A stretch of DNA of 64,000 nt from Chlamydiia bacterium. Its GTDB lineage: Bacteria; Chlamydiota; Chlamydiia; Chlamydiales; Rhabdochlamydiaceae. Positions 1-64,000 of the stretch are shown in pieces (within the stretch, counting starts at the first letter, position 1; each line of letters begins with the position of its first letter). The DNA lies in assembly GCA_963804085.1 (NCBI GenBank), contig CAWDOQ010000010.1, positions 64,001 to 128,000 of the forward strand. The letters run 5' to 3'. The notes under the pieces were generated by a model, which worked only from the letters and a program-made list of their open reading frames with translations, was not told the origin of the DNA and searched no databases. A program made the translations under genes and the position numbers.

Positions 1-685
1 GCCTTGCTGTTTCGATGCAGAGATGTTCCGTGTGCGCAAGAGTTTGCTTCAAAGAGAGACTAAGCGCTTCCAGAGCAGGCGGATTTAAAGGGAGTGAGGT
101 AGCAAGAAGCGAGTTTAACGAGGCGCGCGCATGCACCAAAAGACCTCCTGTTCCATGGGGAGCATGGATATATCTGCCATCAAAGGTAAAAAAATCAGCA
201 TCGAGGTCTGAAAAACGGAAAAAGAGTTTGCCGATTGCAAAGCACCCGTCTACATGGACTAGGACCTCTTTTTTTCTGCAGACTGCGATTAGATCGTTTA
301 AAGGTTGGATCACGCCTGTAAGAGGGTCGGCCCAAGGCAGCGACACTAAGATCGTGCGCGGGCGGATCATCTCTTCGAGCGCCTGCACTTTAATCTGCCC
401 CTTCTCATTTAGTGGAAGAGTTTTAAGCGTACAGCCCAGCTTTTCTAAGCGCTTATGCGATCTATCAGAAGGGAGAATGAAGTGGGTGCGTCCCGTCTCT
501 CGAACCAGGTCAAGATAGACGGATAAAAAGAGGTGATCGGTTGCCTCCTGGGCAGTAGAACAAAAAAAGAAGCGATCGCCAGAAGAGGCGCCCAAATCTT
601 GTAGGATCTCGGCCTCACTCTCTTCTTGCTTACGACCAAGGGGTGGAGGGGGAGAGTGCTGGTTCAGATAACTTGCTTTTCCCAT
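1..685 (-). CDS. NifS/IscS-like class V aminotransferase-fold protein (partial, runs off left edge; not in the ORF track)
   Basis: Open frame from ATG at 685 to the window edge: MGKASYLN...LVSLPWADPLTGVIQP...VHVDGCFAIGK...DFFTFDGRYIHAPHGTGGL. Next to gpmA as in Chlamydia. Confidence 0.8.
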   Translation of the reverse strand, partial: MGKASYLNQHSPPPPLGRKQEESEAEILQDLGASSGDRFFFCSTAQEATDHLFLSVYLDLVRETGRTHFILPSDRSHKRLEKLGCTLKTLPLNEKGQIKVQALEEMIRPRTILVSLPWADPLTGVIQPLNDLIAVCRKKEVLVHVDGCFAIGKLFFRFSDLDADFFTFDGRYIHAPHGTGGLLVHARASLNSLLATSLPLNPPALEALSLSLKQTLAHTEHLCIETAR

Positions 686-1344
686 TTTCCCTTGTGCCAA
701 CTGTAAAGAAGCGGCTCTCCTGTTGGAATCTCGAGCTCTACTACCTCTTCCTTGCTCAAGTTATCTAGAAACATCACGATAGCACGCATCGAGTTGCCAT
801 GCGCAGAGATAAAGACATTTTTTCCCTCTTCTAAATAGGGCATGATCGTTTTCTTAAAGTAGGGAAGCGCTCTTTCTGCCGTCATCGCTAAACTCTCGCC
901 TTTGGGAGGCGCAACATCATAGCTCCTGCGCCAGATCTTGACCTGCTTCTCTCCATACTTGTCCATCATCTCGCGCTTATTCATCCCTTGAAGCTCTCCA
1001 TACATACGCTCGTTGAGCTCCCATGCTGTGATGACCGGAATGCACTTTTTTCTCGTCTCTTCACTATAGACCTTGGCCCACTCTTGCAACTTGTGCTCAT
1101 GCGGATGCAGCACGGTTGGAATCTTGCCTCCCTTGTGCTCGCTCATCACGAGCATCGCAGTCGTCTGTGCGCGGACGAGCGAGGAGACAAAGATCACATC
1201 GAAAGGGATGTGGGCGATCTTCTTGCCCCCCTTTAAACTCTCTTGTATCCCCTCCATGCTCAAAGGGATATCGACCCAACCCGTAAAAAGGTTTTGCTTA
1301 TTCCACTCCGACTGCCCATGACGCATCATCACTAATTTTGCCAT
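664..1344 (-). CDS. gpmA: 2,3-bisphosphoglycerate-dependent phosphoglycerate mutase
   Basis: RHGQSEWN, LNERMYGELQG and AHGNSMR motifs. Confidence 0.95.
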   Translation of the reverse strand: MAKLVMMRHGQSEWNKQNLFTGWVDIPLSMEGIQESLKGGKKIAHIPFDVIFVSSLVRAQTTAMLVMSEHKGGKIPTVLHPHEHKLQEWAKVYSEETRKKCIPVITAWELNERMYGELQGMNKREMMDKYGEKQVKIWRRSYDVAPPKGESLAMTAERALPYFKKTIMPYLEEGKNVFISAHGNSMRAIVMFLDNLSKEEVVELEIPTGEPLLYSWHKGKWEKQVI

Positions 1345-1376
1345 AACATCCGCAGTTTAGCATATTCCCCTCTTTT

Positions 1377-1491
1377 CGTGCCTGTGCCCGATCTTCTTCA
1401 ATCGCGCCCGCTTCCGCGCCCGATCTTCCTCTTTCTCTCTTTTCCCGAATTAATCCGGATCGGCGCGCATGCGGGCGCGGAAGCGGGCGCG
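1377..1491. repeat. Intergenic GC-rich palindromic repeat, family A copy 1
   Basis: Perfect 20-bp inverted repeat 1403-1422/1472-1491 around the core GCCCGATCTT-pyrimidine tract-AATTAATCCGGATCG. Confidence 0.85.
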
Positions 1492-1506
1492 TTCAAAAAG
1501 AAAGTG

Positions 1507-1845
1507 TTAACCAACTGACCCTCTTAAGACTTTTTTAAGAATAAACTGATCCTCGACGCTGATTAACTCGTAAGCGCTATTCATAGGAGATTGCGCAAAT
1601 AGCGAAGCACCTGAAATCTGATCGACGATCATCAGATGGTAGCCGCCCCTTTGAAGCAGAAACTCCTCGTTGATCTTGATAATCGCGTTGGTCTTGTTGT
1701 TAATGGTGATGCCTCCATGCAGGCAGACGCTCTCGTCAGGTCCAATTACCGCTTCCATCGGTGCTGTGTCATAAGGAATTTTAACATTTTGTTGATCTTC
1801 ACGTGGAATTTGGATGTCTGCTTCTTGGTTAAATTCGATAGTCAT
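1507..1845 (-). CDS. Hypothetical protein
   Basis: AT-rich ORF; ATG at 1845 preceded by AAGGGTG; no recognisable motif. Confidence 0.55.
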   Translation of the reverse strand: MTIEFNQEADIQIPREDQQNVKIPYDTAPMEAVIGPDESVCLHGGITINNKTNAIIKINEEFLLQRGGYHLMIVDQISGASLFAQSPMNSAYELISVEDQFILKKVLRGSVG

Positions 1846-1929
1846 TTTTTCACCCTTTAAAATTGTTAGTTTAAAAACCCACAAACAAACTAACAAAACC
1901 AGGAAAACGACTCAATAAATAATAATTAA

Positions 1930-1958
1930 TTGACCGATAGTTGCATATGCTTTATGCT
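1930..1958 (+). promoter_or_regulatory. Sigma66/sigma70-type promoter of rluB
   Basis: TTGACC-17 nt-TATGCT, 8 nt upstream of ATG 1967. Confidence 0.6.
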
Positions 1959-1966
1959 CCATTGCC

Positions 1967-2707
1967 ATGAAAACAAAAGAACCGAAAAAACGTTTAAGTA
2001 AAGCATTAGCTGCCGCAGGCGTCTCCTCACGCAGAGGGTGCGAAGAGCTGATCTTTGCAGGAAAAGTTAAAGTAAACGGCAAGGTCGTGCTCGTTCCTCA
2101 GACTCTCGTCTCTTGGGAAGATGACCGCATCTCCGTATCCGGTAAAAGCCTGCACACCGAAGAGGACAAGGTCTACTACATCCTCAACAAACCCACCGGC
2201 TACATCTGCTCCAACAAACGAGTCGGCTCCAAAAAAATTGTGCTCGATCTCTTTGCTAACTCCCCGCAGCGCCTCTTCACTATCGGAAGACTCGACCGAG
2301 ACACCACAGGGCTTCTCCTCGTCACCAACGATGGCCACTTCGCCCAAAAGGTGATCCACCCCGCCTCCAATATCCAAAAAGAGTACCTCGTCAAAGTCCA
2401 CAACGAGATCACCCACGACCATCTCGTCTCGATCGCTAAAGGCATGAGTATCGAAGGCTCTTGGATCAAACCTGTACGCGTGACCAAAGTCCGCAGAGGC
2501 ACCGTGAAAGTCGTCGTGATGGAAGGAAAAAAACGAGAGGTACGCCTACTCGTCGAAAAAGCCGGGCTTAAAATCGACACTCTTAGCCGCATCCGCATCG
2601 GTGGTCTGACGCTCGGGCCACTACCTGTTGGCATCTTCCGCCCGCTTACAGCTGACGAGCGCGAGCTTCTCTTTAAAACAAAAAAAGCTAAGCAAGATAC
2701 GCTCTAG
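1967..2707 (+). CDS. rluB: rRNA pseudouridine synthase (RluB/RsuA family)
   Basis: S4 domain (LSKALAAAGVSSRR), GRLDRDTTGLLL, EGKKREVR. Confidence 0.9.
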   Translation: MKTKEPKKRLSKALAAAGVSSRRGCEELIFAGKVKVNGKVVLVPQTLVSWEDDRISVSGKSLHTEEDKVYYILNKPTGYICSNKRVGSKKIVLDLFANSPQRLFTIGRLDRDTTGLLLVTNDGHFAQKVIHPASNIQKEYLVKVHNEITHDHLVSIAKGMSIEGSWIKPVRVTKVRRGTVKVVVMEGKKREVRLLVEKAGLKIDTLSRIRIGGLTLGPLPVGIFRPLTADERELLFKTKKAKQDTL

Positions 2708-3614
2708 CCACGCCTATGTTATCTTTTGAACCCCCTCCCGGGGAAATGAGAAGCGTCTTGCGCTGAAAGGCACCGACAGTCACACATACAGGACCACCTT
2801 TACTCTGAAAACTTTCACGCGTGCGCGTTAAACATAAGGAAGATTTAGGAAAAAGAGGGATGCCAAATCGGGCAAAGTGGGCCACCGTGCTCACTGTGAT
2901 CCAGAGCGTCTTACCGAGCGGATGGTATTGCTGCTCCGCTTCAGCTTGTGTAATACCTGCACTCTCCGGTTCTATATTTTTTTGCATCCATACCCAAATA
3001 GATTTTTCTTCGGCACCGTTTCCGTATTCATTTTGAATCACAGTTGCACTGAGGATCTCCACACTGCACTTTTTTGCAAGAGGTATAAAAGTATTAATGC
3101 AAAGTGGCTTTCCATCTACCTTGGCAGGAATCAAGGTGAGAGTATGCGTATCTTTTAGCTTGGGAAATGTGCGATGGATGTTACCCGGAAGGCAGGGCGC
3201 TACTCCGGGGTCTCCGAAATACTTTTTCCACGCACCCACTCCAAATGCAAGAGAGGGAGGACGGGGATGGCTAAAGGCCCTTTTGTGTTTCCCGTCCGGA
3301 AGCTTATAGCTCACATGCTCTTGTTCGCATTGTGTCTTCCACACTTTGTCGGAGATCTTCCAGGCTTTACAGACTACTTCGCATCTGCCTACTTCTTCGG
3401 GTAGAAGGTAGTTCATGATGTGAGAAAACGCATCGGGAGATGTGCGAGATATATCATTCAGATTGGCTTCCGGCTTGCTGAACCAAGAACAAATCCAATC
3501 ACAAATAGCTTTCCAGAGCGCGGCTATGGTCTCGGCAATTTGGAGATAGCAGGGCTTCTCTTCGGGCAGGGCTATCGATCGTTTTGCAGAATCTAAATTA
3601 ATTGTTGGTGTCAT
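2688..3614 (-). CDS. F-box-like protein, putative secreted effector
   Basis: PDAFSHIMNYLLPEEVGRCEVVCKAW resembles an F-box; followed by an AFG..AWKKYFGD segment recalled from environmental chlamydial F-box proteins. Confidence 0.7.
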   Translation of the reverse strand: MTPTINLDSAKRSIALPEEKPCYLQIAETIAALWKAICDWICSWFSKPEANLNDISRTSPDAFSHIMNYLLPEEVGRCEVVCKAWKISDKVWKTQCEQEHVSYKLPDGKHKRAFSHPRPPSLAFGVGAWKKYFGDPGVAPCLPGNIHRTFPKLKDTHTLTLIPAKVDGKPLCINTFIPLAKKCSVEILSATVIQNEYGNGAEEKSIWVWMQKNIEPESAGITQAEAEQQYHPLGKTLWITVSTVAHFARFGIPLFPKSSLCLTRTRESFQSKGGPVCVTVGAFQRKTLLISPGGGSKDNIGVARAYLA

Positions 3615-3698
3615 GGAGGAGTAGCATAGCAGAAAACCCCCAAAAAGAACAGAGCCGCTTGCTTTTCTTATCTCGTTTAGGTATAAAGATCTCCGTTT

Positions 3699-4373
3699 AT
3701 GCTAACCATTGCACGGCTGTTTGGAAAGTCTCCTTTTGCCCCCCTGCAGACCCACATGAAGAAAGTGGCGAGCTGCGTGGAAAAGCTGACCCAGCTTATC
3801 GAAGCTCTTCCTAAGATGGAACGGGAGAAGATTGAAAAATTTTCTTCAGAGATCTGCACTCTTGAAGAGGAGGCCGACCTTACAAAAAACGATATCCGCA
3901 ACCACCTTCCCAAAAGCCTCTTTCTTCCGATCGACCGCGGCCATTTTTTAGAGATCCTCTCAGTCCAAGACAGCATCGCGGATAAAGCAGAAGATATCGG
4001 CATTCTGCTCACCTTGCGCCCGCTTGCACCCTTCCACAACTTTAAAGCGGATCTGCAATCGCTCTTTAAAAAGAGCGCTCAAGTTTTTTGGGATGCTAAA
4101 AAAATCATCGAAGAGATCGACGAGCTCTTAGAAGCCTCTTTTGGCGGCATCGAAGCAGAAAAAGTAAAAGAGATGGTGCTCAAGACCGCATACAAAGAGC
4201 ATGAAGCAGATCTAATGCAACGCACCTTGATGAAGCAGCTCTTCGCAAACGGAGAAACCCTCTCTGCACCCGACTTCTACCTTTGGGCGCATGTTATCGA
4301 AGAGATCTCTGCACTCTCGCACCTCTCAGAGAGATTAGCTAATCGCATTCGGATGGTACTGGAACTAAAATAG
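3699..4373 (+). CDS. DUF47/TIGR00153 phosphate transport regulator
   Basis: LFGKSPFAPLQ, LEEEAD, LPIDR, QDSIADKAED; upstream of pit. Confidence 0.9.
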   Translation: MLTIARLFGKSPFAPLQTHMKKVASCVEKLTQLIEALPKMEREKIEKFSSEICTLEEEADLTKNDIRNHLPKSLFLPIDRGHFLEILSVQDSIADKAEDIGILLTLRPLAPFHNFKADLQSLFKKSAQVFWDAKKIIEEIDELLEASFGGIEAEKVKEMVLKTAYKEHEADLMQRTLMKQLFANGETLSAPDFYLWAHVIEEISALSHLSERLANRIRMVLELK

Positions 4374-4376
4374 ACT

Positions 4377-5801
4377 ATGGAAGTCGAAGCGATCCTCAGA
4401 ATACTGATCCTGGTCGTAGGCTTTTACATGGCGTGGAACATTGGCGCCAACGATGTCTCCAATGCGATGGGAACATCTGTTGGCTCGGGCGCTCTAACAC
4501 TTAGGCGCGCTGTAATCTTCGCAGCCATTTTAGAATTCTGTGGAGCCTATTTCGTCGGATCCAATGTGTCGGAGACGATGCAAAGGGGGCTGATCGACAC
4601 CGACCTCTTCTTAACAGAACCCACCACTCTCGTTTTAGGGATGTGCGCCGCGCTTTTGGGCACGAGCATCTGGCTCCAGATCGCCTCCTATTTTGGATGG
4701 CCCGTCTCTACCACACACGCCATCGTAGGTGCGATCTTAGGCTTTGGTGCCTTGATCGGCGGAGTAGAAGCTGTCAAGTGGCAGGAGGTCTCCTCCATTG
4801 CAATAAGCTGGGTTGTCTCTCCCGTCATAAGCGGCCTTTTTGCCTACTTTCTCTTCGGTTTTCTGCAGAAAAAGATCTTGTATGCGATGAATCCCACAGA
4901 GATCACGTTTAAGCTTTTTCCCCTGTTTGTCTTCATCGTCTTTGGCGTTTTCACATTAAGTCTCATCTTCAACGGCCTGCAAAATGTGGATATCACCCTC
5001 TCATTTGTGCAAGCAATCGGCGTCGCTCTTCTCGTAGGACTTATCGCCGGGACCATATGCTACTTTCTCATCCGAAAATTCGCTTCTCCGACCATTTCAG
5101 AGCCGATGCTATCTCGCCACCTACCCCAGCATGTGATCAGCCTTGAAAAGGCGATCAAACACCTGCAGCGCGTCCATGTCTCTTCGTTTAACGATGTGCA
5201 CACGAAAACAGGCGAGCTGCTTGAAGAGGCCAAAGCCCTTTCACAAAATTTGCGCCAAGAGACCAGCTTTGGAGAGCGCACCTCCGAATATACGCAAGTA
5301 GAAAAAATGTTCGGCTACCTTCAAATATTAAGCGCCTGCTTTGTCGCCTTTGCCCACGGTGCTAACGACGTCGCAAACGCTATCGGCCCTATCGCTGCCG
5401 TCCTCGACATCTTGAAAAATGGCACCATCTCTGACACTGCATCCATCCCGACTTGGCTCCTCGCTTTTGGCGGCGCCGGCATCGTCCTTGGCCTCGCCAC
5501 CTACGGCTGGCGTGTCATGGAAACGATCGGCAAAAAGATCACAGAACTCACCCCCACACGCGGCTTTTGCGCAGAATTTGGAGCCGCGACTACCATACTC
5601 CTCGCCTCCAAACTCGGCCTCCCGATCTCCACTACGCACTGCCTAGTCGGCGCCGTTCTAGGCGTCGGCATCGCCAGAGGTTTTCGTGCCCTTAACCTCG
5701 GCACCCTCCGCGATATCATCCTCTCCTGGATCGTCACTATCCCCGCCAGCGCCCTCACCTGCATCCTCTGCTACTTCTTGTTAAAACTTATTTTTATTTA
5801 G
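4377..5801 (+). CDS. pit: Inorganic phosphate transporter (PiT family)
   Basis: GANDVSN and GANDVAN signatures; PVSTTH and PISTTH. Confidence 0.95.
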   Translation: MEVEAILRILILVVGFYMAWNIGANDVSNAMGTSVGSGALTLRRAVIFAAILEFCGAYFVGSNVSETMQRGLIDTDLFLTEPTTLVLGMCAALLGTSIWLQIASYFGWPVSTTHAIVGAILGFGALIGGVEAVKWQEVSSIAISWVVSPVISGLFAYFLFGFLQKKILYAMNPTEITFKLFPLFVFIVFGVFTLSLIFNGLQNVDITLSFVQAIGVALLVGLIAGTICYFLIRKFASPTISEPMLSRHLPQHVISLEKAIKHLQRVHVSSFNDVHTKTGELLEEAKALSQNLRQETSFGERTSEYTQVEKMFGYLQILSACFVAFAHGANDVANAIGPIAAVLDILKNGTISDTASIPTWLLAFGGAGIVLGLATYGWRVMETIGKKITELTPTRGFCAEFGAATTILLASKLGLPISTTHCLVGAVLGVGIARGFRALNLGTLRDIILSWIVTIPASALTCILCYFLLKLIFI

Positions 5802-5878
5802 CATAATAAAAAATAGTTAGTATTTACCTATTCAATATTAAATGTTATAATTTTTATCACTTTTATAAAGGAGATGTT

Positions 5879-7557
5879 ATGACAAAAGCAATCGCGCCAA
5901 CTGCCGCAACAGCCCCTATAATTCCTAATCCTCCCCCCATCACAGCGGAGTCCTCCTGCTGCACAGATCTCTTCCTGCGCGTGCAGGCTGTCTGGAACGC
6001 TTTCTTGACTTTGCTTGTAGCTATTGTCGACTGGTGCGCGTGTCAGATCCATGGTCCCACGGGCAAAAGCCAGCCTCTCGTGATAGATTGGGAAGAGCGG
6101 TTGCCGCGTCGTGCGCCTATTAGGCTCCCTAGGGATTTATATCCGAAAACAGCAGAAGAAAAAGCAGAAGAGACTCTTAAGAATCAAATAGAAATATTCG
6201 ATAGGATGCCAAGCTTGGGACGCTTCTTAAAAAGCTACATACCCGAACATTTGCCGCTCCAAACAAGAGCAAGGCAGATCAAAGCGGCCATCAATAACGA
6301 GGGCATTCTTTTCCAGTGTAGCCAATACCCAACATACACAGCCTGGAGATGTGGAAGGCTACACATGGCACTGTAATAAAACACGTTTACTACTTAAGTT
6401 AGGAGCCAATCCCAACGGGAAAAGCGATAACGCCTGGGGTTATGTTCCGCTTCACTGTGCTGTATTCAGCGGATCCACGCTTGCCTATGAAGAGCTGCGA
6501 CAAGCAGGAGCCAATCCTTGGATAAGGGAATACCAGGGTTACCGACCAGGGCAAACACCCATTGCGCTTGCTTATCACATCCTCGCATCAAATATGCCGT
6601 TAGACGACTATTTTTGGGAGATTGCACGAAAAAAAGAGCACAGCCTAGCTCACTATTTTCCAGATCGGTATTTTACTCCAGCTTCTTACTCCAAACCGGG
6701 CACTTTAACTGACGTCCAAAAGATGATCGACTTCGAGGTGGAAAAAGCAACTGATCATATCCAAGCTGCCCAACCGGTGCACGTGGACCGCCCATTGCTA
6801 AACTTATCGCAAGCTACTACCTTGCCGGTGATCCAAACGAGCATGGTGCAAATCTTGTGGAGGATTACAAAAGCTTTTACATTAGTTCGGATCCCAATAC
6901 CAAAGGCGTGCAAGATCTGCTCAAAGGCAATCCAACAGCAACCATGACAGAGCAGCTGGCGATGATCCAAAAGAGCGTAGAGACAAGTAACGAGCTCTTT
7001 TTGACTGTAAACCCACAAGCAACATCTGAACTGCACAATGGAACTGAGCTCTTCCTAAGCTAGGGGCCAATCCCAACAAGCGTGCCACCTTGGGTAATTT
7101 GCAGAATTTCACACCGCTCCACGCAGCTGTCCTGACCCGCAGTCCGCTTGCATATAAAACTCTACGCGCGTTTGGCGCCGATCCCACAATGAGGCTGGGA
7201 TCTGCCCAAGACGGAGACACCTGCATAGAAATGGCACAAAGAATGCTTGCTGCAAACCCTAAGATATCAGCGCACGAATATTTCCGTGACTTTGTTCTTC
7301 GAGCGGGCATACCAAAAATACCAGGAAAAGTTTTCGATACACCTTATTCTTACGATCTTCAGCTTTTCCCTCACACATATGTACATGCAGTACTGAATAA
7401 TCAATATGCCTCTGATGGCTTTGGCACAGAAAAAGATCTGCAAGAGATCCTCGACTACGAAAGGATGCTCCAGAGCTCTGTCGCCCAAGAGGTCCACAGA
7501 CACTACGAACTCCCTGCAGACATCGCCACAACCGTAGCCGACTACGCTCAAGAATAG
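5879..7557 (+). pseudogene. Ankyrin-repeat effector-like gene split by three frameshifts (about 559 aa if corrected)
   Basis: Four ORF pieces join with +1 C near 6313, -1 C near 6792 and -1 A near 7057. Two LGANPN...PLH.AV ankyrin units. Confidence 0.75.
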
Positions 7558-7562
7558 CCTTG

Positions 7563-7949
7563 TTAATGAGGTAGAATTTGTAGCTTTTCTATGCCGGCAT
7601 CAATGAGTGTGTCTAGCGTTTTGCTAATCGACTTGTGCATCGCTATTGCTGCCTTTGCAACATAATAATGGCGTTCGCTGGTTGTTCTGTACGCGATATT
7701 GCCTTTGAATTTGTCTTTTTTTATTGGCACTGGTACTGGCTCACCTTGCTTGAGATAAAGTCTAACCGCGGCTTCAATAGCTTCTTTGATATTTTCCAAC
7801 CCTTCTTCAATGGTCTCCGCATCAGTGCAAACCCCAGGAAGCTCATTCACTCGAATGATGTAGTAATGCTTTCCTTTATGAGCTTCTTGCTCAATGGTAT
7901 ACGACCAGTTCAAGTTAAGGTAGTACTTTAAGCTTTTTTTAATACCCAT
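7563..7949 (-). CDS. hicB: HicB-family antitoxin
   Basis: ELPGVCTDAETIEEGLENIKEAI; C-terminal RHH-like FKGNIAYR. Confidence 0.85.
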   Translation of the reverse strand: MGIKKSLKYYLNLNWSYTIEQEAHKGKHYYIIRVNELPGVCTDAETIEEGLENIKEAIEAAVRLYLKQGEPVPVPIKKDKFKGNIAYRTTSERHYYVAKAAIAMHKSISKTLDTLIDAGIEKLQILPH

Positions 7950-8169
7950 GGTCTCTTAAAACCTCTTTTAAATCGCGAATTTGATAAGGCAAAAGCTGCG
8001 ACCTGCGCTTTATACATACATTTTTCGGATACTCGTTTTTTCTAAATACATGATGAGAACCTCTCACGTCCACTTTAAAGCCTAGTTTCAGCAAAATATT
8101 TTCGGCCTCTTCATAGGAAACATCCCTGCCAGACAGGATTTTTTCTACTATCTTTTGCCATTTGCTCAT
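7939..8169 (-). CDS. hicA: HicA-family mRNA interferase toxin
   Basis: 76 aa with LGF...RGSHHVF; overlaps hicB. Confidence 0.85.
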   Translation of the reverse strand: MSKWQKIVEKILSGRDVSYEEAENILLKLGFKVDVRGSHHVFRKNEYPKNVCIKRRSQLLPYQIRDLKEVLRDHGY

Positions 8170-8176
8170 GCCGGGA

Positions 8177-8206
8177 ATGATATCAATTTCGATATCGTCT
8201 TGTCAA
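8177..8206 (-). promoter_or_regulatory. hicAB promoter with palindromic operator
   Basis: TTGACA-18 nt-TATCAT with extended TG; GATATC-N6-GATATC inverted repeat overlaps it; 7 nt to ATG. Confidence 0.65.
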
Positions 8207-9165
8207 CGGACAAGAGAGCGGGTAGTACAAGAAGGAGCGTCCTGGAGGATGGTGCCGATCGCGGCGATCCAGTCGGGGCGCAAGTTTAGGGCGGGGCAGC
8301 GATGCGCTGAGATGCCGCTGGTGCGAAGAAGGGGTAGGTACTGCTCTTCGATCTCGAAGAGGGTTTCGATGTGATCGGATAGGAAGGCGAGCGGAATGAC
8401 CACTACCTGCTTGTCGGTCTTAGGAAGTGTTCTACAGATCTCCTCGGTTGCAGGGGTGAGCCACTCTCCTCGACCGAATTTCGACTGGTAGGCGAGGATC
8501 TTCTCTGCTTTTGGAAAGCCTTCCGCGATCGCGCTATAGGAACTGACACACTCTTTTTCATAGAGATCCCCCTCCTCGATAAACTTCTTGGGCAGGCCGT
8601 GTGCAGAAAAGAGCAAGATGCTTTTTTCTTCTTTTATCTCTCTTTCTTCTAAAAATTCTCTTAGTTTGCGCTGCATTGCGGCCACATAAGCCGGATGCGT
8701 TGGAAAAGATGCCACCCAGCGCATCTTGTCTGCTATCTGCGGAAGCTTCTTTAAAAAGAAGCGCGCGATGCTGCCTGTCGTGGCATAACTAAATTGGGGA
8801 AAGAGGGGAAAGACGATGATCTCGACATCTTTAAAAGCGCGCATCTCTTCTAGGAACGCATCATGTGTTGCAGGAAGATAGCGATGGAAGGCAAGCGTTT
8901 TTATCTTAAGCTTCTGGCCCACTTGTTTGGCAAGCTCTTCTGTATCGGCATAGATCGGGGACCCCCCTCCGATGCGGGTATAGTCTGCTTTGATCTTCTC
9001 GGCTCGCTTTTTTGCAATCCGTGTGAAGAACCATTTTTGTGCAAAATGGGGAAAGGGGGTGCGGATCACATCAGGATCAGTGAGAAGCTCCTTTAAAAAG
9101 GGGGCGATCTCGTCGAGATTACGTGGCCCGCCAAAACTGGCAAATAGAAGTAATTGCGTCTTCAT
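8203..9165 (-). CDS. hemH: Ferrochelatase
   Basis: GGP, IGGGSP, PLFPQFSYATTGS, FSAHGLP, YQSKFG, SDHIETLFEI. Confidence 0.95.
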   Translation of the reverse strand: MKTQLLLFASFGGPRNLDEIAPFLKELLTDPDVIRTPFPHFAQKWFFTRIAKKRAEKIKADYTRIGGGSPIYADTEELAKQVGQKLKIKTLAFHRYLPATHDAFLEEMRAFKDVEIIVFPLFPQFSYATTGSIARFFLKKLPQIADKMRWVASFPTHPAYVAAMQRKLREFLEEREIKEEKSILLFSAHGLPKKFIEEGDLYEKECVSSYSAIAEGFPKAEKILAYQSKFGRGEWLTPATEEICRTLPKTDKQVVVIPLAFLSDHIETLFEIEEQYLPLLRTSGISAHRCPALNLRPDWIAAIGTILQDAPSCTTRSLVR

Positions 9166-9187
9166 GAAAATATGTTAAGATGATGTT

Positions 9188-9921
9188 ATGCGCTGGCGTT
9201 ATTTATTTCTTCTACCTCTTCTTCTCTTCTTCGGATCCTGCGGCACAAGCTCGTCCCAAAAAGAGTACACGATTGCTATCGACCCTAGCTGGTATCCCTT
9301 AAACTTGATGGGAAGAGAGAATCAGCTTAACGGCTTTACAATCGATCTTCTCCAAGAGATCGCTGCATTGAAAAAAATCAATATCCTCAAGGTTCGCGAG
9401 AACTGGGATAATCTCATCTCCCATCTTCAACAAGAGAAATATGACGCGATCCTCTCTTCTTTGCAACCCTATCTCTTCTACGAGAAGCAGTATGACTTCT
9501 CCTCTCCCTTCTTGCTCACCGGACCGGTCCTTGTTGTGCCTTATAAATCACCGCTCACCTCTTTAGACAAGTGCGCAGGTAAGGAGATCGCTGTCTTGGA
9601 CGGGTCCAAAGATGCTCTTATTGTAGAAAAGTACGCGGGGATTATCATCCGCAACTACAACACTCTCGGAGAAATCTTTCGCGATCTTCTCTCGGGCGCA
9701 CTCGATGGCGCACTTGTAGACACTCTTCCTGCACAGGCCTACTGCCAAGATCTCTACCAAGGCCAGCTAAGATAGCAACGCCTCCTCTCTCCTCCGCAGG
9801 CCTAAGGCTTGTGACGTTGCATAAGACGGACTCTCCTCTTCGCACGCTCTTCGACGAAGGGCTAAAAGAGCTCGAAAAGAGCGGTAAATACGAAGAGCTT
9901 GTTAAGAAATGGAGCCTTTAG
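9188..9921 (+). CDS. Amino-acid ABC transporter substrate-binding lipoprotein (FliY-like), one frameshift near 9769
   Basis: Lipobox FGSC, GFTIDL, FSSPFL. Adding one A at CTAAG restores the C-terminus LKIATPPL...GKYEELVKKWSL* ending at 9921. Confidence 0.8.
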
Positions 9922-12488
9922 AAAATACGGCACTTATCATGTTCGCTGTAATCTGCGCGCACGTGCTCTAACTCTTGATCATCCACAGGGCATTTGCGTA
10001 GATCCCACACTTGCGCGGAGTAGTTGGCGATCGACTCGTCTGTAGAGAATTTACTCATCCCGGCGATGTTGTGTATTGCAAATTCTGCCCACTTTTCAGG
10101 CTGGACATAGAGATCTTCGACCTTCTTTTGCGTGTCATAGTAGCTTTGAAGATCGGCGAGGACAAAGTAGCGATCCGCCACACTTCCGTTAAACTTCTCC
10201 AAAAGGGTGTGGTAGAGGCTGAGGAGTGACTGGTGTTCTGATTCATTCTCAGCAAGTGAGTGGTCGCGCAGCGCGTCTATCGCCTGGCGGATCGCGCTGT
10301 TATGCATGTAAATATCCCAAGGGCTATAGGTGCCCTGCTCGCGCAAAACTATAATCTGATCTGCGGTTAAGCCGAAACCGAAGGGCCACCACTGGTCGGT
10401 CACCTCTTTGTGCATTTCGATATTGGCCCCATCCTCTGTTCCGATTGTGAGTGCGCCATTCATCGCAAGCTTCATGTTGCCGGTTCCTGACGCTTCCATA
10501 CCTGCGGTCGAAATCTGCTGGGATAGGTCGGCTGCAGGGATGATCTTTTCTGCGCGTGAGACGTTATAATTTTCGATAAAGACCACTTTTAAGAGCGGGC
10601 TTACTGCAGGGTCGCGATTGACCTTGCGCGCGATGCATTCGATTAGACGTATCACATTTTTGGCGACATCATAGCCAGGGGCCGCTTTGCCTCCAAAGAG
10701 GACCATGCGCTTTATTTTGCGCGCATTGGGATCTGCCTTAAGCTCGTGATAGAGCATAAGGACGTGGAGCGCATTCATGAGCTGTCTTTTATACTCGTGT
10801 ATCCGCTTGATCTGCACATCGAAAAGAGCCTCTTCATCTAGAGCTGTTGACGCGGCGATTACCTTGCCTCTAAAGTCGCGGATCGGGTTCTTCTCTGCAA
10901 GAAATTGGATAAGGTCGCGCTTATTCTCTTTCTTAATTTTTAAAAACTCTTTTTGGCTCGCACTGTCTGATGCAAATTTGGCAATCTCGCGCATCTTGTT
11001 AAAATCGGTGATCCATTCACTGCCTATCCGCTTGTTCAGAAACTCTGCAAGACGAGGGTTGGCATTTAAGAGCCAGCGTCTTTGTGTGACTCCGTTTGTC
11101 ACATTGATAAATTTGTCGGGATACATCTCGTAAAAGTCTTTAAAGATCGTCTTTTTCAAGAGCTCGGTATGGAGCGCTGCTACCCCATTCACTCTGTGGG
11201 TGCCATAGGTCAAAAGATAGGCCATTTTTACTTGCCCCTCTTCGACAAAGGACATGCGTCTTACGCGCTCTTCATCGCCGGGAAACTTTTGTCTCACAGA
11301 GTTACAAAATTCTAAGTTGAGCCGTTCGATGATCTGGTACTGGCGCGGCAAAAGATTATGAAGGCGCCCCTGGTTCCACTCTTCTAACGACTCGCGCAAG
11401 ATCGTATGGTTTGTGTAGCTACAGCAGGTTTTGACCACCTCCCAAGCCTCTCCCCAGCCAAAATCGTAATCTTTGGTGAGAAGACGCATGAGTTCGATTA
11501 CGACTAGAGCGGGATGGGTGTCGTTAATCTGGATGCGGACTTTGTCAGCAAAAAGCGAGAGATCCCCATATCGCTTAAGATAGTGGTTGAAGATATCTTG
11601 AATAGAGGCAGCAGCTAAAAGAAACTCCTGCTTGAGCCGGATCCGTTTTCCCACCTCATTGTTATCATTGGGATAAAGAACGTCTGTGAGCGCTGAATTC
11701 TCCCCGGCTTGATCTAAGTGCCCTGCGTTAAAGCGCTGCAACTGAAAGTTGCGAGGAGACTCCTTGGTCGTCCATAGGCGCAAGGTGAGCACAGTGAAAT
11801 CGGGCGCATTTTTGTAGCCGATGATTGGCATATCGTAAGCAAGCGCTCTCACCTCTTCAAAGTCTACTAGGTCGTAGACTTCAACCCCCTTCTTGTTAAC
11901 CGCCGGGAGCATACGCCCCGAGTAGAAGACAGAGACTGCGTGATCATCGCGCCGAAACTCCCAAGGATTTTCATGCAAAAGCCAGGTGTCGGGACGCTCG
12001 ACTTGTACCCCGTCCCACACCTCTTGATCGAAGATCCCATATTGATAACGCAGACCATATCCCACTGCCGGATACTCCTGCGTAGCAAGCGAATCAAGTA
12101 GGCATGCTGCAAGCCTGCCCAGGCCTCCGTTTCCGAGTCCCGGATCGGGCTCCATTAGAAGCTCCGTTTCAAACTTGCGGTTCATTTTTTTCATCACCAG
12201 CTTGATGAGATCTATCGCGCTCATGTTGGTGATGTTATTGCCCATCAGCCTGCCGGGCATATACTCCATGCAAAGGTAGTAGAGGGTGCGCGGATGTTTT
12301 TTATGGAAAGTATGGGCGCTGGCTGTCCAGTTGATCATGATCTCTTCGCGCAGTGTGAGCGAAAAGGCGCGATAGAACTCCTCATTATTGGCCTCGTCGA
12401 CGGTGACTGCCATAGTCGTGATGAGGTAGTGCTTGATCTTCTGAACAAGCATCTCCGCTTTATAATCTAACTGTGGATCAAGTGTCAT
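9918..12488 (-). CDS. glgP: Glycogen phosphorylase
   Basis: LGNGGLGRLAAC, INDTHP, KRIHEYKRQ, EASGTGNMK. Confidence 0.97.
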   Translation of the reverse strand: MTLDPQLDYKAEMLVQKIKHYLITTMAVTVDEANNEEFYRAFSLTLREEIMINWTASAHTFHKKHPRTLYYLCMEYMPGRLMGNNITNMSAIDLIKLVMKKMNRKFETELLMEPDPGLGNGGLGRLAACLLDSLATQEYPAVGYGLRYQYGIFDQEVWDGVQVERPDTWLLHENPWEFRRDDHAVSVFYSGRMLPAVNKKGVEVYDLVDFEEVRALAYDMPIIGYKNAPDFTVLTLRLWTTKESPRNFQLQRFNAGHLDQAGENSALTDVLYPNDNNEVGKRIRLKQEFLLAAASIQDIFNHYLKRYGDLSLFADKVRIQINDTHPALVVIELMRLLTKDYDFGWGEAWEVVKTCCSYTNHTILRESLEEWNQGRLHNLLPRQYQIIERLNLEFCNSVRQKFPGDEERVRRMSFVEEGQVKMAYLLTYGTHRVNGVAALHTELLKKTIFKDFYEMYPDKFINVTNGVTQRRWLLNANPRLAEFLNKRIGSEWITDFNKMREIAKFASDSASQKEFLKIKKENKRDLIQFLAEKNPIRDFRGKVIAASTALDEEALFDVQIKRIHEYKRQLMNALHVLMLYHELKADPNARKIKRMVLFGGKAAPGYDVAKNVIRLIECIARKVNRDPAVSPLLKVVFIENYNVSRAEKIIPAADLSQQISTAGMEASGTGNMKLAMNGALTIGTEDGANIEMHKEVTDQWWPFGFGLTADQIIVLREQGTYSPWDIYMHNSAIRQAIDALRDHSLAENESEHQSLLSLYHTLLEKFNGSVADRYFVLADLQSYYDTQKKVEDLYVQPEKWAEFAIHNIAGMSKFSTDESIANYSAQVWDLRKCPVDDQELEHVRADYSEHDKCRIF

Positions 12489-12550
12489 ATTCTGAACCTT
12501 AGAATAAAAAAAATTTTAAATCATTAGACATTTCGATTATACGGAGGATT

Positions 12551-13957
12551 ATGAAGAAATATGAACTGATCGTCATCGGCACGGGGCCTGCGGGGGAGAA
12601 GGCAGCCGTCAAAGCGGCTTATTTCGGCCACAAGGTCGCGATCATCGAAAAAGAGAAGCTATTTGGCGGCGCAGAAGTCGTTACGGGTACACTCCCCTCC
12701 AAAACGCTCAAAGAGACAGCGCTCTATTTTTCTGGAAAATATGAAAAGGGGCTATATGGGGTCGACCGCGATCTGCAGCATGAGGCGTCGATCGAAGACT
12801 TCATGTACAGAAAAAACCAAGTGAGCGCATCGGAGGGCCAAGAGATCTACGAAAACCTGATGCGTCATGGCGTTGACATCTATCACGGCACCGCCTCATT
12901 CCAAGATCCGCATACGATCAGCGTCTCGGGAGAGAAGAATGAGGAGATTTGGGGCGAGCATATCCTAATTGCGACCGGCTCCTACCCTTACCATCCTGCT
13001 AACATCCCCTTTGATGGGGTCCGCATACACGATTCGGATACGATCTTACAGATTAAGCGTTTTCCCAAATCCCTCTGCGTAGTCGGCGCCGGTGTCATCG
13101 GGTGCGAATATGCAACTATTTTCTCGACTATTGGCACGCACGTTTTTCTCGTAAACGACAAAGAGAAGATCATGCCTTTTATCGACCAGGAGGTCGCACG
13201 AGAGCTTATCTTTCAGATGCATAACAACGAGGTAGAGATTCTCTTTAACACCTCCATCGAATCTGTAGAGCCGCCCAAAAACGAGAAAGATATGGTTCGT
13301 GTCAAGCTAAAGACCGGACAGATACTCGAAGTGGACATGTTCCTCTTTGCTGCGGGAAGAAATGGCAATTTGGGCGCGCTAAACTGCGAAAAAGCGGGGC
13401 TGAAGGTGGGCGAACGTGAAACGCTGGTAGTAAATGAAAAGTATCAGACAAATGTCCCGCATATCTATGCTGCTGGCGATGTGATCGGTTTTCCGGCCCT
13501 CGCCTCTACGAGCATGGATCAGGGACGGGTCGCCGTCGCGCACATCTTCCAGACAGAAGACTTAAAGCATCTACCCTCCTTCTTCCCTTTCGGCATCTAC
13601 ACCGTGCCAGAGATCTCGATGGTCGGGCTGACAGAAGAGGGGGCGCAAAAGATAAACCTCGCATATTGCACAGGAAAAGCGCGCTACTCAGACATGGCCC
13701 GCGGTAAGATCATGGGCGCAAAAGCAGGATTTCTCAAAATCGTCTTTAATCGCAACGACATGGTCATCCGCGGCGTGCACATCATCGGCAACATCGCTAC
13801 CGAGCTCATCCACTACGGCCTTAGCCTCGTCGAGACCAATAGCACCCTCTACGACGTGATCGGCCATGTCTTCAACTACCCGACCCTCCACGACCTCTAC
13901 AAGTACGCCGCCTACGACGGCCTCAGCAACCTCACCGGCCACAAAGTCAAACCTTAA
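12551..13957 (+). CDS. sthA: Soluble pyridine nucleotide transhydrogenase
   Basis: GTGPAG FAD motif, GTLPSKTL, GDVIGFPALASTSMDQGR, FNYPTL. Confidence 0.9.
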   Translation: MKKYELIVIGTGPAGEKAAVKAAYFGHKVAIIEKEKLFGGAEVVTGTLPSKTLKETALYFSGKYEKGLYGVDRDLQHEASIEDFMYRKNQVSASEGQEIYENLMRHGVDIYHGTASFQDPHTISVSGEKNEEIWGEHILIATGSYPYHPANIPFDGVRIHDSDTILQIKRFPKSLCVVGAGVIGCEYATIFSTIGTHVFLVNDKEKIMPFIDQEVARELIFQMHNNEVEILFNTSIESVEPPKNEKDMVRVKLKTGQILEVDMFLFAAGRNGNLGALNCEKAGLKVGERETLVVNEKYQTNVPHIYAAGDVIGFPALASTSMDQGRVAVAHIFQTEDLKHLPSFFPFGIYTVPEISMVGLTEEGAQKINLAYCTGKARYSDMARGKIMGAKAGFLKIVFNRNDMVIRGVHIIGNIATELIHYGLSLVETNSTLYDVIGHVFNYPTLHDLYKYAAYDGLSNLTGHKVKP

Positions 13958-15120
13958 GTTACAAGAGGTAAGTTGGGTTGTAGTTGTCTTAAAAATTGCT
14001 CAACAGGAAGACAGAGCACATTTTTATATTGGATGGGCGAGGTGCCACGATAGAGTAGTAGCGGTTTGGCTTCGGGATAATCTTCGATGAAATGATGTAA
14101 TCCTCGCACATCTTCAGGAGACACAATACGGCTATTTTTAACTTCTATTGCATAGCAGCCCATCTCTCCATAAATAATGAAATCAACTTCTAATCCGGCT
14201 TTTGTACGCCAGAAATGAAGATCATGACGTCCTTTAGTGTAATGGACCCAAGCACGCAAATGTTGGAATACAAGACCTTCGAGTGCTGGACCATCGATAT
14301 CTGAAGCAGAATCTCCGGGTCCCATTTTACGCAAGGCGCGAAAAACTCCTACATCGAAAAAATAGAACTTAGGATGTTGTGACAAATCACGTTTAGCACG
14401 ATGACTGAAAACATCTATCCGCACCGAGAGGAGGAGATCCTCTAAGATTGAAATATAATTATCGACAGCATGTCTTTTTACGGAGCTTTCACGGGCAACA
14501 TTAGTGATATTCAGAAGTTGCGCATGAGAAAAACTCATCACATGTAAAAAACGCGTAAATTGTCCTACATTTCGCACGAGCGCTTCCGCTTGGACTTCTT
14601 CGTCGATGTATACACCGGCATAAGTGGAAAGCAGCTCTTCCGGTTCTTCTGCTTCCCATGCCAAGGGAAGCATTCCGATCTTTAACGCCTTTTCTAATGA
14701 AAATTGCCCTCCTAGCTCTATTGCAATAAAAGGATCGAGATATTTGATAAGAGCCCTACCACCAAGAAGATCGGCACCTCCTCTCTTCAGCTTGCGAGCA
14801 GAAGAGCCGGTCAAGATAAATTGAACTCCCAATTTTTCTTCGATCAAACTATGGACAACTGCTAAAAGATCAGGGACTTTTTGTACTTCGTCGATGATGA
14901 CAAAGGCTGGTTTGGGCAATGCAGTAACTTCTTTTATCAGTTCATCGGGATAGGCTCGAAACTTTTCACGGAGTGAGGAAAGAAGAAGATTCAGATATAA
15001 AGCTTCTGGAAAGAGAGTTTTCATCCATGTCGACTTGCCCGTTCCTCGAGGGCCAAAAAGAAAAAAACTCTGCTTGGGAGGAGCGAAGAGCCTTCTTACC
15101 AACTCCTTTTTTTGGTTCAT
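13954..15120 (-). CDS. AAA+ ATPase with DUF4143 domain
   Basis: GPRGTGKST, IDEVQK, LTGSS, KFYFFDVG, EVDF, AIEVK. Confidence 0.9.
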   Translation of the reverse strand: MNQKKELVRRLFAPPKQSFFLFGPRGTGKSTWMKTLFPEALYLNLLLSSLREKFRAYPDELIKEVTALPKPAFVIIDEVQKVPDLLAVVHSLIEEKLGVQFILTGSSARKLKRGGADLLGGRALIKYLDPFIAIELGGQFSLEKALKIGMLPLAWEAEEPEELLSTYAGVYIDEEVQAEALVRNVGQFTRFLHVMSFSHAQLLNITNVARESSVKRHAVDNYISILEDLLLSVRIDVFSHRAKRDLSQHPKFYFFDVGVFRALRKMGPGDSASDIDGPALEGLVFQHLRAWVHYTKGRHDLHFWRTKAGLEVDFIIYGEMGCYAIEVKNSRIVSPEDVRGLHHFIEDYPEAKPLLLYRGTSPIQYKNVLCLPVEQFLRQLQPNLPLVT

Positions 15121-15348
15121 AACCTCATTTCTCCATCCTTTTTTCAACTTCATCTTACATTTTTCCTTTGTTAAAACCCACACAAAACCATAACACGCTC
15201 TAAATTAGCTGGTTGCGAAAAAGAGTGCCCCAAAGCGAGAAATGGACCTGAAAAGGACGGTAATGGACGCGGCGAAGAAAATAGTTTCTGTTGTTTTGCT
15301 CTTTTCGTTTAAGGGGCAATGTTGTTAGTCTGGGCGTGTGGTGGAAGC

Positions 15349-16437
15349 GTGAGCGTTAAAAATAGTGTTCTCAAGTGTTTGGTGTGGCTCTTCCGGGTGA
15401 AGAAGAAATCGGGGAGGGAGCGCCGTTTTCTCATCGTCTCAACGACGGGGCTCGGCGATAGTTTGTGGGCAACTCCTGCTATCAAAGCGCTGCGTCAGAG
15501 CCTGCCTGATTGCTACCTTGCGGTCTTGACAAGTCCTATCGGCAAGGAGATCTTCAAACACAATCGCCAGATAGATGAACTGTTCGTCGTAAAAAAACCT
15601 ATTCTGCTCTCGCTTTTTTTTCTTCTTTTTAAACTGCGCAAAAAAGAGATCGGGTCAATACTCCTTTTTCACACGTCCCAAAGAGCAGTTCTTCCCTTCT
15701 GCGCGCTCTTGGGGGCATGGAGGATTATCGGAACGGAAGGGATGAGCAAGGGGCTCGACTCACTTCTAACTGTTGCAGTAGATAAAAAGCCGATCCATGA
15801 GATCGAACGGCGGCTCGAGATCGTCTCTAAAGTCGGAGCGCACACCCTCGACCCGACTCTCGAATTTTATGTAACCGAGAGCGAAGAAGAGAGGTGCGAT
15901 AACTTCATAAAAAGAGAGGGCATCCCTTCTTATCTTCCTCTTGTCGGCCTCCATCCTGGCGCAAAAGACGCCTTTAAAAAGTGGCCTCCGGAGAAGTTTA
16001 TCGCTCTTGGCAACCGACTCGTCGACCACTTCGGCTGCCAGATCCTGGTCACAGGAAATGCGGAAGAAAAACCACTCGCAGAGAAGATCGTAAAAGGGAT
16101 TAAAGGCGCAGTATCTGCAGCGGGCCTACTCTCTTTGGGCGAGATGGGAGCGCTGATCAAGCGGATGTCTCTCATGGTAACTAACGATACGGGACCTATG
16201 CATGTCGCCTTTGCGCTCAAAACGCCCACGGTCGCTCTATTTGCGCCGACAGATCCCAAACTCTGCGGCCCTTATTTTATGCCTCTTTCTCATGTGATTG
16301 CAAAGAGGCGCACCTGTACCCCCTGCTTGAGAAAAAAGTGTCAGGATCCTTTCTGTATGCTTCAGATTTCCGAGGAGGAGGTTTACGACGCGGCCGTTCA
16401 ACTATTCTATAAGAGCAAAGCTGTTGAAAAGAGATAA
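15349..16437 (+). CDS. Glycosyltransferase family 9 (LPS heptosyltransferase-like)
   Basis: GLGDSLWATP, HPGA..KKWP, TNDTGPMHVA; start codon uncertain (15319 or 15349). Confidence 0.9.
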   Translation: MSVKNSVLKCLVWLFRVKKKSGRERRFLIVSTTGLGDSLWATPAIKALRQSLPDCYLAVLTSPIGKEIFKHNRQIDELFVVKKPILLSLFFLLFKLRKKEIGSILLFHTSQRAVLPFCALLGAWRIIGTEGMSKGLDSLLTVAVDKKPIHEIERRLEIVSKVGAHTLDPTLEFYVTESEEERCDNFIKREGIPSYLPLVGLHPGAKDAFKKWPPEKFIALGNRLVDHFGCQILVTGNAEEKPLAEKIVKGIKGAVSAAGLLSLGEMGALIKRMSLMVTNDTGPMHVAFALKTPTVALFAPTDPKLCGPYFMPLSHVIAKRRTCTPCLRKKCQDPFCMLQISEEEVYDAAVQLFYKSKAVEKR

Positions 16438-17590
16438 CCCCCTCATCTACATCGTCATCTTGAACTGGAATGGAAAAGAAGACACGCTTGCTTGTCTCAG
16501 CTCTCTAGAAAGAGTTCTTTATGCTCCTTTTCGGACAGTTGTCGTAGATAATGGCTCGACCGATGGATCGATAGAGGCGATCCGCGCAAAGTTTCGTCAA
16601 GAGCCACTTGCAAAAATCCCCGCCCCAGAAAAATCGAAGATTTTGAGTCAGTTTGCTGGGGCTGGCAGCAGCCCGAATCCCGCCAGCGGGGACATACTCG
16701 AGGAGAGTAGGACCCGATGGCCGGACAGCAAAATGGCTCAAAAGGGCAATTTTGCTGCGGCGGGGATTTTTGCAAGTGGCTCTCAAGTCACGCTGATCGA
16801 AAATGGGAAAAACTTAGGCTTTGCGGGTGGAAATAATGTCGGCATCCGCTTGGCACTTGTTGAGGGAGCAGACGCTATTTTTCTACTCAACAATGATACG
16901 GTTGTAGACCCTTATATTTTACAGGCATTTGCAAGTTCGTTATTAAACCATCCGGAAGCGGGCATTTTTGGCGCTAAACTCTACCTGCATAATGAACCCG
17001 ATCGCTTTGATCATTTGGGTGGCAGATGGAACAAAAAGAGGGCCGCTTTTGATTTTGTGGCTTTGCGTGAAAAAGATATAGGCCAGGAGCATCCCGCTCT
17101 TGACTACGCTTGCGGCGCTGCCCTTTTTGTCAAAAAAGAGGTGTTTGAAGCGGTGGGCCTTTTGGAGGAGAACTTTTTTCTGATCTGGGAAGAGGCCGAC
17201 TTTTGTGTGCGGGCGAGGCGCGCAGGCTTTCTTTCCCTCCTCTCAACTGACGCCAAAGTCTGGCATAAGGTCTCGGCCTCCTTTGTTGGAGGAAAGCCCC
17301 ACTCCACCTACTTCTGGTGGCGCGGTAGGCTACTCTGGATCGAAAGAAACTGTACGTTCTCTGAAAAAATAAGACTATATACCAGAGTCCTCATCCCTGA
17401 AATTTTTCACATTTGGAAACTGAGCATTCTGAAAAGCGCCCAGCTTAAACTGAATTCCCTTATTTCACCTGGACGCGACCAGACTCAAAAAAGAGAAAAG
17501 ATTGTAAAATATCGGGCAGCATTGCAAGGTGTAAAAGACTATCTATTTCGCAGGTTTGGCAGTGGGCCTGCTTGGATTTATAGTAGATAA
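16424..17590 (+). CDS. Glycosyltransferase family 2 carrying an in-frame 62-codon palindromic insertion
   Basis: ILNWNG, VVDNGSTD, NLGFAGGNN, LLNNDT, EEADFC. Confidence 0.9.
   Translation: MKRDNPLIYIVILNWNGKEDTLACLSSLERVLYAPFRTVVVDNGSTDGSIEAIRAKFRQEPLAKIPAPEKSKILSQFAGAGSSPNPASGDILEESRTRWPDSKMAQKGNFAAAGIFASGSQVTLIENGKNLGFAGGNNVGIRLALVEGADAIFLLNNDTVVDPYILQAFASSLLNHPEAGIFGAKLYLHNEPDRFDHLGGRWNKKRAAFDFVALREKDIGQEHPALDYACGAALFVKKEVFEAVGLLEENFFLIWEEADFCVRARRAGFLSLLSTDAKVWHKVSASFVGGKPHSTYFWWRGRLLWIERNCTFSEKIRLYTRVLIPEIFHIWKLSILKSAQLKLNSLISPGRDQTQKREKIVKYRAALQGVKDYLFRRFGSGPAWIYSR
16601..16782. mobile_element. MITE / RPE-like palindromic element (182 bp)
   Basis: 24-bp perfect TIRs GAGCCACTTGCAAAAATCCCCGCC (16601-16624/16759-16782); TCAA direct repeats at 16597-16600 and 16783-16786. 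Confidence 0.9.
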
Positions 17591-17618
17591 CGTGGTATAA
17601 CGAAAATAAATAAAAAAC

Positions 17619-18533
17619 ATGAGCTTTATGAATCATTTTTTACGCTGGATCTTCTGTGCACTTCTCCTCTTTCTCGCAGGGTGCGAGACAAATATGATCA
17701 TTGTCAACGATGTGGAAGAGCGAGAGGCCAATGAGATCATCGTCTTTTTGGCGAGCAAAAATATCGCGGCAGACAAGATGCCCTCTCCCACTGCCGGCCC
17801 GGCCGGCGGCACAACTGTCAGCCTCTGGAGCATTGCTGTTCCCCCCACAAAAGCGACAGAAGCCATGGGCATCTTAAACCAGAACGGTCTCCCGCGTAAA
17901 AAAGGGACAAATCTTCTCGAGCTCTTTGCCAAGGCGGGGCTGATGTCCTCGGACAAAGAGGAGACGATCCGCTATCAGGCGGGCTTGGGCGAGCAGATCG
18001 CGGGTACAATTCGCAAGATCGACGGGGTAATCGACGCCGACGTGCAGCTCTCCTTTCCTCCTGCAGAAACCGGGGTACCGGGAGCGCCCGGCACCACCCC
18101 TCCAAAAAAGGTGACCGCGTCTGTATACGTGAAGCATCAGGGAGTTCTCGATGACCCCAACAGCCACTTAGTGACAAAGATCAAGCGCTTGGTCGCAGGC
18201 AGCGTAAATGGCCTCGATGTGAACGATGTCACCGTAATCTCAGACCGTTCGCGCTTTACCGACATCACTGTGTCTACTCCTACAGAAGCGATCACCCCAA
18301 AGCCAAAAGAGTATGTCAGCATCTGGTCGATCGTGATGAGCAAGAACTCGACAAGCCGTTTCCGTGTTCTCTTTTTCACGCTTACAATCGCGACCCTTCT
18401 TTTTGGCGCAGGTCTCGGCTGGCTCATCTGGAAATTCTACCCAATCTTAAAAAAAGGGAAGGGGCTAAAAGAGCTGTTAGAACCCATTCCCGTAGAGTCT
18501 AAAATAAAGAAGCCGCCCGAAGAGACTAAATGA
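17619..18533 (+). CDS. sctJ: T3SS inner-membrane ring lipoprotein
   Basis: Lipobox LAGC, EREANEI, GLPR, IDGVIDADV; C-terminal TM helix. Confidence 0.95.
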   Translation: MSFMNHFLRWIFCALLLFLAGCETNMIIVNDVEEREANEIIVFLASKNIAADKMPSPTAGPAGGTTVSLWSIAVPPTKATEAMGILNQNGLPRKKGTNLLELFAKAGLMSSDKEETIRYQAGLGEQIAGTIRKIDGVIDADVQLSFPPAETGVPGAPGTTPPKKVTASVYVKHQGVLDDPNSHLVTKIKRLVAGSVNGLDVNDVTVISDRSRFTDITVSTPTEAITPKPKEYVSIWSIVMSKNSTSRFRVLFFTLTIATLLFGAGLGWLIWKFYPILKKGKGLKELLEPIPVESKIKKPPEETK

Positions 18534-19399
18534 ACCTAGTGACTGGATCTGTCTGCAAGGCCTTTTTACTACGCTCCTCGCCCGAATTGCAAACGCGCCT
18601 TCTCTCTTTCTTGCCTCCCGAGGAGCTAAAAGAGATGGAAGAGCTCCCCTCTACATTTTATGGGGATCCCTCAGCGGGAATCTCTTCTGATGAAGAGCGT
18701 TTGAAAATGGTCCACCACAGCTGGCTCGCCCTCAACTTTCGCTCCTTATCCGAAAGCGAGGTCCGACTTTTTCTCTCCTCTTTGAGTGAAACGCAAATAA
18801 AAGGTTTAAAAAAGAACCTGCTTTTCTCCAACTCGCTTCTCCCCTTAAATCCTCTTGCGCTTCCCTTTTTACAAAACTCTCTTTGGAAAATGGTGGCAGG
18901 AGATGAGGAGATTTTGCCCTTAGAGTGTCTGCCTGCTTCTTCTTTAAACGGTCTACTCAGTTTTGACGCTTACGAGCTTTTGACTCTCATTGACCTTTTG
19001 GGATTGCACGACTTAGCACTCGAAGTCAAACAGGTCATCGAGACGAGCAAACTCAAAAAAATCTCTCAAGCTCTCTCTCCTCAAGAACAGGCTTTTTTAA
19101 AAGAGCTGCTCCAGAGAAAAGAGAAGGTCTCGTTTAAGCGCATGTCGCTGCAGAAATGGGAGGGAGATGCTCCCTCTTTACGCTCCTTGCTCCATCAGCG
19201 CGGCATCAATCGCCTGGCAAAAGCGCTCTTTACACAAAACTCGAGCCTCCTCTGGTATGTGAGCCACAAGCTGGACGTAGAAAGAGGCCAGATGCTGCTT
19301 AAGCTCGCAGAGCCTTTAGAACATGCTCTTGCAGCAGAAGTTCTTGCAGCGCAAGTCGAAGAAGCACTAGCTTCCATACAACCAACACAAGCGGCATAA
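18530..19399 (+). CDS. T3SS-associated protein (SctK/CT560-like)
   Basis: Position between sctJ and sctL; HHSW and LIDLLGLHDLA motifs. Confidence 0.7.
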   Translation: MNLVTGSVCKAFLLRSSPELQTRLLSFLPPEELKEMEELPSTFYGDPSAGISSDEERLKMVHHSWLALNFRSLSESEVRLFLSSLSETQIKGLKKNLLFSNSLLPLNPLALPFLQNSLWKMVAGDEEILPLECLPASSLNGLLSFDAYELLTLIDLLGLHDLALEVKQVIETSKLKKISQALSPQEQAFLKELLQRKEKVSFKRMSLQKWEGDAPSLRSLLHQRGINRLAKALFTQNSSLLWYVSHKLDVERGQMLLKLAEPLEHALAAEVLAAQVEEALASIQPTQAA

Positions 19400-19400
19400 G

Positions 19401-20024
19401 ATGAAATTTTTTTCGCTCATCTTTAAAGGAGACATCCACACAGCGACGGGAAAGAAGGTGCTCCCCCAAGAGGAGTATAGCGTCCTGCTGGACGCACGCG
19501 AACTCCTCGACAAGGCAAAAGAGGACGCAGAAGCGCTCCACGAAAAGACCAAGGAGGAGTGCAAAAAGCTGCGCAAGAAGACAAAAGAGGAGGGGTTCGA
19601 AGAGGGGCTTGCCAAATTTAACGAGCATCTACTCTACTTCGATACCGAGCTTAAAAAACTGCGCCACGAGATGCAGCAGGCGATCCTGCCGCTTGCTCTA
19701 AAAGCAGCAAAAAAAATTGTCGGAAAAGAGCTGGAAACCCATCCCGAAACGATAGTCGATATTGTCCTCCAGGCACTCGCTCCTGTCACACAGCACCACA
19801 AGATCAAGATCTACGTAAATAAAGCAGAAAAAGAGACCTTGGAAGAGAACAAAGGCCGTATTCGCGAGATCTTGGAGCAGGTAGAGGCGCTCACCATCCA
19901 AGAACGCGCAGACGTTGCCCCTGGCGGCTGCATCATCGAAACGGAAGCCGGCATCATCAATGCAAGCATCGAAAACCAGTGGCGCGCTTTAGAAGCCGCC
20001 TTCGAAAAATACATGAAACGATAA
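19401..20024 (+). CDS. sctL: T3SS stator protein
   Basis: EGFEEGL, GGCIIETEAGIINA. Confidence 0.93.
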   Translation: MKFFSLIFKGDIHTATGKKVLPQEEYSVLLDARELLDKAKEDAEALHEKTKEECKKLRKKTKEEGFEEGLAKFNEHLLYFDTELKKLRHEMQQAILPLALKAAKKIVGKELETHPETIVDIVLQALAPVTQHHKIKIYVNKAEKETLEENKGRIREILEQVEALTIQERADVAPGGCIIETEAGIINASIENQWRALEAAFEKYMKR

Positions 20025-20047
20025 GCCCCTACCCTTCCTAATATAAC

Positions 20048-20147
20048 TTGCCCCTGCCCTGCTGGCCCTTGCCCTCTGCCCGTGCCGTGCCCGATCTTGC
20101 TCTTCTCTTAATTAATCCGGATCGGGCAAGGCAGAGGCACAGGCACG
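20048..20147. repeat. Intergenic palindromic repeat, family A copy 2
   Basis: TGCCC-like units, GCCCGATCTT...AATTAATCCGGATCGGGCA, then GGCAC units. Confidence 0.8.
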
Positions 20148-20212
20148 GAGTTTGAAGAAACATTATCGCTTCGCAAAAAAATACGATGTGACGTATAACT
20201 CAAAACACTCGC

Positions 20213-21013
20213 ATGACTAAACATAAACTACTACTCGTTCTTCTGATCCTCGCTTGTGGACTTTTTTGGACGATGGCTGTGCAAGCACAAGAGCCCGGAG
20301 GGATTCCTGCAGGGCTTATGCAAGCAGAGAACATCGAAGGGGGACGTCCACCCTCTCTCGTTATCGAGCTGGCTATTTTAGCCGGTCTTTCGATCTTGCC
20401 TTTTGCCGTCATGCTGCTCACCTCTTACGTCAAAATCGTGGTCGTGCTCTCGCTACTTCGCAACGCGCTTGGCGTCCAGCAGACGCCACCCAACCAGGTG
20501 CTCAACGGAATTGCGCTTTTAATGACCATCTACGTTATGTTCCCCACAGGCCTTGCCATGTACAATGCGTCGAGCGATTATATCAACAAAGAGGCGCCTC
20601 AAGAGCTCTTCTCTGCACCGACAGCAGGTTACGTGATGAACATCGTGGACAGGTCCAAAGAGCCGCTGCGCGAATTTTTACAGAGAAACGCCATCGGCAA
20701 GCACATGACCAGCTTCTACCAGCTAGCCTATAAGTCGTTTCCGGAAAATTTCCGCCCCTCCCTTAAGGCGACCGACTTTGTCATTCTGATTCCCGCATTC
20801 ATCACCTCGCAGCTAAAAGCAGCTTTTGAGATCGGCGTTTTAGTCTATCTGCCCTTTTTTGTGATCGATCTTGTCACTTCGAACATCTTGCTTGCGATGG
20901 GTATGATGATGCTCTCGCCATTGACCATTGCGCTGCCGTTAAAACTACTGCTGCTCGTCATGGTAGACGGGTGGACGCTCATTATCCAAGGACTGGTTCT
21001 TTCTTTTAGGTAA
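20213..21013 (+). CDS. sctR: T3SS export apparatus subunit
   Basis: TSYVKIVVVLSLLRNALGVQQTPPNQVL, LAMGMMMLSP, VDGW. Confidence 0.96.
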   Translation: MTKHKLLLVLLILACGLFWTMAVQAQEPGGIPAGLMQAENIEGGRPPSLVIELAILAGLSILPFAVMLLTSYVKIVVVLSLLRNALGVQQTPPNQVLNGIALLMTIYVMFPTGLAMYNASSDYINKEAPQELFSAPTAGYVMNIVDRSKEPLREFLQRNAIGKHMTSFYQLAYKSFPENFRPSLKATDFVILIPAFITSQLKAAFEIGVLVYLPFFVIDLVTSNILLAMGMMMLSPLTIALPLKLLLLVMVDGWTLIIQGLVLSFR

Positions 21014-21018
21014 ACTGG

Positions 21019-21288
21019 ATGTTTAGTACAGAAATATATCAGCTCTCCTACCAGGCTCTTCTCTTAATCCTGATCCTATCCGGACCGCCGATCATTATCA
21101 GCACGATTTTAGGCTTGCTTGTCGCGATATTTCAGGCGGCGACACAGATCCAAGAGCAGACCCTCTCTTTCATGGTCAAGCTCTTTGCTGTTATGTTTGT
21201 CCTTCTTCTCATGGGAGGCTGGCTGGGCAGCCAGATCATGCAGTTTACCAACTCGATCTTCTTAAACTTCTATAAGTGGTCCTACTAG
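21019..21288 (+). CDS. sctS: T3SS export apparatus subunit
   Basis: FQAATQIQEQTLSF. Confidence 0.96.
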   Translation: MFSTEIYQLSYQALLLILILSGPPIIISTILGLLVAIFQAATQIQEQTLSFMVKLFAVMFVLLLMGGWLGSQIMQFTNSIFLNFYKWSY

Positions 21289-21289
21289 A

Positions 21290-22129
21290 GTGCCATCATC
21301 GCCCACATCTGATTACCTCTCGCTCGTTTTGAGCATGCCCCAGTTTCCGCCGCTGAGCGTTCTCCTCTTCTTCCTCTTGGCCCTCATGCGCATCGCACCC
21401 ATTGTCGCACTCGCTCCCTTCCTAGGAGCGAAATTGCCTGGCGGCGTAAAGATCGCCCTCGCTGTCGCCCTCGCAGCTATCTTTTTGCCGAATATCATGC
21501 TGACGAGTAGCAAGGCAGTCAGCTTTGGAATGCCCTTCATCGGCTCCCTCTTAAAAGAGCTCTTCATAGGAGGGCTTCTCGGCTTTATGGTCTCCATTCC
21601 CTTCTACATCGCACAATCTTCGGGTGTGCTCATCGACTTCATGCGTGGCTCCTCAGCTCTCGGCGTAACCGATCCCACCATGCAAACGCAAGCGACACCC
21701 ATCGGCCTTCTTTACAACTATGTCCTCATCGTCCTCTTCTTTCAGCTCGATGGTCCCTTCATCTTCTTGGATGGACTCTTGCAATCCTACAGTGTAATCC
21801 CTGCAGACGGCTTCTTCTCTCCCGCCTTCTTCACCTTGCGGCTTCCCTTCTGGCAAAGCATTGCAGGGGTCTTGACTAAGCTCACAGCGCTCTCTATGCA
21901 GCTTGCAGCTCCTGCGCTTCTCTCGATCTTGATGGCTGAGATGTTCCTCGGCATCGCCAACAGGCTCGCTCCTCAAGTGCAGATCGCTTTTTTGGGTATG
22001 TCGATCAAGTCGCTTCTCGGTATTGCACTTCTCTGGGCAGGATGGTTTTTTATTTTGCAACAAGTGGGCAAACAAGCGCTGCTCTGGCTGAAAAATCTCT
22101 CGCTGCTTCTTCAGACAATTCCCAAGTAA
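21290..22129 (+). CDS. sctT: T3SS export apparatus subunit
   Basis: KELFIGGLLGF, LID..RG, GIANRLAPQVQI. Confidence 0.95.
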   Translation: MPSSPTSDYLSLVLSMPQFPPLSVLLFFLLALMRIAPIVALAPFLGAKLPGGVKIALAVALAAIFLPNIMLTSSKAVSFGMPFIGSLLKELFIGGLLGFMVSIPFYIAQSSGVLIDFMRGSSALGVTDPTMQTQATPIGLLYNYVLIVLFFQLDGPFIFLDGLLQSYSVIPADGFFSPAFFTLRLPFWQSIAGVLTKLTALSMQLAAPALLSILMAEMFLGIANRLAPQVQIAFLGMSIKSLLGIALLWAGWFFILQQVGKQALLWLKNLSLLLQTIPK

Positions 22130-22195
22130 ATTGGAAAATCGGACGATTTTTTGTTGACGCGATAGGAAATTAATAATTAGAGTACGTTTAATCAA

Positions 22196-22232
22196 TGATG
22201 AGAAGGCGACGCACAGTGTGTTGCCGTCATCA
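22196..22232 (+). promoter_or_regulatory. 5'-leader stem-loop of porin gene copy 1
   Basis: TGATGA...GGCGACGCA-CAG-TGTGTTGCC...TCATCA; pairing retained in copy 2 (about 23628-23664). Confidence 0.55.
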
Positions 22233-22286
22233 GATAGAACTTTACTTAACGATCCAACAGCCAAAGGTATCTTTATGGAGTGGAAT

Positions 22287-23417
22287 TTGAAAAACAAGAT
22301 GGGGCAAGCAGCTGCCTTATCACTCGTGGCTTTCACGAGCATTTTGAATGCTGCCGATGATGCGCAAATGCGCAACCTCGACAACCGCGTAACTGCTCTT
22401 GAGCAGAAAAAAGGCGCGGGCGGAATGATTAACCCACCGGCGCGTCCTGTAGTAAAAGACGGCGTGGACATCTTCCTCACAGGTGAAGTTCTCATTTGGA
22501 AAGCTCACCAAGAAGACATGACTTATGCTACTAAACTGGCAAGCACTCCTGGTATCATCGCTCCAAACAGCGGCAAGCTCGCTGACTGGAAAGGCAGATG
22601 GGGAACCGGCTTCCGTTTAGGCTTAGGCTACAACATGGAGCATGATGGTTGGGATGCGGATCTGATCTGGACAAGATACTATCAGACATCTCGCCGTAAC
22701 ACTGGTGGCAACCGCCATGGCGTTTTCGCTCCTCAATATCCAGTTCAACCTTTTACTTATGTAGTAGCTGACGCTGCTGCAGAAGCGCATGATAAAAAAT
22801 GGAAAGTGCGCCTCGATATGATTGACTTAGAGCTCGGTCGCGAGTTCTTTGTTAGCAAGTGGCTCACAATCCGTCCTCACATGGGCCTAAGAAATATCTG
22901 GGCTCGTCAGAAGATGAGAGTGGAGTATGAAGATGGCGTTTATGCTGTTCCACTAGCTGGCTTCTTACCTGGCGGTAGAGAGCAATTTACCTCCATGAAA
23001 AACAACTTCTGGGGTATCGGTCTCCGCGGCGGACTAGATTCGCAATGGGGATTGGGATGGGGCTTTAGCATCTACGGCAAAGCAGCTCTCTCCGTACTTT
23101 GGGGTCAAATGAAGGTAAATCAGAGCAGTGTAATATACAACACAGGCCGTACAGCTTCTGTTACTGCTGATTCCTTCAGCGATGTCCACCATGTTTGCAA
23201 ACCAGTTGCTGATATGGCACTCGGACTCCGTTATGACACCACATTTAGCGATGATTCTTATGCGTTCGGCGTGTTTGCCGGCTGGGAACACCACTATTTC
23301 TGGGCTCAAAACAAGCTGTTTAGATTCAATTCATCTTCTCCTACGTTCTCAGTTAACCAAAATGCTGGAGACCTCTCCACATCAGGTGTGAACGTTGGGT
23401 TAAGCTTTGATTTCTAA
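22287..23417 (+). CDS. Lpg1974/MOMP-like outer-membrane porin, copy 1
   Basis: Signal peptide, GFRLGLGY, HDGWD, DLELGREFFVS, GWEHH, terminal FDF; TTG start after GGAG (alternative ATG at 22275). Confidence 0.85.
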   Translation: MKNKMGQAAALSLVAFTSILNAADDAQMRNLDNRVTALEQKKGAGGMINPPARPVVKDGVDIFLTGEVLIWKAHQEDMTYATKLASTPGIIAPNSGKLADWKGRWGTGFRLGLGYNMEHDGWDADLIWTRYYQTSRRNTGGNRHGVFAPQYPVQPFTYVVADAAAEAHDKKWKVRLDMIDLELGREFFVSKWLTIRPHMGLRNIWARQKMRVEYEDGVYAVPLAGFLPGGREQFTSMKNNFWGIGLRGGLDSQWGLGWGFSIYGKAALSVLWGQMKVNQSSVIYNTGRTASVTADSFSDVHHVCKPVADMALGLRYDTTFSDDSYAFGVFAGWEHHYFWAQNKLFRFNSSSPTFSVNQNAGDLSTSGVNVGLSFDF

Positions 23418-23455
23418 GCTAGTAGTCTGAAGAACGTTTGTTCTAAATGCTTTGG

Positions 23456-23483
23456 ACCATCCCTCTGAGCGGGATGGTTTTTT
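23456..23483 (+). terminator. Intrinsic terminator at the duplication junction
   Basis: ACCATCCC-7 nt-GGGATGGT followed by a T run. Confidence 0.75.
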
Positions 23484-23718
23484 ATTTTGCAGCAAGTGAG
23501 CAAACAAACACTGCTCTAGCTAAAAAATCTGTCGCACCTTCTCCAGACAATTCCCAAGTAAATTGGAAAATCGGACGATTTTTTGTTGACGCGAAATGAA
23601 ATTAATAATTAGAGTGAGTTTAATCAATGATGAGAAGGCAGTGCACAGTGTGTTGCCGTCATCAGATAGAACTTTACTTAACGATCCAAAACCCAGGGGG
23701 ATCTTTATGGAGTGGAAT

Positions 23719-24859
23719 TTGAAAAACAAAATGGGGCAAGCAGCTGCCTTATCACTCGTGGCTTTCACGAGCATTTTGAATGCTGCCGATGATGCGCAAA
23801 TGCGCAACCTCGACAACCGCGTAACTGCTCTCGAGCAGAAAAAAGGCGCGGGCGGAATGATTAACCCACCAGCACGTCCAGTAGTAAAAGACGGCGTGGA
23901 CATCTTCCTAACAGGTGAAGTTCTCATTTGGAAAGCTCACCAAGAAGACATGACCTATGCTACTAAACTGGCAAGCACTCCTGTTTCTGGCACTCCAAAC
24001 AGCGGCAAGCTCGCTAATTGGAAAGGCAGATGGGGAACCGGCTTCCGTTTAGGCCTAGGCTATAACATGGAGCATGATGGTTGGGATGCGGATCTGATCT
24101 GGACAAGATACTATCAGACATCTCGCCGTAACACTGGTGGCAACCGCCATGGTGTTTTCGCTCCTCAGTATCCAGTTCAACCTTTTGGTTATACAGTAGT
24201 TGACGTTGCAGCAGCAGAAGCGCATGATAAAAAATGGAAAGTGCGCCTCGATATGATCGACTTAGAGCTCGGTCGCGAGTTCTTTGTTAGCAAGTGGCTC
24301 ACAATCCGTCCTCACATGGGCCTAAGAAATATCTGGGCTCGTCAGAAGATGAGAGTGGAGTATGAAGATGGCGTCTTACGGATCTGGTGTACTAGCTAAC
24401 TTCGGTTTAGCTGGTGGTAGAGAGCAATTTACTTCCATGAAAAACAACTTCTGGGGTATCGGTCTCCGCGGCGGACTAGATTCGCAATGGGGATTGGGAT
24501 GTGGCTTTAGCATCTACGGCAAAGCAGCTCTCTCCATACTCTGGGGTCAAATGAAGGTAAATCAGAGCAGTGTAATATACAACACAGGCCGTACAGCCTC
24601 TGTTACTGCTGATTCCTTCAGCGATGTTCACCATGTTTGCAAACCAGTTGCTGATATGGCACTCGGACTCCGTTATGACACCACATTTAGCGATGATTCT
24701 TATGCGTTCGGCGTGTTTGCCGGCTGGGAACACCACTACTTCTGGGCTCAAAACAAACTGTTTAGATTCAATTCATCTTCTCCTACGTTCTCAGTTAACC
24801 AAAATGCTGGAGACCTCTCCACATCAGGTGTGAACGTTGGACTAAGCTTTGATTTCTAA
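23719..24859 (+). CDS. Lpg1974/MOMP-like porin, copy 2 (one extra base near 24376)
   Basis: Near-identical to copy 1; removing one base at GTCTTAC restores a 379-aa frame. Confidence 0.8.
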
Positions 24860-24889
24860 GCTAGTAGTCTGAAGAACGTTTGTTCTTAT

Positions 24890-24927
24890 AGAGGCCTGGG
24901 CCACAAGCCCAGGCCTCTTTCTTTTTT
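24890..24927 (+). terminator. Intrinsic terminator
   Basis: AGAGGCCTGGGC/GCCCAGGCCTCT stem followed by TTCTTTTTT. Confidence 0.85.
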
Positions 24928-25315
24928 GGAGTGCGGTGCTGCGGAGACAATGAATGTGCTGGGGGCACATTTATTTGCAGAGCAGTAGCTACTGCCGTTG
25001 CTCAATGCTGTATCAGGCTTGATAAAGTCAGACCTTTGAATAGCAGGACTTGTCGCTGCTCTTCAAAGACATCGCGACGAGTCGCGATGGAGAAAAGCGG
25101 TGACAAGTCACCGCACTCCATACAAAAAGGATCCACTCTTCATTAGCCAGCATCTGAGCAAGTAGTCCAAGATCCCTGAAAGGGCTAACAATTCTTATGT
25201 GGAGTGCGGCGACTCGTCGCCGCTTTCATAGACAGCGACTTGTCGCTGCTCTTCAAAGACATCGCGACGAGTCGCGATGGAGAAAAGCGGTGACAAGTCA
25301 CCGCACTCCATACAA
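24927..25315. repeat. REP-like palindromic elements, family B (TGGAGTGCGG...CCGCACTCCA), two copies
   Basis: 79-bp perfect direct repeat 25047-25125/25237-25315; nested GAC-NNN-GTC hairpins. Confidence 0.85.
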
Positions 25316-25336
25316 GAAGGATCTACGCTTCAAAGA

Positions 25337-26542
25337 TTAACGCTTAGCGGTTGCTAAGACTTCTTCGAGAGCAGCGATGAAGAGATCGATCTCGGCGAAT
25401 GTGTTGTAGACGGCAAAAGAAGCGCGAACGGCAGAGGTAATGCCGAAGCGCTGCATGGTGGGTTGCGCACAAAGATGTCCTGTCCGCACCGCAACCCCTT
25501 TTAAATCTAGCAGGGTGCCGATGTCCAAAGGGTGAACATCTTGGACAATAAAGGTCAGAATAGGACCTTTTTGCTCAGCTTGGCCAATCAGAGATAGGCC
25601 GGGGATCTCTAAGAGCTTTTTGGTCGCATACTCGAGCAGCTCTCTTTCATAAGCTGCAATCCGCTCTCTTCCAATCGATTCAATATAGGTAAGAGCCGCC
25701 CCAAGGCCGATGACCTGGGCAATTAGAGGTGTACCCGCTTCAAACTTCAAAGGCGCTTTCTGGTAGGTGGTCTTGGTGAGGGTAACTGTCTCGATCATGT
25801 CGCCGCCGCACTGATAAGGGGGCATTTTTTCAAGTAGCTCACTCTTGCCATACAAGATGCCTACCCCGGTCGGACCAAAGGCTTTATGCCCCGAAAAAAC
25901 AAAAAAATCGGCATCTATCTTCTGGACATCCACCGGCATGTGTGCGGCGCTTTGCGCTCCATCGATCAAGACATAAGCACCTTTTGCATGAGCAAGCTGC
26001 GCGATCTTCTCGATAGGATTCAGCGTCCCGGTGCTATTAGAGATGTGGGCAATCGCGACAAGCTTGGTGCGAGCCGTTAAAAGCCTTTCGTACGCCTTTA
26101 AATCGAGCTCTCCCTTCTCATCTATCGGAATTATCTTGAGATGCGCCCTCTTCTCTTCGCATAGCCTTTGCCAGGGCACAATGTTGGCATGGTGCTCCAT
26201 CTCGGAAATGATAATCTCATCTCCCGCCTCTATAAATGCCTGGCCAAAAGAGTAGGCGACCAGGTTGATCGCTTCAGTCGTTCCCTTGGTGAAGACTATC
26301 TCATCAACAGATGCAGCATTTAAAAAGGCTCTCACCTGCTCGCGCACAGCAGAATACTGAGACGTCGCCTCTCTTGCTAAGCGGTAGACTGCGCGATGCA
26401 CAGTGCCATACTCTTCGGAATAGAAGCGGTTCATCGCTTCAATTACTTGTCGCGGCTTTTGAGTGGTTGCAGCCGAATCTAGATAGATGGTTTTTTCAAG
26501 AATGGGAAAATCAGCGCGGATCTGATCGGCTAGAGGTCTCAT
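25337..26542 (-). CDS. sufS: Cysteine desulfurase SufS
   Basis: YLDSAATTQKP, FSGHK, RTGHLCA. Confidence 0.96.
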   Translation of the reverse strand: MRPLADQIRADFPILEKTIYLDSAATTQKPRQVIEAMNRFYSEEYGTVHRAVYRLAREATSQYSAVREQVRAFLNAASVDEIVFTKGTTEAINLVAYSFGQAFIEAGDEIIISEMEHHANIVPWQRLCEEKRAHLKIIPIDEKGELDLKAYERLLTARTKLVAIAHISNSTGTLNPIEKIAQLAHAKGAYVLIDGAQSAAHMPVDVQKIDADFFVFSGHKAFGPTGVGILYGKSELLEKMPPYQCGGDMIETVTLTKTTYQKAPLKFEAGTPLIAQVIGLGAALTYIESIGRERIAAYERELLEYATKKLLEIPGLSLIGQAEQKGPILTFIVQDVHPLDIGTLLDLKGVAVRTGHLCAQPTMQRFGITSAVRASFAVYNTFAEIDLFIAALEEVLATAKR

Positions 26543-27768
26543 ACATGCCTCAGAGAGACGGGGAGCTGATCTAAAATCTCACGACAAAACGCGCGCGTTA
26601 GAAGTGCTTTTGCCTCCTCTTGTGAAATGCCGCGCGTTTTTAAATAGAAGAGCAGAGCATCATCTAGCTGCGCGACAGTCGCCCCATGCGAGGCTTTCAC
26701 ATCATCTGCAAAGATCTCTAAATTGGGCTTGCTGTTGGCTTGTGCATGCTCGCCTAAAAGGAGGTTGTTGTTGAGCTGATACGCCTCGGTCTTTTGGGCA
26801 TCGCGTTTGACCCAAATCTTTCCGATAAAGCTAGATTGGCTCGAATCTTTCATCACATTTTTAAAAAGCTGTCTGGAAGTGGTGTGCGGCGCATGGTGCT
26901 CCATGAGCACATGTGTATGCGCTGTGTGCATCCCTTCTATAAGAGCCAGCCCTTGCAGGTGGGCTTCTGCCCCTTCTCCCAAAAGAGAGATCTGGTAATC
27001 GTTTCTGTGAAGAGCGCCCCCTCTTGTAAATGCGAGCGTCTTCAAACAGCTGGAACGTTTGAGTGTTGCGCGCATGCGTGTAAACTGCCAGCTAGAGGCA
27101 GCTTTTTCTTGCACATCGATATGGGTGAGGCGCGCTCCCTCGTCCAGAGCGACATCTAAGAGTGAATTCTGCCAAAAAGGGCTCTCTTCTTCTCTTTGGA
27201 AGGTGGAGATCAGCTCCACTTCGGCATCGCGGCCTACAAATAGAGAGAGTGTCTGGGCTACAAAGGGCTTCTCTCCGCTCACGATATGGTGGCACTGTAG
27301 CGCTGCTTTTAACTTGCACTTGGGAGGCACATAGAGAAAAATCCCCTGCAAAAAGGAGAAGGCAAGAAGGGCAAAGGGGTCCTTCTCTTCGCTTAAATTT
27401 TTATTCAACCTCTCTTTCAAAAAATGCCCATAAGTAGAAAGCGCCTCATGAAGCGGCAGAACGACTACCTCTTTCGGAATCCGCGACAGCTCTTTACAAA
27501 ATCGTCCATTTACAAAGACAAGTGCGTTTCCTTTGCATTCAGGAAGAAGCTGTTTTGCGATCTTCTCTTTTTTGGGAAGCAGACTCTCGTCGTAAGGAGT
27601 AAAGCTGTCGCCTGTAAGATTGCGCAGCGTTAAATACTGAAAAGCCTCCTCATTTTTTTGAGGCAGGCCGCGCTGCATAAAACTCTCCCACGCTTTTTTG
27701 CGCAAGAGCTCGAGTGCGTCCTGTTTTTGAGAAGAGTAGTGCTTTTCAAGTGTTTCGATTAGGGCCAT
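26539..27768 (-). CDS. sufD: Fe-S cluster assembly protein SufD
   Basis: KPNLEIFADDVKASHGATV, LFYLKTRGI. Confidence 0.95.
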   Translation of the reverse strand: MALIETLEKHYSSQKQDALELLRKKAWESFMQRGLPQKNEEAFQYLTLRNLTGDSFTPYDESLLPKKEKIAKQLLPECKGNALVFVNGRFCKELSRIPKEVVVLPLHEALSTYGHFLKERLNKNLSEEKDPFALLAFSFLQGIFLYVPPKCKLKAALQCHHIVSGEKPFVAQTLSLFVGRDAEVELISTFQREEESPFWQNSLLDVALDEGARLTHIDVQEKAASSWQFTRMRATLKRSSCLKTLAFTRGGALHRNDYQISLLGEGAEAHLQGLALIEGMHTAHTHVLMEHHAPHTTSRQLFKNVMKDSSQSSFIGKIWVKRDAQKTEAYQLNNNLLLGEHAQANSKPNLEIFADDVKASHGATVAQLDDALLFYLKTRGISQEEAKALLTRAFCREILDQLPVSLRHV

Positions 27769-28508
27769 TGTCCATATCCCTTGGCTTCGAGCTCTTCGGC
27801 GAGCTTGGGCCCGCCTGATTCTACGATGCGTCCACCCACCATCACATGGACAAAGTGGGGACGGATGTATTCAAGTAAGCGCTGGTAGTGGGTAATCAGT
27901 AGCAGCGCGTTATCGGGTGTCATCAGTTTTTTTACGCCACACGCCACTATTCGCATTGCATCGATATCAAGACCTGAGTCGGTCTCATCTAAAAATGCCA
28001 TTTTTGGATTTAAGATGGCCATCTGCAAGATCTCGTTTCTCTTCTTTTCTCCGCCGGAAAAGCCTTCGTTGAGATTGCGCTCTTTAAACTCTTTTCGCAT
28101 CTCCATCAGCTCCATCTTCTCATCGAGCAGCTTCTCAAACTCCTTTTCTGAAAGGAGCGGCTCACTGCGGCTTTTACGTAGTGCGTTGTAAGAAGCATGC
28201 AAAAATTGCATGTTACTGATCCCCGGGATCTCCACAGGGTATTGAAAGCTCATGAAAAGACCCAGATGCGCACGCTCTTCAGGATCTAGATCTAAAATGT
28301 TCTGTCCGCAAAAGAGCACCTCTCCTGAGAGCACTTCGTATGCGGGATCTCCTGCCAAAACTTTTGCCAGCGTCGATTTGCCTGCGCCGTTAGGGCCCAT
28401 GATGGCGTGGATCTCTCCTTTTCGGATGAGTAGGTTGACCCCTTTTAAGATCGCCTTGCCATCGACAGTGGCCGTTAAATTTTTAATCTCAATCATCGTC
28501 TCTTTCAT
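27759..28508 (-). CDS. sufC: Fe-S cluster assembly ATPase SufC
   Basis: GPNGAGKST, GFSGGEKKRNE, LDETDSGLD. Confidence 0.97.
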   Translation of the reverse strand: MKETMIEIKNLTATVDGKAILKGVNLLIRKGEIHAIMGPNGAGKSTLAKVLAGDPAYEVLSGEVLFCGQNILDLDPEERAHLGLFMSFQYPVEIPGISNMQFLHASYNALRKSRSEPLLSEKEFEKLLDEKMELMEMRKEFKERNLNEGFSGGEKKRNEILQMAILNPKMAFLDETDSGLDIDAMRIVACGVKKLMTPDNALLLITHYQRLLEYIRPHFVHVMVGGRIVESGGPKLAEELEAKGYGQWP

Positions 28509-28515
28509 CTTCTCT

Positions 28516-29955
28516 TTACCCCACTGAGTTCTCTAGCTTTAATGTGAGCAGCTTCTCGGCTTCTTTTGCAAACTCAAGAGGCAGCGCCTCTATCACCTCT
28601 TTGCAAAAGCCGTTTACGATCATCTGGATCGCCTCTTCGCGGCTGATACCTCTACTCTGCAAATAAAAGAGCTGCTCTTCGTTCATCTTCGAGGTCGACG
28701 CCTCATGCTCGACTTGTGCGCTTGGATTGCCTACTTCGATGTAGGGGAAGGTGTTTGCCGAACACTGGTCTCCCACAAGCATAGAGTCGCACTGCGTGTA
28801 GTTGCGCGCGCCACTTGCGCGCGGCGCGATCTTAACAAGGCCGCGGTAGGTGTTGTGCGAGCGATCGGCAGAGATCCCCTTAGAGATGATGGTAGAGTGT
28901 GTGTTCTTGCCCATGTGGATCATCTTCGTACCGGTGTCCGCCTGCATCCTTCCATTCGTGAGTGCAACCGAATAAAACTCGCCTACCGACTCATCGCCCT
29001 GAAGCAGACAGCTCGGGTATTTCCAAGTGATCGCGGCTCCCGCCTCTACTTGCGTCCAAGAGATCTTCGAGCGAAAACCTGCGCATCTGCCGCGCTTGGT
29101 CACAAAGTTGAAGATTCCGCCTTTGCCTGTCTCGGGATTTCCTGCGTACCAGTTTTGTACGGTCGCATACTTGATCTCGGCATGATCGTGCGCAACAAGT
29201 TCAACAACAGCTGCGTGAAGCTGATTGTTGTCGAAAGCAGGCGCGGTGCACCCTTCCAAGTAGCTGACGTAAGATCCCTCTTCTGCGATGATCAGCGTCC
29301 GTTCAAACTGGCCTGTCTCTTTGTCGTTGATACGAAAATAGGTGGAAAGCTCCATCGGGGAGCGCACCCCTTTGGGAATGTAGACAAACGAGCCATCTGA
29401 AAAAACGGCAGAGTTGAGTGCAGCAAAGAAGTTATCTCCGATCGGGACAACGCTTCCTAAATATTTTTCAATGAGCTCCGGATACTTGTGGACCGCCTCC
29501 GAGATCGAGCAGAGGACAACGCCCGCTTCTTGTAATTTTTTTTGAAAGGTAGTGCCGAGTGATACAGAATCGAAAACCAGATCGACTGCAACGTTTGCAA
29601 GTTTTTTCTGTTCATCTACCGGAATGCCGAGCTTTTCAAAAGTTTTTAAAAGCTCCGGGTCGACCTCATCCAGACTGCTAAGCTGCTGCTTTTTTTTGGG
29701 AGCCGAGTAGTAGGAGATATTCTGGTAGTCGATCGGCGGATGGGAGACATTAGCCCACTTAGGCTCCTTCATCTCCTTCCATCTTGCATAGGCTTTTAGA
29801 CGAAAATTGAGCAGAAAAGGAGGCTCCTCCTTCTTTGCTGAAATAGCACGGACAGTCTCCTCGCTTAGACCTTTGGGGAAACTCTCCGTCTCAATTTCCG
29901 TGACAAAGCCGTATTTATATTCGGCCCGCTCTTTTAGAATCTCTTCTGTACTCAT
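28516..29955 (-). CDS. sufB: Fe-S cluster assembly protein SufB
   Basis: [28 protein letters not shown]. Confidence 0.97.
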
Positions 29956-29967
29956 AATGAGCTGAAA

Positions 29968-30717
29968 TTATAGAAGATAAGCCAATTTTTCGGCTTGGAC
30001 CAAATGTTCGGGAAGATCGATTCCTATCACTTCCTCTTTGGTCTCATGGACGCGGATGCGTAAGTTGTTGTACAGAAAGCGCATCTGTTCTAGCTGCTCC
30101 GCCTGTTCGATATAGCAAGGGGAGAGACAAGAGATTTTTTGAAGGGCCTCTTGAGTAAAGGCGTAGAGGCCGATGTGTTTATAAAAAATTTTATCCTCAT
30201 CTTTTGTCGGATCGCGGTAGTAAGGAATAGGAAGGCGAGAGAAGTAGAGGGCATACCCTTTTGCGTCTAAAACAACCTTGGCGATGTGTGGGTTGAGGAC
30301 ATCTTCCCAATCCTGGAGCCGTTTTTTTAACGTCCAAACGTCGCTCTCTTCGCGGTCGCACGTCTGTAAAAGTGTGTAGATCATCTGCGAGCTGATGAAG
30401 GGCTCATCTCCTTGCCAGTTGACCCATATGTCCGCCTCAACCAAGCCCTTTTTCATAAGTTCAATCAGACGGTCTGTGCCAGAGGGACAGTTAACCGAGG
30501 TCATGAAATACTTGCCGCCGAAGCTCTCAACTAGAGCTGCCGTCTCGTCGGAGTCGATAGCAAAGACGACCTCATCAAAAATAGAGACTTTACCTGCCGC
30601 TTCCCAAACCCACTGCAGCAGTGGTTTACCACGAATATGTGCAAGCACCTTCTTGGGAAAGCGCGAAGATTGGAGTCTTGCAGGAATGACACAAGCGACT
30701 TTTTTTCCACCTAACAT
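29968..30717 (-). CDS. kdsB: 3-deoxy-manno-octulosonate cytidylyltransferase
   Basis: IPARLQSSRFPKK, SGTDR, QGDEP, EQLEQMR. Confidence 0.93.
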   Translation of the reverse strand: MLGGKKVACVIPARLQSSRFPKKVLAHIRGKPLLQWVWEAAGKVSIFDEVVFAIDSDETAALVESFGGKYFMTSVNCPSGTDRLIELMKKGLVEADIWVNWQGDEPFISSQMIYTLLQTCDREESDVWTLKKRLQDWEDVLNPHIAKVVLDAKGYALYFSRLPIPYYRDPTKDEDKIFYKHIGLYAFTQEALQKISCLSPCYIEQAEQLEQMRFLYNNLRIRVHETKEEVIGIDLPEHLVQAEKLAYLL

Positions 30718-31688
30718 GCTAAATACCATGCCACTGTTTTTTTTAATCCTTCTGCCAAAGTATGGCGGCAAGACCAGCCTATCTCTCTATGGATTTTTGT
30801 GCAATCAAGGGCGTAGCGAAAATCGTGCCCTAACCTGTCGGGAACAAAGGTGATGAGACGTAAGAAGTTTTGAGGATCTTCACTCTTTTGTTTGGCAAGT
30901 TCGTCAATTAAAATATGTAAGAGATCTATGTTTTTGCACTCGCTGCCACTGCCTAAGTTGTAGACCTCGCCCCGCTTGCCCTTTTCCAAAATTTTCCAGA
31001 CAGCTTCTGCGTGATCCTCTACAAAGAGCCACTCGCGCACATTCTGCCCATTTCCATACACCGGAAGAGGCTCGTTTTGTAAACACTTGGTGAGAAGCAC
31101 AGGGATGAATTTTTCGGGGAATTGGTGGGGCCCGTAGTTGTTGCTGCTATGCGAAAGGGTTGTCGATAATCCATAGGTCTTTGCATAGGCGCGCACGAAG
31201 TGATCAGCTGCTGCTTTTGAAGCAGCATAAGGAGAGTTGGGCTCATAAGGCGAGCTTTCCAAAAACTCCCCATCGCTTCCAAGCGCACCAAAGACCTCAT
31301 CGGTCGAAATCTGATGGAAGTGGATGTGAGGAAGCTTCTTTACGACCTCTAAAAGCACAAGCGTTCCCATCACATTTGTCTCGGCAAAGACGCGCGGCCC
31401 CATAATGCTTCTATCGACATGCGTCTCTGCAGCAAAGTGGACAAGCGTATCGATCTTCTCCTCTTTGCAGAGCTTTTCAACAAGATTTTCGTCTCTAATG
31501 TCGCCTTGCACAAAAAGATAACGAGCACTCTCTTCCACCTCTTTTAGATTATTTTTATCTGCGGCGTACGTGAGCAGGTCTAGGTTGATTACTCTTTCCA
31601 AGCAAGAGAGATGTTTTAAGCCAAAACGGATAAAGGCAGACCCCATAAATCCTGCTCCACCGGTCACGAGCACGCGTCTACTTTTCAT
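30711..31688 (-). CDS. rfbB: dTDP-glucose 4,6-dehydratase
   Basis: TGGAGFMGS, AAETHVDRS, STDEV, YAASKA, PEKFIP. Confidence 0.95.
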   Translation of the reverse strand: MKSRRVLVTGGAGFMGSAFIRFGLKHLSCLERVINLDLLTYAADKNNLKEVEESARYLFVQGDIRDENLVEKLCKEEKIDTLVHFAAETHVDRSIMGPRVFAETNVMGTLVLLEVVKKLPHIHFHQISTDEVFGALGSDGEFLESSPYEPNSPYAASKAAADHFVRAYAKTYGLSTTLSHSSNNYGPHQFPEKFIPVLLTKCLQNEPLPVYGNGQNVREWLFVEDHAEAVWKILEKGKRGEVYNLGSGSECKNIDLLHILIDELAKQKSEDPQNFLRLITFVPDRLGHDFRYALDCTKIHREIGWSCRHTLAEGLKKTVAWYLAC

Positions 31689-32532
31689 CTTTTAAATACT
31701 CCTCTAAAGCCTCTTGCCAAGTGCGTGGAGGACTCCCTAGCATCTCTTCTACTTTTTGCGTCTCGAGCACCGAATAGCTGGGGCGTTTAGCAGCTGACTT
31801 AAACTCTCTTGCTTTTGCCGGCAAGATCTCCTGGCAAGCGACCTGCTCTCCTCTTCTCTTCATAACCGCCAGAACCTCTTGTGCAATTTCGAAGCGCGAA
31901 GAGGCGCCGGAACTTGCAAAATGAAAGATCCCTTTAAAAGAGACCAGCTCCAAAAGAGCGGCTGCGAGGTCTTTGCAGTAGGTGAGGCGCCCGCGCTGAT
32001 CGGTTGCAGCACGCACGCTCTTCTCTCGTCTCATCATTTCCATGAGAGAGGAGATATAACTCTTGCCCCCCTTTCCAAAGACCCACGAGGTGCGTACGAT
32101 GCAAGCTGACGGCATCACCTCTAAAAGGCGCTTCTCTCCTTCCAACTTGCTACTGCCGTAGAAGTTTATAGGATTTGCAGAATCGCCTTCTGCATAAGGA
32201 GATCTCTTTTTTCCATCAAAGACATAGTCTGTTGAAATGTGTAGAAGTGAAAGTCCTCGCTCCTCTGCCACTCTCCCTAAGTTCTCCGGTCCTTTGGCAT
32301 TGACCTGAAAGGCGAGCTCTCTCTCTTTTTCTGCCTGATCGACCGCAGTATAGGCCGCGGCATTGATGATATGGGTGGGGCATGCATCGTCGGCAAAAGC
32401 GCTTAAAGCTTCACGGTCCGTGATATCCCCCTCTCCTCGTCCTGTTGTTACACAGGCGATCTTGCGCTCTTTGCAGAGCGCGCGAAGATTTTTGCCCACA
32501 AGCCCATTTGCCCCTACAATCCAAAGCTTCAT
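31678..32532 (-). CDS. rfbD: dTDP-4-dehydrorhamnose reductase
   Basis: AAYTAVDQAE, STDYVFDG, YGSSKLEGE. Confidence 0.95.
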   Translation of the reverse strand: MKLWIVGANGLVGKNLRALCKERKIACVTTGRGEGDITDREALSAFADDACPTHIINAAAYTAVDQAEKERELAFQVNAKGPENLGRVAEERGLSLLHISTDYVFDGKKRSPYAEGDSANPINFYGSSKLEGEKRLLEVMPSACIVRTSWVFGKGGKSYISSLMEMMRREKSVRAATDQRGRLTYCKDLAAALLELVSFKGIFHFASSGASSRFEIAQEVLAVMKRRGEQVACQEILPAKAREFKSAAKRPSYSVLETQKVEEMLGSPPRTWQEALEEYLKDEK

Positions 32533-33053
32533 CGAACTGCCTCTTTAAAAGTAGGAGCAGTCTGGTCACGCAAGGAGACGATCGGAGAGGGTTCAGGCCA
32601 CTCGATTGCGACGTCAGGATCATCAAAGCGAAAGGTCATCTCCTCGTTTGTATCATAGAGGGTGCTCACTTTGTAGAAGACGTGCGCCTCATCGCTTACA
32701 ACGCAAAAGCCGTGGGCAAAGCCGACCGGGATAAAGAGCTGCTCATGCTTTTCGCCATCCAAGTATACCCCTTCCCATTTGCCAAACGTAGGAGAGTTAG
32801 GACGGATATCAACGACCACATCGTAGATGCGTCCTACTCCCACTCTGATCAGCTTGGCCTGACCCGGAGCTCTTTGAAAATGCATCCCTCGGATTGTCCC
32901 TTTTTTAGAGTAGGAGTGGTTATCTTGCACAAATGAGCAGGTGATCCCCTGTGCCTGGTACAATGGCTCGCGGAAGCTCTCCAAGAAAAAGCCGCGCTCA
33001 TCTTCAAATACCTTGGGCCGGATCAGCCTCAAACCCTCTAATGTCAATGTCAT
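32529..33053 (-). CDS. rfbC: dTDP-4-dehydrorhamnose 3,5-epimerase
   Basis: DERGFF, FVQDNHS, RGMHFQ, GFAHGF. Confidence 0.95.
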   Translation of the reverse strand: MTLTLEGLRLIRPKVFEDERGFFLESFREPLYQAQGITCSFVQDNHSYSKKGTIRGMHFQRAPGQAKLIRVGVGRIYDVVVDIRPNSPTFGKWEGVYLDGEKHEQLFIPVGFAHGFCVVSDEAHVFYKVSTLYDTNEEMTFRFDDPDVAIEWPEPSPIVSLRDQTAPTFKEAVR

Positions 33054-33192
33054 AGGCAATATCCTAACCGAATCTCGCCGAAAACGCCATATCAATACAT
33101 AACGCACTGATAATGAGTGTATTATAAAACAATAACGTTATTGTAAAATAATTTATATTAATGTATAATGATTATTATAAATTAAGGTAATT

Positions 33193-35178
33193 ATGGCATT
33201 TAGCATAAAAGGCGTTTTTAACAAACTTGCAGAAGTAGGAAGCTGTATCGCCACAAAGATACGCTGCTCAAAACGGGTGGAAAAGGTGGCGAAAAAGGCG
33301 ATCGCTTCTCGGCGCGCTCTTCCTCCTCCCCTCAATACTGTCCTCCATGATGCCTGTAAGTCGGGAAGCTTGGACGATATCAAGATGCTTCTTGCAGCAC
33401 CAGACGCAGACAAGCTACTGAGATCTTTCGATAGGGAAGGATATGCTCCGATCCACTATCTTTGTCTAAGAGGAGATCTAGAGTTCTTAAAATTTTTTAA
33501 AGATTCAGGAAGGTCTGATCTTTTGCAATTCAAAACACAAGATGGCCTATCTCCTCTAGAGGTTGCTGTGAATGCAGTTCCGAGAAAAGGAAGCGAGAAG
33601 GATCAAAAAGAGAGGCTATATCTAGAGGTCGCGGCATTCCTTCTTCAAGAAGGCGCTGAGGTTAATTCCCGAGGAATAGGAGGGATGACCCCTTTTACGC
33701 TTACTTGCATCAATGGCTGCTGGAGCCTTGCACGCCTCCTACTAGCTCATCAAGCAGATATCAATGCAAAAGATCCCATGAACTTCTCTCCCCTTATGCA
33801 TGTGATTGATAATGAGGATTGGGTTGCCTTTCTCTTGGAAAATGGCGCTGAAGTGAATCTCATAGGCTCTGATGGATCTTCTCCACTCAGTATGGCTTGT
33901 GCAAGTGATAAGACCTCCATTGTTGAACTACTGCTTGAGAAAGGCGCTTATCCTAACATTGGCCTAACCAATAAGGACCAAGAGCTTCCTCCCCTCCACC
34001 TTGCTTGCAAAAATAAGAATTTAGAGATGATAAAAATGTTAGTTGTGGCCGGAGCCAACGTAAATCAAATCCAAGAGGGAAGAAGTGCCCTTGGTGTGCA
34101 CATGGAGCGCGAACCTGATGATGCTATTATTGAATTTTTGTTAGGTCATGGAGCGGAAGCTTCGAATGATTCAAAAGTTAAAATTGTTGGCCACTATCCG
34201 AAATATGAAAGGTTATTTACTGATCGAGAGGAGAGACAGCTATTTTCTGCAAAGAAATTAGCGCACGCAAACCATATCGGTAATCAAAAAAACGCTCCTT
34301 TAGAGTATGAGGGCTGGCAAAGACAGTTTTTTTATCATGATTTTGCGCAAACAGTTGAAGCGAGCACTCTCTACGAAAAAACAGAAGGCAAAGTATTAGC
34401 AAAAGCTCTGAGAGCTGCCGCAAAATTACCATTCGATATAAAGGCAGCTGTTGCTGCTATCCGCAATAGCGAACTCGTTATTATACCGAGCGGCTGGTCG
34501 GGTCATGCATTATCTCTTATTTTTTATAAAGGGCGTCTAGTCCGTTGCAACCGGGGAGAGGGAGCTCGTGATAGCAGCGTAGAAATTTCCAAGTTTGACA
34601 TCCAAAAGATAGATGAGGCTCTCATCCAAGAGATCATAAATACGCAAAAACTACCTGCCGATAAGGGAAAAACTTTTATCTATAAAACTCTTTCACAAAA
34701 ACTCTCTTGTTCTGAAGATTCCAATACCCGAGAACTAGGTAAAGCAACCGCTTCTACGATGCAAACTGTGGGAAATTGTACTTTTGCCAGCGTGGCCGGA
34801 GCTCTCTTAGCAGCTCTCGGTCTTCTTGCCTCAGAAGGCGGCAGCCTGAGACCAGAAACAATCAAAGAGATCCGACAGTGCACACGCAAGCTTACGCAAA
34901 AACAGCGGTTGGTTTATCTTGAACATTATCTAGAAGCTCATCCTACAGGAGAAGAGGAGTTTTTAGCTCAAGAGTCATGGAAAAAAATGAAAAAACACCT
35001 ATATAAACGTCCTGAGGAACTCAACTCCTTTCCGCAAGTGAAAACTCGCCTCTTTGATCCCGAAAAGCGTCCACTTACTGAGCGCGCTGTCGCCGGCGTT
35101 AAAAAGTGCGCCTCTCAAGTAAAAGAGCGCGTCCAAAGAGCCGCTACTTCTTTGCTCGTCCCTACCTTTGTCGTCTAA
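33193..35178 (+). CDS. Ankyrin-repeat protein with C-terminal putative cysteine-protease-like domain
   Basis: Multiple TPL/PLH ankyrin repeats; then GWSGHA, CNRG, QTVGNC. Confidence 0.8.
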   Translation: MAFSIKGVFNKLAEVGSCIATKIRCSKRVEKVAKKAIASRRALPPPLNTVLHDACKSGSLDDIKMLLAAPDADKLLRSFDREGYAPIHYLCLRGDLEFLKFFKDSGRSDLLQFKTQDGLSPLEVAVNAVPRKGSEKDQKERLYLEVAAFLLQEGAEVNSRGIGGMTPFTLTCINGCWSLARLLLAHQADINAKDPMNFSPLMHVIDNEDWVAFLLENGAEVNLIGSDGSSPLSMACASDKTSIVELLLEKGAYPNIGLTNKDQELPPLHLACKNKNLEMIKMLVVAGANVNQIQEGRSALGVHMEREPDDAIIEFLLGHGAEASNDSKVKIVGHYPKYERLFTDREERQLFSAKKLAHANHIGNQKNAPLEYEGWQRQFFYHDFAQTVEASTLYEKTEGKVLAKALRAAAKLPFDIKAAVAAIRNSELVIIPSGWSGHALSLIFYKGRLVRCNRGEGARDSSVEISKFDIQKIDEALIQEIINTQKLPADKGKTFIYKTLSQKLSCSEDSNTRELGKATASTMQTVGNCTFASVAGALLAALGLLASEGGSLRPETIKEIRQCTRKLTQKQRLVYLEHYLEAHPTGEEEFLAQESWKKMKKHLYKRPEELNSFPQVKTRLFDPEKRPLTERAVAGVKKCASQVKERVQRAATSLLVPTFVV

Positions 35179-35241
35179 TCCCTTGCTAATTTTAGGGAAA
35201 ACCTCTAACATTCCTTTCTTTTATTGTTTTAAAGCAAGGAA

Positions 35242-36456
35242 ATGACCATGCAGATCTTTCGCTCTACGGGCCACGTTTTGGGGGGCGCCCTTCTTATCGC
35301 AGGAACCACCATTGGAGTGGGCATGCTCGCCCTTCCCGTAGCGACTGGTCCCGGCGGATTTGTCCCCTCTGTTGCAATCTATCTCCTCTGCTGGCTCTAC
35401 ATGCTCTGCACAGGGCTCTTGCTGCTCGAAGTTTGCACATGGATGCCAAAGGATTCCAACCTGATCACCATGGCTCACAGGCTTTTAGGCAACGTGGGAA
35501 AGAATATTTGCTGGGTGGTCTACCTCTTTCTGTTTGTAACCGTCATGATTGCACACGTAGCAGGCGGGGGTTCTGTTTTAAACGAACTCATCGGTTGCTC
35601 TATGCCTGACTGGGCAGCGATGGTACTCTACGTTGTCATCTTCTCTCCTGTCGTCTACATGGGCGCCCATTCGGTCGACCGGTTAAACCTCTGTTTAATG
35701 GCAGGTGTTGCTGTCTCCTACCTTCTCTTCATCTACGTCTCTGTAGGCCATGTGAACATAGAGCTTTTAAAATATTCTAACTGGTCTAAAGCCTGGTTTG
35801 CTCTTCCCGTCTTATTCACCGCATTTACCTATCAGGTGATCATCCCGACGCTTATGAACTACATGGACAGGAACGTCAAAAAGGTGCGTATCGCAATCAT
35901 CTGCGGAACCACCATTCCTCTTCTGGTCTACCTCGTATGGGAGTTTCTCATTTTAGGGATTGTTCCAGTCGAAGGCCCCGGTGGGCTTATCGAAGCCGGA
36001 AAATTGGGTCAAAATGCTGTCATGCCGCTTAAGCAATTTGTCGGAAGCGCTAACCTCTTCTCTATCGGCAAATACTTCGCCTTCTTCACTTTGACCACCT
36101 CCTACATCGCGCTAGCCCTCGCATTCTTAGACTTCCTCGCCGATGGCTTGAAAGTACAAAAAAAAGGTCTTAAAAAAGTGGCTCTATGCCTCGCCATTTT
36201 TGTCCCACCGACGCTTATCGCACTCACCTATCCCGATATCTTTATCGTCGCATTAGGTTATGCGGGTGGAATCAGCTGTGCTGTTCTCTTTGGCCTCTTC
36301 CCTCCGCTTATGGCGTGGGTAGGGCGTTACAAAAAACATGTAGCGGAAAAAGGCAAAGAGCTTCTGCCTGGTGGTAAAGCCTTCCTTTCGCTGCTGATCT
36401 TGTTTGTAATTTTAGAGCTTATCATCGAAATAGCGGATCAATTTATCAAGCGGTAA
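35242..36456 (+). CDS. tyrP: Aromatic amino acid (Tyr/Trp) permease
   Basis: GGALLIAGTTIGVGMLALP; multiple TM segments. Confidence 0.9.
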   Translation: MTMQIFRSTGHVLGGALLIAGTTIGVGMLALPVATGPGGFVPSVAIYLLCWLYMLCTGLLLLEVCTWMPKDSNLITMAHRLLGNVGKNICWVVYLFLFVTVMIAHVAGGGSVLNELIGCSMPDWAAMVLYVVIFSPVVYMGAHSVDRLNLCLMAGVAVSYLLFIYVSVGHVNIELLKYSNWSKAWFALPVLFTAFTYQVIIPTLMNYMDRNVKKVRIAIICGTTIPLLVYLVWEFLILGIVPVEGPGGLIEAGKLGQNAVMPLKQFVGSANLFSIGKYFAFFTLTTSYIALALAFLDFLADGLKVQKKGLKKVALCLAIFVPPTLIALTYPDIFIVALGYAGGISCAVLFGLFPPLMAWVGRYKKHVAEKGKELLPGGKAFLSLLILFVILELIIEIADQFIKR

Positions 36457-36458
36457 AG

Positions 36459-37511
36459 ATGACATTTTTACGCGCGCTTATCTTTGCATTCTTGCCGGTT
36501 GCATTAGCGCACGCAAAGACAAGCCCGCCTCCAGGTAATGAAATTGAAACCCCTAAAGCTGCTGAAGAAGAGCCCTGGTTTACAGGCTCTCTTCTTTCCA
36601 TTGCACCCGATGTTGTTCCCATTGGCTACATGGACTTGGAGACCTACTTTCAGGTATTCGACTTCTTAGGAGAGTATAATAAGCACTGGCATGCGCAATC
36701 TACGCCGCGCTTACTCACTGTAAGTCCCTTAATCTTTTTTCAAACCGGCTTGTCAGAGAGCATCGAAATTGTGGCTCTGCCGCAATTATTTTACAACCAG
36801 AGCCAAGGACAGTCATTTGTGGGAATAGGCGACCTCCCTATCGGGTTAGGCTTTCAAATTCTCACTCAAAAAGAGGGTTCATGGCGTCCCTCTATCAAGC
36901 TGATTACACAAGAGATATTTCCTTTGGGAAAATACCAGCATCTCAACCCAAAAAAAATGGACACCGATAGCATCGGCCGCGGCTCTTATCAGAGCACACT
37001 CGGCCTAGCTATCGGTAGATTGTTTCACTTAAGCGGCATACACTACTTTGCCCCGCGTTTTAACTTCCTTTACACCTACCCATCTCCGGTGCATGTGAGA
37101 GGATTTAACGCGTATGGAGGCGGTTTTGGGACAAAAGGAAAGGTGCGTCCGGGTAATTCGTTTACAGCTCTTTTTGCAATGGAATGCAACCTCACTAGAA
37201 ACTGGACTTTTGCTCTAGATGTCGATTACATCCATTTCGATAAAACGCGCTTCTCAGGTAAAAAGGGGGTCGATGAATTTGGAGCAGCTGCAAGCGTAAC
37301 CATCCCCTCTTCCGAGCAGTTCAGTCTTGCCCCAGCAATCGAGTACAACTTTAGCGAGAAGTTGGGCATCATCGCCGGAAGCTGGTTCTCAATCGGCGGT
37401 CGCAACGCTGACCAGTTCGTCAGCGGCATCATCGCACTAAACTTCTACACCAATATCCGCCCCGAAAAAACCGCAATCGAACAACCTGCTGGCGGCGCCG
37501 GCGGCCGCTAG
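36459..37511 (+). CDS. Putative outer-membrane beta-barrel protein, paralog 1
   Basis: Signal peptide, PWFTG, GDLPIG, GFNAYGGGFGT, SLAPAIEYNF. Confidence 0.65.
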   Translation: MTFLRALIFAFLPVALAHAKTSPPPGNEIETPKAAEEEPWFTGSLLSIAPDVVPIGYMDLETYFQVFDFLGEYNKHWHAQSTPRLLTVSPLIFFQTGLSESIEIVALPQLFYNQSQGQSFVGIGDLPIGLGFQILTQKEGSWRPSIKLITQEIFPLGKYQHLNPKKMDTDSIGRGSYQSTLGLAIGRLFHLSGIHYFAPRFNFLYTYPSPVHVRGFNAYGGGFGTKGKVRPGNSFTALFAMECNLTRNWTFALDVDYIHFDKTRFSGKKGVDEFGAAASVTIPSSEQFSLAPAIEYNFSEKLGIIAGSWFSIGGRNADQFVSGIIALNFYTNIRPEKTAIEQPAGGAGGR

Positions 37512-37535
37512 CGCAATCATATATTTTATCCCATA

Positions 37536-37557
37536 CGTGCCCGTGCCTGTGCCCGTG
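37536..37557. repeat. Family A half-copy (GTGCCY units)
   Basis: CGTGCCCGTGCCTGTGCCCGTG. Confidence 0.6.
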
Positions 37558-37620
37558 TAAAGAAAAACAATAGCAACCAGGTTGCTAGTCAAATAAATTG
37601 CTATTGACTAGTGTTGCTTT

Positions 37621-38661
37621 ATGCAAATCTTAAAATCTCTTTCGTTTGCTGCTTTAGTCATTGGCGCATTTTTTCCACTTACTCCTCTTCACTGTCGCAA
37701 GGGGGAATACACTGGAATTTCAGAAATAATAGAAGAGAACAAAGGCCCTTGGTTCACTGGACCGCTTCTCGCTCCTTCCGGTCACGTTGTCCCGGTCGGC
37801 TATATGAACTTGGAGCCCTATGTTTTTGTCTCAGACACTTTTGGCGAGTACAACAAACATTGGCATGCTGAGTCAGAGCCGACAATAATCGGAGTCAACC
37901 CTCTCGTCTTTTTACAAATTGGACTTACAGATTGGATGGATATCCAAATTGCACCACAGCTCATCTACAACCATAGCCAAGGTAGATCTTCTACCCATTT
38001 CGGAGATCTGCCAATAGGATTTGACATCCAACTATTAGAAGATAAGCCGGACAACTGGTATCCTGCCATCAAACTCACATTGCGCGAAAGCTTTCCGACT
38101 GGCAAATACCAGCATCTTAACCCTAACAAACACGGCACTGATGAGAGTGGATCGGGCTCCTACATCACAAACATCGGCCTCGTGATCGCACGCCTTTTTC
38201 ATTTGGGCGGCATCTACTACTTCAACGCTAGATTGAGCAACTTTTACAACATTGCCGCTCCCGTACACATAAAGGGATTCAACGCGTATGGCGGCGGATT
38301 TGGGACAAGTGGAAAGGCGCATCCCGGGCAGTCGCTTAACACGATCATCGGCCTCGAGATTACTTTAGCTCAGCACTGGGCCTTTGCACTAGACATCGCT
38401 AACTTATATAGCGGCAAGACAACCTTTTCGGGAAACAAGGGACGAACAGCTGCCGGCACCCCTGCAATTGTTGGCGATCCATCCTCTGATCAAGTAAGCT
38501 TGGCTCCCGCAATCGAGTACAACTTCAACTCATCCGTAGGGATCATCGCAGGCGCCTGGTTCTCAGTAGCGGGTAAAAACAGCGCCGAGTTTGCAACAGG
38601 CGTCATCGCCATCAACTGGTATACCGGCATCAAGCCCAAAAGCAGCAAATTCCCCCATTGA
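37621..38661 (+). CDS. Putative outer-membrane beta-barrel protein, paralog 2
   Basis: Same motifs as 36459-37511. Confidence 0.65.
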   Translation: MQILKSLSFAALVIGAFFPLTPLHCRKGEYTGISEIIEENKGPWFTGPLLAPSGHVVPVGYMNLEPYVFVSDTFGEYNKHWHAESEPTIIGVNPLVFLQIGLTDWMDIQIAPQLIYNHSQGRSSTHFGDLPIGFDIQLLEDKPDNWYPAIKLTLRESFPTGKYQHLNPNKHGTDESGSGSYITNIGLVIARLFHLGGIYYFNARLSNFYNIAAPVHIKGFNAYGGGFGTSGKAHPGQSLNTIIGLEITLAQHWAFALDIANLYSGKTTFSGNKGRTAAGTPAIVGDPSSDQVSLAPAIEYNFNSSVGIIAGAWFSVAGKNSAEFATGVIAINWYTGIKPKSSKFPH

Positions 38662-38722
38662 GTAAGATCAACAAAGATTAAGAAAATTAAAACGCGGAGG
38701 GACTTGGTTGGATAATTTTTTT

Positions 38723-38800
38723 TTAACGTGCCTGTGCCTCTGCCAGTGCCTTTGCCCGATCTTTCTTTTCAATAATCCGGATCAGGCACAGGCACGTTAA
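38723..38800. repeat. Intergenic palindromic repeat, family A copy 3
   Basis: 17-bp perfect inverted repeat 38723-38739/38784-38800 around GCCCGATCTT...TAATCCGGATC. Confidence 0.85.
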
Positions 38801-38847
38801 GTATACAAGACAGCCCCTCACATCTTTGCGTTTTGACTCTCTTATTT

Positions 38848-39840
38848 TTAAAAATCAAACCTGCCGCCGAAGGTGATCCCTTGTAGAGAGAGTGCCTCGT
38901 TGGCCTCTATGGGCGTCAGTGGCGCAGTGGATGTGAAATGGAAGAACTGGTTTTGAGCAAAGAGATAGTGCTGCTCAAAGCCGAGATGAAAACCGAGATG
39001 GTAGCGGCTCTTGCTTAGCATTCTGTCCCACCCGATCCCCAATGCAAGGTCGATGATCGGTTTTTCACTTGGAAACTTGTTCCAGATATTGAAACGCTTC
39101 TCCTCTTCGAATGAGACCTCCTCCGATTCATGCACGTAATGCTCGCCATACAAGAGGGAGAAGGCAAGCGCAGAGTAGAGACTCCAGCCCCCTTTAATTT
39201 TCCAGTCTAGATCGAGTCCTGCTCGCAGCCCGGGTGCGATGAATTTATTCTTCATGCTGATATAGGATTTTCCTCCAGGGAACAGATCTCCTCCAAAATA
39301 GTTAAGAAGATACTTCTGACGGATGATCCCATATCTTAGGCCGATATGAGGCCTGAGCGTGAGATATCTGCTCACAAAAAAGGATCTGCCTAGCTCGAGG
39401 TCGATAAAGGCAAAGTGGAGGCGCCAATGGCCATCAACGGAGTCTACAAACGGATTGGCTATATTAGGTTGAGGAAGAGTCCATGTGGGTGTGAGCAGCT
39501 TTCCATCATGCGATTGTTTGTGAATATGCGCACGGCTATGCAGATGAGTCAGATTTAAATAACAGTCCCAACCGTCGTGAGGAATCCGCCATCCTATGCC
39601 TATTTTAAAGCCTAGATCAGGGTCCACTTTGGGATTTTTAATCTTGCCTTTAGAAAACCCGCTGTTTCTTTGGATGGCATAGGGGATCCCTGCAATGTCT
39701 GTCCACCAGTAGAGGAGATCGGCCGTTACAAAAAGTCCTATTGCATTTTTTACCTGCGGCTGAGCATTCGGGTTATCGATCTTCTCGAGCGCGTCTATGC
39801 GCTGCTCTAAGTGGCTGACCGTGTTTGGGTTGTCTAGCAT
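38848..39840 (-). CDS. Lpg1974/MOMP-like porin paralog
   Basis: HDGWD, DLELGRSFFVSRYLTLRPH, GFEQH, terminal RFDF; no evident signal peptide. Confidence 0.8.
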   Translation of the reverse strand: MLDNPNTVSHLEQRIDALEKIDNPNAQPQVKNAIGLFVTADLLYWWTDIAGIPYAIQRNSGFSKGKIKNPKVDPDLGFKIGIGWRIPHDGWDCYLNLTHLHSRAHIHKQSHDGKLLTPTWTLPQPNIANPFVDSVDGHWRLHFAFIDLELGRSFFVSRYLTLRPHIGLRYGIIRQKYLLNYFGGDLFPGGKSYISMKNKFIAPGLRAGLDLDWKIKGGWSLYSALAFSLLYGEHYVHESEEVSFEEEKRFNIWNKFPSEKPIIDLALGIGWDRMLSKSRYHLGFHLGFEQHYLFAQNQFFHFTSTAPLTPIEANEALSLQGITFGGRFDF

Positions 39841-39917
39841 AGTTTAAAAAAAATTATACTCGATACATTTGTTTCACTCATCTGTTATAATCGCTTCACA
39901 ATTTATTTGGAGAAACT

Positions 39918-41225
39918 ATGTCAACGATAAATTTTTATTGTGGCGGCCTGGCTGCTGAGAGCCTTAAAGATTATGCGAGCGCACAAGCTTATCGATGTGA
40001 GACGCGTTTACTAAGAGGAACGCTTGATACAAATGTAATTAATCCGATTCTTTACCCGACTGACAGAATTCTTGTCATTGACGCCACCGGCAAATGGATC
40101 GTCGACAACGCGATTCAGGTAAAGGGAAGCTCCGATGCCAAACGCCAAGAAATGGTAAATTACTGGGGCGAGAATTACACGATCACTCTAGTGAGCGGTA
40201 TCGTCAGCCTCGTTGTAGGGCTTGGATGCGGCGTAGCTGCCTTTTTTGTTCCTCCCATCTGGTTGAAAGTCGTCTGTACAGTAGTAGCTGTTGTTACTCT
40301 TGTCTTTTCGATTTTAAGTTTTTATCGTTCAAGCGAAGCGAGCGGCGAAATAGAGGCATGGAATGTACATCCTGCTAAAGAGGTCGCAGAAAAAAGACTT
40401 CAGGCCTATCAACAGGGATTGTTCTTTGCAAAACGATGCGCTCTAAAAGAGAAAGAGGTGCTACACCCTGAAGAAATTCAAGTCTTATATCGCGCAAGTT
40501 GTGATGCGATGAATAGATCCATTTTCCAAGCAAACGGACAAAACGATCAAGCCCAAGTGCGCTTTGCCGAGCAGTTTCTCCATGAAAATCCGCTCGATAT
40601 AGAAGCTATAGACTACGCTTTTGGTGAGCATCCGAAGCTCACTGCATACAGCACTCAATTTGCAAGGTATAGAAGTGACATACAAAATATCCAAGGACAT
40701 ACCGAGCAGCAAAGAACGCAAGTGAATAAGGAAAGAGAGCAGCTTCTTCGAGAAGCACACATAAAAGAAACAATACAGCTCAAACCATACAAAGATGCCT
40801 TGCGCGCACGCGAAGAGACCTGCGCTGCGAACAAAAAAGCTGCGCTTGCTGCCCTTTCACTTCAAGACCAAAATAATCCAGATCATCCTGTTGTGGTCCA
40901 AGCAAATAAAGCTTACACTGCTGCAATGGCTGCCGCTCAAAAGCAGTACACGCTAGACACTGTTTTCATCACGAAAAAAGTTAAGCAAGAAAGGGAGAGA
41001 ATCGAAAAGGCGCATAGAGAGGCGATCCAGACATTAGAAACCGCCAAACATCAGAATCTGCTCCCCTTCTTTGAGCGCGCGCGCGACATTTTTGCCGGCG
41101 CCTATGCAATCTTAAAAGGCCAAAATCCTCCCAAACCTCTCTATCATGATCCGCTAGCGAGAATGAGAGAGGCGAGCGCACCGCCCGGCGGCCCTGAATT
41201 ATTAGATATAGATGCAAAAAGTTAA
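39918..41225 (+). CDS. Inc-like protein (bilobed hydrophobic domain plus coiled coil), paralog 1
   Basis: Two adjacent TM helices ITLVSG...SILSFYR; no Sec signal; E/K/Q-rich helical tail. Confidence 0.6.
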   Translation: MSTINFYCGGLAAESLKDYASAQAYRCETRLLRGTLDTNVINPILYPTDRILVIDATGKWIVDNAIQVKGSSDAKRQEMVNYWGENYTITLVSGIVSLVVGLGCGVAAFFVPPIWLKVVCTVVAVVTLVFSILSFYRSSEASGEIEAWNVHPAKEVAEKRLQAYQQGLFFAKRCALKEKEVLHPEEIQVLYRASCDAMNRSIFQANGQNDQAQVRFAEQFLHENPLDIEAIDYAFGEHPKLTAYSTQFARYRSDIQNIQGHTEQQRTQVNKEREQLLREAHIKETIQLKPYKDALRAREETCAANKKAALAALSLQDQNNPDHPVVVQANKAYTAAMAAAQKQYTLDTVFITKKVKQERERIEKAHREAIQTLETAKHQNLLPFFERARDIFAGAYAILKGQNPPKPLYHDPLARMREASAPPGGPELLDIDAKS

Positions 41226-41246
41226 CATAACTCATCGGAGAAAACC

Positions 41247-42563
41247 ATGTCCCTTATAGATTTTTACTACAGCGGCTCATCAGCTGATAGCTTACAAGAG
41301 TGGAACTACTTGAAAGGCAAAGGCTATGTGGTGAAAACGCACACAAGTTTGGTGGGCAGTGAACCTAAGGCCGAAGATACTAATCCTCTCCTCCATAAGG
41401 AAAGGCCGCGTGTCCAGGAGATGGACAGCAAAAGAAAAAACAAGTGGCTGGTCGATGGCGCATTCGAGGTGATATCGACGCTTAACCTCGAGGAGCGTGC
41501 TAAAAAAGAGGATTTTTGGAATCAAAACTATTGCATCACTTTGGCAAGCGGCATTGTCGGCACGCTCTTAGGCATTGGATGCGGCGTAGCTACAGTTTTT
41601 GTTAAAGCCGCTTGGCTCAAAGTGACTTGTGTCGTAGCAGCTGTCGCTCTCGTGCTCTTTGCCGTTCTTAGCTTCTATCGCGCATCGGATGCTTCCGATC
41701 AGGCAAATGGTTGGAATATGCATCCTGCTGTAGCTTTGCAAAATCAAAGGATGCTCGCTTTTCAAAATGGCTTCGTGGATACATGGTTAAAATCACGGCA
41801 GAATTATCTGACTAAGAATGAGATGACCTATCTACTACATCAAGCATTTGAAAAGTGGAATACCCAATTAGAAAGTGCAAAAAGCACTCCCAGCAAGCGA
41901 GCAGCTTTTACCGAGGAGTTTCTTGGCTCATCACTTCTTGCAGAGCATCCCATAAAACAGGTTTTAGGAAATAACAAACTCGAGACATTTTGCGTGCAAT
42001 TTCAACAGTGTGGTTATTACGCCAAAGATCATCGTGAAAAGTATTTCTCTTGGCAACTCAAGTCTTTAGATGAGGAGAAAACCAAACTCTTGTCTGTGCA
42101 AGATCAGGAGCGTGAAAAAAGAGATGCATCTATAAATCTGACATTCGCAACAAAAAAGAACGCTTTGGAGCAAGACCGAGACAAAAAACTCAATAAACTA
42201 AAGGAAGCGGAACAAAAAAAATCTGAGCATCCACAGGTAAATCCAATCAAAGAGAGCTTCAATCTTGCCCTTCAAAAAGCAGTAAAAGAGCGCGACGAAG
42301 CACTTGCTGCAAGTCAAAAGGGTTGTTCAACCTCAAAAGGCCAAATAGAAGAGATTGACAAGGGTATAAAAGGAGGGATCGAATTGCGCAAAAAGGCCGG
42401 TTACGATGCTTTTTATCAGCAAGCTCAAGACATATTTGAAGGAGCCTATGCAGTGCTAAAGAATCAAACACCGCCTCCCTATTCTTATAAAGATCCTATA
42501 TGGCTCTTTAAAGAAGCTGTTGCTCTTGCTCAAAATGGACCGAGAGAGAGAAAAACGAGTTAA
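41247..42563 (+). CDS. Inc-like protein, paralog 2
   Basis: Shares W.VD.A, NY.ITL.SGIV, WN.HPA and DIF.GAYA.LK with 39918-41225. Confidence 0.6.
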   Translation: MSLIDFYYSGSSADSLQEWNYLKGKGYVVKTHTSLVGSEPKAEDTNPLLHKERPRVQEMDSKRKNKWLVDGAFEVISTLNLEERAKKEDFWNQNYCITLASGIVGTLLGIGCGVATVFVKAAWLKVTCVVAAVALVLFAVLSFYRASDASDQANGWNMHPAVALQNQRMLAFQNGFVDTWLKSRQNYLTKNEMTYLLHQAFEKWNTQLESAKSTPSKRAAFTEEFLGSSLLAEHPIKQVLGNNKLETFCVQFQQCGYYAKDHREKYFSWQLKSLDEEKTKLLSVQDQEREKRDASINLTFATKKNALEQDRDKKLNKLKEAEQKKSEHPQVNPIKESFNLALQKAVKERDEALAASQKGCSTSKGQIEEIDKGIKGGIELRKKAGYDAFYQQAQDIFEGAYAVLKNQTPPPYSYKDPIWLFKEAVALAQNGPRERKTS

Positions 42564-42584
42564 TAGACCTCTTTCGAAACAGGT

Positions 42585-43334
42585 CTAATGCAAAAGGGCA
42601 ACGGTTGCATGTCTTCCGGTCACTCTCTGGTCGCGCCGGAAGGAGAAGTAGTCTTCCGGTTGCGAATAGGTGCATAGAGAAGCGATCTCGATGTGAGAGG
42701 TAACCACTCCTGCATCGAGAAGTTGCCTTCTGCTAATCTCCCACAGATTAAAATAGGTGGGCCTCTCTTGAAACTCCCGGAATGATTCGGGCAGCTCTGT
42801 TTTATAGTTTTTAAACTCTGCATGCTGAGGGCCTAAACTGGGGGAGATGCCGACTAAAAGGTTTTCCGGTCTAGACCCTATTTGCTTTTGCATCAGATCC
42901 ACGGTCTCTTTGTAGATGTTCTGCACATTGCCGCGCCAGCCGCAGTGGATATTTGCTAGAGCATGATTCTTGGGGTCGTAAAAGATAGCGGCTTGACAAT
43001 CTGCATGTTTAATCATAAGAGCGCGTCCCTTCTCTTGCGTAAGAAGGCCATCACACTCTCCTGCCTCTTCATCTCCTTTAAGGTGATGAATGGCCTTCCC
43101 ATGGCACTGCTTGCCCGAAACGAGCTCCTCTATACCCAAAATCTGGCAAATCTGCTGGCGATTCTTTTTAATGATCTCTGGATTGTCGCCCGAGCCCCCT
43201 CCGACATTTAAAGAGGAAAAAGGAGCTTGGCTGTGCCCGCCTTGGCGCAAAAAAATAGCATGGACTAGACCGGGAATCTCTTGTAAAAGCTCAAATTCGA
43301 GCCACTCTACTCCATCTCTTTTTTTACGAATCAT
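42585..43334 (-). CDS. pgeF: Peptidoglycan editing factor / YfiH-family protein
   Basis: Q.HG, ADC, IHCGWRG, YFSFRR. Confidence 0.9.
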   Translation of the reverse strand: MIRKKRDGVEWLEFELLQEIPGLVHAIFLRQGGHSQAPFSSLNVGGGSGDNPEIIKKNRQQICQILGIEELVSGKQCHGKAIHHLKGDEEAGECDGLLTQEKGRALMIKHADCQAAIFYDPKNHALANIHCGWRGNVQNIYKETVDLMQKQIGSRPENLLVGISPSLGPQHAEFKNYKTELPESFREFQERPTYFNLWEISRRQLLDAGVVTSHIEIASLCTYSQPEDYFSFRRDQRVTGRHATVALLH

Positions 43335-44524
43335 CTTTTAACCTTTAGAGAGCACGCAAAGCCGCCATCCCACCCCTCTTTGCCAGGAAGCCGTTTGAAA
43401 GGCCCTCTTTCTACAGTAAGAGATAAAGACGAACAAGCACGCTTGATCTGCTCTTCATTCTCTTCGGCGAGAATACTACAAGTCATATACCAGATATGAC
43501 CGCCTGCTTCAAGAAGCGAAACCGCCCTTTCAAGCGTCCTCCATTGAACCTCTTTTAACGCTTTTAAGTGACGGGTGTCTATCCTCCAGCGCGCCTCGGG
43601 TCTCTTGTGGAGAACACCGCTATTGCTGCAGGGCGCATCTAGCAAGATGAGATCAAACTTATCCGTCTGTGGATACTCTTCTGCGCGATGGCAAGTAATT
43701 TGGGCAGAAACTTTATATTTATCTAAATTCTCTTCCAGCCTGACAAGCCTCTTTTCCGATGCGTCATTAGCAGTCAGCTTTGCATCTGGGAAGAGTTCTT
43801 GGAATAAAATGAGCTTTCCCCCTGGCGCAGAGCAAAGATCGAGAATCTTTTTTGGTTTGCAGCCTTCTGCTAGCTCGGTCAAGAGAGTCGGCTGCGTCTT
43901 GTTCTGTATGTAATAAACTGGATCATCTTTGATCTTTTCGACGCTTTGGATGGCTACAAACGCATCCTTCTTTTCCCAGCGCTTGCGCGCCATAAGAACC
44001 GGGGGAGCATTCATCGCCTCTAACATCTCGTCCGCACTCTTTTCTCCATACTCTTCTGTCAGCTTATTAATGAAGAGAGGAGGATATGAATAGAACACAC
44101 TCTTATCCTCCTTGGATATCTCCCAACTACCTTCAACTAAACGACGGAGCGCTGCATTTAAAAAGCGGACAAAGCGGCCATCCGTATACTTTTTGGCAAG
44201 TTGGACCATTTCGGATACGAGTGCATGAGGTGGAATGCGATCTAAAAAAAGATGCTGGTAGATAGAAAGACGCAGGAGCATCTTCTCTTTCAGCTTATCC
44301 GGCAGAGCCAGGCGTGTGCTAATCTTGCGTGCAATCGCATCTAAGGTGAGAAGGCGCCTCTCTGTGCCAAAAGCCAGCTCTTGGGCCAGATGCTTGTCAC
44401 GAGAAGAGGGGGCTGTACCTTTCTGCCAATTCTTTAAAAAGTGAGAAAGGAAGAGGTCCTGGTTGCGGTGAACAGCGCACAGGGCTAAAAAGGCTGCTTC
44501 TCTGGGATTTGTGATGGGTTCCAT
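43331..44524 (-). CDS. rsmB: 16S rRNA m5C methyltransferase (NusB-like domain plus RsmB)
   Basis: LDLCSAPGGK, LDAPCSNSG, YMTCS. Confidence 0.88.
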   Translation of the reverse strand: MEPITNPREAAFLALCAVHRNQDLFLSHFLKNWQKGTAPSSRDKHLAQELAFGTERRLLTLDAIARKISTRLALPDKLKEKMLLRLSIYQHLFLDRIPPHALVSEMVQLAKKYTDGRFVRFLNAALRRLVEGSWEISKEDKSVFYSYPPLFINKLTEEYGEKSADEMLEAMNAPPVLMARKRWEKKDAFVAIQSVEKIKDDPVYYIQNKTQPTLLTELAEGCKPKKILDLCSAPGGKLILFQELFPDAKLTANDASEKRLVRLEENLDKYKVSAQITCHRAEEYPQTDKFDLILLDAPCSNSGVLHKRPEARWRIDTRHLKALKEVQWRTLERAVSLLEAGGHIWYMTCSILAEENEEQIKRACSSLSLTVERGPFKRLPGKEGWDGGFACSLKVKR

Positions 44525-44571
44525 AAAAGAAAATTGCAACCGCCCTAAATTTAACAGAGAACGGTTGCAAT
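44525..44571 (-). terminator. Intrinsic terminator of the upstream small gene
   Basis: ATTGCAACCG...CGGTTGCAAT followed by TTTCTTTT on the minus strand. Confidence 0.65.
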
Positions 44572-44583
44572 AAGTAGAGAAAA

Positions 44584-44988
44584 TTACTTCACTTGAGCAG
44601 GAGTCGCATTCTTTACAGCAGGTGCTGCAGCAGAATTTGTCTCTTTTTTCTCTGCAATAGCGCCGCCAGATTTTGCAACCTTTTGTACAGCGTCATCAGC
44701 AGAAACAACTGCTACTTTTGCATCTTTTTGGCTAGATGCGCAAGCACCAGCAGCAGAACATGCAGCTTTCATTGCTTCTTCTCTTTGTTTTCCATTGAAC
44801 TGAGAAGAGAACACTTTGCGGTTCTGATCATTGAGCTTCGCAGCAAAAGCGAGTTCATCAGCAGAGAGATGGCTTACGCTTTTCTCTTGTGGTGCGCTTT
44901 GTTGTGGTGCAGCAGCTGGAGCTTGGTTAGCTTGTAGACTCGCAACCATAGCAACTGCGGCCAGTGACATTAAAAACTGTTTTTTCAT
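44584..44988 (-). CDS. Small exported protein, paralog 1
   Basis: Signal peptide; LSADELAFAAKLNDQNRKVF...AVQKV. Confidence 0.75.
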   Translation of the reverse strand: MKKQFLMSLAAVAMVASLQANQAPAAAPQQSAPQEKSVSHLSADELAFAAKLNDQNRKVFSSQFNGKQREEAMKAACSAAGACASSQKDAKVAVVSADDAVQKVAKSGGAIAEKKETNSAAAPAVKNATPAQVK

Positions 44989-45090
44989 AAAATTTATCTC
45001 CTAAAAATCTAAGTGTTTCTTCACTTAGTTATGCGTTGAATGTAAAACCCCTCTCCATTTTTTGTCTAGAGAAAGTGGAATTAACCCCCA

Positions 45091-45501
45091 TTATTTTACT
45101 GGGCAGCTGCCGCCTGGACGTGTCGTAGAAGGCTTAGCTGGCATCATCATACTGTTATCTCTTGCGACCTTTTCGACCGCTTGGTCGTTGGTCATCAGCT
45201 TGCCGTCTTTGCCCATTGTACCGGACATATCCATAGCACTATTTCTTTGAGCGGTGCTAAATTTGTTGCAAAACATCATTTTATTATTGGAATTTAGCTC
45301 ATCCACAAAATCCTGCTCATCCGAAGAGAGATTGGAGCAGTCGGCCCTCTGATTCGCCTTGGGCTGCTGTTGTTGTTGCGGCTGTTGCTGCTGTTGCTGA
45401 GTGCTATTACCGTTGCCATAGCCGACTGTAGGGGCGGCCGTTGCAAATGAACCTGCCATGCAAAATAGAGTTAAAACCATCCACTTCTGTGCTTTTGTCA
45501 T
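45091..45501 (-). CDS. Small exported protein, paralog 2
   Basis: Signal peptide, polyQ linker, LSSDEQDFVDELNSNNKMMF...AVEKV. Confidence 0.75.
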   Translation of the reverse strand: MTKAQKWMVLTLFCMAGSFATAAPTVGYGNGNSTQQQQQQPQQQQQPKANQRADCSNLSSDEQDFVDELNSNNKMMFCNKFSTAQRNSAMDMSGTMGKDGKLMTNDQAVEKVARDNSMMMPAKPSTTRPGGSCPVK

Positions 45502-45605
45502 CTTCCTTCTCCTGGTTATGATGCGTTAATTTGAGACCTTAAATATTTTTTTCGATTTCTGTCTATCTTTTTTTAGAGTAATATTCAGTTAAGCCACCAT
45601 TAGCC

Positions 45606-46793
45606 ATGAAAACGCCCCTACTATCCCCGGTAACTAAAAGCCTGCTTCTTCTCTGGTTAGCCCACTTCTTCATGGATTTCTTTACAGGGATTTGGCCGAT
45701 CTACAAGACACTTGCGCATATCGACATTGCAAAAGCCGGGCTGATGATCGGGATTAGCGGCTTTACAGGTGAGTTTTTACAAATCTTTTTTGGCTATTTT
45801 TGCGATAGGGGCTACCGCAAAGCTATCCTTCTCTTCGGCCTCATCTTTGCCTCTTCGATTGTCTGGATCACCTTTGTCAGCGAGCTCTTTCCCTCGTTTC
45901 TGCTCCTCTTGCTGCTTATGATAGGATCGGGCTCCTTCCACCCTGCTGCAGTGGGGCTGACCGGCAGCTTGAGTTCTGAAAAAAAGGGAGGGTATATTCT
46001 GTTTTTTGCCTCTGGCGGGGCGATCGGTCTGGGCATCTCCCAACTCGTTTTCACCAAAATTACTCACCTCTTCCAGGGTCATGCTCTCATCCTTTTTTTG
46101 CCTTTGGCAGCTACTCTTCTCCTGCTCGCCAAATTCCCCTTTCCCTACCAGACCTTTGCGAAGCCTGCGGTCTCTTTAAAAAGTTTTTTCCAGCCCATCA
46201 TGCACTGCAAAAAACCACTCTTTTTGCTCTATCTTACGCAAGTGGCCAACCAGGGACTCGTTCTCGCGTTCATCTTTCTGCTTCCCGACCTGCTCTCTGC
46301 TAGAGAATGCCACTCCTGGCTCTGTTTCGGCGGCGGCCACCTCTGCTTCGTTCTCACATCTGCCTTCACGATGGTCCCTGCGGGCTATCTTTGTGATAAG
46401 TATGGGCAAAAGAGCGTCTTGCTCTCTGTGATCTTTTGTGCGATCGCCTTATTCTACCTTTTTTTAATGATGCCCCCTCTTTCGCTTACGGGTAATATCC
46501 TCCTCCTTTCGTCTCTAGGGGCCTTTTTAGGGATTATCAATCCTATCATCGTCTCTTGGGGAAACCGTCTCGTTCCCGAAAGCCCAAGCACCGTCTCTGC
46601 CATCATGATGGGGTTTGCCTGGTGCCTCTCCAACTTAGGACCCACCTGCGTCGGCTTTATCGCCAAGCTCTACACCGTGGCCCCCTATTTAAACGCCATC
46701 GCCACAATGGGCATCCTCCTCTTCGTCATGCTCCTCCTGATTCTTTACATGCCCCATCCCCAACAGCAGGTTACTGAGCAGAGTGAAGGTTAA
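45606..46793 (+). CDS. MFS transporter (Fsr-like)
   Basis: About 12 TM helices; GYFCDR and GYLCDKYG motif A; FHP. Confidence 0.88.
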   Translation: MKTPLLSPVTKSLLLLWLAHFFMDFFTGIWPIYKTLAHIDIAKAGLMIGISGFTGEFLQIFFGYFCDRGYRKAILLFGLIFASSIVWITFVSELFPSFLLLLLLMIGSGSFHPAAVGLTGSLSSEKKGGYILFFASGGAIGLGISQLVFTKITHLFQGHALILFLPLAATLLLLAKFPFPYQTFAKPAVSLKSFFQPIMHCKKPLFLLYLTQVANQGLVLAFIFLLPDLLSARECHSWLCFGGGHLCFVLTSAFTMVPAGYLCDKYGQKSVLLSVIFCAIALFYLFLMMPPLSLTGNILLLSSLGAFLGIINPIIVSWGNRLVPESPSTVSAIMMGFAWCLSNLGPTCVGFIAKLYTVAPYLNAIATMGILLFVMLLLILYMPHPQQQVTEQSEG

Positions 46794-46795
46794 AT

Positions 46796-46816
46796 ACGGG
46801 CACGGGCACGGGCGCG
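46796..46816. repeat. Family A half-copy (GGGCAC units)
   Basis: ACGGGCACGGGCACGGGCGCG immediately after the MFS stop codon. Confidence 0.6.
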
Positions 46817-46865
46817 AATAAAAATGGCTAGAGATCTTTTAAGCAGTTTCTTATATCAGTGAAAC

Positions 46866-47390
46866 ATGGACGATAGATCTGTAGAGTGCAGCCAGTGCAA
46901 AAAGCCGGTCAAGGTGGTCTACAAAGAAATTGTGGACAAGTCGGTCATACGCACAGAGATGTGCGCAGACTGCCCTCTTTTGGAAGAGCGCTTACATGGT
47001 GCTTCGACCGCTAATGCTGAGAGCATTGAGGGTGTAAAAGCAGGGCTCTGCTGCAACAATTGCCGCACAACGCTAGAGTCGGTTAAAACGGGCAATGCCC
47101 TTGGCTGCAGCGAATGTTATGTTGTTTTTTCCGATCTGCTTGTCTCAGAGCTTATCGCATCAAATAGCTTGCCTTCTCGCATGATCAAGAGCCTGACGGT
47201 TAAGAAAAATCAGCCTTTGCATGTCGGCAAGTTTCTAGATAAGCCGCTTACCTTTGCTACCTCGGAGCGCTTAAAAGAGCTCAACGAAGCTCTGGCTGAG
47301 GCTCTTAAAAAAGAGAATTATGAACATGCAGCCTCCTTGCGCGACCAGATCAAAGCATTAAAGGAAAAGAGCGATGAAGGAAAAAGCTAA
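46866..47390 (+). CDS. mcsA: McsA (CXXC motifs plus UVR domain)
   Basis: Four CXXC motifs, LGCSECY, ENYEHAASLRDQI. Confidence 0.9.
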   Translation: MDDRSVECSQCKKPVKVVYKEIVDKSVIRTEMCADCPLLEERLHGASTANAESIEGVKAGLCCNNCRTTLESVKTGNALGCSECYVVFSDLLVSELIASNSLPSRMIKSLTVKKNQPLHVGKFLDKPLTFATSERLKELNEALAEALKKENYEHAASLRDQIKALKEKSDEGKS

Positions 47391-48432
47391 TCTACCCTCC
47401 TTCCTTCTAGAGCATACGCCCTGGCTGGAAGAGGCAAATCCGATTTGGCCTGCCACCTCCTTTGTGCTCCATCGCAACCTTGCCCGCTATAACTTTCCTC
47501 CAAAATTGACAGAGACAGACGGCTATCAGGTACTCAATCTTCTCAAAAACACACTTCTCGACTCTAAACTCTTGCAAGAATCCCTATTTCTAAAGAGCGA
47601 AGAGCTCTCGCCTCTGGATAAGGAATTTCTTTTTGAACACTTTCTCTGCTTAGAAGGGTTTCAGCAGCCCATGAAGAGCCAAGGATTTCTGGTAGCAGAG
47701 GGCGCGCATCTGTTAGGCATGATGAACGTCCAAGACCATCTGCAACTGCATATGCTGGATTGTATTGGAGGCTGGGAGAGTGCTTACGCGCGCCTCTTGG
47801 CGCTCGACACCTTTATAGGAAAACACCTCGAGTACGCCTTTTCAACTAAATTTGGCTACCTTACGGCAGATCCCAAGATCGCAGGAACAGCACTTTTAGT
47901 GCGTGTCTTTCTCCACCTTCCCGCCCTCATTCATACCGGTAAGGCTATAGAAAAAGAGGAGGAGGTTGCACTGATGAGCCTGCAAGGCTCTTTAGAAAAC
48001 AGTGTAGGAGATATTGTCGTGCTCCAAAATGCCTTCACTTTGGGCCTCTCTGAAGAGAATATCTTGCGTTCGCTCCATGCTCTCTCATCCAAGCTGATCT
48101 CCGCAGAAAGCGCATTGCGAACCGAACTTAAAACAACCAATAACGCGAATATGAAAGATCAGGTAAGTCGTGCCTTCGGCCTCCTCCTCCACTCCTATCA
48201 GCTGCAGACAAAAGAAGCGCTAGATGCGTTAAGCCTGATTAAGCTCGGCATCCATCTCGGCTGGATCAGCGGGATGAGCGATACCAAGATTAACGACATC
48301 TTCTTCAAATGCCGCCACGCCCACCTCTCTTACCTTTTACAAGAAAAAAAGATAGCCACCCCGGAGGCGCTCGCCCACAAGCGCGCCGAGTTCATCCACC
48401 AGCAGCTTGCCGGTGTTACCCTCCAGACCTGA
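47374..48432 (+). CDS. mcsB: Protein arginine kinase-like McsB
   Basis: RNL...FP, DHL, YAF...FGYLT, LHLPAL, RAEFI. Confidence 0.88.
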   Translation: MKEKANLPSFLLEHTPWLEEANPIWPATSFVLHRNLARYNFPPKLTETDGYQVLNLLKNTLLDSKLLQESLFLKSEELSPLDKEFLFEHFLCLEGFQQPMKSQGFLVAEGAHLLGMMNVQDHLQLHMLDCIGGWESAYARLLALDTFIGKHLEYAFSTKFGYLTADPKIAGTALLVRVFLHLPALIHTGKAIEKEEEVALMSLQGSLENSVGDIVVLQNAFTLGLSEENILRSLHALSSKLISAESALRTELKTTNNANMKDQVSRAFGLLLHSYQLQTKEALDALSLIKLGIHLGWISGMSDTKINDIFFKCRHAHLSYLLQEKKIATPEALAHKRAEFIHQQLAGVTLQT

Positions 48433-48444
48433 CTGTTCAAAAAA

Positions 48445-48517
48445 TGCCTAAGGCCGGAATTGAACCGACAACCTCCGCATTACGAATGCATTGCTCTACC
48501 AGTTGAGCTACTTAGGC
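48445..48517 (-). tRNA. tRNA-Thr(CGT)
   Basis: GCCTAAGTAGCTCAACTGGTAGAGC...TT-CGT-AA...GGTTCAATTCCGGCCTTAGGCA cloverleaf. Confidence 0.92.
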
Positions 48518-48540
48518 AAATAGGCTAGTATAGCGGAAGT

Positions 48541-49926
48541 ATGGGAAAAATGCCTAATATCAAGGCTCTACTGCTCATGGCGGGTAGTGGGGCGCGTTTT
48601 AAAAGTAGCTTACCCAAGCAGTTCCACCGCATTGGCGGTAAGAAGATCTACTTGCATACGCTCGAACGTTTTTTGGCCGTCTCTCTTTTTGACGAGATTC
48701 TGTTGGTCTGCTCTGAGGAGTGGCAAAGAGAAGTGGAGGCCGACATCGCCGCCTATAAAACTGATAAGATACGTGTTGTGTGCGGCGGCAAAACGCGCCA
48801 AGAATCCTCCTACTTGGGTCTTTTGGCTTGTGGAAGTGATACGGATTATGTGGTAATCCACGATGCGGTCCGTCCCTTTGTGAGCGTTCGCATTTTGGAA
48901 GAGAATGTAGAAGCGGTGCTAGCGCACCTTGCAGTTGATACCTGCATCCCTTCGGCAGACACTCTTGTCCACTCTCCTTCAGGAAAAGAGATCGCCTCGA
49001 TCCCCACGCGCAGCCACTACTTGCGCGGACAGACGCCACAGAGCTTTTCCTATCCCCTCATTTTAGGCGCGCATCAAAATGCCCTGCAAAAAAAGATCAC
49101 AGCCTCTGACGACTGCTCTCTGGTCCTGGCCGACAATGCGCCAGTCCACATCATAGAGGGCGAAGAGGAGAACATCAAGATCACGAGCGAGCTGGATCTC
49201 TTTATCGGCGAGCAGCTCTTGCGCTCTTCTGCACACGCCTTTTCGCTCTCACAAAAGCAGGAGCCCGTCTCATTAAAAGGCAAAACGTTTGCAATAACGG
49301 GCGGTACGGGAGAGATCGGCCAGGCCATTGCGGCGCGCTTAAAAGAGGAGGGAGCGACAGCTGTTCTGCTCTCTAGGAGCGCCGAGCCTTTTTCAGTCGA
49401 TCTCACCTCCTTTTCTGAGACAGAGGCAATATTTAATAAACTCTACGCTCTATATGGTCCAATAGACGGTCTCATCAACTGCATCGGCAAACTAAAGCGC
49501 AAATCACTTGGGGATTTGACCTCTCAAGAGATCGAAGAGCTGATCAGCGTCAACTTAACAGGGGTGGTCTTCGCCTGCAAATGCGCCAAGATTAAAGAGG
49601 GAGGAGATCTCATCAATATCGCCTCTTCTGCCTATTCTCGCGGAAGAAAGGATTTTGCCCTCTACTCTGCCGCAAAAGCAGCTGTCGTGAACTTCACTCA
49701 GGCGCTCGCAGAAGAGCGATCCGATCTATGCGTCACGGCTCTTGCACCGCAACGGACAGACACACGCCTGCGAAGAGAGCAGTTCCCACAAGAGGATCCG
49801 AAGGCTCTTTTAACAACTAGTGAAGTCGCAGATGTGATTTTAAAGTTACTAAAAGAAAAGGGCCCCACAGGAGCCCTTATTGAAATTAGGAATTACTTCG
49901 TTTCTAATACCGCAGGATGGCAGTAA
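48541..49926 (+). CDS. Bifunctional IspD/TarI cytidylyltransferase-SDR reductase (Bcs1-like)
   Basis: AGSGARF...PKQF, IHDAVRPF, QTPQ, NIKIT; then TGGTGEIG and YSAAK. Confidence 0.88.
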   Translation: MGKMPNIKALLLMAGSGARFKSSLPKQFHRIGGKKIYLHTLERFLAVSLFDEILLVCSEEWQREVEADIAAYKTDKIRVVCGGKTRQESSYLGLLACGSDTDYVVIHDAVRPFVSVRILEENVEAVLAHLAVDTCIPSADTLVHSPSGKEIASIPTRSHYLRGQTPQSFSYPLILGAHQNALQKKITASDDCSLVLADNAPVHIIEGEEENIKITSELDLFIGEQLLRSSAHAFSLSQKQEPVSLKGKTFAITGGTGEIGQAIAARLKEEGATAVLLSRSAEPFSVDLTSFSETEAIFNKLYALYGPIDGLINCIGKLKRKSLGDLTSQEIEELISVNLTGVVFACKCAKIKEGGDLINIASSAYSRGRKDFALYSAAKAAVVNFTQALAEERSDLCVTALAPQRTDTRLRREQFPQEDPKALLTTSEVADVILKLLKEKGPTGALIEIRNYFVSNTAGWQ

Positions 49927-50324
49927 TACTTCTCGCTTCTAATGACACGTGAACCGATGTTATAAACCAGCGCTTCAAATGAGAAAACTGCAGTCTCCAA
50001 ACAAGCGATCGAACCGAAGAACATAGTGTCTAGGCAGCTGTTCGTTCTCTTTGTATGGAAATCGCAGCACATCGCCATTTTTAAAATCGCTGCGAGCATA
50101 GCAAGAGGAAGACGCACAACGGCCTCAACGATTGCTACTAGTCCAGTGATAAGATAGATAGGCTCTGCAATGATTCTGCGGGTCCAGTTAGTGCAGCAAG
50201 CGTGGACAGGTTTTGTACCTGCTTTATTCATAGGCGCATTGCGGAAATCGTTCAAATTTTCTGCGCAAAAGGCTGTTAATGATGTCCAGATGTAGGCACA
50301 CTCGTTTGGTTTAATTTGACTCAT
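49893..50324 (-). CDS. Small hydrophobic Inc-like protein, paralog 3
   Basis: AEPIYLITGLVAIVEAVVR; ALVYN. Confidence 0.6.
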   Translation of the reverse strand: MSQIKPNECAYIWTSLTAFCAENLNDFRNAPMNKAGTKPVHACCTNWTRRIIAEPIYLITGLVAIVEAVVRLPLAMLAAILKMAMCCDFHTKRTNSCLDTMFFGSIACLETAVFSFEALVYNIGSRVIRSEKYYCHPAVLETK

Positions 50325-50340
50325 TTTCTTCTCCTTTTAT

Positions 50341-50805
50341 TTAAGATTTAAGTTCAACTTGTTCAGGGGGTTTAGCGGGTTCCGGACTGCAAGGCAAAAG
50401 ATCCTTGTCATAGTCCAGAGTCTCTTTGGTCAAATTCTGTACGAGTGCATACACATCGGTCAGCGTATTGCAAGCTGTTCGAAGTCCGGTATAAGCAAAG
50501 GTCCAAAATAGCATAGGAATGTCTTGCGGTATCGTCTTGGTAAATGTGACTTCAAAACCATCCTTAATGCACAAAAAAGGAGTGCAAATTAACAAGAGCG
50601 TTGCAAAAACAAGACCGAGTACGATACGCACAACAGCTTCTACCAGCGATGCGACTGCGAGCAAAAGAAAGCCAGCCTCTGCAAGAGTCCAGTGGCAGCT
50701 TCCTCTGTTTCTTGTTTCTGCCAAACAGAGCGTGGCTGATGCAGAGAGAGACTCTACGCAGCCATGTGTACCTTTTAGTTCTTTTGCAGGGATAAACATG
50801 CTCAT
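50341..50805 (-). CDS. Small hydrophobic Inc-like protein, paralog 2
   Basis: AEAGFLLLAVASLVEAVVR; ALVQN. Confidence 0.6.
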   Translation of the reverse strand: MSMFIPAKELKGTHGCVESLSASATLCLAETRNRGSCHWTLAEAGFLLLAVASLVEAVVRIVLGLVFATLLLICTPFLCIKDGFEVTFTKTIPQDIPMLFWTFAYTGLRTACNTLTDVYALVQNLTKETLDYDKDLLPCSPEPAKPPEQVELKS

Positions 50806-50814
50806 TTCCTTCTT

Positions 50815-51342
50815 TTATGATCCAATTTCATCTAGCTCTGTGTCAGACGCAAGCTCAACAGGTGCTTTTTCTTCCGCTTTGGCTTCAGGTGCTGGAGCTT
50901 TATCTGAGACGCAGCAGTTGAAAAGTGCTCCAAATGTGAGATTAACTGACTTAAGCTTCTCGCCACCTTTACGTGGGTTTTGGACAAGCGCTACTAAGTT
51001 GACAAACACTTGGTTAGCATTCACTCCCGTCGTATAACCAGCTATCACCGTAAAGAGAAGCAGCTCGTTTTCATTCGTATCTAAAATATCTGTCCACTCT
51101 TCTGAGCGGCATGCGAGAAAGGGGGCGGTGACAACACAGAGAGCGGCAAGAACAACAGTGACCGCTGCGCGAAAGACTGTCTCTACAGCTGCGGCAAGGG
51201 CAAGCAGCCCATAGCCAAGCTCGGCCGTCGCCAATCTGCACCAGCCACTTCCCGATCGATTTCTATATTTTGTTACAGACTCTGTGCCAATGCCCGACAG
51301 AGATAAAACATAGTCATTATTCTTTACTGGGGGTACAGCCAT
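50815..51342 (-). CDS. Small hydrophobic Inc-like protein, paralog 1
   Basis: AELGYGLLALAAAVETVFR; ALVQN. Confidence 0.6.
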   Translation of the reverse strand: MAVPPVKNNDYVLSLSGIGTESVTKYRNRSGSGWCRLATAELGYGLLALAAAVETVFRAAVTVVLAALCVVTAPFLACRSEEWTDILDTNENELLLFTVIAGYTTGVNANQVFVNLVALVQNPRKGGEKLKSVNLTFGALFNCCVSDKAPAPEAKAEEKAPVELASDTELDEIGS

Positions 51343-51463
51343 ACAATCCTCCGATCTTACAAATTTTGAATGCGATAATTCTATCAGAGGTGGCGATTAG
51401 TGCAAAAACAATAATTAAAAAATATAAGGCAATTACGGAGCAAATACTGTAATAAAATATTTA

Positions 51464-52024
51464 CTAGAATCTGCGCGAGCAGTGCAGTGCCACGCCATCT
51501 TTGGTAACAGCGGGGTAGACGTGTGTTTTGGCATGATAAGGCTTTGTGAAGATAAAGCTGTAGATGAAGCCGATGGCAGCACCTGCGATCACATCATGCA
51601 CCCAGTGCACCTTGGATTGGACACGCGAGTAGCCGACTACCACTGCACCCGCATAGGCAGGAAGCGAATACCAGCTTCCATAGCGCCACTGCACATAGCT
51701 TGCGCCGCAAAAAGCAGCTGCTGTGTGCCCAGAGGGAAAGGAGTGGTGTCCTTTTCCGGATGGGCGTTTAGAGTTGATAGAACACTTCAAGATGATGACA
51801 GTTGCAGCAGTAGCCGCCCCAGCTTCTAAGAACTGGAGCGCTCCCTTGTAATCTTTGAGTCCGAGCGTTGCGGACATGGCAGCTGCAGGGATCGCCACTT
51901 GACCGATGTCTCCCGCGATTTTTAATCCTTTGTTCGTGCCTTTATACTTACGGGACTTGGACGCATGGGCATGGCAATGCAGAAGACAAATCAAAGAGAG
52001 TGCGATCACCCAAATTTTCGGCAT
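51464..52024 (-). CDS. PAP2-family phosphatase (LpxE-like)
   Basis: K...RP, SFPSGH, SR....H...D. Confidence 0.88.
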   Translation of the reverse strand: MPKIWVIALSLICLLHCHAHASKSRKYKGTNKGLKIAGDIGQVAIPAAAMSATLGLKDYKGALQFLEAGAATAATVIILKCSINSKRPSGKGHHSFPSGHTAAAFCGASYVQWRYGSWYSLPAYAGAVVVGYSRVQSKVHWVHDVIAGAAIGFIYSFIFTKPYHAKTHVYPAVTKDGVALHCSRRF

Positions 52025-52092
52025 AATTTAAACCGTAAAAGTAATACAATTTGCGATTGTTGCAAATCGAAGAAAACTATTCCAGTATGTAT

Positions 52093-53214
52093 ATGCACCG
52101 CCTTCTCCCTCTTCTTTTCTTCTTAGCAACTCCTCTTTTTGCCACTCATGTTTTATTCGATACAGATGAACTCGATGCTGACAAAAAGGCTTTGATTTTT
52201 GATCTGATCATGGTGCATGAACCACCCCGCTCGCTGCCATGCATCGATCTTGAGCAAATGGCGCATCTCGAGTGGATCGCTCCCACTGCATGGCAAATAG
52301 GTGTCTTGCACGCCTTTTTTCATGATCCTGCGATACGAGAAACCATTTTGGCATCTGCAGAGCTCGAACCCCTGACCTATGATGCTGCAGTGCATAGATG
52401 CTTGCCTCACGCTGAAAATATTGGGGAGATCCAGAGGCTCTTCGATGCCGAGTCACAAACTCTACCCAACCTTAGCACCCTCTTTTTTCAGATCAACAAA
52501 TCGATAGCAGAATTATATGAACGAGCAGAAAGATCCGATTTGGAGATGGTGCGTCTTGCTCTTTCCGAGCTTCCTCCCTTTGTCGAATGGCGGGAAAGAG
52601 GGTTCCCATTCTGGAATTCGCCGTGGATTTACAACCAAAATTCTGCGGCGATCTTCTATAGCGCACTAATGGATGAAAAGCTATTGAGCAAAGTTATCGA
52701 AATCGAACATCTAGCCCACGAGCAAGGCGAGTGGGTGTTATACCGAGGTTATTCCGGATCAGGCTATCCCACAACACTCCAAGCGGGTGGAAACGGAAGC
52801 CACGCCCTCTCCTTTGGCTCGACATTGCTTGGCGGCACATTTTTTTCACTCGAAGCATCGGCTTTAACCTACGCCGAACCCCACACAGACCAAGGAGAGT
52901 GGAGCTTCCTCGCACTAAGAGTCACGCTTGATGAGATGCAAGAGCTCTTTCGTGTAGGTCCCCTGCACCCCTTCCTTCAACTCTTAGTCGATGGCGAGAT
53001 GTTCCACGCTCACACAAAAATCGCAGCAGTTACGTCCGCCGACTTTAGAACAAAGCCCCTCGATGGCTACTTCATGGCCTGCAACCGCCACTGCCTAGAT
53101 CCAATCGGGTACATCCTGGCATTAAAAATGACTCCGCAAGAGCTGGAAGAAAAGTTCCAGACCCTCTGCCAAAAATCCGGCACGATTTTGAAGAACCAAG
53201 ACGCTAATCTTTGA
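52093..53214 (+). CDS. Hypothetical exported protein
   Basis: Signal peptide MHRLLPLLFFLATPLFA; long ORF. Confidence 0.65.
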   Translation: MHRLLPLLFFLATPLFATHVLFDTDELDADKKALIFDLIMVHEPPRSLPCIDLEQMAHLEWIAPTAWQIGVLHAFFHDPAIRETILASAELEPLTYDAAVHRCLPHAENIGEIQRLFDAESQTLPNLSTLFFQINKSIAELYERAERSDLEMVRLALSELPPFVEWRERGFPFWNSPWIYNQNSAAIFYSALMDEKLLSKVIEIEHLAHEQGEWVLYRGYSGSGYPTTLQAGGNGSHALSFGSTLLGGTFFSLEASALTYAEPHTDQGEWSFLALRVTLDEMQELFRVGPLHPFLQLLVDGEMFHAHTKIAAVTSADFRTKPLDGYFMACNRHCLDPIGYILALKMTPQELEEKFQTLCQKSGTILKNQDANL

Positions 53215-54331
53215 AGCCAAGCCGGTATTGAATAGCAAAAACTGCTACAAAAACCAGAACTACTCCTGACATGATTGCCATTGGGGAAAGAGGGTAGGAG
53301 TAAAATAAAGCTAATATGGCAAAGATGCCTCCCAGATATACCCCTTTTCGGATTTTCAATTTGGGTATAGCGATGTGATGGAGAAGAGCAAAGGAAGCAA
53401 GGCATAAAATGAGCGAAAAACAGAATGTGTTTTTTAGATTCTGGTCTATCTGCGTATTGGATATGAAATTTTGTGCGCAAACACCAATAATCATCAAACT
53501 GTTAATCAAGGGAATATGACTGTAGATATAGGGCTGTCCGGAACCTAGTGTGCACTTATAGTCAGATACTTGAGTAATCGCGTAATACTGCCCCCAAATT
53601 AAGATTGCTAATGCAAATGCCATGATACTGGTTACCACAGATCCGGGATGCCAACTTGCCGATTTCAGACCAAACACGACAGAAGCGATAAGTTGTCCCA
53701 AGATAATCACAGTGAACGACCCAAATCGTTCCGGGATATACGTAGTGTCAAGCGGCGCTTTCGATAGAACTCTCTTTCTGCCAACCCACGGAAAGATGAG
53801 GTAAATAGACATGCCTAAGGTCCACAAAATAAACTTGTTCGGCGGATCTAAAAATAAGGAAACGATCCAACAAATTGTTCCCAATCCAAATCCACCGATA
53901 TAAAAATGCATCATGTTTTTCGGAGCGCTCTTGTCATAAAGAGGTCTTAAATAGAGAACAAGCAGTGAAATTTGCGAAATTATAAAGCCAATGGAGAACC
54001 CGGTTCCACCGGTTTCCAGCGCTGCAGGAATGTGTATAGCCATGACTGCGCCCGAAAACATGATAACGAATGTCATCAGCCAGTGAATAGCATCGTTATT
54101 ATCAAAACGCGCTGCAAATACAGTATAACTCACCCAGCTCCACATGCAAGGGACGAGCAGAGCAGCACATTGCAAGAGTCCTATAACGGTGAAATTATTT
54201 GACAGCCTGTCTGAAAGCTGCACCACAATCACAGCAAAGATCAGATCAAAAAATATTTCCAGCCATGTCGTATGCCTCTCCCTTGATTCGTCGGGCAATC
54301 TCAGTAACGTGGGACGTATAAAGCGTGCCAT
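53204..54331 (-). CDS. ltrA: Low temperature requirement protein A family
   Basis: TWLEIFFDLIF, ERFGSFTVIILG, YSHIP. Confidence 0.85.
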   Translation of the reverse strand: MARFIRPTLLRLPDESRERHTTWLEIFFDLIFAVIVVQLSDRLSNNFTVIGLLQCAALLVPCMWSWVSYTVFAARFDNNDAIHWLMTFVIMFSGAVMAIHIPAALETGGTGFSIGFIISQISLLVLYLRPLYDKSAPKNMMHFYIGGFGLGTICWIVSLFLDPPNKFILWTLGMSIYLIFPWVGRKRVLSKAPLDTTYIPERFGSFTVIILGQLIASVVFGLKSASWHPGSVVTSIMAFALAILIWGQYYAITQVSDYKCTLGSGQPYIYSHIPLINSLMIIGVCAQNFISNTQIDQNLKNTFCFSLILCLASFALLHHIAIPKLKIRKGVYLGGIFAILALFYSYPLSPMAIMSGVVLVFVAVFAIQYRLGFKD

Positions 54332-54337
54332 GAATTC

Positions 54338-55234
54338 CTATTGTAAAAGACGCATCCCTTCACGCAGAAGAGCTGGATCTTTTGCGTGATGCCCAAATAG
54401 AGCTAAATAAGTACAGCTAGAGATCGCTCGCAATTTGGCAAGCTCCCATGTCTCATTGGAAATGTTACCATAAGCCTGTTTAAATTTTGCATGTGCAGCA
54501 GGAGGTAGAAAGCTGTGCGCAATAGCAAGATCGATCGCAGGATCTCCATAATGCACATCGCCCCAATCGATCACTCCGCACAACTTGTGGTTCACGTCGA
54601 CAAGGAGATGCCTCACGTAAAAATCCCCATGCACAATTGCTGTAGCTGCAGGAGCTCTTGTCCTCTTTATACTTGCAAGACGCTCGAGTATTTCTTGCTT
54701 CTCTACAAGGCCTAGAAGCGCAAGCTCCTCGATATTTTTCTGAATCTTACTGTGTAGCTGCGCAGGATCGATACGACTTAAGTTATCGGCAGGGATGTGA
54801 CACGTAGCAATCAAAGACGAGGGCGTAGCATGCAAAATAGCTAAGAAGCGAGCGATCGGTTCCGCAAGAGAACTTCTCTCATCTTCTGAGAGGTTCATAT
54901 GACATGCAGTGAATCCCTGAAGCATTTTGTACCCGATGAATAACCAGGGAAAATCCCCGCTTGGCACTCCTTTCCATTCCGGTATGGGAATAGGAAAAGG
55001 AAGCCGCCGTCCGATCTTGGGTAAAAAACACCACTCTGCTTCCAAAAGAGGAAGGGCGACCTTTCTCCTGGGAAAACGAAAGATCCACTCCTCATTGATT
55101 ACAAAAGCCGTATTGTCCCATCCAGCCCCAAGCAACCGAATCTTTTCAGCATGAAGGTGTGGAAACTGCTCCTGCACTAGTTGCAGCGCAAGCGAAGGCT
55201 CGATAGTCTGTTCTGCTTCCCATTGATGCGGCAT
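54338..55234 (-). CDS. Aminoglycoside phosphotransferase (APH/ChoK) family
   Basis: GWDN, RFPRR, VHGDF, GVIDWGD, GDPAIDLA. Confidence 0.88.
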   Translation of the reverse strand: MPHQWEAEQTIEPSLALQLVQEQFPHLHAEKIRLLGAGWDNTAFVINEEWIFRFPRRKVALPLLEAEWCFLPKIGRRLPFPIPIPEWKGVPSGDFPWLFIGYKMLQGFTACHMNLSEDERSSLAEPIARFLAILHATPSSLIATCHIPADNLSRIDPAQLHSKIQKNIEELALLGLVEKQEILERLASIKRTRAPAATAIVHGDFYVRHLLVDVNHKLCGVIDWGDVHYGDPAIDLAIAHSFLPPAAHAKFKQAYGNISNETWELAKLRAISSCTYLALFGHHAKDPALLREGMRLLQ

Positions 55235-55890
55235 TATTCCCTTCTCTTTTTCTCTGGCAAAGTGGTTTGGTACTTGATCTCATCAGGATTAGGAAAATGC
55301 TTTTGAGAATGTTTTAAAAGCGCCCAAATCAGAAAAATGGCAGGAATCTTTTTCTCATCAAGACGCTTGCCATCTATCAGCATCACTTCCCAATTCTGCA
55401 CATAGTAGTCGCGCCAAGAAGGCCAATAAGTTCCCGTAGGCATCCAGCTCCAGAGAGCAACAGCAAGCGGTTTTTTATTTTTCCCATCGCGGAAGACGAA
55501 ACACTTGCCATCTCCTTCTGCTTGTACAATTACAAGAAGCTCCTCATTCGCAGATAAAATCTCGACCCATGTCGAGGAATGGAAAAAACCATCCGACTCA
55601 AGTCTTACATGAGCAATGCAAGTGCCGGCACAGTCAAAAAGCGAATCAAAGCGGTTGACCCAGAGCTTCTCCCCTTGCTCGTTATAAAAATCGAATACGC
55701 CATAGTCGCTGCTTAAGATAGTGCCTAGATGCTTTCCTTCTTCAGCCACACGAAACGCACGCAGAGCACGATCTTGCGTAACATGAAAGTGATCAGGACA
55801 CTCAAGATCGACAGATGCTGCCTTTTCAGCAGACTGGAGGCTAGCAATAAGACTGCCCAGCACTAAAAGATATGCGTAAATTCTACTCAT
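55234..55890 (-). CDS. Hypothetical exported protein
   Basis: Signal peptide; beta-rich, no recognised family. Confidence 0.6.
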   Translation of the reverse strand: MSRIYAYLLVLGSLIASLQSAEKAASVDLECPDHFHVTQDRALRAFRVAEEGKHLGTILSSDYGVFDFYNEQGEKLWVNRFDSLFDCAGTCIAHVRLESDGFFHSSTWVEILSANEELLVIVQAEGDGKCFVFRDGKNKKPLAVALWSWMPTGTYWPSWRDYYVQNWEVMLIDGKRLDEKKIPAIFLIWALLKHSQKHFPNPDEIKYQTTLPEKKRRE

Positions 55891-55951
55891 TCTTCTTCAA
55901 CTTCATTTTCAACCAATTCCCCAGATGCCCAATTATCATATCACTATATGG

Positions 55952-56013
55952 TTGAAAAAATAAGAAAAAGATGATATACAACAAATTGTTGTGACAAAAC
56001 AACAAAACGTTGT
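55952..56013 (+). promoter_or_regulatory. Promoter plus two palindromic operators
   Basis: TTGAAA-17 nt-TATACA; ACAAC-N5-GTTGT at 55978-55992 and 55999-56013. Confidence 0.65.
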
Positions 56014-56019
56014 GGATAT

Positions 56020-56625
56020 ATGCCATCTATTTTGAAGCTTTTTGCTAACCCGACGCTTCCTGCCATTCTCAGCTTATTTTTGCTGAATCCGGATGAAGAA
56101 TTATACCAATCGGATATCGCCAAGAGAATTGATAAAGCGTTAATGCAAGTTCAAAGAGCGCTAAAGACTCTCGAAGAGATTGGCCTTGTTACGATCACTC
56201 GCCGGGGCAAAATGGTATATTACAAAGCAAGAAGAGATCACCCTGCTTTTGCCGATCTTAGACACCTCTTTTTGAAGACTATCGTTTTTGAGAACACCAT
56301 CCTCAAAACACTTCATCCTTATCGAGACAAAATCGACTTTGCCTTCATTTTTGGCTCCTATGCAACAGGAGAAGAGTCCTCAAGCAGTGACATCGATCTT
56401 TTCTTGGTTTGTAACATCTCTCTGCGAGAGCTGTCAAAAGTGTTAAGTCCTCTTTCAGAAAAATTACAACGAGAGCTGAACCCGGTAATCATCGGACAAA
56501 AGGAGTTTAAAAAAAGAATTTTAGGAAAAGACCATTTCGTGCTAAAAGTCATTAGCTCTCCAAAAATTTGGATCATCGGCAATGAAAGCAACTTTGAACG
56601 ACTGGTTAAAAGAGGAAAAGCTTAA
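56020..56625 (+). CDS. wHTH plus minimal nucleotidyltransferase (MNT antitoxin-like)
   Basis: N-terminal HTH; IFGSYATG...SDIDL. Confidence 0.88.
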   Translation: MPSILKLFANPTLPAILSLFLLNPDEELYQSDIAKRIDKALMQVQRALKTLEEIGLVTITRRGKMVYYKARRDHPAFADLRHLFLKTIVFENTILKTLHPYRDKIDFAFIFGSYATGEESSSSDIDLFLVCNISLRELSKVLSPLSEKLQRELNPVIIGQKEFKKRILGKDHFVLKVISSPKIWIIGNESNFERLVKRGKA

Positions 56626-56630
56626 GAATA

Positions 56631-57803
56631 TCAGCGGAGGGAACAAGCAGAGAAACAGATGCTGCAAATGCCGCTTTTTAGATAGAAATCGGTAGCTATC
56701 TTCCAGAGCCGCGCTGCAGAGGCCGCAGGATCTATGGCAAGCGTTGCGAAATTGGGTTCGTGAATGAAGTGCTCTCCTGTCCCCGTCTTGATATAAACAA
56801 TGGCGTGACCAGCATGAGTATCTGGTGATAAACCCACATGATAAGTTCCGTGCGGTAATGTGTTTACGATCTTTTCAAATTCTAGGAACGCATCTTCATT
56901 TGGTTCTTCACAGACATAGATAGACACCATGTGTGACGTACAACCAAAAGTGTTTACCATAATCTCATCCTGCATCTCTTCCACTTGAGCTCTAATTGTA
57001 AACGTATCTCTAATAGTTTCCGTTCGGAGGTTTTGCATTTTTTTCGCCAGTTGATCTTGCAAGTTTGTCAGTTGCTCCGGCATCTCCCTGTGGCCCAATC
57101 CTTTAATCCTGTGTTGTTCAGCTTTAAGCCAACTTTGCACTTCATCATTTTTGGCATTAAAGTTTGGTTCCAAAGCAGCCTTTTCGGTTGCAAGAAGAGA
57201 AGAGGTGTCCAGAGCTGCGTAGAAGGTTTGAGCAAGCTGAGCTTCATCGGGAGCACCATCTACGTAACGACCGGCGATTGCTTTCACAGCTTGTAGCGGC
57301 GTTTTTCCAGATCGAACTTCTGTGAGATAGTGGGAGATAAAATCGAGACTCATGCCGAAGCAGCACCCATCAGACGCCATCTCTCTTCTGGAAAGACGAG
57401 CTTTATCAAGCGGTATCTTTGCTGTTCCTATCTGCGACCAGCGATCGATCGCCGCGTCTCCATAGATATTTCTGAGTGCCTCGTTTTCGGTAGTGTGATT
57501 CGGAAGAAGCTCTTTGACTCTTGTTGAGGAGTTAATACAAAAATCGACAACTTCACTTCCAAAGCTTAGATAGGCGCCCAATTGATTGACTGCTCGATTC
57601 GTTTGATAGCTTGCCCAAGAGGCGTAATGGTGAGAAACTGCAGAACTGACTACCCAGCTACAGAGTGAGAGGATTTCATAAAAAAGCGCAAGGCACAGCC
57701 TGCTTATCGAATCTGCAACCACTCGGATACACTGGAAATCCCTATCGCAAAAAGCGTTGGAACTTCTTACATCGGCTACATTTGCTACTGCACCTAAAGA
57801 CAT
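56631..57803 (-). CDS. Putative YopT/C58-like cysteine protease effector
   Basis: GCCFGMS, GHAIVY, FIHEPN. Confidence 0.6.
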   Translation of the reverse strand: MSLGAVANVADVRSSNAFCDRDFQCIRVVADSISRLCLALFYEILSLCSWVVSSAVSHHYASWASYQTNRAVNQLGAYLSFGSEVVDFCINSSTRVKELLPNHTTENEALRNIYGDAAIDRWSQIGTAKIPLDKARLSRREMASDGCCFGMSLDFISHYLTEVRSGKTPLQAVKAIAGRYVDGAPDEAQLAQTFYAALDTSSLLATEKAALEPNFNAKNDEVQSWLKAEQHRIKGLGHREMPEQLTNLQDQLAKKMQNLRTETIRDTFTIRAQVEEMQDEIMVNTFGCTSHMVSIYVCEEPNEDAFLEFEKIVNTLPHGTYHVGLSPDTHAGHAIVYIKTGTGEHFIHEPNFATLAIDPAASAARLWKIATDFYLKSGICSICFSACSLR

Positions 57804-57921
57804 GAAAGCACTCTGTTAAATTAATATCATATAATTATACATTAATTACTAAATTGATAATAGAACTATATATGTATTATTAAAATATTTAATTGATTGA
57901 ATTGTCTCTACGAAGGGCTCA

Positions 57922-58542
57922 TTAATCACTTTCCATAGGAGAGCTTTGCGAAAAGGTGAGCCGCAATTCTTGACTATTCTGGGAAGAATCATCTGGTTTT
58001 GATCTCTTTGCATTGGAAAGCTGAGACTTTCCAATCACCCTCTCAAGATCGATTGTAGAAACTTTGTCGATTTCTGCCATTTTTTCATTTTGAGAGCAAG
58101 CAATGTGATAACAAGACACCACCCGTCTCGGCAATGCATCCATGCTAGGAAGAGTTTCATACACCAGATTCTCATATTCAGACAGTCTCGCCCGACTAAA
58201 AGTCGTGGATGGTAAAAGCAGAGATAGAATTGTAACAGAGGTCCAACTGCTTTTTGGTAAACCGCTGCTCATTTGTAAGCGCTGCGTGTGAATCACAACA
58301 GAGCAGATCTTCTGTATCGAATCTTGAAATAGACCAGGATAGCCTAACGCGGTAGAGAGCACAGCGATACCGCCCACAATTGTCTTAATATCTTTTGGAT
58401 CAAAAGTCGTTCCGTGAGAGACTTCACTCTGCCAGCCAGAAATGCTTGCCTCGACTATGCCCCTCATCTCCTCATCGGTATCATTCCAATAATATTGTTT
58501 GATGATTCCCACCCATTTTGCACCCGATGCTTCTACACTCAT
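57922..58542 (-). CDS. Hypothetical protein
   Basis: 206-aa ORF with GGAGG RBS. Confidence 0.6.
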   Translation of the reverse strand: MSVEASGAKWVGIIKQYYWNDTDEEMRGIVEASISGWQSEVSHGTTFDPKDIKTIVGGIAVLSTALGYPGLFQDSIQKICSVVIHTQRLQMSSGLPKSSWTSVTILSLLLPSTTFSRARLSEYENLVYETLPSMDALPRRVVSCYHIACSQNEKMAEIDKVSTIDLERVIGKSQLSNAKRSKPDDSSQNSQELRLTFSQSSPMESD

Positions 58543-58616
58543 AGCTACCTCCCAAAATGAGGTGACATGATATCAGACGCAAAAAATAAAAGGATCTTTT
58601 TCTCATCCGGCGACTA

Positions 58617-59810
58617 TTATACAGCGTAATCGGCGATGAGTAACGTACATCGCAAACAGACGTTGCTATAAGATACTAAGAGAGCTTCCTGCTCTTGTTG
58701 AGTGTGTGTTACATACTGAGTCGCGTAAATTGCGTGTGATTTACTAAACCAACCCGTTTCGTTGCTTAGATAAGAGTAGAGATGCGCCTTAAGTGTGGGA
58801 TAGAAATTTCTGAGAGTGGCTTCATAATGCATAGAGTTTTGTACTGTATTCATCTCCACAGGAATGCCGAGAGGGATAAGAGTGAGAGGAATTGCTTTGA
58901 TGTCTGTTTGTTTCCCTCGGGCGGTGAGCGTCCATTCAAAATCGTCTTCTAAGATCTTCTTGCGCCAGAAAACAACTGGGAAGATATCATTGAGGAGAGA
59001 GACCGCCTCCGGTAAAACGCGTTTTTGCAGTTTTTTTGTAAAAAACTCCTGAAGTATTTGACTTCTTGCAACCAATCCTATGTTCGGAAGAAGTTCATGC
59101 GCGACCTTTTGGATTTTTTCGGCCTCATCTACCAGTTGTCTGATGTTTTTTGCCGGGAATACGACAGCTTCATTGGGCAGCATGAAATAGACTCCTTTTG
59201 TTTGGATACAATGGAGCAGAGGAGCGATTGAAGCACTCTCAGACAAAAATGCAACCAACTTCAATGATACATCGAGAACAATTCCACTACTTGCGCATAA
59301 GGCTTTAAGCACATCCTCCGCAAAAAAATCATTCTGTTTCATAGCAGAATTGAGCTGTTCGTATGAAATGTTAAAAAGAAAAATCGTGTGGTTGCGCTCA
59401 TCGGGATCATATTCTGAAAAATTTGCATCGGCCACGTTCTTTAATCGTACCATTAAGGGGGTTCTGTCTTCCTTTATCATGCGAGTAAGAAAGGGAACAA
59501 CTTTAGAGGTTCTTCCGCCAAATTGTGTAAGAGCCACTCCTCTTGCTTCTAGCGGAAATTGCAGCTCTTCCAAAGATTCAAGCGCTCTATCACAGGCACT
59601 AGATATTTTTTCTAGTTTAATACGTTGTATGACAGATAAGAGAAAAGATGGGCCAAACTTTATGTATCCGCTTTCAAGGAGGCTCTCTTCAAGGTCGAGA
59701 CCGAGCTCGACTTGGTCTAGGATCTCATCAGGAGAAGTAAAATCTCGACCAACTTGAGCAAAAGAATCTTCTGTCTCCCATAAACGGTCCTTAACAGAGC
59801 GCACACTCAT
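58617..59810 (-). CDS. Hypothetical protein
   Basis: 397-aa ORF with GGAGG RBS. Confidence 0.65.
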   Translation of the reverse strand: MSVRSVKDRLWETEDSFAQVGRDFTSPDEILDQVELGLDLEESLLESGYIKFGPSFLLSVIQRIKLEKISSACDRALESLEELQFPLEARGVALTQFGGRTSKVVPFLTRMIKEDRTPLMVRLKNVADANFSEYDPDERNHTIFLFNISYEQLNSAMKQNDFFAEDVLKALCASSGIVLDVSLKLVAFLSESASIAPLLHCIQTKGVYFMLPNEAVVFPAKNIRQLVDEAEKIQKVAHELLPNIGLVARSQILQEFFTKKLQKRVLPEAVSLLNDIFPVVFWRKKILEDDFEWTLTARGKQTDIKAIPLTLIPLGIPVEMNTVQNSMHYEATLRNFYPTLKAHLYSYLSNETGWFSKSHAIYATQYVTHTQQEQEALLVSYSNVCLRCTLLIADYAV

Positions 59811-60098
59811 TTTTGCCCTCCCTTATGTTAAAACAACTTCGGACTAGAAAGTGTAGCATGCTCATTTTTTTTAGAGATAGAGTCAATTGGCTCGGTAGTA
59901 AAACGGTTGGTCACTTTGAGATGCGGCTCGCGCGAAGCGTTTCAGACATATTCTAGTTTTCTACACCTAACTGAAAACTTGCCTCCGAAAGAAGATGTTA
60001 TGGAAGCTTGAGGGACGAGTTAAAACAGAAAAAACTGGTCAAACTATCCGGAAAGCTCCTAAGCTGATGAAAGCTAATTTCTTTAAATTCTATACTTG

Positions 60099-60791
60099 AT
60101 GTCCAAAAAGCCAGTAAGCAGACTAGAAATACTCTTTCCATCCCGAAAGCGAATATGGGTAACGGGTTTTCCTGAATGTATTCTTAAAGATGATCTATGG
60201 AAACTGTTTCGACCATTTGGTGATATTGATTCAATATCGATCGTACGCAACTGCATGAAGCAGCCAATAGCATTCATTGATATGAAAAATTCTTCGGATG
60301 CTCAGAGAGCAATTCGGGATTTGGACAAGCAGTTTTTCTTAGGTAGGAATATTACCGTACGCGAATCGCAACAAAAATTTTATGAGGAAAGGTTTATTTA
60401 CGCGTTGTTAAGTTTTGATAAACGTGAGTGTTATATTGGGGAGACATGCGATACAATAAAGCGTTTCCGCCAGCATTTAAACGGGAAAGGAGACAAATCG
60501 ACGTCTTCGTGGATTTTAACTTTAAAGGATAGCAAACCAAAGCCAATAATCCTGGAGATCGTACAGCCAGGCTATGATGCTCATTTTCAAGCAAATTTTC
60601 TAGAGACAGTGTGGCGCCTAGTGGCCAGTATATGTTGTTGGGAGGTGATCAATTTTCCTTTCCTTTCGGATATCAGAGAAGAACTTAAAGCAGCAGTCAC
60701 ACCTAGAATTAGTAAATGGTTGCAAATTCTCGACAAGGTATCCGAAATCTCGCTGCTTGAAGAACAATGCACCGCGAGGCGCCCTAACTAA
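60099..60791 (+). CDS. RRM (RNA-binding) plus GIY-YIG nuclease fusion
   Basis: IWVTGFP...LFRPFG...IAFIDM...AQRAI; then FIYAL...CYIGET...RFRQH...LE. Confidence 0.7.
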   Translation: MSKKPVSRLEILFPSRKRIWVTGFPECILKDDLWKLFRPFGDIDSISIVRNCMKQPIAFIDMKNSSDAQRAIRDLDKQFFLGRNITVRESQQKFYEERFIYALLSFDKRECYIGETCDTIKRFRQHLNGKGDKSTSSWILTLKDSKPKPIILEIVQPGYDAHFQANFLETVWRLVASICCWEVINFPFLSDIREELKAAVTPRISKWLQILDKVSEISLLEEQCTARRPN

Positions 60792-60802
60792 CTCAGCATT
60801 TG

Positions 60803-61576
60803 CTACGCAACGAGAATATCGCGAGCTTTCTCTCTTTCCGTCCAGAGAATGGGTGTCGATTCATAATTCCGAAGAGCATCTATTGTGGAACTTGAGATAG
60901 TTGTGCTTGTATCATTTAACAAAGCGAATAGCTTCGAGTCCGCAGGACGCGTTTCGCGCGTATCTAACCACTCGAACATCAATAACTCAACGGACTTTTT
61001 ATCTGGTGCATTTAAAACTTGGAGAAGCCTCTCTGGAGAATTGCGTGACTTTGGAATCACAAAATTGAACATATGATCGAACCCACTTTTCCCAGAGAAT
61101 TTGACCATCGGAACATAACGAATGTTCGCTGAATCCAGCCAACTGCCCACATCCTCGATAAAAAGACTTTTAACATTAGGCGTGGCGAGATAGAAAAGAT
61201 CGTTGATGGCCAACATTGCTTGGATCAAGCTGTGCTTTTTCAGCGCAAAATCATGCAAAGATGCATGCACAATGAGTTGATCATCTTCCAGAAGGACTCC
61301 AAACCCACTAATGCAGGTTTTGAGCATACTTTGACGCCTCGGAGTCTTCAGTTCACACCCCGAACTAATCAAATCATTGAGAATATAACCATCATCGGTA
61401 AGCAAAAAACCATCACCCTGTTTCTTTACATATATTTGAAGACAATCATTGTGACGATCAAGATGCGGGGTGGTAATTTGGACCCATTGATTATCAATCT
61501 CTTTGAGAACAGTTTTGTCTTTCAGCCAAACGAAGTAGTTCTGCATAAGGGCGTCGATGTCCCTCTTAATGCTCAT
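60803..61576 (-). CDS. DUF1828/DUF1829-like protein
   Basis: ITTP.LDRHND..QIY, LTDDG, GKSG..H.F; family recalled from motifs. Confidence 0.8.
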   Translation of the reverse strand: MSIKRDIDALMQNYFVWLKDKTVLKEIDNQWVQITTPHLDRHNDCLQIYVKKQGDGFLLTDDGYILNDLISSGCELKTPRRQSMLKTCISGFGVLLEDDQLIVHASLHDFALKKHSLIQAMLAINDLFYLATPNVKSLFIEDVGSWLDSANIRYVPMVKFSGKSGFDHMFNFVIPKSRNSPERLLQVLNAPDKKSVELLMFEWLDTRETRPADSKLFALLNDTSTTISSSTIDALRNYESTPILWTEREKARDILVA

Positions 61577-62027
61577 GTAATCCCTCGATATAAGGTTCTT
61601 CTACGATATTGCAGTATTCAAAAAATTCTTCAAGGGTTTTCCGAATATTCGTCAGGTCAGAAAATTCTTTGGGCAGCTCATAAGCCCACTTATCTCCGTA
61701 ACCCTCTCGATATAGATGGATATGCGGACACAAAATCTCAACTCCATCGGGATTTCGATGAGGGGAACCCCCAAGATCAAGGCGCACCAGTACTGTGTTT
61801 TTTCTTGCTCTTTTTTGAAATGTGTTCTTTCTCATTTCAATGCGACTACGCGAAATATCTAACCCAAAATGTTCATGGGACTCCTTGGACCTAAGCAAAA
61901 CCCGCAAACTGCCTCCCGAAATAGGAAACTGATGCCGCAGATCATCACAACGGTATTTTGCCATCTTTAGCAAAGCGTCAGCTTCACCTTGAGCCATTTC
62001 AGACATGCGAAAGCTATGCCAATTCAA
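61566..62027 (-). CDS. DUF6978-like protein
   Basis: LVRLD...PHRNPDG...CPHIHLYREGYGDKWA; overlaps the DUF1828/1829 gene. Confidence 0.7.
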   Translation of the reverse strand: MNWHSFRMSEMAQGEADALLKMAKYRCDDLRHQFPISGGSLRVLLRSKESHEHFGLDISRSRIEMRKNTFQKRARKNTVLVRLDLGGSPHRNPDGVEILCPHIHLYREGYGDKWAYELPKEFSDLTNIRKTLEEFFEYCNIVEEPYIEGLHEH

Positions 62028-62418
62028 TTCTTAAGAAAAGAGAATTCTAAGCTATAGAATGATTGAAAACAAGATGCTCTTATTTCTCACTGTTGACTTG
62101 GAGCTTCGAAAACTAGTCCCTTTCCGCCCGCCATTTTCATCGAACAGGTTAGGAAGATACGACTTGATGGACTCAAACCATCGATCCCCTTATTAAAAGT
62201 GAGGGCATTTCTCAACTCAACCAGCTTTATTCAACCCCTATGGGCATCACTATAAAGAATTTGAGTGTGGAATGCTACTGATTTTTCTGGGATAAAGAGG
62301 GTAAAAAATGCGGCACGGTGCACCGTTTATGCACCGTCTTTAAAACATGGTTACTTCTATTGAAGCAGCTAGTTTGAATCACTAAAAACTTAATTGGACA
62401 AATAGTCGTCTTCGCCTT

Positions 62419-64000
62419 TCACCTCTCGGATCTAGCTCCATGCTGAATTAACCAATCCAGCACATAACGAGGACATCTACCGAAATCTTTGGCCCAATCA
62501 AGAATTGTGCCACAATGAGGAGGACGGTTGCCATAATGGATTTTGGCATTGATATCAGCTCCTCGAGATAACAAAAACTCTAAGATCTCAAAGTTCTCAT
62601 CAAGCCTACGTTGATTCTCTACAGCTCCCATAAAAACTGTTGGAGCGCCATCGACTCCATCATGCCATTTACTCCAGGCGTTAACATCCATTTTTTGCTC
62701 ATCGATTAACCATTTCAGTAAATTCAAGTCACGACGAGCAGCACAATGTAATGCATTGCATCCCTGTGGAGTAAATTCATTCAAAGAAGCCCCTCTTTTT
62801 ACAAGTTCTTTTAACACGTCAATGTTGGCGGCGTGATAAGCTCGATGCAAAGGTTTCCAACCCTCATCATCAACTGCATGTAAATCAGCTCCCCTGTCAA
62901 GAAGTTCTAAAGCAATTTTTTTGTCATATATGCCCACATGTAATGGGGTTCTACCATATAAATCTTTCGCATGAACGTCAGCTCCTCCTTTTAGAAGAAT
63001 AGAAAGCGCTTCGCTGTCTTGAGATTGTACCGCATAATGCAATGGTGTTTGTCTTTGAGCTAACTTAATATCAACATCTGCGCCGGAATCGATTAGGAAT
63101 TGAAGAATTTTTGGGTGACAAAATGCTGCGGTGAGAGCACATTCCTTTGGCCTACTCCTAGATTCGCTTTGAGTTATTTCATTTATATTTACTCCGCTCG
63201 CAACCAACAATTTTACCGCATTTAGATCACCGCATTTAACTGCACAAAGAAGCGGGGGAATATTTTCTGGATTGTCGCCATACTTGATAAGGATATCGAT
63301 TAACTCTTGATTCTCGGTTTTTTGAGCATCACTTAGCATTTGAGAAAATGCGATTTTCTTATTCTCTTTTTTATGTGAGACTGTATCGACAGAAAAAGAA
63401 GTATTTAACGAACCGTTTGCTATAGCAGGTGTTCGAGCAACTTTTTCTATCTCCCACTTCAATTGCAATATCTTGACTTGTCCAGTTAATTGGTTGCCGC
63501 GAACCATCGCCATAAGCACATGTCCCGCCCCTTCCATCCATTTTCCGTTTTGGAATTGGTTTATCGAGTGATAAAGTCCAAGGAGAATTTGAATTACAAG
63601 TGAAGCGATTGCAAGTTCTAAACCACCATCCAGAAAAAGAACAAGGTAAAGAGCATTGTTGACAAGGCTCAGACAATGCTCTAGTGACTTTTGATATTCC
63701 CCGACATATAAATTCTGGACGAGGTGTGTAAGTTCGACAATAAGATCATGACCGGTTGTGATTAGCATTCCAAGTGGGTGGGCAAAAATTGTTCCAGCTA
63801 GAGCGATGATAGAGATGATGGTTTGAAGTAGCTCATACCCAATCTCCCCTGAACCACCCTTTTGAATTGCAGAAGTAAGGCAAAAGATCGAATGCACTGT
63901 CCGTACACCGCCCATAGCAAGTGAAAGCGGGAAACTAAGAGGTTTATAAAGACTAACAAAAGGTAGAGCGACCGTTCCAACTCTTTTGCATCCATCAAAC
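62419..64000 (-). CDS. Ankyrin-repeat protein with hydrophobic N-terminal region (partial, frame open to right edge)
   Basis: TPLHYAV, GRTPLH, GWKPLH, NALHCAA repeats; frame stays open beyond 63915. Confidence 0.85.
   Translation of the reverse strand, partial: FDGCKRVGTVALPFVSLYKPLSFPLSLAMGGVRTVHSIFCLTSAIQKGGSGEIGYELLQTIISIIALAGTIFAHPLGMLITTGHDLIVELTHLVQNLYVGEYQKSLEHCLSLVNNALYLVLFLDGGLELAIASLVIQILLGLYHSINQFQNGKWMEGAGHVLMAMVRGNQLTGQVKILQLKWEIEKVARTPAIANGSLNTSFSVDTVSHKKENKKIAFSQMLSDAQKTENQELIDILIKYGDNPENIPPLLCAVKCGDLNAVKLLVASGVNINEITQSESRSRPKECALTAAFCHPKILQFLIDSGADVDIKLAQRQTPLHYAVQSQDSEALSILLKGGADVHAKDLYGRTPLHVGIYDKKIALELLDRGADLHAVDDEGWKPLHRAYHAANIDVLKELVKRGASLNEFTPQGCNALHCAARRDLNLLKWLIDEQKMDVNAWSKWHDGVDGAPTVFMGAVENQRRLDENFEILEFLLSRGADINAKIHYGNRPPHCGTILDWAKDFGRCPRYVLDWLIQHGARSER

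Follow-up and report, generated by a model that had tools for sequence, protein, structure and literature searches.

By the accounts of PMC10969869 and PMC5896051, insertion of MITEs has lengthened proteins in Rickettsia, Coxiella, enterobacteria and cyanobacteria. PMC10969869 gives as MITE features terminal inverted repeats (TIRs), direct repeats from target-site duplication (TSD), AT-richness, AT-rich intergenic targets and a transcript with a stable stem-loop, and names the Correia (CREE) elements of Neisseria and the ERIC elements of enterobacteria. The closest described systems are the Rickettsia palindromic elements (RPE-1 to RPE-10; Ogata et al. 2000, 2002, per PMC10969869), palindromes of ~150-180 bp in an obligate intracellular host, which lie in frame in conserved enzyme genes, encode a fold-compatible peptide and have one preferred coding frame. 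QMITE1 and QMITE2 of Coxiella burnetii, likewise an intracellular host, end in TIRs of ~25 nt, with a folded transcript of about -113 kcal/mol; according to the sections of PMC5896051 that describe them, they favor intergenic sites and occasionally lengthen a protein by inserting in frame (enhC, hypothetical proteins).

The element described here, which interrupts a glycosyltransferase (GT2) gene in a 64-kb stretch of chlamydial DNA (the whole stretch that was analysed, hereafter the window), shares all these traits of the RPEs and, of the QMITEs, the approximate TIR length and fold energy, the intergenic preference and the occasional in-frame insertion. It differs from the RPEs in occurring in a different phylum and in having clear TIRs and a 4-bp TSD. 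Furthermore, many RPE copies lie in frame in ORFs, as far as PMC10969869 describes them, whereas most copies of the chlamydial MITE are intergenic and, of the 37 unique copies besides that in GT2, a single one sits well inside a long ORF. The direct repeats of QMITE2 measure 7-9 bp (PMC5896051, same sections) versus 4 bp in the chlamydial MITE, and sequence and host are unrelated. A further difference from the QMITE cases is that the chlamydial MITE interrupts a conserved catalytic domain and that its site is seen in nature both with and without it.

Correia and ERIC elements are small TIR-bounded repeats with strong hairpins and no known active partner in the genome, which sometimes lie within genes and leave frames open; Correia elements further have a TA duplication, promoters and IHF sites. 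The chlamydial MITE is of the same general build as Correia and ERIC elements; its TSD is 4 bp long, and no promoter-like site was found around it. Chlamydiota are usually regarded as having small, repeat-poor genomes. The earlier note on this DNA knew of no such family in the phylum, and our literature searches agree, as they returned no paper describing a MITE in Chlamydiota. In-frame MITE insertion is already known in other bacteria and is newly seen in Chlamydiota. With good confidence, we assign the element to an undescribed family of 182-bp MITEs in environmental chlamydiae, here inserted in frame in a GT2 gene whose product is predicted to carry the insert as a loop and, most likely, still works.

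Anatomy and distribution of the element

The features of the locus are collected in Table 1. Read directly from the sequence, the coordinates, lengths, TSD, TIRs and stop-free peptide (EPLAKIPAPEK...GIFASGSQ) are all as the earlier note had given them. The inverted repeat extends beyond the perfect TIRs to 35 nt with 94% complementarity (16600-16634 / 16749-16783). The window contains the 23-nt TIR core just two times, once per strand, and none of 100 dinucleotide shuffles contains it; moreover, the TIR is conserved across 36 aligned copies of the element. Together with one TCAA, the 182 bp amount to 186 nt, i.e. 62 codons without a stop. With 56% GC versus 47.9% in the genome, the MITE is thus not AT-rich; the TSDs of the family are AT-rich, and the stem-loop fold is very stable.

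Table 1. Features of the interrupted GT2 locus (positions in the window)
Feature	Coordinates	Strand	Basis
GT9 (heptosyltransferase-family) gene, upstream	15319..16437	+	PF01075, E 6.8e-34
GT2-family (GT-A fold) glycosyltransferase, 388 aa with insert, ~326 aa without	16424..17590	+	Pfam, Foldseek
Left target-site duplication (TCAA)	16597..16600		read from sequence
182-bp MITE, GAG...CTC termini, too short for a transposase	16601..16782	+	sequence, fold, copies
Left TIR, 24 nt, perfect, GAGCCACTTGCAAAAATCCCCGCC	16601..16624	+	sequence, inverted-repeat search
Right TIR, 24 nt, exact reverse complement of the left TIR	16759..16782	-	sequence, inverted-repeat search
Right target-site duplication (TCAA)	16783..16786		sequence; junction of the X4 contig

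A genome-wide search recovered 8 full copies, 84-98% identical, in the 2.13-Mb source genome, a metagenome-assembled genome (MAG) that is 91% complete with 5% contamination and contains some near-duplicate contigs. Matches to the element (E<=0.001) were present in 4 of 24 genomes of the same family and in none of 16 from other families of the order. In a scan of public genomes, 45 of the 80 fetched loci matched the element, mostly in MAGs labelled Chlamydiae, Rhabdochlamydiaceae or Chlamydiia; the remaining 35 gave no blastn match and are either chance 19-mer hits in unrelated phyla or divergent variants. Searching five such MAGs with the TIR pattern yielded 129+119, 39+33, 17+9, 9+9 and 12+13 matches, against 0-2 for the reversed control. 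This corresponds to more than 100 TIR pairs in one high-copy MAG and up to ~125 copies per genome, and the family occurs in other genera too. A family this widespread, with clear ends and a 4-bp duplication, will disrupt or mislead annotation in MAGs of environmental chlamydiae.

Empty and filled sites

A perfect 4-bp TSD flanks 14 of 38 unique copies, where the chance of a perfect match is 1/256 per copy, and three of the four positions agree in 5 more. One further copy, C10:153522, which stood outside this survey of TSDs and frames, also has a perfect duplication (TTTA/TTTA). The copy nearest in sequence to that of the window (C7) is nested in a repeat of ~131 bp, 8 other aligned copies of which are without the element. 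Likewise, insert residues 61-122 are absent from all 19 GT2 orthologs aligned, and removing the 186 nt restores the canonical GT2 sequence (...AKFRQ followed by VTLIENGKNLGF...) that all 19 display, as the earlier note had predicted.

The empty state of this very site also occurs in nature. A metagenome contig from run X4, a single one of 154 nt at depth 2, joins position 16596 to 16783 and thereby skips exactly 186 nt, with 3 other differences. As to the filled state, one contig of run X2 spans the left junction (16324-16648) and another the right one (16627-17200), the allele being assembled from these two with a 22-nt overlap; in run X3, a contig spans the right junction (16722-16949). Filled and empty states were thus seen in independent metagenome contigs of three studies, filled in two and empty in one. 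Altogether, multi-copy status, TSD statistics and empty sites in paralogous repeats, orthologs and a natural allele support the proposal of a non-autonomous TIR/TSD transposon; with its TIRs and TSDs, its small size, its many copies devoid of a transposase gene and its filled and empty sites, the element has the make-up of a MITE.

That the 62 residues are instead ancestral and were lost elsewhere, or that the junctions are an assembly chimera, has for it that the source is a MAG and nothing further. It is refuted by the 19 of 19 empty orthologs, the eightfold repetition of this DNA in the genome, the TSD, and the filled and empty contigs from three studies, and we assign it a negligible probability.

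The foldback and its possible mobilization

The element stretch folds as a single rod of -117.8 kcal/mol, while shuffles reach -63.3 +/- 4.6 (z = -12). Across an alignment of 36 of the 38 copies, from which the short variants L076 and L090 (162-163 bp) were left out, 96.6% of cells are paired, and compensatory changes keep the rod: 35 of 68 pairs and 170 cells are changed on both sides, a cell count that kinship among many copies inflates. With slid partners, two-sided changes are limited to 11-20 pairs and 17-31 cells, and none of 500 shuffles reached the observed level. Three unpaired blocks of the rod are nearly invariant across genera. Such compensatory conservation of the whole rod may mean that the foldback itself is the transposition substrate, or that it is a functional RNA.

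The latter could be taken further, the repeat then serving the cell mainly as structured RNA or DNA (as a regulator, a terminator, or a recombination or packaging site), and its location in the GT2 gene being incidental. Both the maintained pairing, well above the slid controls, and the invariant unpaired blocks would fit this. Nonetheless, no Rfam family matches the element at E<=1, no promoter-like or terminator-like site was found within 16300-17000, and transposition is demonstrated by the TSDs and empty sites; covariation of the arms is also expected if both ends must fit one transposase, or if the element passes through a hairpin. We thus regard a primarily cellular role as improbable.

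No cognate autonomous IS with these TIRs was found in the source genome or in the high-copy MAGs, among them the one with >100 copies; all of these assemblies are incomplete. In the source genome, 16 of the 23 TIR-like hits (<=4 mismatches of 20) belong to the 8 copies, and three solo TIR-like ends (2 mismatches) have no transposase ORF nearby. Larger repeats of this genome, judged by inspection only to be of IS66, IS3 and IS4 type, have different ends, the IS4-like one with a 9-bp TSD. Four regions of the high-copy MAG (>100 copies) with widely spaced TIRs turned out to be just separate MITEs around ordinary genes, and an IS5-family element that sits in a truncated MITE (L060) has ends that differ from those of the MITE. 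PF01609 has 4 matches in the high-copy MAG and 0 in a second MAG, and PF13546 has 1, which is broken.

Of the transposase-profile matches, only one has a TIR-like end nearby: in the high-copy MAG, 37 bp separate an ISAs1 remnant (NF033564, E 1.9e-33) from a solo end resembling that of the MITE. The remnant carries its own CAGGG end and is thus a neighbor, not the parent. ISAs1 elements are present in 76 of 301 genomes of the order, and those of chlamydiae have ends (CAGGGAAATTGCATGAAG...) that resemble the MITE end (GAGGCAATTGCAAAACTCC). Descent from this family was rejected, as duplications of 9-10 bp flank 8 of the 14 full-length chlamydial ISAs1 copies examined, and the MITE duplicates 4 bp. 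In 30 ISAs1 loci, the TIR pattern (<=3 mismatches) had two weak matches only, L220 and L223, with 2 and 3 mismatches. By the ISfinder family table, the 4-bp TSD and GAG termini would fit the IS5/IS427 or IS701 groups. As no autonomous partner was found, we infer that the MITE is mobilized in trans: a transposase supplied from elsewhere, making staggered cuts of 4 bp, would have inserted it into the GT2 gene.

The interrupted gene and the inserted peptide

The upstream GT9 gene runs 14 nt into the start of the GT2 gene, an overlap that points to a single operon for a surface glycan. The GT2 protein matches PF13641 (44.5 bits, cut-off 27) and PF00535 (44.3 bits, cut-off 23.3), and Foldseek relates its model to GlfT2, ppGalNAc-T2 and RmlT at E ~1e-11 with probability 1.00; searched by sequence, the PDB yielded nothing at E<=0.001. 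In a 20-sequence alignment, the window's protein keeps the residues of all 50 invariant columns, including D42, N43, S45 and D47 as well as L155, N156, N157, D158 and T159. The AlphaFold2 model has a mean pLDDT of 85.6, with the GT-A core above 90 and the insert at 28-57. It places the 62 added residues, which are hydrophilic and devoid of cysteine, as a low-confidence loop between helix 49-56 (helix 2) and strand 122-126 (strand 3), not inside a helix or strand. AlphaFold assigns low confidence to any sequence missing from the alignment, hence this loop is not an independent proof of tolerance.

In Rossmann-like folds the connection of helix 2 with strand 3 faces away from the nucleotide-sugar site. 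We envisage the following course of events. The MITE would have entered the gene in a strand and frame (GAG CCA CTT = E P L ...) that is free of stops, and since this frame is open and the addition measures 186 nt, the gene would be read through the element, its hairpin included, and encode 62 extra residues. The insertion lies at the helix 2-strand 3 connection of the predicted fold, on the face opposite the nucleotide-sugar site, and, owing to this position, would be carried as a disordered surface loop, and the enzyme most likely still works. The -118 kcal/mol hairpin within the mRNA could lower expression. The sequencing runs listed as containing the locus included none of RNA, a result that is neutral as to expression.

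Divergence between alleles bears on the fate of the gene. The filled allele of X2 is 3-4% diverged from the window. Downstream of the insert, 20 differences but no indel separate the two, 17 of them synonymous and 3 nonsynonymous. Of the 3 differences on the upstream side, 2 are synonymous, and inside the element all 3 change a residue. Judging from these substitutions, 17 synonymous among the 20 downstream, purifying selection on the interrupted GT2 gene appears to persist. The same bias would also be expected if the insertion had recently spread by recombination into genes that were already diverged and under selection. As to the suggestion that the element alters surface-glycan enzymes, the data are better explained by a tolerated, probably neutral loop.

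The insertion might, on the other hand, have killed the gene. Nothing but the recency of the event and a chance lack of stops in this frame of the element would then keep the reading frame open, and the gene would be a young pseudogene. Indeed, the C7 copy is 98% identical, which indicates that the family was active recently, composition alone leaves the used frame open in 22 of 38 copies, and the hairpin in the mRNA is extreme. These points are weighed against a second filled allele that has diverged by 3-4% without any indel and with the synonymous bias given above, the presence in the window's protein of every invariant family residue listed from the alignment, and an insert that falls at a predicted loop, outside helices and strands. 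Loss of function is thus the less probable outcome, and we consider it unlikely.

Two further in-frame cases are known within the family, and all three share strand and frame. In another MAG, a copy with a perfect GCTA duplication lies in the ligase domain of an 838-aa LigD ORF; 6 of 6 genomes in which both flanks were matched have 6-15 nt in place of the ~64 codons. A relic that is 72% identical (C24) separates signal peptide from barrel in a 288-aa outer-membrane-type protein, whose homologs match residues ~110-288 only.

This recurrence invites the view that the element-encoded loop has been co-opted in GT2, LigD and the outer-membrane-type protein for a new property, e.g. an interaction or localization signal, as a chlamydial counterpart of coding RPEs. 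The common strand and frame of the three cases would be in line with it, as would the fact that the frame used is the only stop-free frame of the GT2 copy lacking cysteines, and the persistence of the filled allele across 3-4% divergence. However, 3 of 6 frames are open, so that the chance of the same frame is ~1/3 per case. Furthermore, all three differences within the element change a residue while the flanks are synonymous-biased, the empty allele coexists in nature, and copies deep in long ORFs are as scarce as stated above. Nor was a family match found for the peptide: NCBIfam contains RPE domain models, and neither its models (E<=10) nor those of Pfam (E<=1) match the 63 aa of the element peptide. 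We thus hold co-option to be rather improbable. For the label "RPE-like" of the earlier note, this means that it stands as an analogy, the element being palindromic, in frame and loop-forming, with the inserted peptide at the surface and compatible with the fold in the AlphaFold2 prediction; a link by sequence or profile (NCBIfam, Pfam) is missing, and the copies are mostly intergenic.

Returning to the tolerated loop, the natural presence/absence polymorphism of an in-frame insert in a conserved enzyme makes the origin of tolerated or useful protein loops from selfish DNA testable by comparing the two alleles. We tentatively raise the possibility, which is doubtful at present, that Chlamydiota own a counterpart of the Rickettsia coding palindromes: a MITE with a constrained foldback, whose hydrophilic, cysteine-free frame was kept at least three times as a predicted disordered loop inside conserved proteins, with the interrupted GT2 gene under purifying selection and empty alleles circulating. 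If so, the birth of protein segments from selfish DNA could be watched as a live polymorphism, since the interrupted gene would be under selection while empty alleles still circulate. For annotators, the extra residues (62 in GT2, 61 in LigD) stem from a transposon and should not be taken for a new domain.

Structure of the element and evidence for its transposition

Direct reading of the sequence bears out exactly what the earlier note had described at 16597-16786, namely the perfect terminal inverted repeats (TIRs), the TCAA target-site duplication (TSD) and their lengths. The element measures 182 bp, or 186 nt with one TCAA, and is read through without a stop by the ORF 16424..17590 (+ strand, 388 aa). 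A repeat finder lengthens each TIR arm to 35 nt (94% complementarity). The 23-nt TIR core is present in the window once on each strand, and not at all in 100 shuffles. The computed fold of the whole stretch is one rod, at -117.8 kcal/mol (z = -12 versus shuffles).

Coordinates of the element, its neighbors and two further coding copies (window positions unless a contig, C, of the source genome or a fetched locus, L, is named)
Feature	Position	Strand	Remarks
Left TIR	16601-16624		GAGCCACTTGCAAAAATCCCCGCC; perfect mirror at 16759-16782
Right TIR	16759-16782		perfect inverted copy of left TIR 16601-16624
TSD TCAA	16597-16600 and 16783-16786		flanks both element ends
GT9 heptosyltransferase-family gene			directly upstream of the GT2 ORF, 14-nt overlap
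YscJ/FliF-family type III secretion gene			downstream of the GT2 ORF
LigD copy	L087:2475-2656	+ (ORF)	in ORF L087:1641-4154, 838 aa; MAG titled 'Chlamydiae bacterium'
C24 relic	protein gene C24:3928-4791 (L009:969-1832)	-	72%-identical MITE relic, in frame

The source genome, whose contig C10 holds the window (2.13 Mb, 24 contigs, 91% complete), carries eight full-length copies at 84-98% identity to the window element, in addition to the C24 relic and three solo TIR-like ends. Among 38 unique full-length copies from this and other genomes, with borders set by the GAG...CTC termini, 14 are flanked by the same 4 nt on either side and another 5 agree at three of four positions; by chance, one copy in 256 would match perfectly. 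A copy at C10:153522, additional to the 38, is perfectly flanked by TTTA/TTTA. Since TSDs in other MAGs include GAAA, TAAT, AGAA and AAAC, the duplication is truly 4 bp, rather than 2 bp next to an A/T pair that forms part of the ends.

Empty sites of three independent kinds were observed. On contig C7, a copy splits a different repeat of ~131 bp, of which the 8 other aligned copies lack the element, most of them reading continuously ...CCCCTG|AAGGGG.... Furthermore, an ortholog of the interrupted GT2 glycosyltransferase is present in 20 of 24 same-family genomes, and residues 61-122 are absent from all 19 ortholog ORFs extracted, the alignment gap coinciding exactly with the element borders. 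Third, when Logan contigs from four public metagenome runs were placed on window 16200-17200, a 154-nt contig of run X4 aligned to 16553-16596 and then to 16783-16892, skipping the 186 nt and showing 3 other differences. The empty allele is known from this one short contig, at depth 2, and may be ancestral or may have arisen by precise deletion between TCAA(G) repeats. Altogether, multiple copies, 4-bp TSDs and three kinds of empty site support the interpretation as a MITE.

In a search of 40 relatives at E<=0.001, the element was matched in 4 of the 24 same-family genomes and in none of the 16 belonging to other families of the order. A conserved 19-nt core occurs exactly in at least 119 stretches of public genomes; of 80 loci fetched among those listed, 45 match the element by blastn. 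Most of these listed matches come from MAGs recorded as 'Chlamydiae bacterium', 'Rhabdochlamydiaceae bacterium' or 'Chlamydiia bacterium', and a few from records titled 'Verrucomicrobia(e)' or 'uncultured bacterium'. Counts of the TIR pattern on the two strands of five such genomes were 129+119, 39+33, 17+9, 9+9 and 12+13, against 0-2 for the reversed pattern, and the highest thus corresponds to ~125 elements, as an order of magnitude, in one MAG. Elements of the high-copy MAG include 73-bp mini forms with little beyond the two ends. Mini derivatives of ~73 bp in chlamydial MAGs other than the source genome (L091, L103) consist of two TIRs and a AGAAAAATCGATGATTTTG core and carry perfect 4-bp duplications, TCTA and TGAT. 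Full-length copies in MAGs titled Verrucomicrobiae or Verrucomicrobia (L070, L121, L116, L131) are 80-82% identical to the window element and nearer to it than most copies in Chlamydiae-titled MAGs. This points either to chlamydial MAGs under a wrong label or to a transfer of the element within the PVC group.

The interrupted glycosyltransferase gene

The host ORF scores above the cut-offs of the GT2 profiles PF13641 and PF00535 and weakly, below cut-offs, against rhamnosyltransferase and GlfT1-type NCBIfam models; the protein retains the residue at each of the 50 columns that are invariant in the family alignment. A PDB sequence search returned nothing at E<=0.001. The AlphaFold2 model built on the alignment of 19 orthologs (mean pLDDT 85.6, pTM 0.83) falls, by Foldseek, among the GT-A enzymes GlfT2, ppGalNAc-T2 and RmlT (E ~1e-11). 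Its core exceeds pLDDT 90 and residues ~61-121 reach 28-57, between helix 49-56 and strand 122-126, a connection that, by analogy with the Rossmann-like GT-A topology, would lie away from the nucleotide-sugar site.

Metagenome contigs bridge both junctions, in run X2 at the left (16324-16648, 10 differences from the window) and at the right (16627-17200, 23 differences, no indel), and in run X3 at the right (16722-16949, 2 differences). The insertion is therefore not an assembly artefact and, given the X4 contig, both alleles coexist in nature. Downstream of the element, 17 of the 20 differences between X2 and the window are synonymous and 3 nonsynonymous, and upstream within the gene 2 of 3 are synonymous; inside the element all 3 alter the residue. 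If the insertion is shared by descent, this pattern would indicate purifying selection on the GT2 gene while interrupted, and none on the insert, and it is the best evidence available that the protein may be made and work. Among the sequencing runs listed, none is an RNA run, which argues neither for nor against expression. This argument would be weakened had the insertion spread by recombination into already diverged alleles. Overall, the in-frame insertion in GT2 is unusually well documented and appears tolerated.

The source assembly also contains near-duplicate contigs, 95-98% identical over 6-7 kb (C1/C3, C9/C10:214057-220668 and C7:4898-11202/C19:339640-345937), which suggest that two strains were co-assembled in the MAG and fit its 5% contamination figure.

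Reading frame and other genic copies

Only one of the 37 other unique copies lies deep inside a long ORF, and the next best genic case is a putative 253-aa ORF on the opposite strand. The one deep insertion, the LigD copy, has a perfect GCTA duplication, is inserted in the strand and frame seen in GT2 (EAVAKLPDPEKSMILSQFA...) and falls inside the adenylation (ATP-dependent ligase) domain; all six relatives matched on both flanks lack it, with 6-15 nt in place of ~64 codons. The C24 relic keeps the GT2 frame as well; in its 288-aa host protein, which has no Pfam match, it separates the signal peptide from the predicted barrel. Other members of this paralogous family, which is matched in 20 of 41 genomes through the order, are ~200-250 aa long and match only residues ~110-288.

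The frame used in GT2 lacks stops in 22 of 38 copies, compared with 3, 12, 5, 16 and 14 for the remaining five. In the window copy no other stop-free frame is cysteine-free, the two further open ones having 6 and 2 cysteines. Most simply, this reflects a filter in which the majority of genic insertions disappear and those that persist occupy a loop, use the benign frame and have a length divisible by three.

The remaining copies of the source genome are intergenic, often touching stop codons, and some lie upstream of genes, e.g. of a dihydrolipoyl dehydrogenase-like ORF. Two copies (C10:153523-153706 and C8:46092-46273) directly adjoin the stop codons of convergent genes, filling the space between them or abutting them; the TAG or TAA overlaps TSD and terminus, a possible sign that T/A-rich contexts of this kind are preferred.

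Foldback, mobilization and known elements

Within 16300-17000, no promoter-like or terminator-like sites were found, and an Rfam search with the element matched no family. Across 36 aligned copies (two short variants left out), the RNAalifold consensus is one rod; of its 68 pairs, 35 have changes on both sides. On this structure 96.6% of cells are paired and 170 show double changes, compared with 39-52% paired, 11-20 pairs and 17-31 cells when partners are slid by 1-3 columns, all cell counts being inflated by kinship among copies; none of 500 shuffles reached the observed values. Matching ends are expected of any TIR element. Of the 13 pairs in the inner helix (columns 84-96 with 121-133), 11 have double changes, and such interior covariation suggests that the hairpin matters, for transposition or as a transcript.

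No longer element with the MITE's ends was found in the source assembly, nor in the regions and transposase matches examined in high-copy MAGs. An ISAs1-family remnant adjoins a solo MITE-like end in a high-copy MAG, and chlamydial ISAs1 ends (CAGGGAAATTGCATGAAG) resemble those of the MITE; as a parent, ISAs1 is rejected because the remnant has its own CAGGG terminus and full-length copies duplicate 9-10 bp (8 of 14). A 4-bp TSD with GAG termini would presumably fit the IS5/IS427 or IS701 groups of the ISfinder table. In the order as a whole, insertion sequences of the ISAs1 family are widespread, with a match in 76 of 301 genomes. Their ends read CAGGG(A/C)AATTGCATGA..., they duplicate 9-10 bp, and a genome holds as many as 14 of them (L200-L229). 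The source genome also holds two identical copies (C14:2841-4026 and C19:209439-210624) of a 1186-bp insertion sequence with a 379-aa ORF, CTCTGTACTGGACAAAAAAT ends and 9-bp duplications.

A 2024 review (PMC10969869) and the Coxiella QMITE paper (PMC5896051) show that MITEs inserted in frame are already well known. Their extreme case is the Rickettsia palindromic elements (RPEs). The chlamydial element works like these, and to this extent its earlier designation as RPE-like holds; by the tests run, it is not an RPE member: its peptide lacks an NCBIfam or Pfam match, its host phylum differs and few of its copies are coding. Among titles and abstract beginnings returned for MITE and chlamydia, no paper describes a chlamydial MITE; 'MITE' and 'palindrom' are absent from the text of two Rhabdochlamydia genome papers, and chlamydiae appear only in a reference of a Cardinium MITE paper. 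It is thus a new family of a known kind of element, first noted in Chlamydiota as far as the literature searched reaches.

Several other short palindromic repeat families occur in the source genome, including one of ~120 bp with dozens of copies on many contigs (in the window at ~25047-25320, C10:89047-89320), another of ~131 bp (e.g. C10:62807-62937, just upstream of the window) and two that flank MITE copies on C19 and at C10:168893. A tandem duplication of ~1.4 kb at 94% identity spans window 22031-24886 (C10:86031-87444 and 87463-88886).

Follow-up and report, generated by a model that had tools for sequence, protein, structure and literature searches.

A rare island-borne chlamydial protein joining an RNA-recognition motif to a predicted GIY-YIG nuclease

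The window analysed here, a 64,000-nucleotide stretch of a chlamydial genome (G000), carries a gene whose product (P0001) joins a complete RNA-recognition motif (RRM) directly to a GIY-YIG domain. The gene is real, under selection and accessory, and a nuclease is the predicted product. We infer, with about an even chance of being right, that the protein is an SLX1/YhbQ-type nuclease tethered to single strands that acts as a defence or toxin-like effector. A defence-type role fits because candidate defence genes adjoin the gene in both loci that were read, because two relatives are fused to an AbiEi domain, and because the gene lies on a strain-variable island.

Results

An earlier note on this DNA had proposed the fusion, and we found it to be real. 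Both domains exceed the curated Pfam cut-offs (20.7 bits for RRM_1 and 22.6 bits for GIY-YIG) and agree with fold comparisons; HMM and structure validation, on which that note had staked its claim, both support the fusion. In Pfam, RRM_1 (PF00076) matched residues 19-85 with an E-value of 7.6e-14 (51.8 bits, profile positions 1-69 of 70), and GIY-YIG (PF01541) matched residues 99-155 with an E-value of 9.1e-6 (26.3 bits, profile positions 3-55 of 78; 28.0 bits in the whole-genome scan). The RRM_1 cut-off was also passed in Pfam by the relatives P0007, P0157 and P0158. No NCBIfam model exceeded its cut-off on the protein, and PHROGs gave no match. Pfam detected no RING or zinc-finger domain, and the end of the protein is modelled as one helix, in which A199, R203 and W207 are conserved. 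The start codon is backed by homologues with the same MSKK N-terminus. Coordinates of the gene, its domains and its neighbours are collected in Table 1.

Table 1. Features of the locus (window positions unless a contig is named)
Feature	Position	Strand	Evidence or remark
LtrA ortholog	53204-54331; L013:533-1681; L027:10784-11908	- (window)	76-84% identical
HTH + Pol-beta nucleotidyltransferase, PADLOC candidate PDC-M05A	56020-56625	+	PADLOC E 5e-53
Divergent intergenic region (the gap of the earlier note), 288 nt	59811-60098	.	between two divergent genes
RRM + GIY-YIG nuclease (predicted) + long C-terminal helix, ORF of 230 aa (P0001)	60099-60791	+	ATG 60099, TAA 60789-60791
RRM domain, residues 19-85	60153-60353	+	Pfam RRM_1, model fold, Foldseek, alignment
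GIY-YIG nuclease core (predicted), residues ~97-190	60387-60668	+	Pfam, profile vs PDB sequences, VIA, invariant columns
Long C-terminal helix, residues 194-226	60678-60776	+	models, fold search, alignment
DUF1828/DUF1829 protein, PADLOC candidate PDC-M24B	60803-61576	-	Pfam; PADLOC E 1.3e-105
DUF6978 protein, PADLOC candidate PDC-M24A	61566-62027	-	Pfam; PADLOC E 6.8e-55
tRNA-Lys(UUU) 3'-half remnant, 44 nt	62161-62204	-	Rfam tRNA 21.2 bits (below gathering score), ARAGORN, blastn
Ankyrin-repeat protein	62419-63915	-	Pfam; on tRNA-Lys-flanked islet

A full-length AlphaFold model, built with 10 family sequences as input, reached a pLDDT of 86.9 and a pTM of 0.72, with the first 13 residues disordered. 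Its N-terminal part has the beta-alpha-beta-beta-alpha-beta order of an RRM (strand 17-22, helix 30-40, strands 43-49 and 57-62, helix 65-75, strand 86-89). The best Foldseek match of the full model was the Fox1 RRM (E 6.8e-7, TMt 0.87, rmsd 2.1), and the best solved RRM matches are eukaryotic. Residues 96-230 were modelled separately (pLDDT 82.2). When this C-terminal domain was aligned by VIA-align, the I-TevI catalytic domain came out best, with a Z of 9.0 over 85 residues at 2.9 A, and four more GIY-YIG chains scored between 5.8 and 7.5; PD-T4-3 gave 7.5, the UvrC N-terminal domain 6.7 and T4 EndoII 6.5. Foldseek E-values for the same domain were weak (best 0.16), yet GIY-YIG enzymes filled the first 11 rows. 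The protein thus has the GIY-YIG fold in common with I-TevI, the UvrC N-terminal domain, T4 EndoII and the type IV restriction enzyme PD-T4-3, but it lacks their homing-, UvrC- or restriction-type DNA-binding domains and any intron or phage context.

By sequence, the GIY-YIG domain is of the SLX1/YhbQ kind. The nearest solved chains to the C-terminal profile were At-HIGLE (7wme, E 8.4e-4), yeast Slx1 (7cq2, E 4.6e-3) and UPF0213/BH0048 (1zg2, E 0.14), and in the fold search HIGLE and Slx1 were the only matches whose alignments reached into the long C-terminal helix. At-HIGLE is reported to work as a homodimer that cleaves branched DNA (PMC9071465). With the SLX1/YhbQ group (UPF0213, COG2827-type) our protein shares the ...YIG.T...R..R.H.NG... 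block, the ...E..W helix and, downstream of the core, a long helix. Unlike SLX1, it lacks a RING or zinc finger and an SLX4-type partner, and it carries an RRM in front; its gene is rare and island-borne, whereas the SLX1/YhbQ lineage is conserved. Three GIY-YIG genes are present in the window's genome: the gene described here, UvrC and one for an 86-aa YhbQ-like protein. The last shares the ...R..aHLNGK block with our protein (hhalign 72.6%, 25 columns).

The earlier note had read the IY, YIG, Arg, His and downstream Glu of the nuclease as retained, and an alignment of 10 relatives (34-70% identity to the window protein) bears this out. All of them are invariant there, within FIY (Y101) and CYIG (Y112, G114) and at R122, H126 and E169, and N185 is kept in 9 of the 10. 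In the C-terminal domain profile, the Arg, His and Glu fall on their counterparts in SLX1-lineage chains. We take the Tyr, Tyr, Arg, His, Glu and Asn to correspond to Y6, Y17, R27, H31, E75 and N90 of I-TevI. All canonical catalytic residues being conserved, the active site is apparently intact and nuclease activity is predicted. In consensus RRMs, aromatic residues of RNP2 and RNP1 lie on the sheet. Here, an RNP2-like RIWVTGF contains a conserved W20, and an RNP1-like QPIAFIDM contains an invariant F59, with I/M at a position that is usually aromatic. Because RNP1 is partly degenerate in this way, the predicted binding of nucleic acid by the RRM is not assured.

Comparison with the 68%-identical homologue at a second locus (L013) gave a dN/dS of 0.18 for the whole protein, with 0.15 in the RRM and 0.17 in the GIY-YIG part; dS was about 1 and therefore near saturation. 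This dN/dS speaks against a one-off decaying chimera, the alternative that the earlier note had raised against its own proposal.

The fusion, which that note set against the usual stand-alone bacterial RRM proteins, proved to be rare. A word-indexed search of 5.8 billion clustered proteins returned 6 matches, and a full HMMER scan of 1.84 billion representatives returned 817 at E <= 0.001, nearly all of them multi-RRM proteins. The nuclease part was covered by 5 of the best 150 of these 817 (P0003, P0007, P0008, P0020 and P0023). A search with the nuclease-domain profile gave 10 proteins, and P0157, P0158 and P0159 were added by cluster look-up. Nine distinct sequences have both domains, one of which (P0156) is a truncated gene call; P0020 is a stand-alone 128-aa GIY-YIG relative, and there are some fragments. 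The family thus comprises about a dozen sequences among billions. Two of 129 genomes of its chlamydial family encode the full protein, the window's genome and G428 (the MAG that contains L013); a sample of 400 genomes from the order gave one carrier. Among 400 genomes sampled from the phylum, the window's genome was the sole strong match and two others gave weak, partial GIY-YIG matches; none of the 14 genomes from the genus of the second carrier matched in this sample. Each carrier genome has one copy. A scan of metagenome contigs gave a single match, the contig of L013 itself, and the ESM Atlas gave no usable match. No longer fused form (628-2000 aa) was found at E <= 1e-5, which is weak evidence. 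Viral contigs yielded 94 pattern matches, none of them a relative, a result that neither helps nor hurts the defence reading. No description of an RRM-GIY-YIG fusion was found in the full-text literature searched, a body of text that excludes subscription journals.

Of 40 related genomes searched with the whole protein, 22 gave a match confined to the RRM, within stand-alone frames of 95-153 aa. Stand-alone bacterial RRMs (the cyanobacterial Rbp type and chlamydial proteins of ~95-153 aa) belong to the same Pfam family as the RRM described here; they have no enzyme fused, whereas this RRM is fused to GIY-YIG. In 11 related chlamydial genomes such stand-alone RRMs score up to 38.3 bits, equal to the best single RRM domains among the global matches listed. 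As they score as high as the others, no eukaryotic origin of the RRM is needed. A stand-alone RRM protein was not found in the window's genome, where the fusion is the sole RRM_1 match (assembly completeness 91%).

The gene lies within an insertion that is low in GC, varies between strains and adjoins a tRNA-Lys gene. Housekeeping genes (RsmB, McsA/McsB and IspD) extend to about 55 kb of the window; on the far side, starting near 66 kb, are frr, pyrH, tsf and rpsB. GC content is 0.39-0.45 from ~55.5 kb to ~65.5 kb and 0.45-0.52 on both sides. The PDC-M24B gene converges on the target gene across a 12-nt spacer, and the PDC-M24A gene overlaps the start of PDC-M24B by 11 nt. This PDC-M24A/B pair also matches function-unassigned PHROG families. 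The tRNA-Lys remnant is 93% identical to an intact gene ~3.2 kb further on (L019:1864-1938, about 65363-65437 in window numbering). The ankyrin gene is followed, outside the window, by a gene for a DUF6602 NucC-like PD-(D/E)xK nuclease (E 7.1e-20); since the intact tRNA-Lys and its 3'-half copy bracket these two genes, they form a classical tRNA-flanked islet. No integrase was found inside the insertion.

Contigs from sequencing run X3, which represent a ~92%-identical relative, track the window from 56627 to 59864, so the DNA from 59865 onward is island DNA. The 19 nt that come next in this relative exactly match the flank on the 3' side of the intact tRNA-Lys gene, and the relative therefore lacks 59865 to ~65347, that is, the target gene, PDC-M24A/B and the islet with the ankyrin and DUF6602 genes. 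The left junction of the island, at 59864/59865, falls within the upstream gap, whose first ~54 nt are common with the relative.

That gap had been suggested to hold a partner RNA (59811-60095, 285 bp), a suggestion for which we found no support. Rfam searches of 59000-62500 gave only the sub-threshold tRNA remnant and a chance RAGATH match. Folding of the gap was no better than that of shuffled sequences (z +0.68; 146 of 200 shuffles fold as well), and the numbers of promoter-like (3) and terminator-like (2) sites are about what chance would give (2.6 and 1.4). At the homologous locus the corresponding gap is 32 nt long and is not conserved.

Genomic context was read for two loci, the window and L013. 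In L013 the homologue lies 32 nt downstream of a PDC-S13 gene (PADLOC E 1.2e-115), with an AbiEi/AbiEii pair 2.3 kb upstream and an ABC-F gene after it. Between the AbiE pair and the homologue are a gene for an RNA ligase with a PHA02142-type OB domain (5835-6872, minus strand) and the Bro-N/PDC-S13 gene (7120-7968, plus strand). The downstream genes include Tag- and Ada-like repair genes, named by reading ORF translations. Besides the target, the only gene common to both loci is LtrA, ~6 kb away and 76% identical. Of the 129 family genomes, only 3 have an LtrA ortholog; the third of these lacks an RRM-GIY-YIG gene and carries other genes beyond LtrA. The two genes are in opposite relative orientation in the two carriers of both, and the DNA beyond LtrA differs in all three genomes.

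Two relatives, P0157 with 358 aa and P0007 with 352 aa, align end to end at 55% identity and have about 150 extra N-terminal residues before the RRM. These residues match AbiEi by PADLOC profiles, to which the assignment is confined (E 1.8e-24 for P0157 and 1.1e-13 for P0007); Pfam did not detect them, and BLASTP of P0157 against the AbiEi of L013 found nothing. The match spans about 48-190 of 192 profile positions, which corresponds to the C-terminal domain without the winged helix. In Dy et al. 2014 (PMC3985639), the AbiEi C-terminal domain is reported to be sufficient for toxin neutralisation, and AbiE systems are reported also to stabilise mobile elements. Direct AbiEi-AbiEii binding is reported in a 2026 preprint (10.64898/2026.01.19.700257). 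Although P0007 and P0157 share the AbiEi C-terminal domain with AbiE, P0001 has no AbiEi part, and neither it nor its neighbours in the window matched AbiEi or AbiEii in Pfam or PADLOC. The effector of AbiE is the DUF1814 nucleotidyltransferase AbiEii, whereas here it would be a predicted nuclease.

The window protein has no convincing match in PADLOC-DB v2, the best being PDC-S14 (E 0.0014), over 32 residues of the GIY-YIG motif only; the L013 homologue had no PADLOC match. The PDC families that adjoin both genes belong to a set of 145 candidates, themselves untested, that were obtained by guilt-by-embedding (bioRxiv 10.1101/2024.01.29.577857).

Discussion

As an effector of a bacterial conflict system, the protein would serve anti-phage or anti-mobile-element defence, or would arrest growth in the manner of a toxin. 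The RRM would hold the enzyme on ssDNA, on transcripts, or on the single-stranded arm of invader forks, flaps or R-loops, and the GIY-YIG site would nick or cut the adjacent nucleic acid. Nearly all studied GIY-YIG enzymes are known to act on DNA, and DNA would be the most likely target here as well. The AbiEi domain of the long forms would be a regulator within the same chain. The earlier note had suggested an RNA-sensing or RNA-guided defence nuclease; the genomic context agrees with the defence-type role, and nothing indicates an RNA-guided mechanism.

A toxin of this kind could instead stabilise the island rather than act against phages: loss or de-repression would kill cells that lose the cassette, and AbiEi would be a cis antitoxin in the long forms. 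The AbiEi C-terminal domain placed in front in two relatives, the small integrase-less cassette and the reported stabilisation of mobile elements by AbiE systems all agree with such an addiction role, but no antitoxin candidate or other partner is evident beside the short form in either locus, and we hold this reading to be unlikely. It overlaps with our preferred reading, as AbiE-type modules serve both purposes. Secretion into a eukaryotic host, where a eukaryote-like RRM would take the nuclease to host RNA or DNA, comes to mind in a chlamydia whose island also encodes an ankyrin-repeat protein, the more so as the model has a disordered N-terminus and the best solved RRM matches are eukaryotic. 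However, stand-alone chlamydial RRMs score equally well, the neighbours are bacterial defence candidates, and the relatives are fused to a prokaryotic antitoxin or regulator domain. We found nothing positive for the host-targeted effector that the earlier note had entertained; the AbiEi fusion argues against it, and we consider it quite improbable.

Much the same low probability attaches to a housekeeping or repair role, in which the RRM would direct a structure-selective SLX1/YhbQ-like nuclease to flaps, forks or R-loops. Among solved structures, those nearest in sequence are indeed SLX1-lineage cutters of branched DNA (PMC9071465), and Tag- and Ada-like genes lie downstream in L013. Repair genes are not neighbours in the window, however, and a gene found in only two of 129 genomes of the family and absent from the close X3 relative, in a genome that already has UvrC and a YhbQ-like protein, is not what this role would lead one to expect. 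A homing-type endonuclease that stands free and selfishly propagates its own cassette would account for the I-TevI catalytic domain as best fold match and for the different neighbourhoods in the two genomes. Against it, each genome has a single copy, and the gene is free-standing and chromosomal, outside any intron, intein or phage; an RRM stands in place of a sequence-reading DNA-binding domain, and the sequence is nearer to SLX1/YhbQ, the NCBIfam group I intron endonuclease model scoring 15.4 bits against a cut-off of 56. Homing is in our view very improbable. Host effector, repair enzyme and homing nuclease are all less likely than a single-strand-tethered defence or toxin-like nuclease.

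A more specific form of the defence reading is possible, though we put it forward as doubtful. The protein may be a single-protein immune nuclease, in which the RRM senses single strands or transcripts of an invader and thereby licenses the SLX1-type GIY-YIG domain. AbiEi-RRM-GIY-YIG proteins would then combine toxin and antitoxin domain in one chain and represent a new AbiE-like branch with a nuclease replacing the nucleotidyltransferase. GIY-YIG nucleases take their specificity from the fused domain. A classical RRM in that position was not found in the literature searched, which here again excludes subscription journals. Microviruses infect chlamydiae, and their ssDNA genomes or replication intermediates could be triggers. 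Should the protein prove to act in defence or as a toxin, a single-strand-sensing nuclease would be added to the prokaryotic immune repertoire, the AbiEi antitoxin domain would be linked to a second, unrelated effector class, and the gene would join the small number of defence candidates known in obligate intracellular chlamydiae. A mere niche accessory nuclease would be of modest interest.

Additional observations

Seven sequencing runs with the region were found, with no RNA run listed among them. Pieces that are 99-100% identical over 60347-61003 occur in runs X1 and X2, which may be the source sample. In a near-identical contig of 5483 bp, the predicted protein (P0002) is 100% identical to about residue 205 and then follows another frame of the same DNA. 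The switch is therefore due to a single-base indel within the C-terminal helix or to an assembly error there; runs X1 and X2 show no indel of this type.

A second variable spot lies 3.5 kb upstream, where window positions 55234-56627 are replaced by 704 unrelated letters in the X3 relative. In the window this segment carries the PDC-M05A-like gene and one for a 218-aa protein that matches no family. Between this spot and the gap, three consecutive proteins (390, 206 and 397 aa; 56631-59810, minus strand) matched nothing in Pfam, NCBIfam, PADLOC or PHROGs, and they are kept at ~92% identity in the X3 relative, which lacks the cassette. By eye, Cys and His motifs of the 390-aa protein may recall a papain-like protease.
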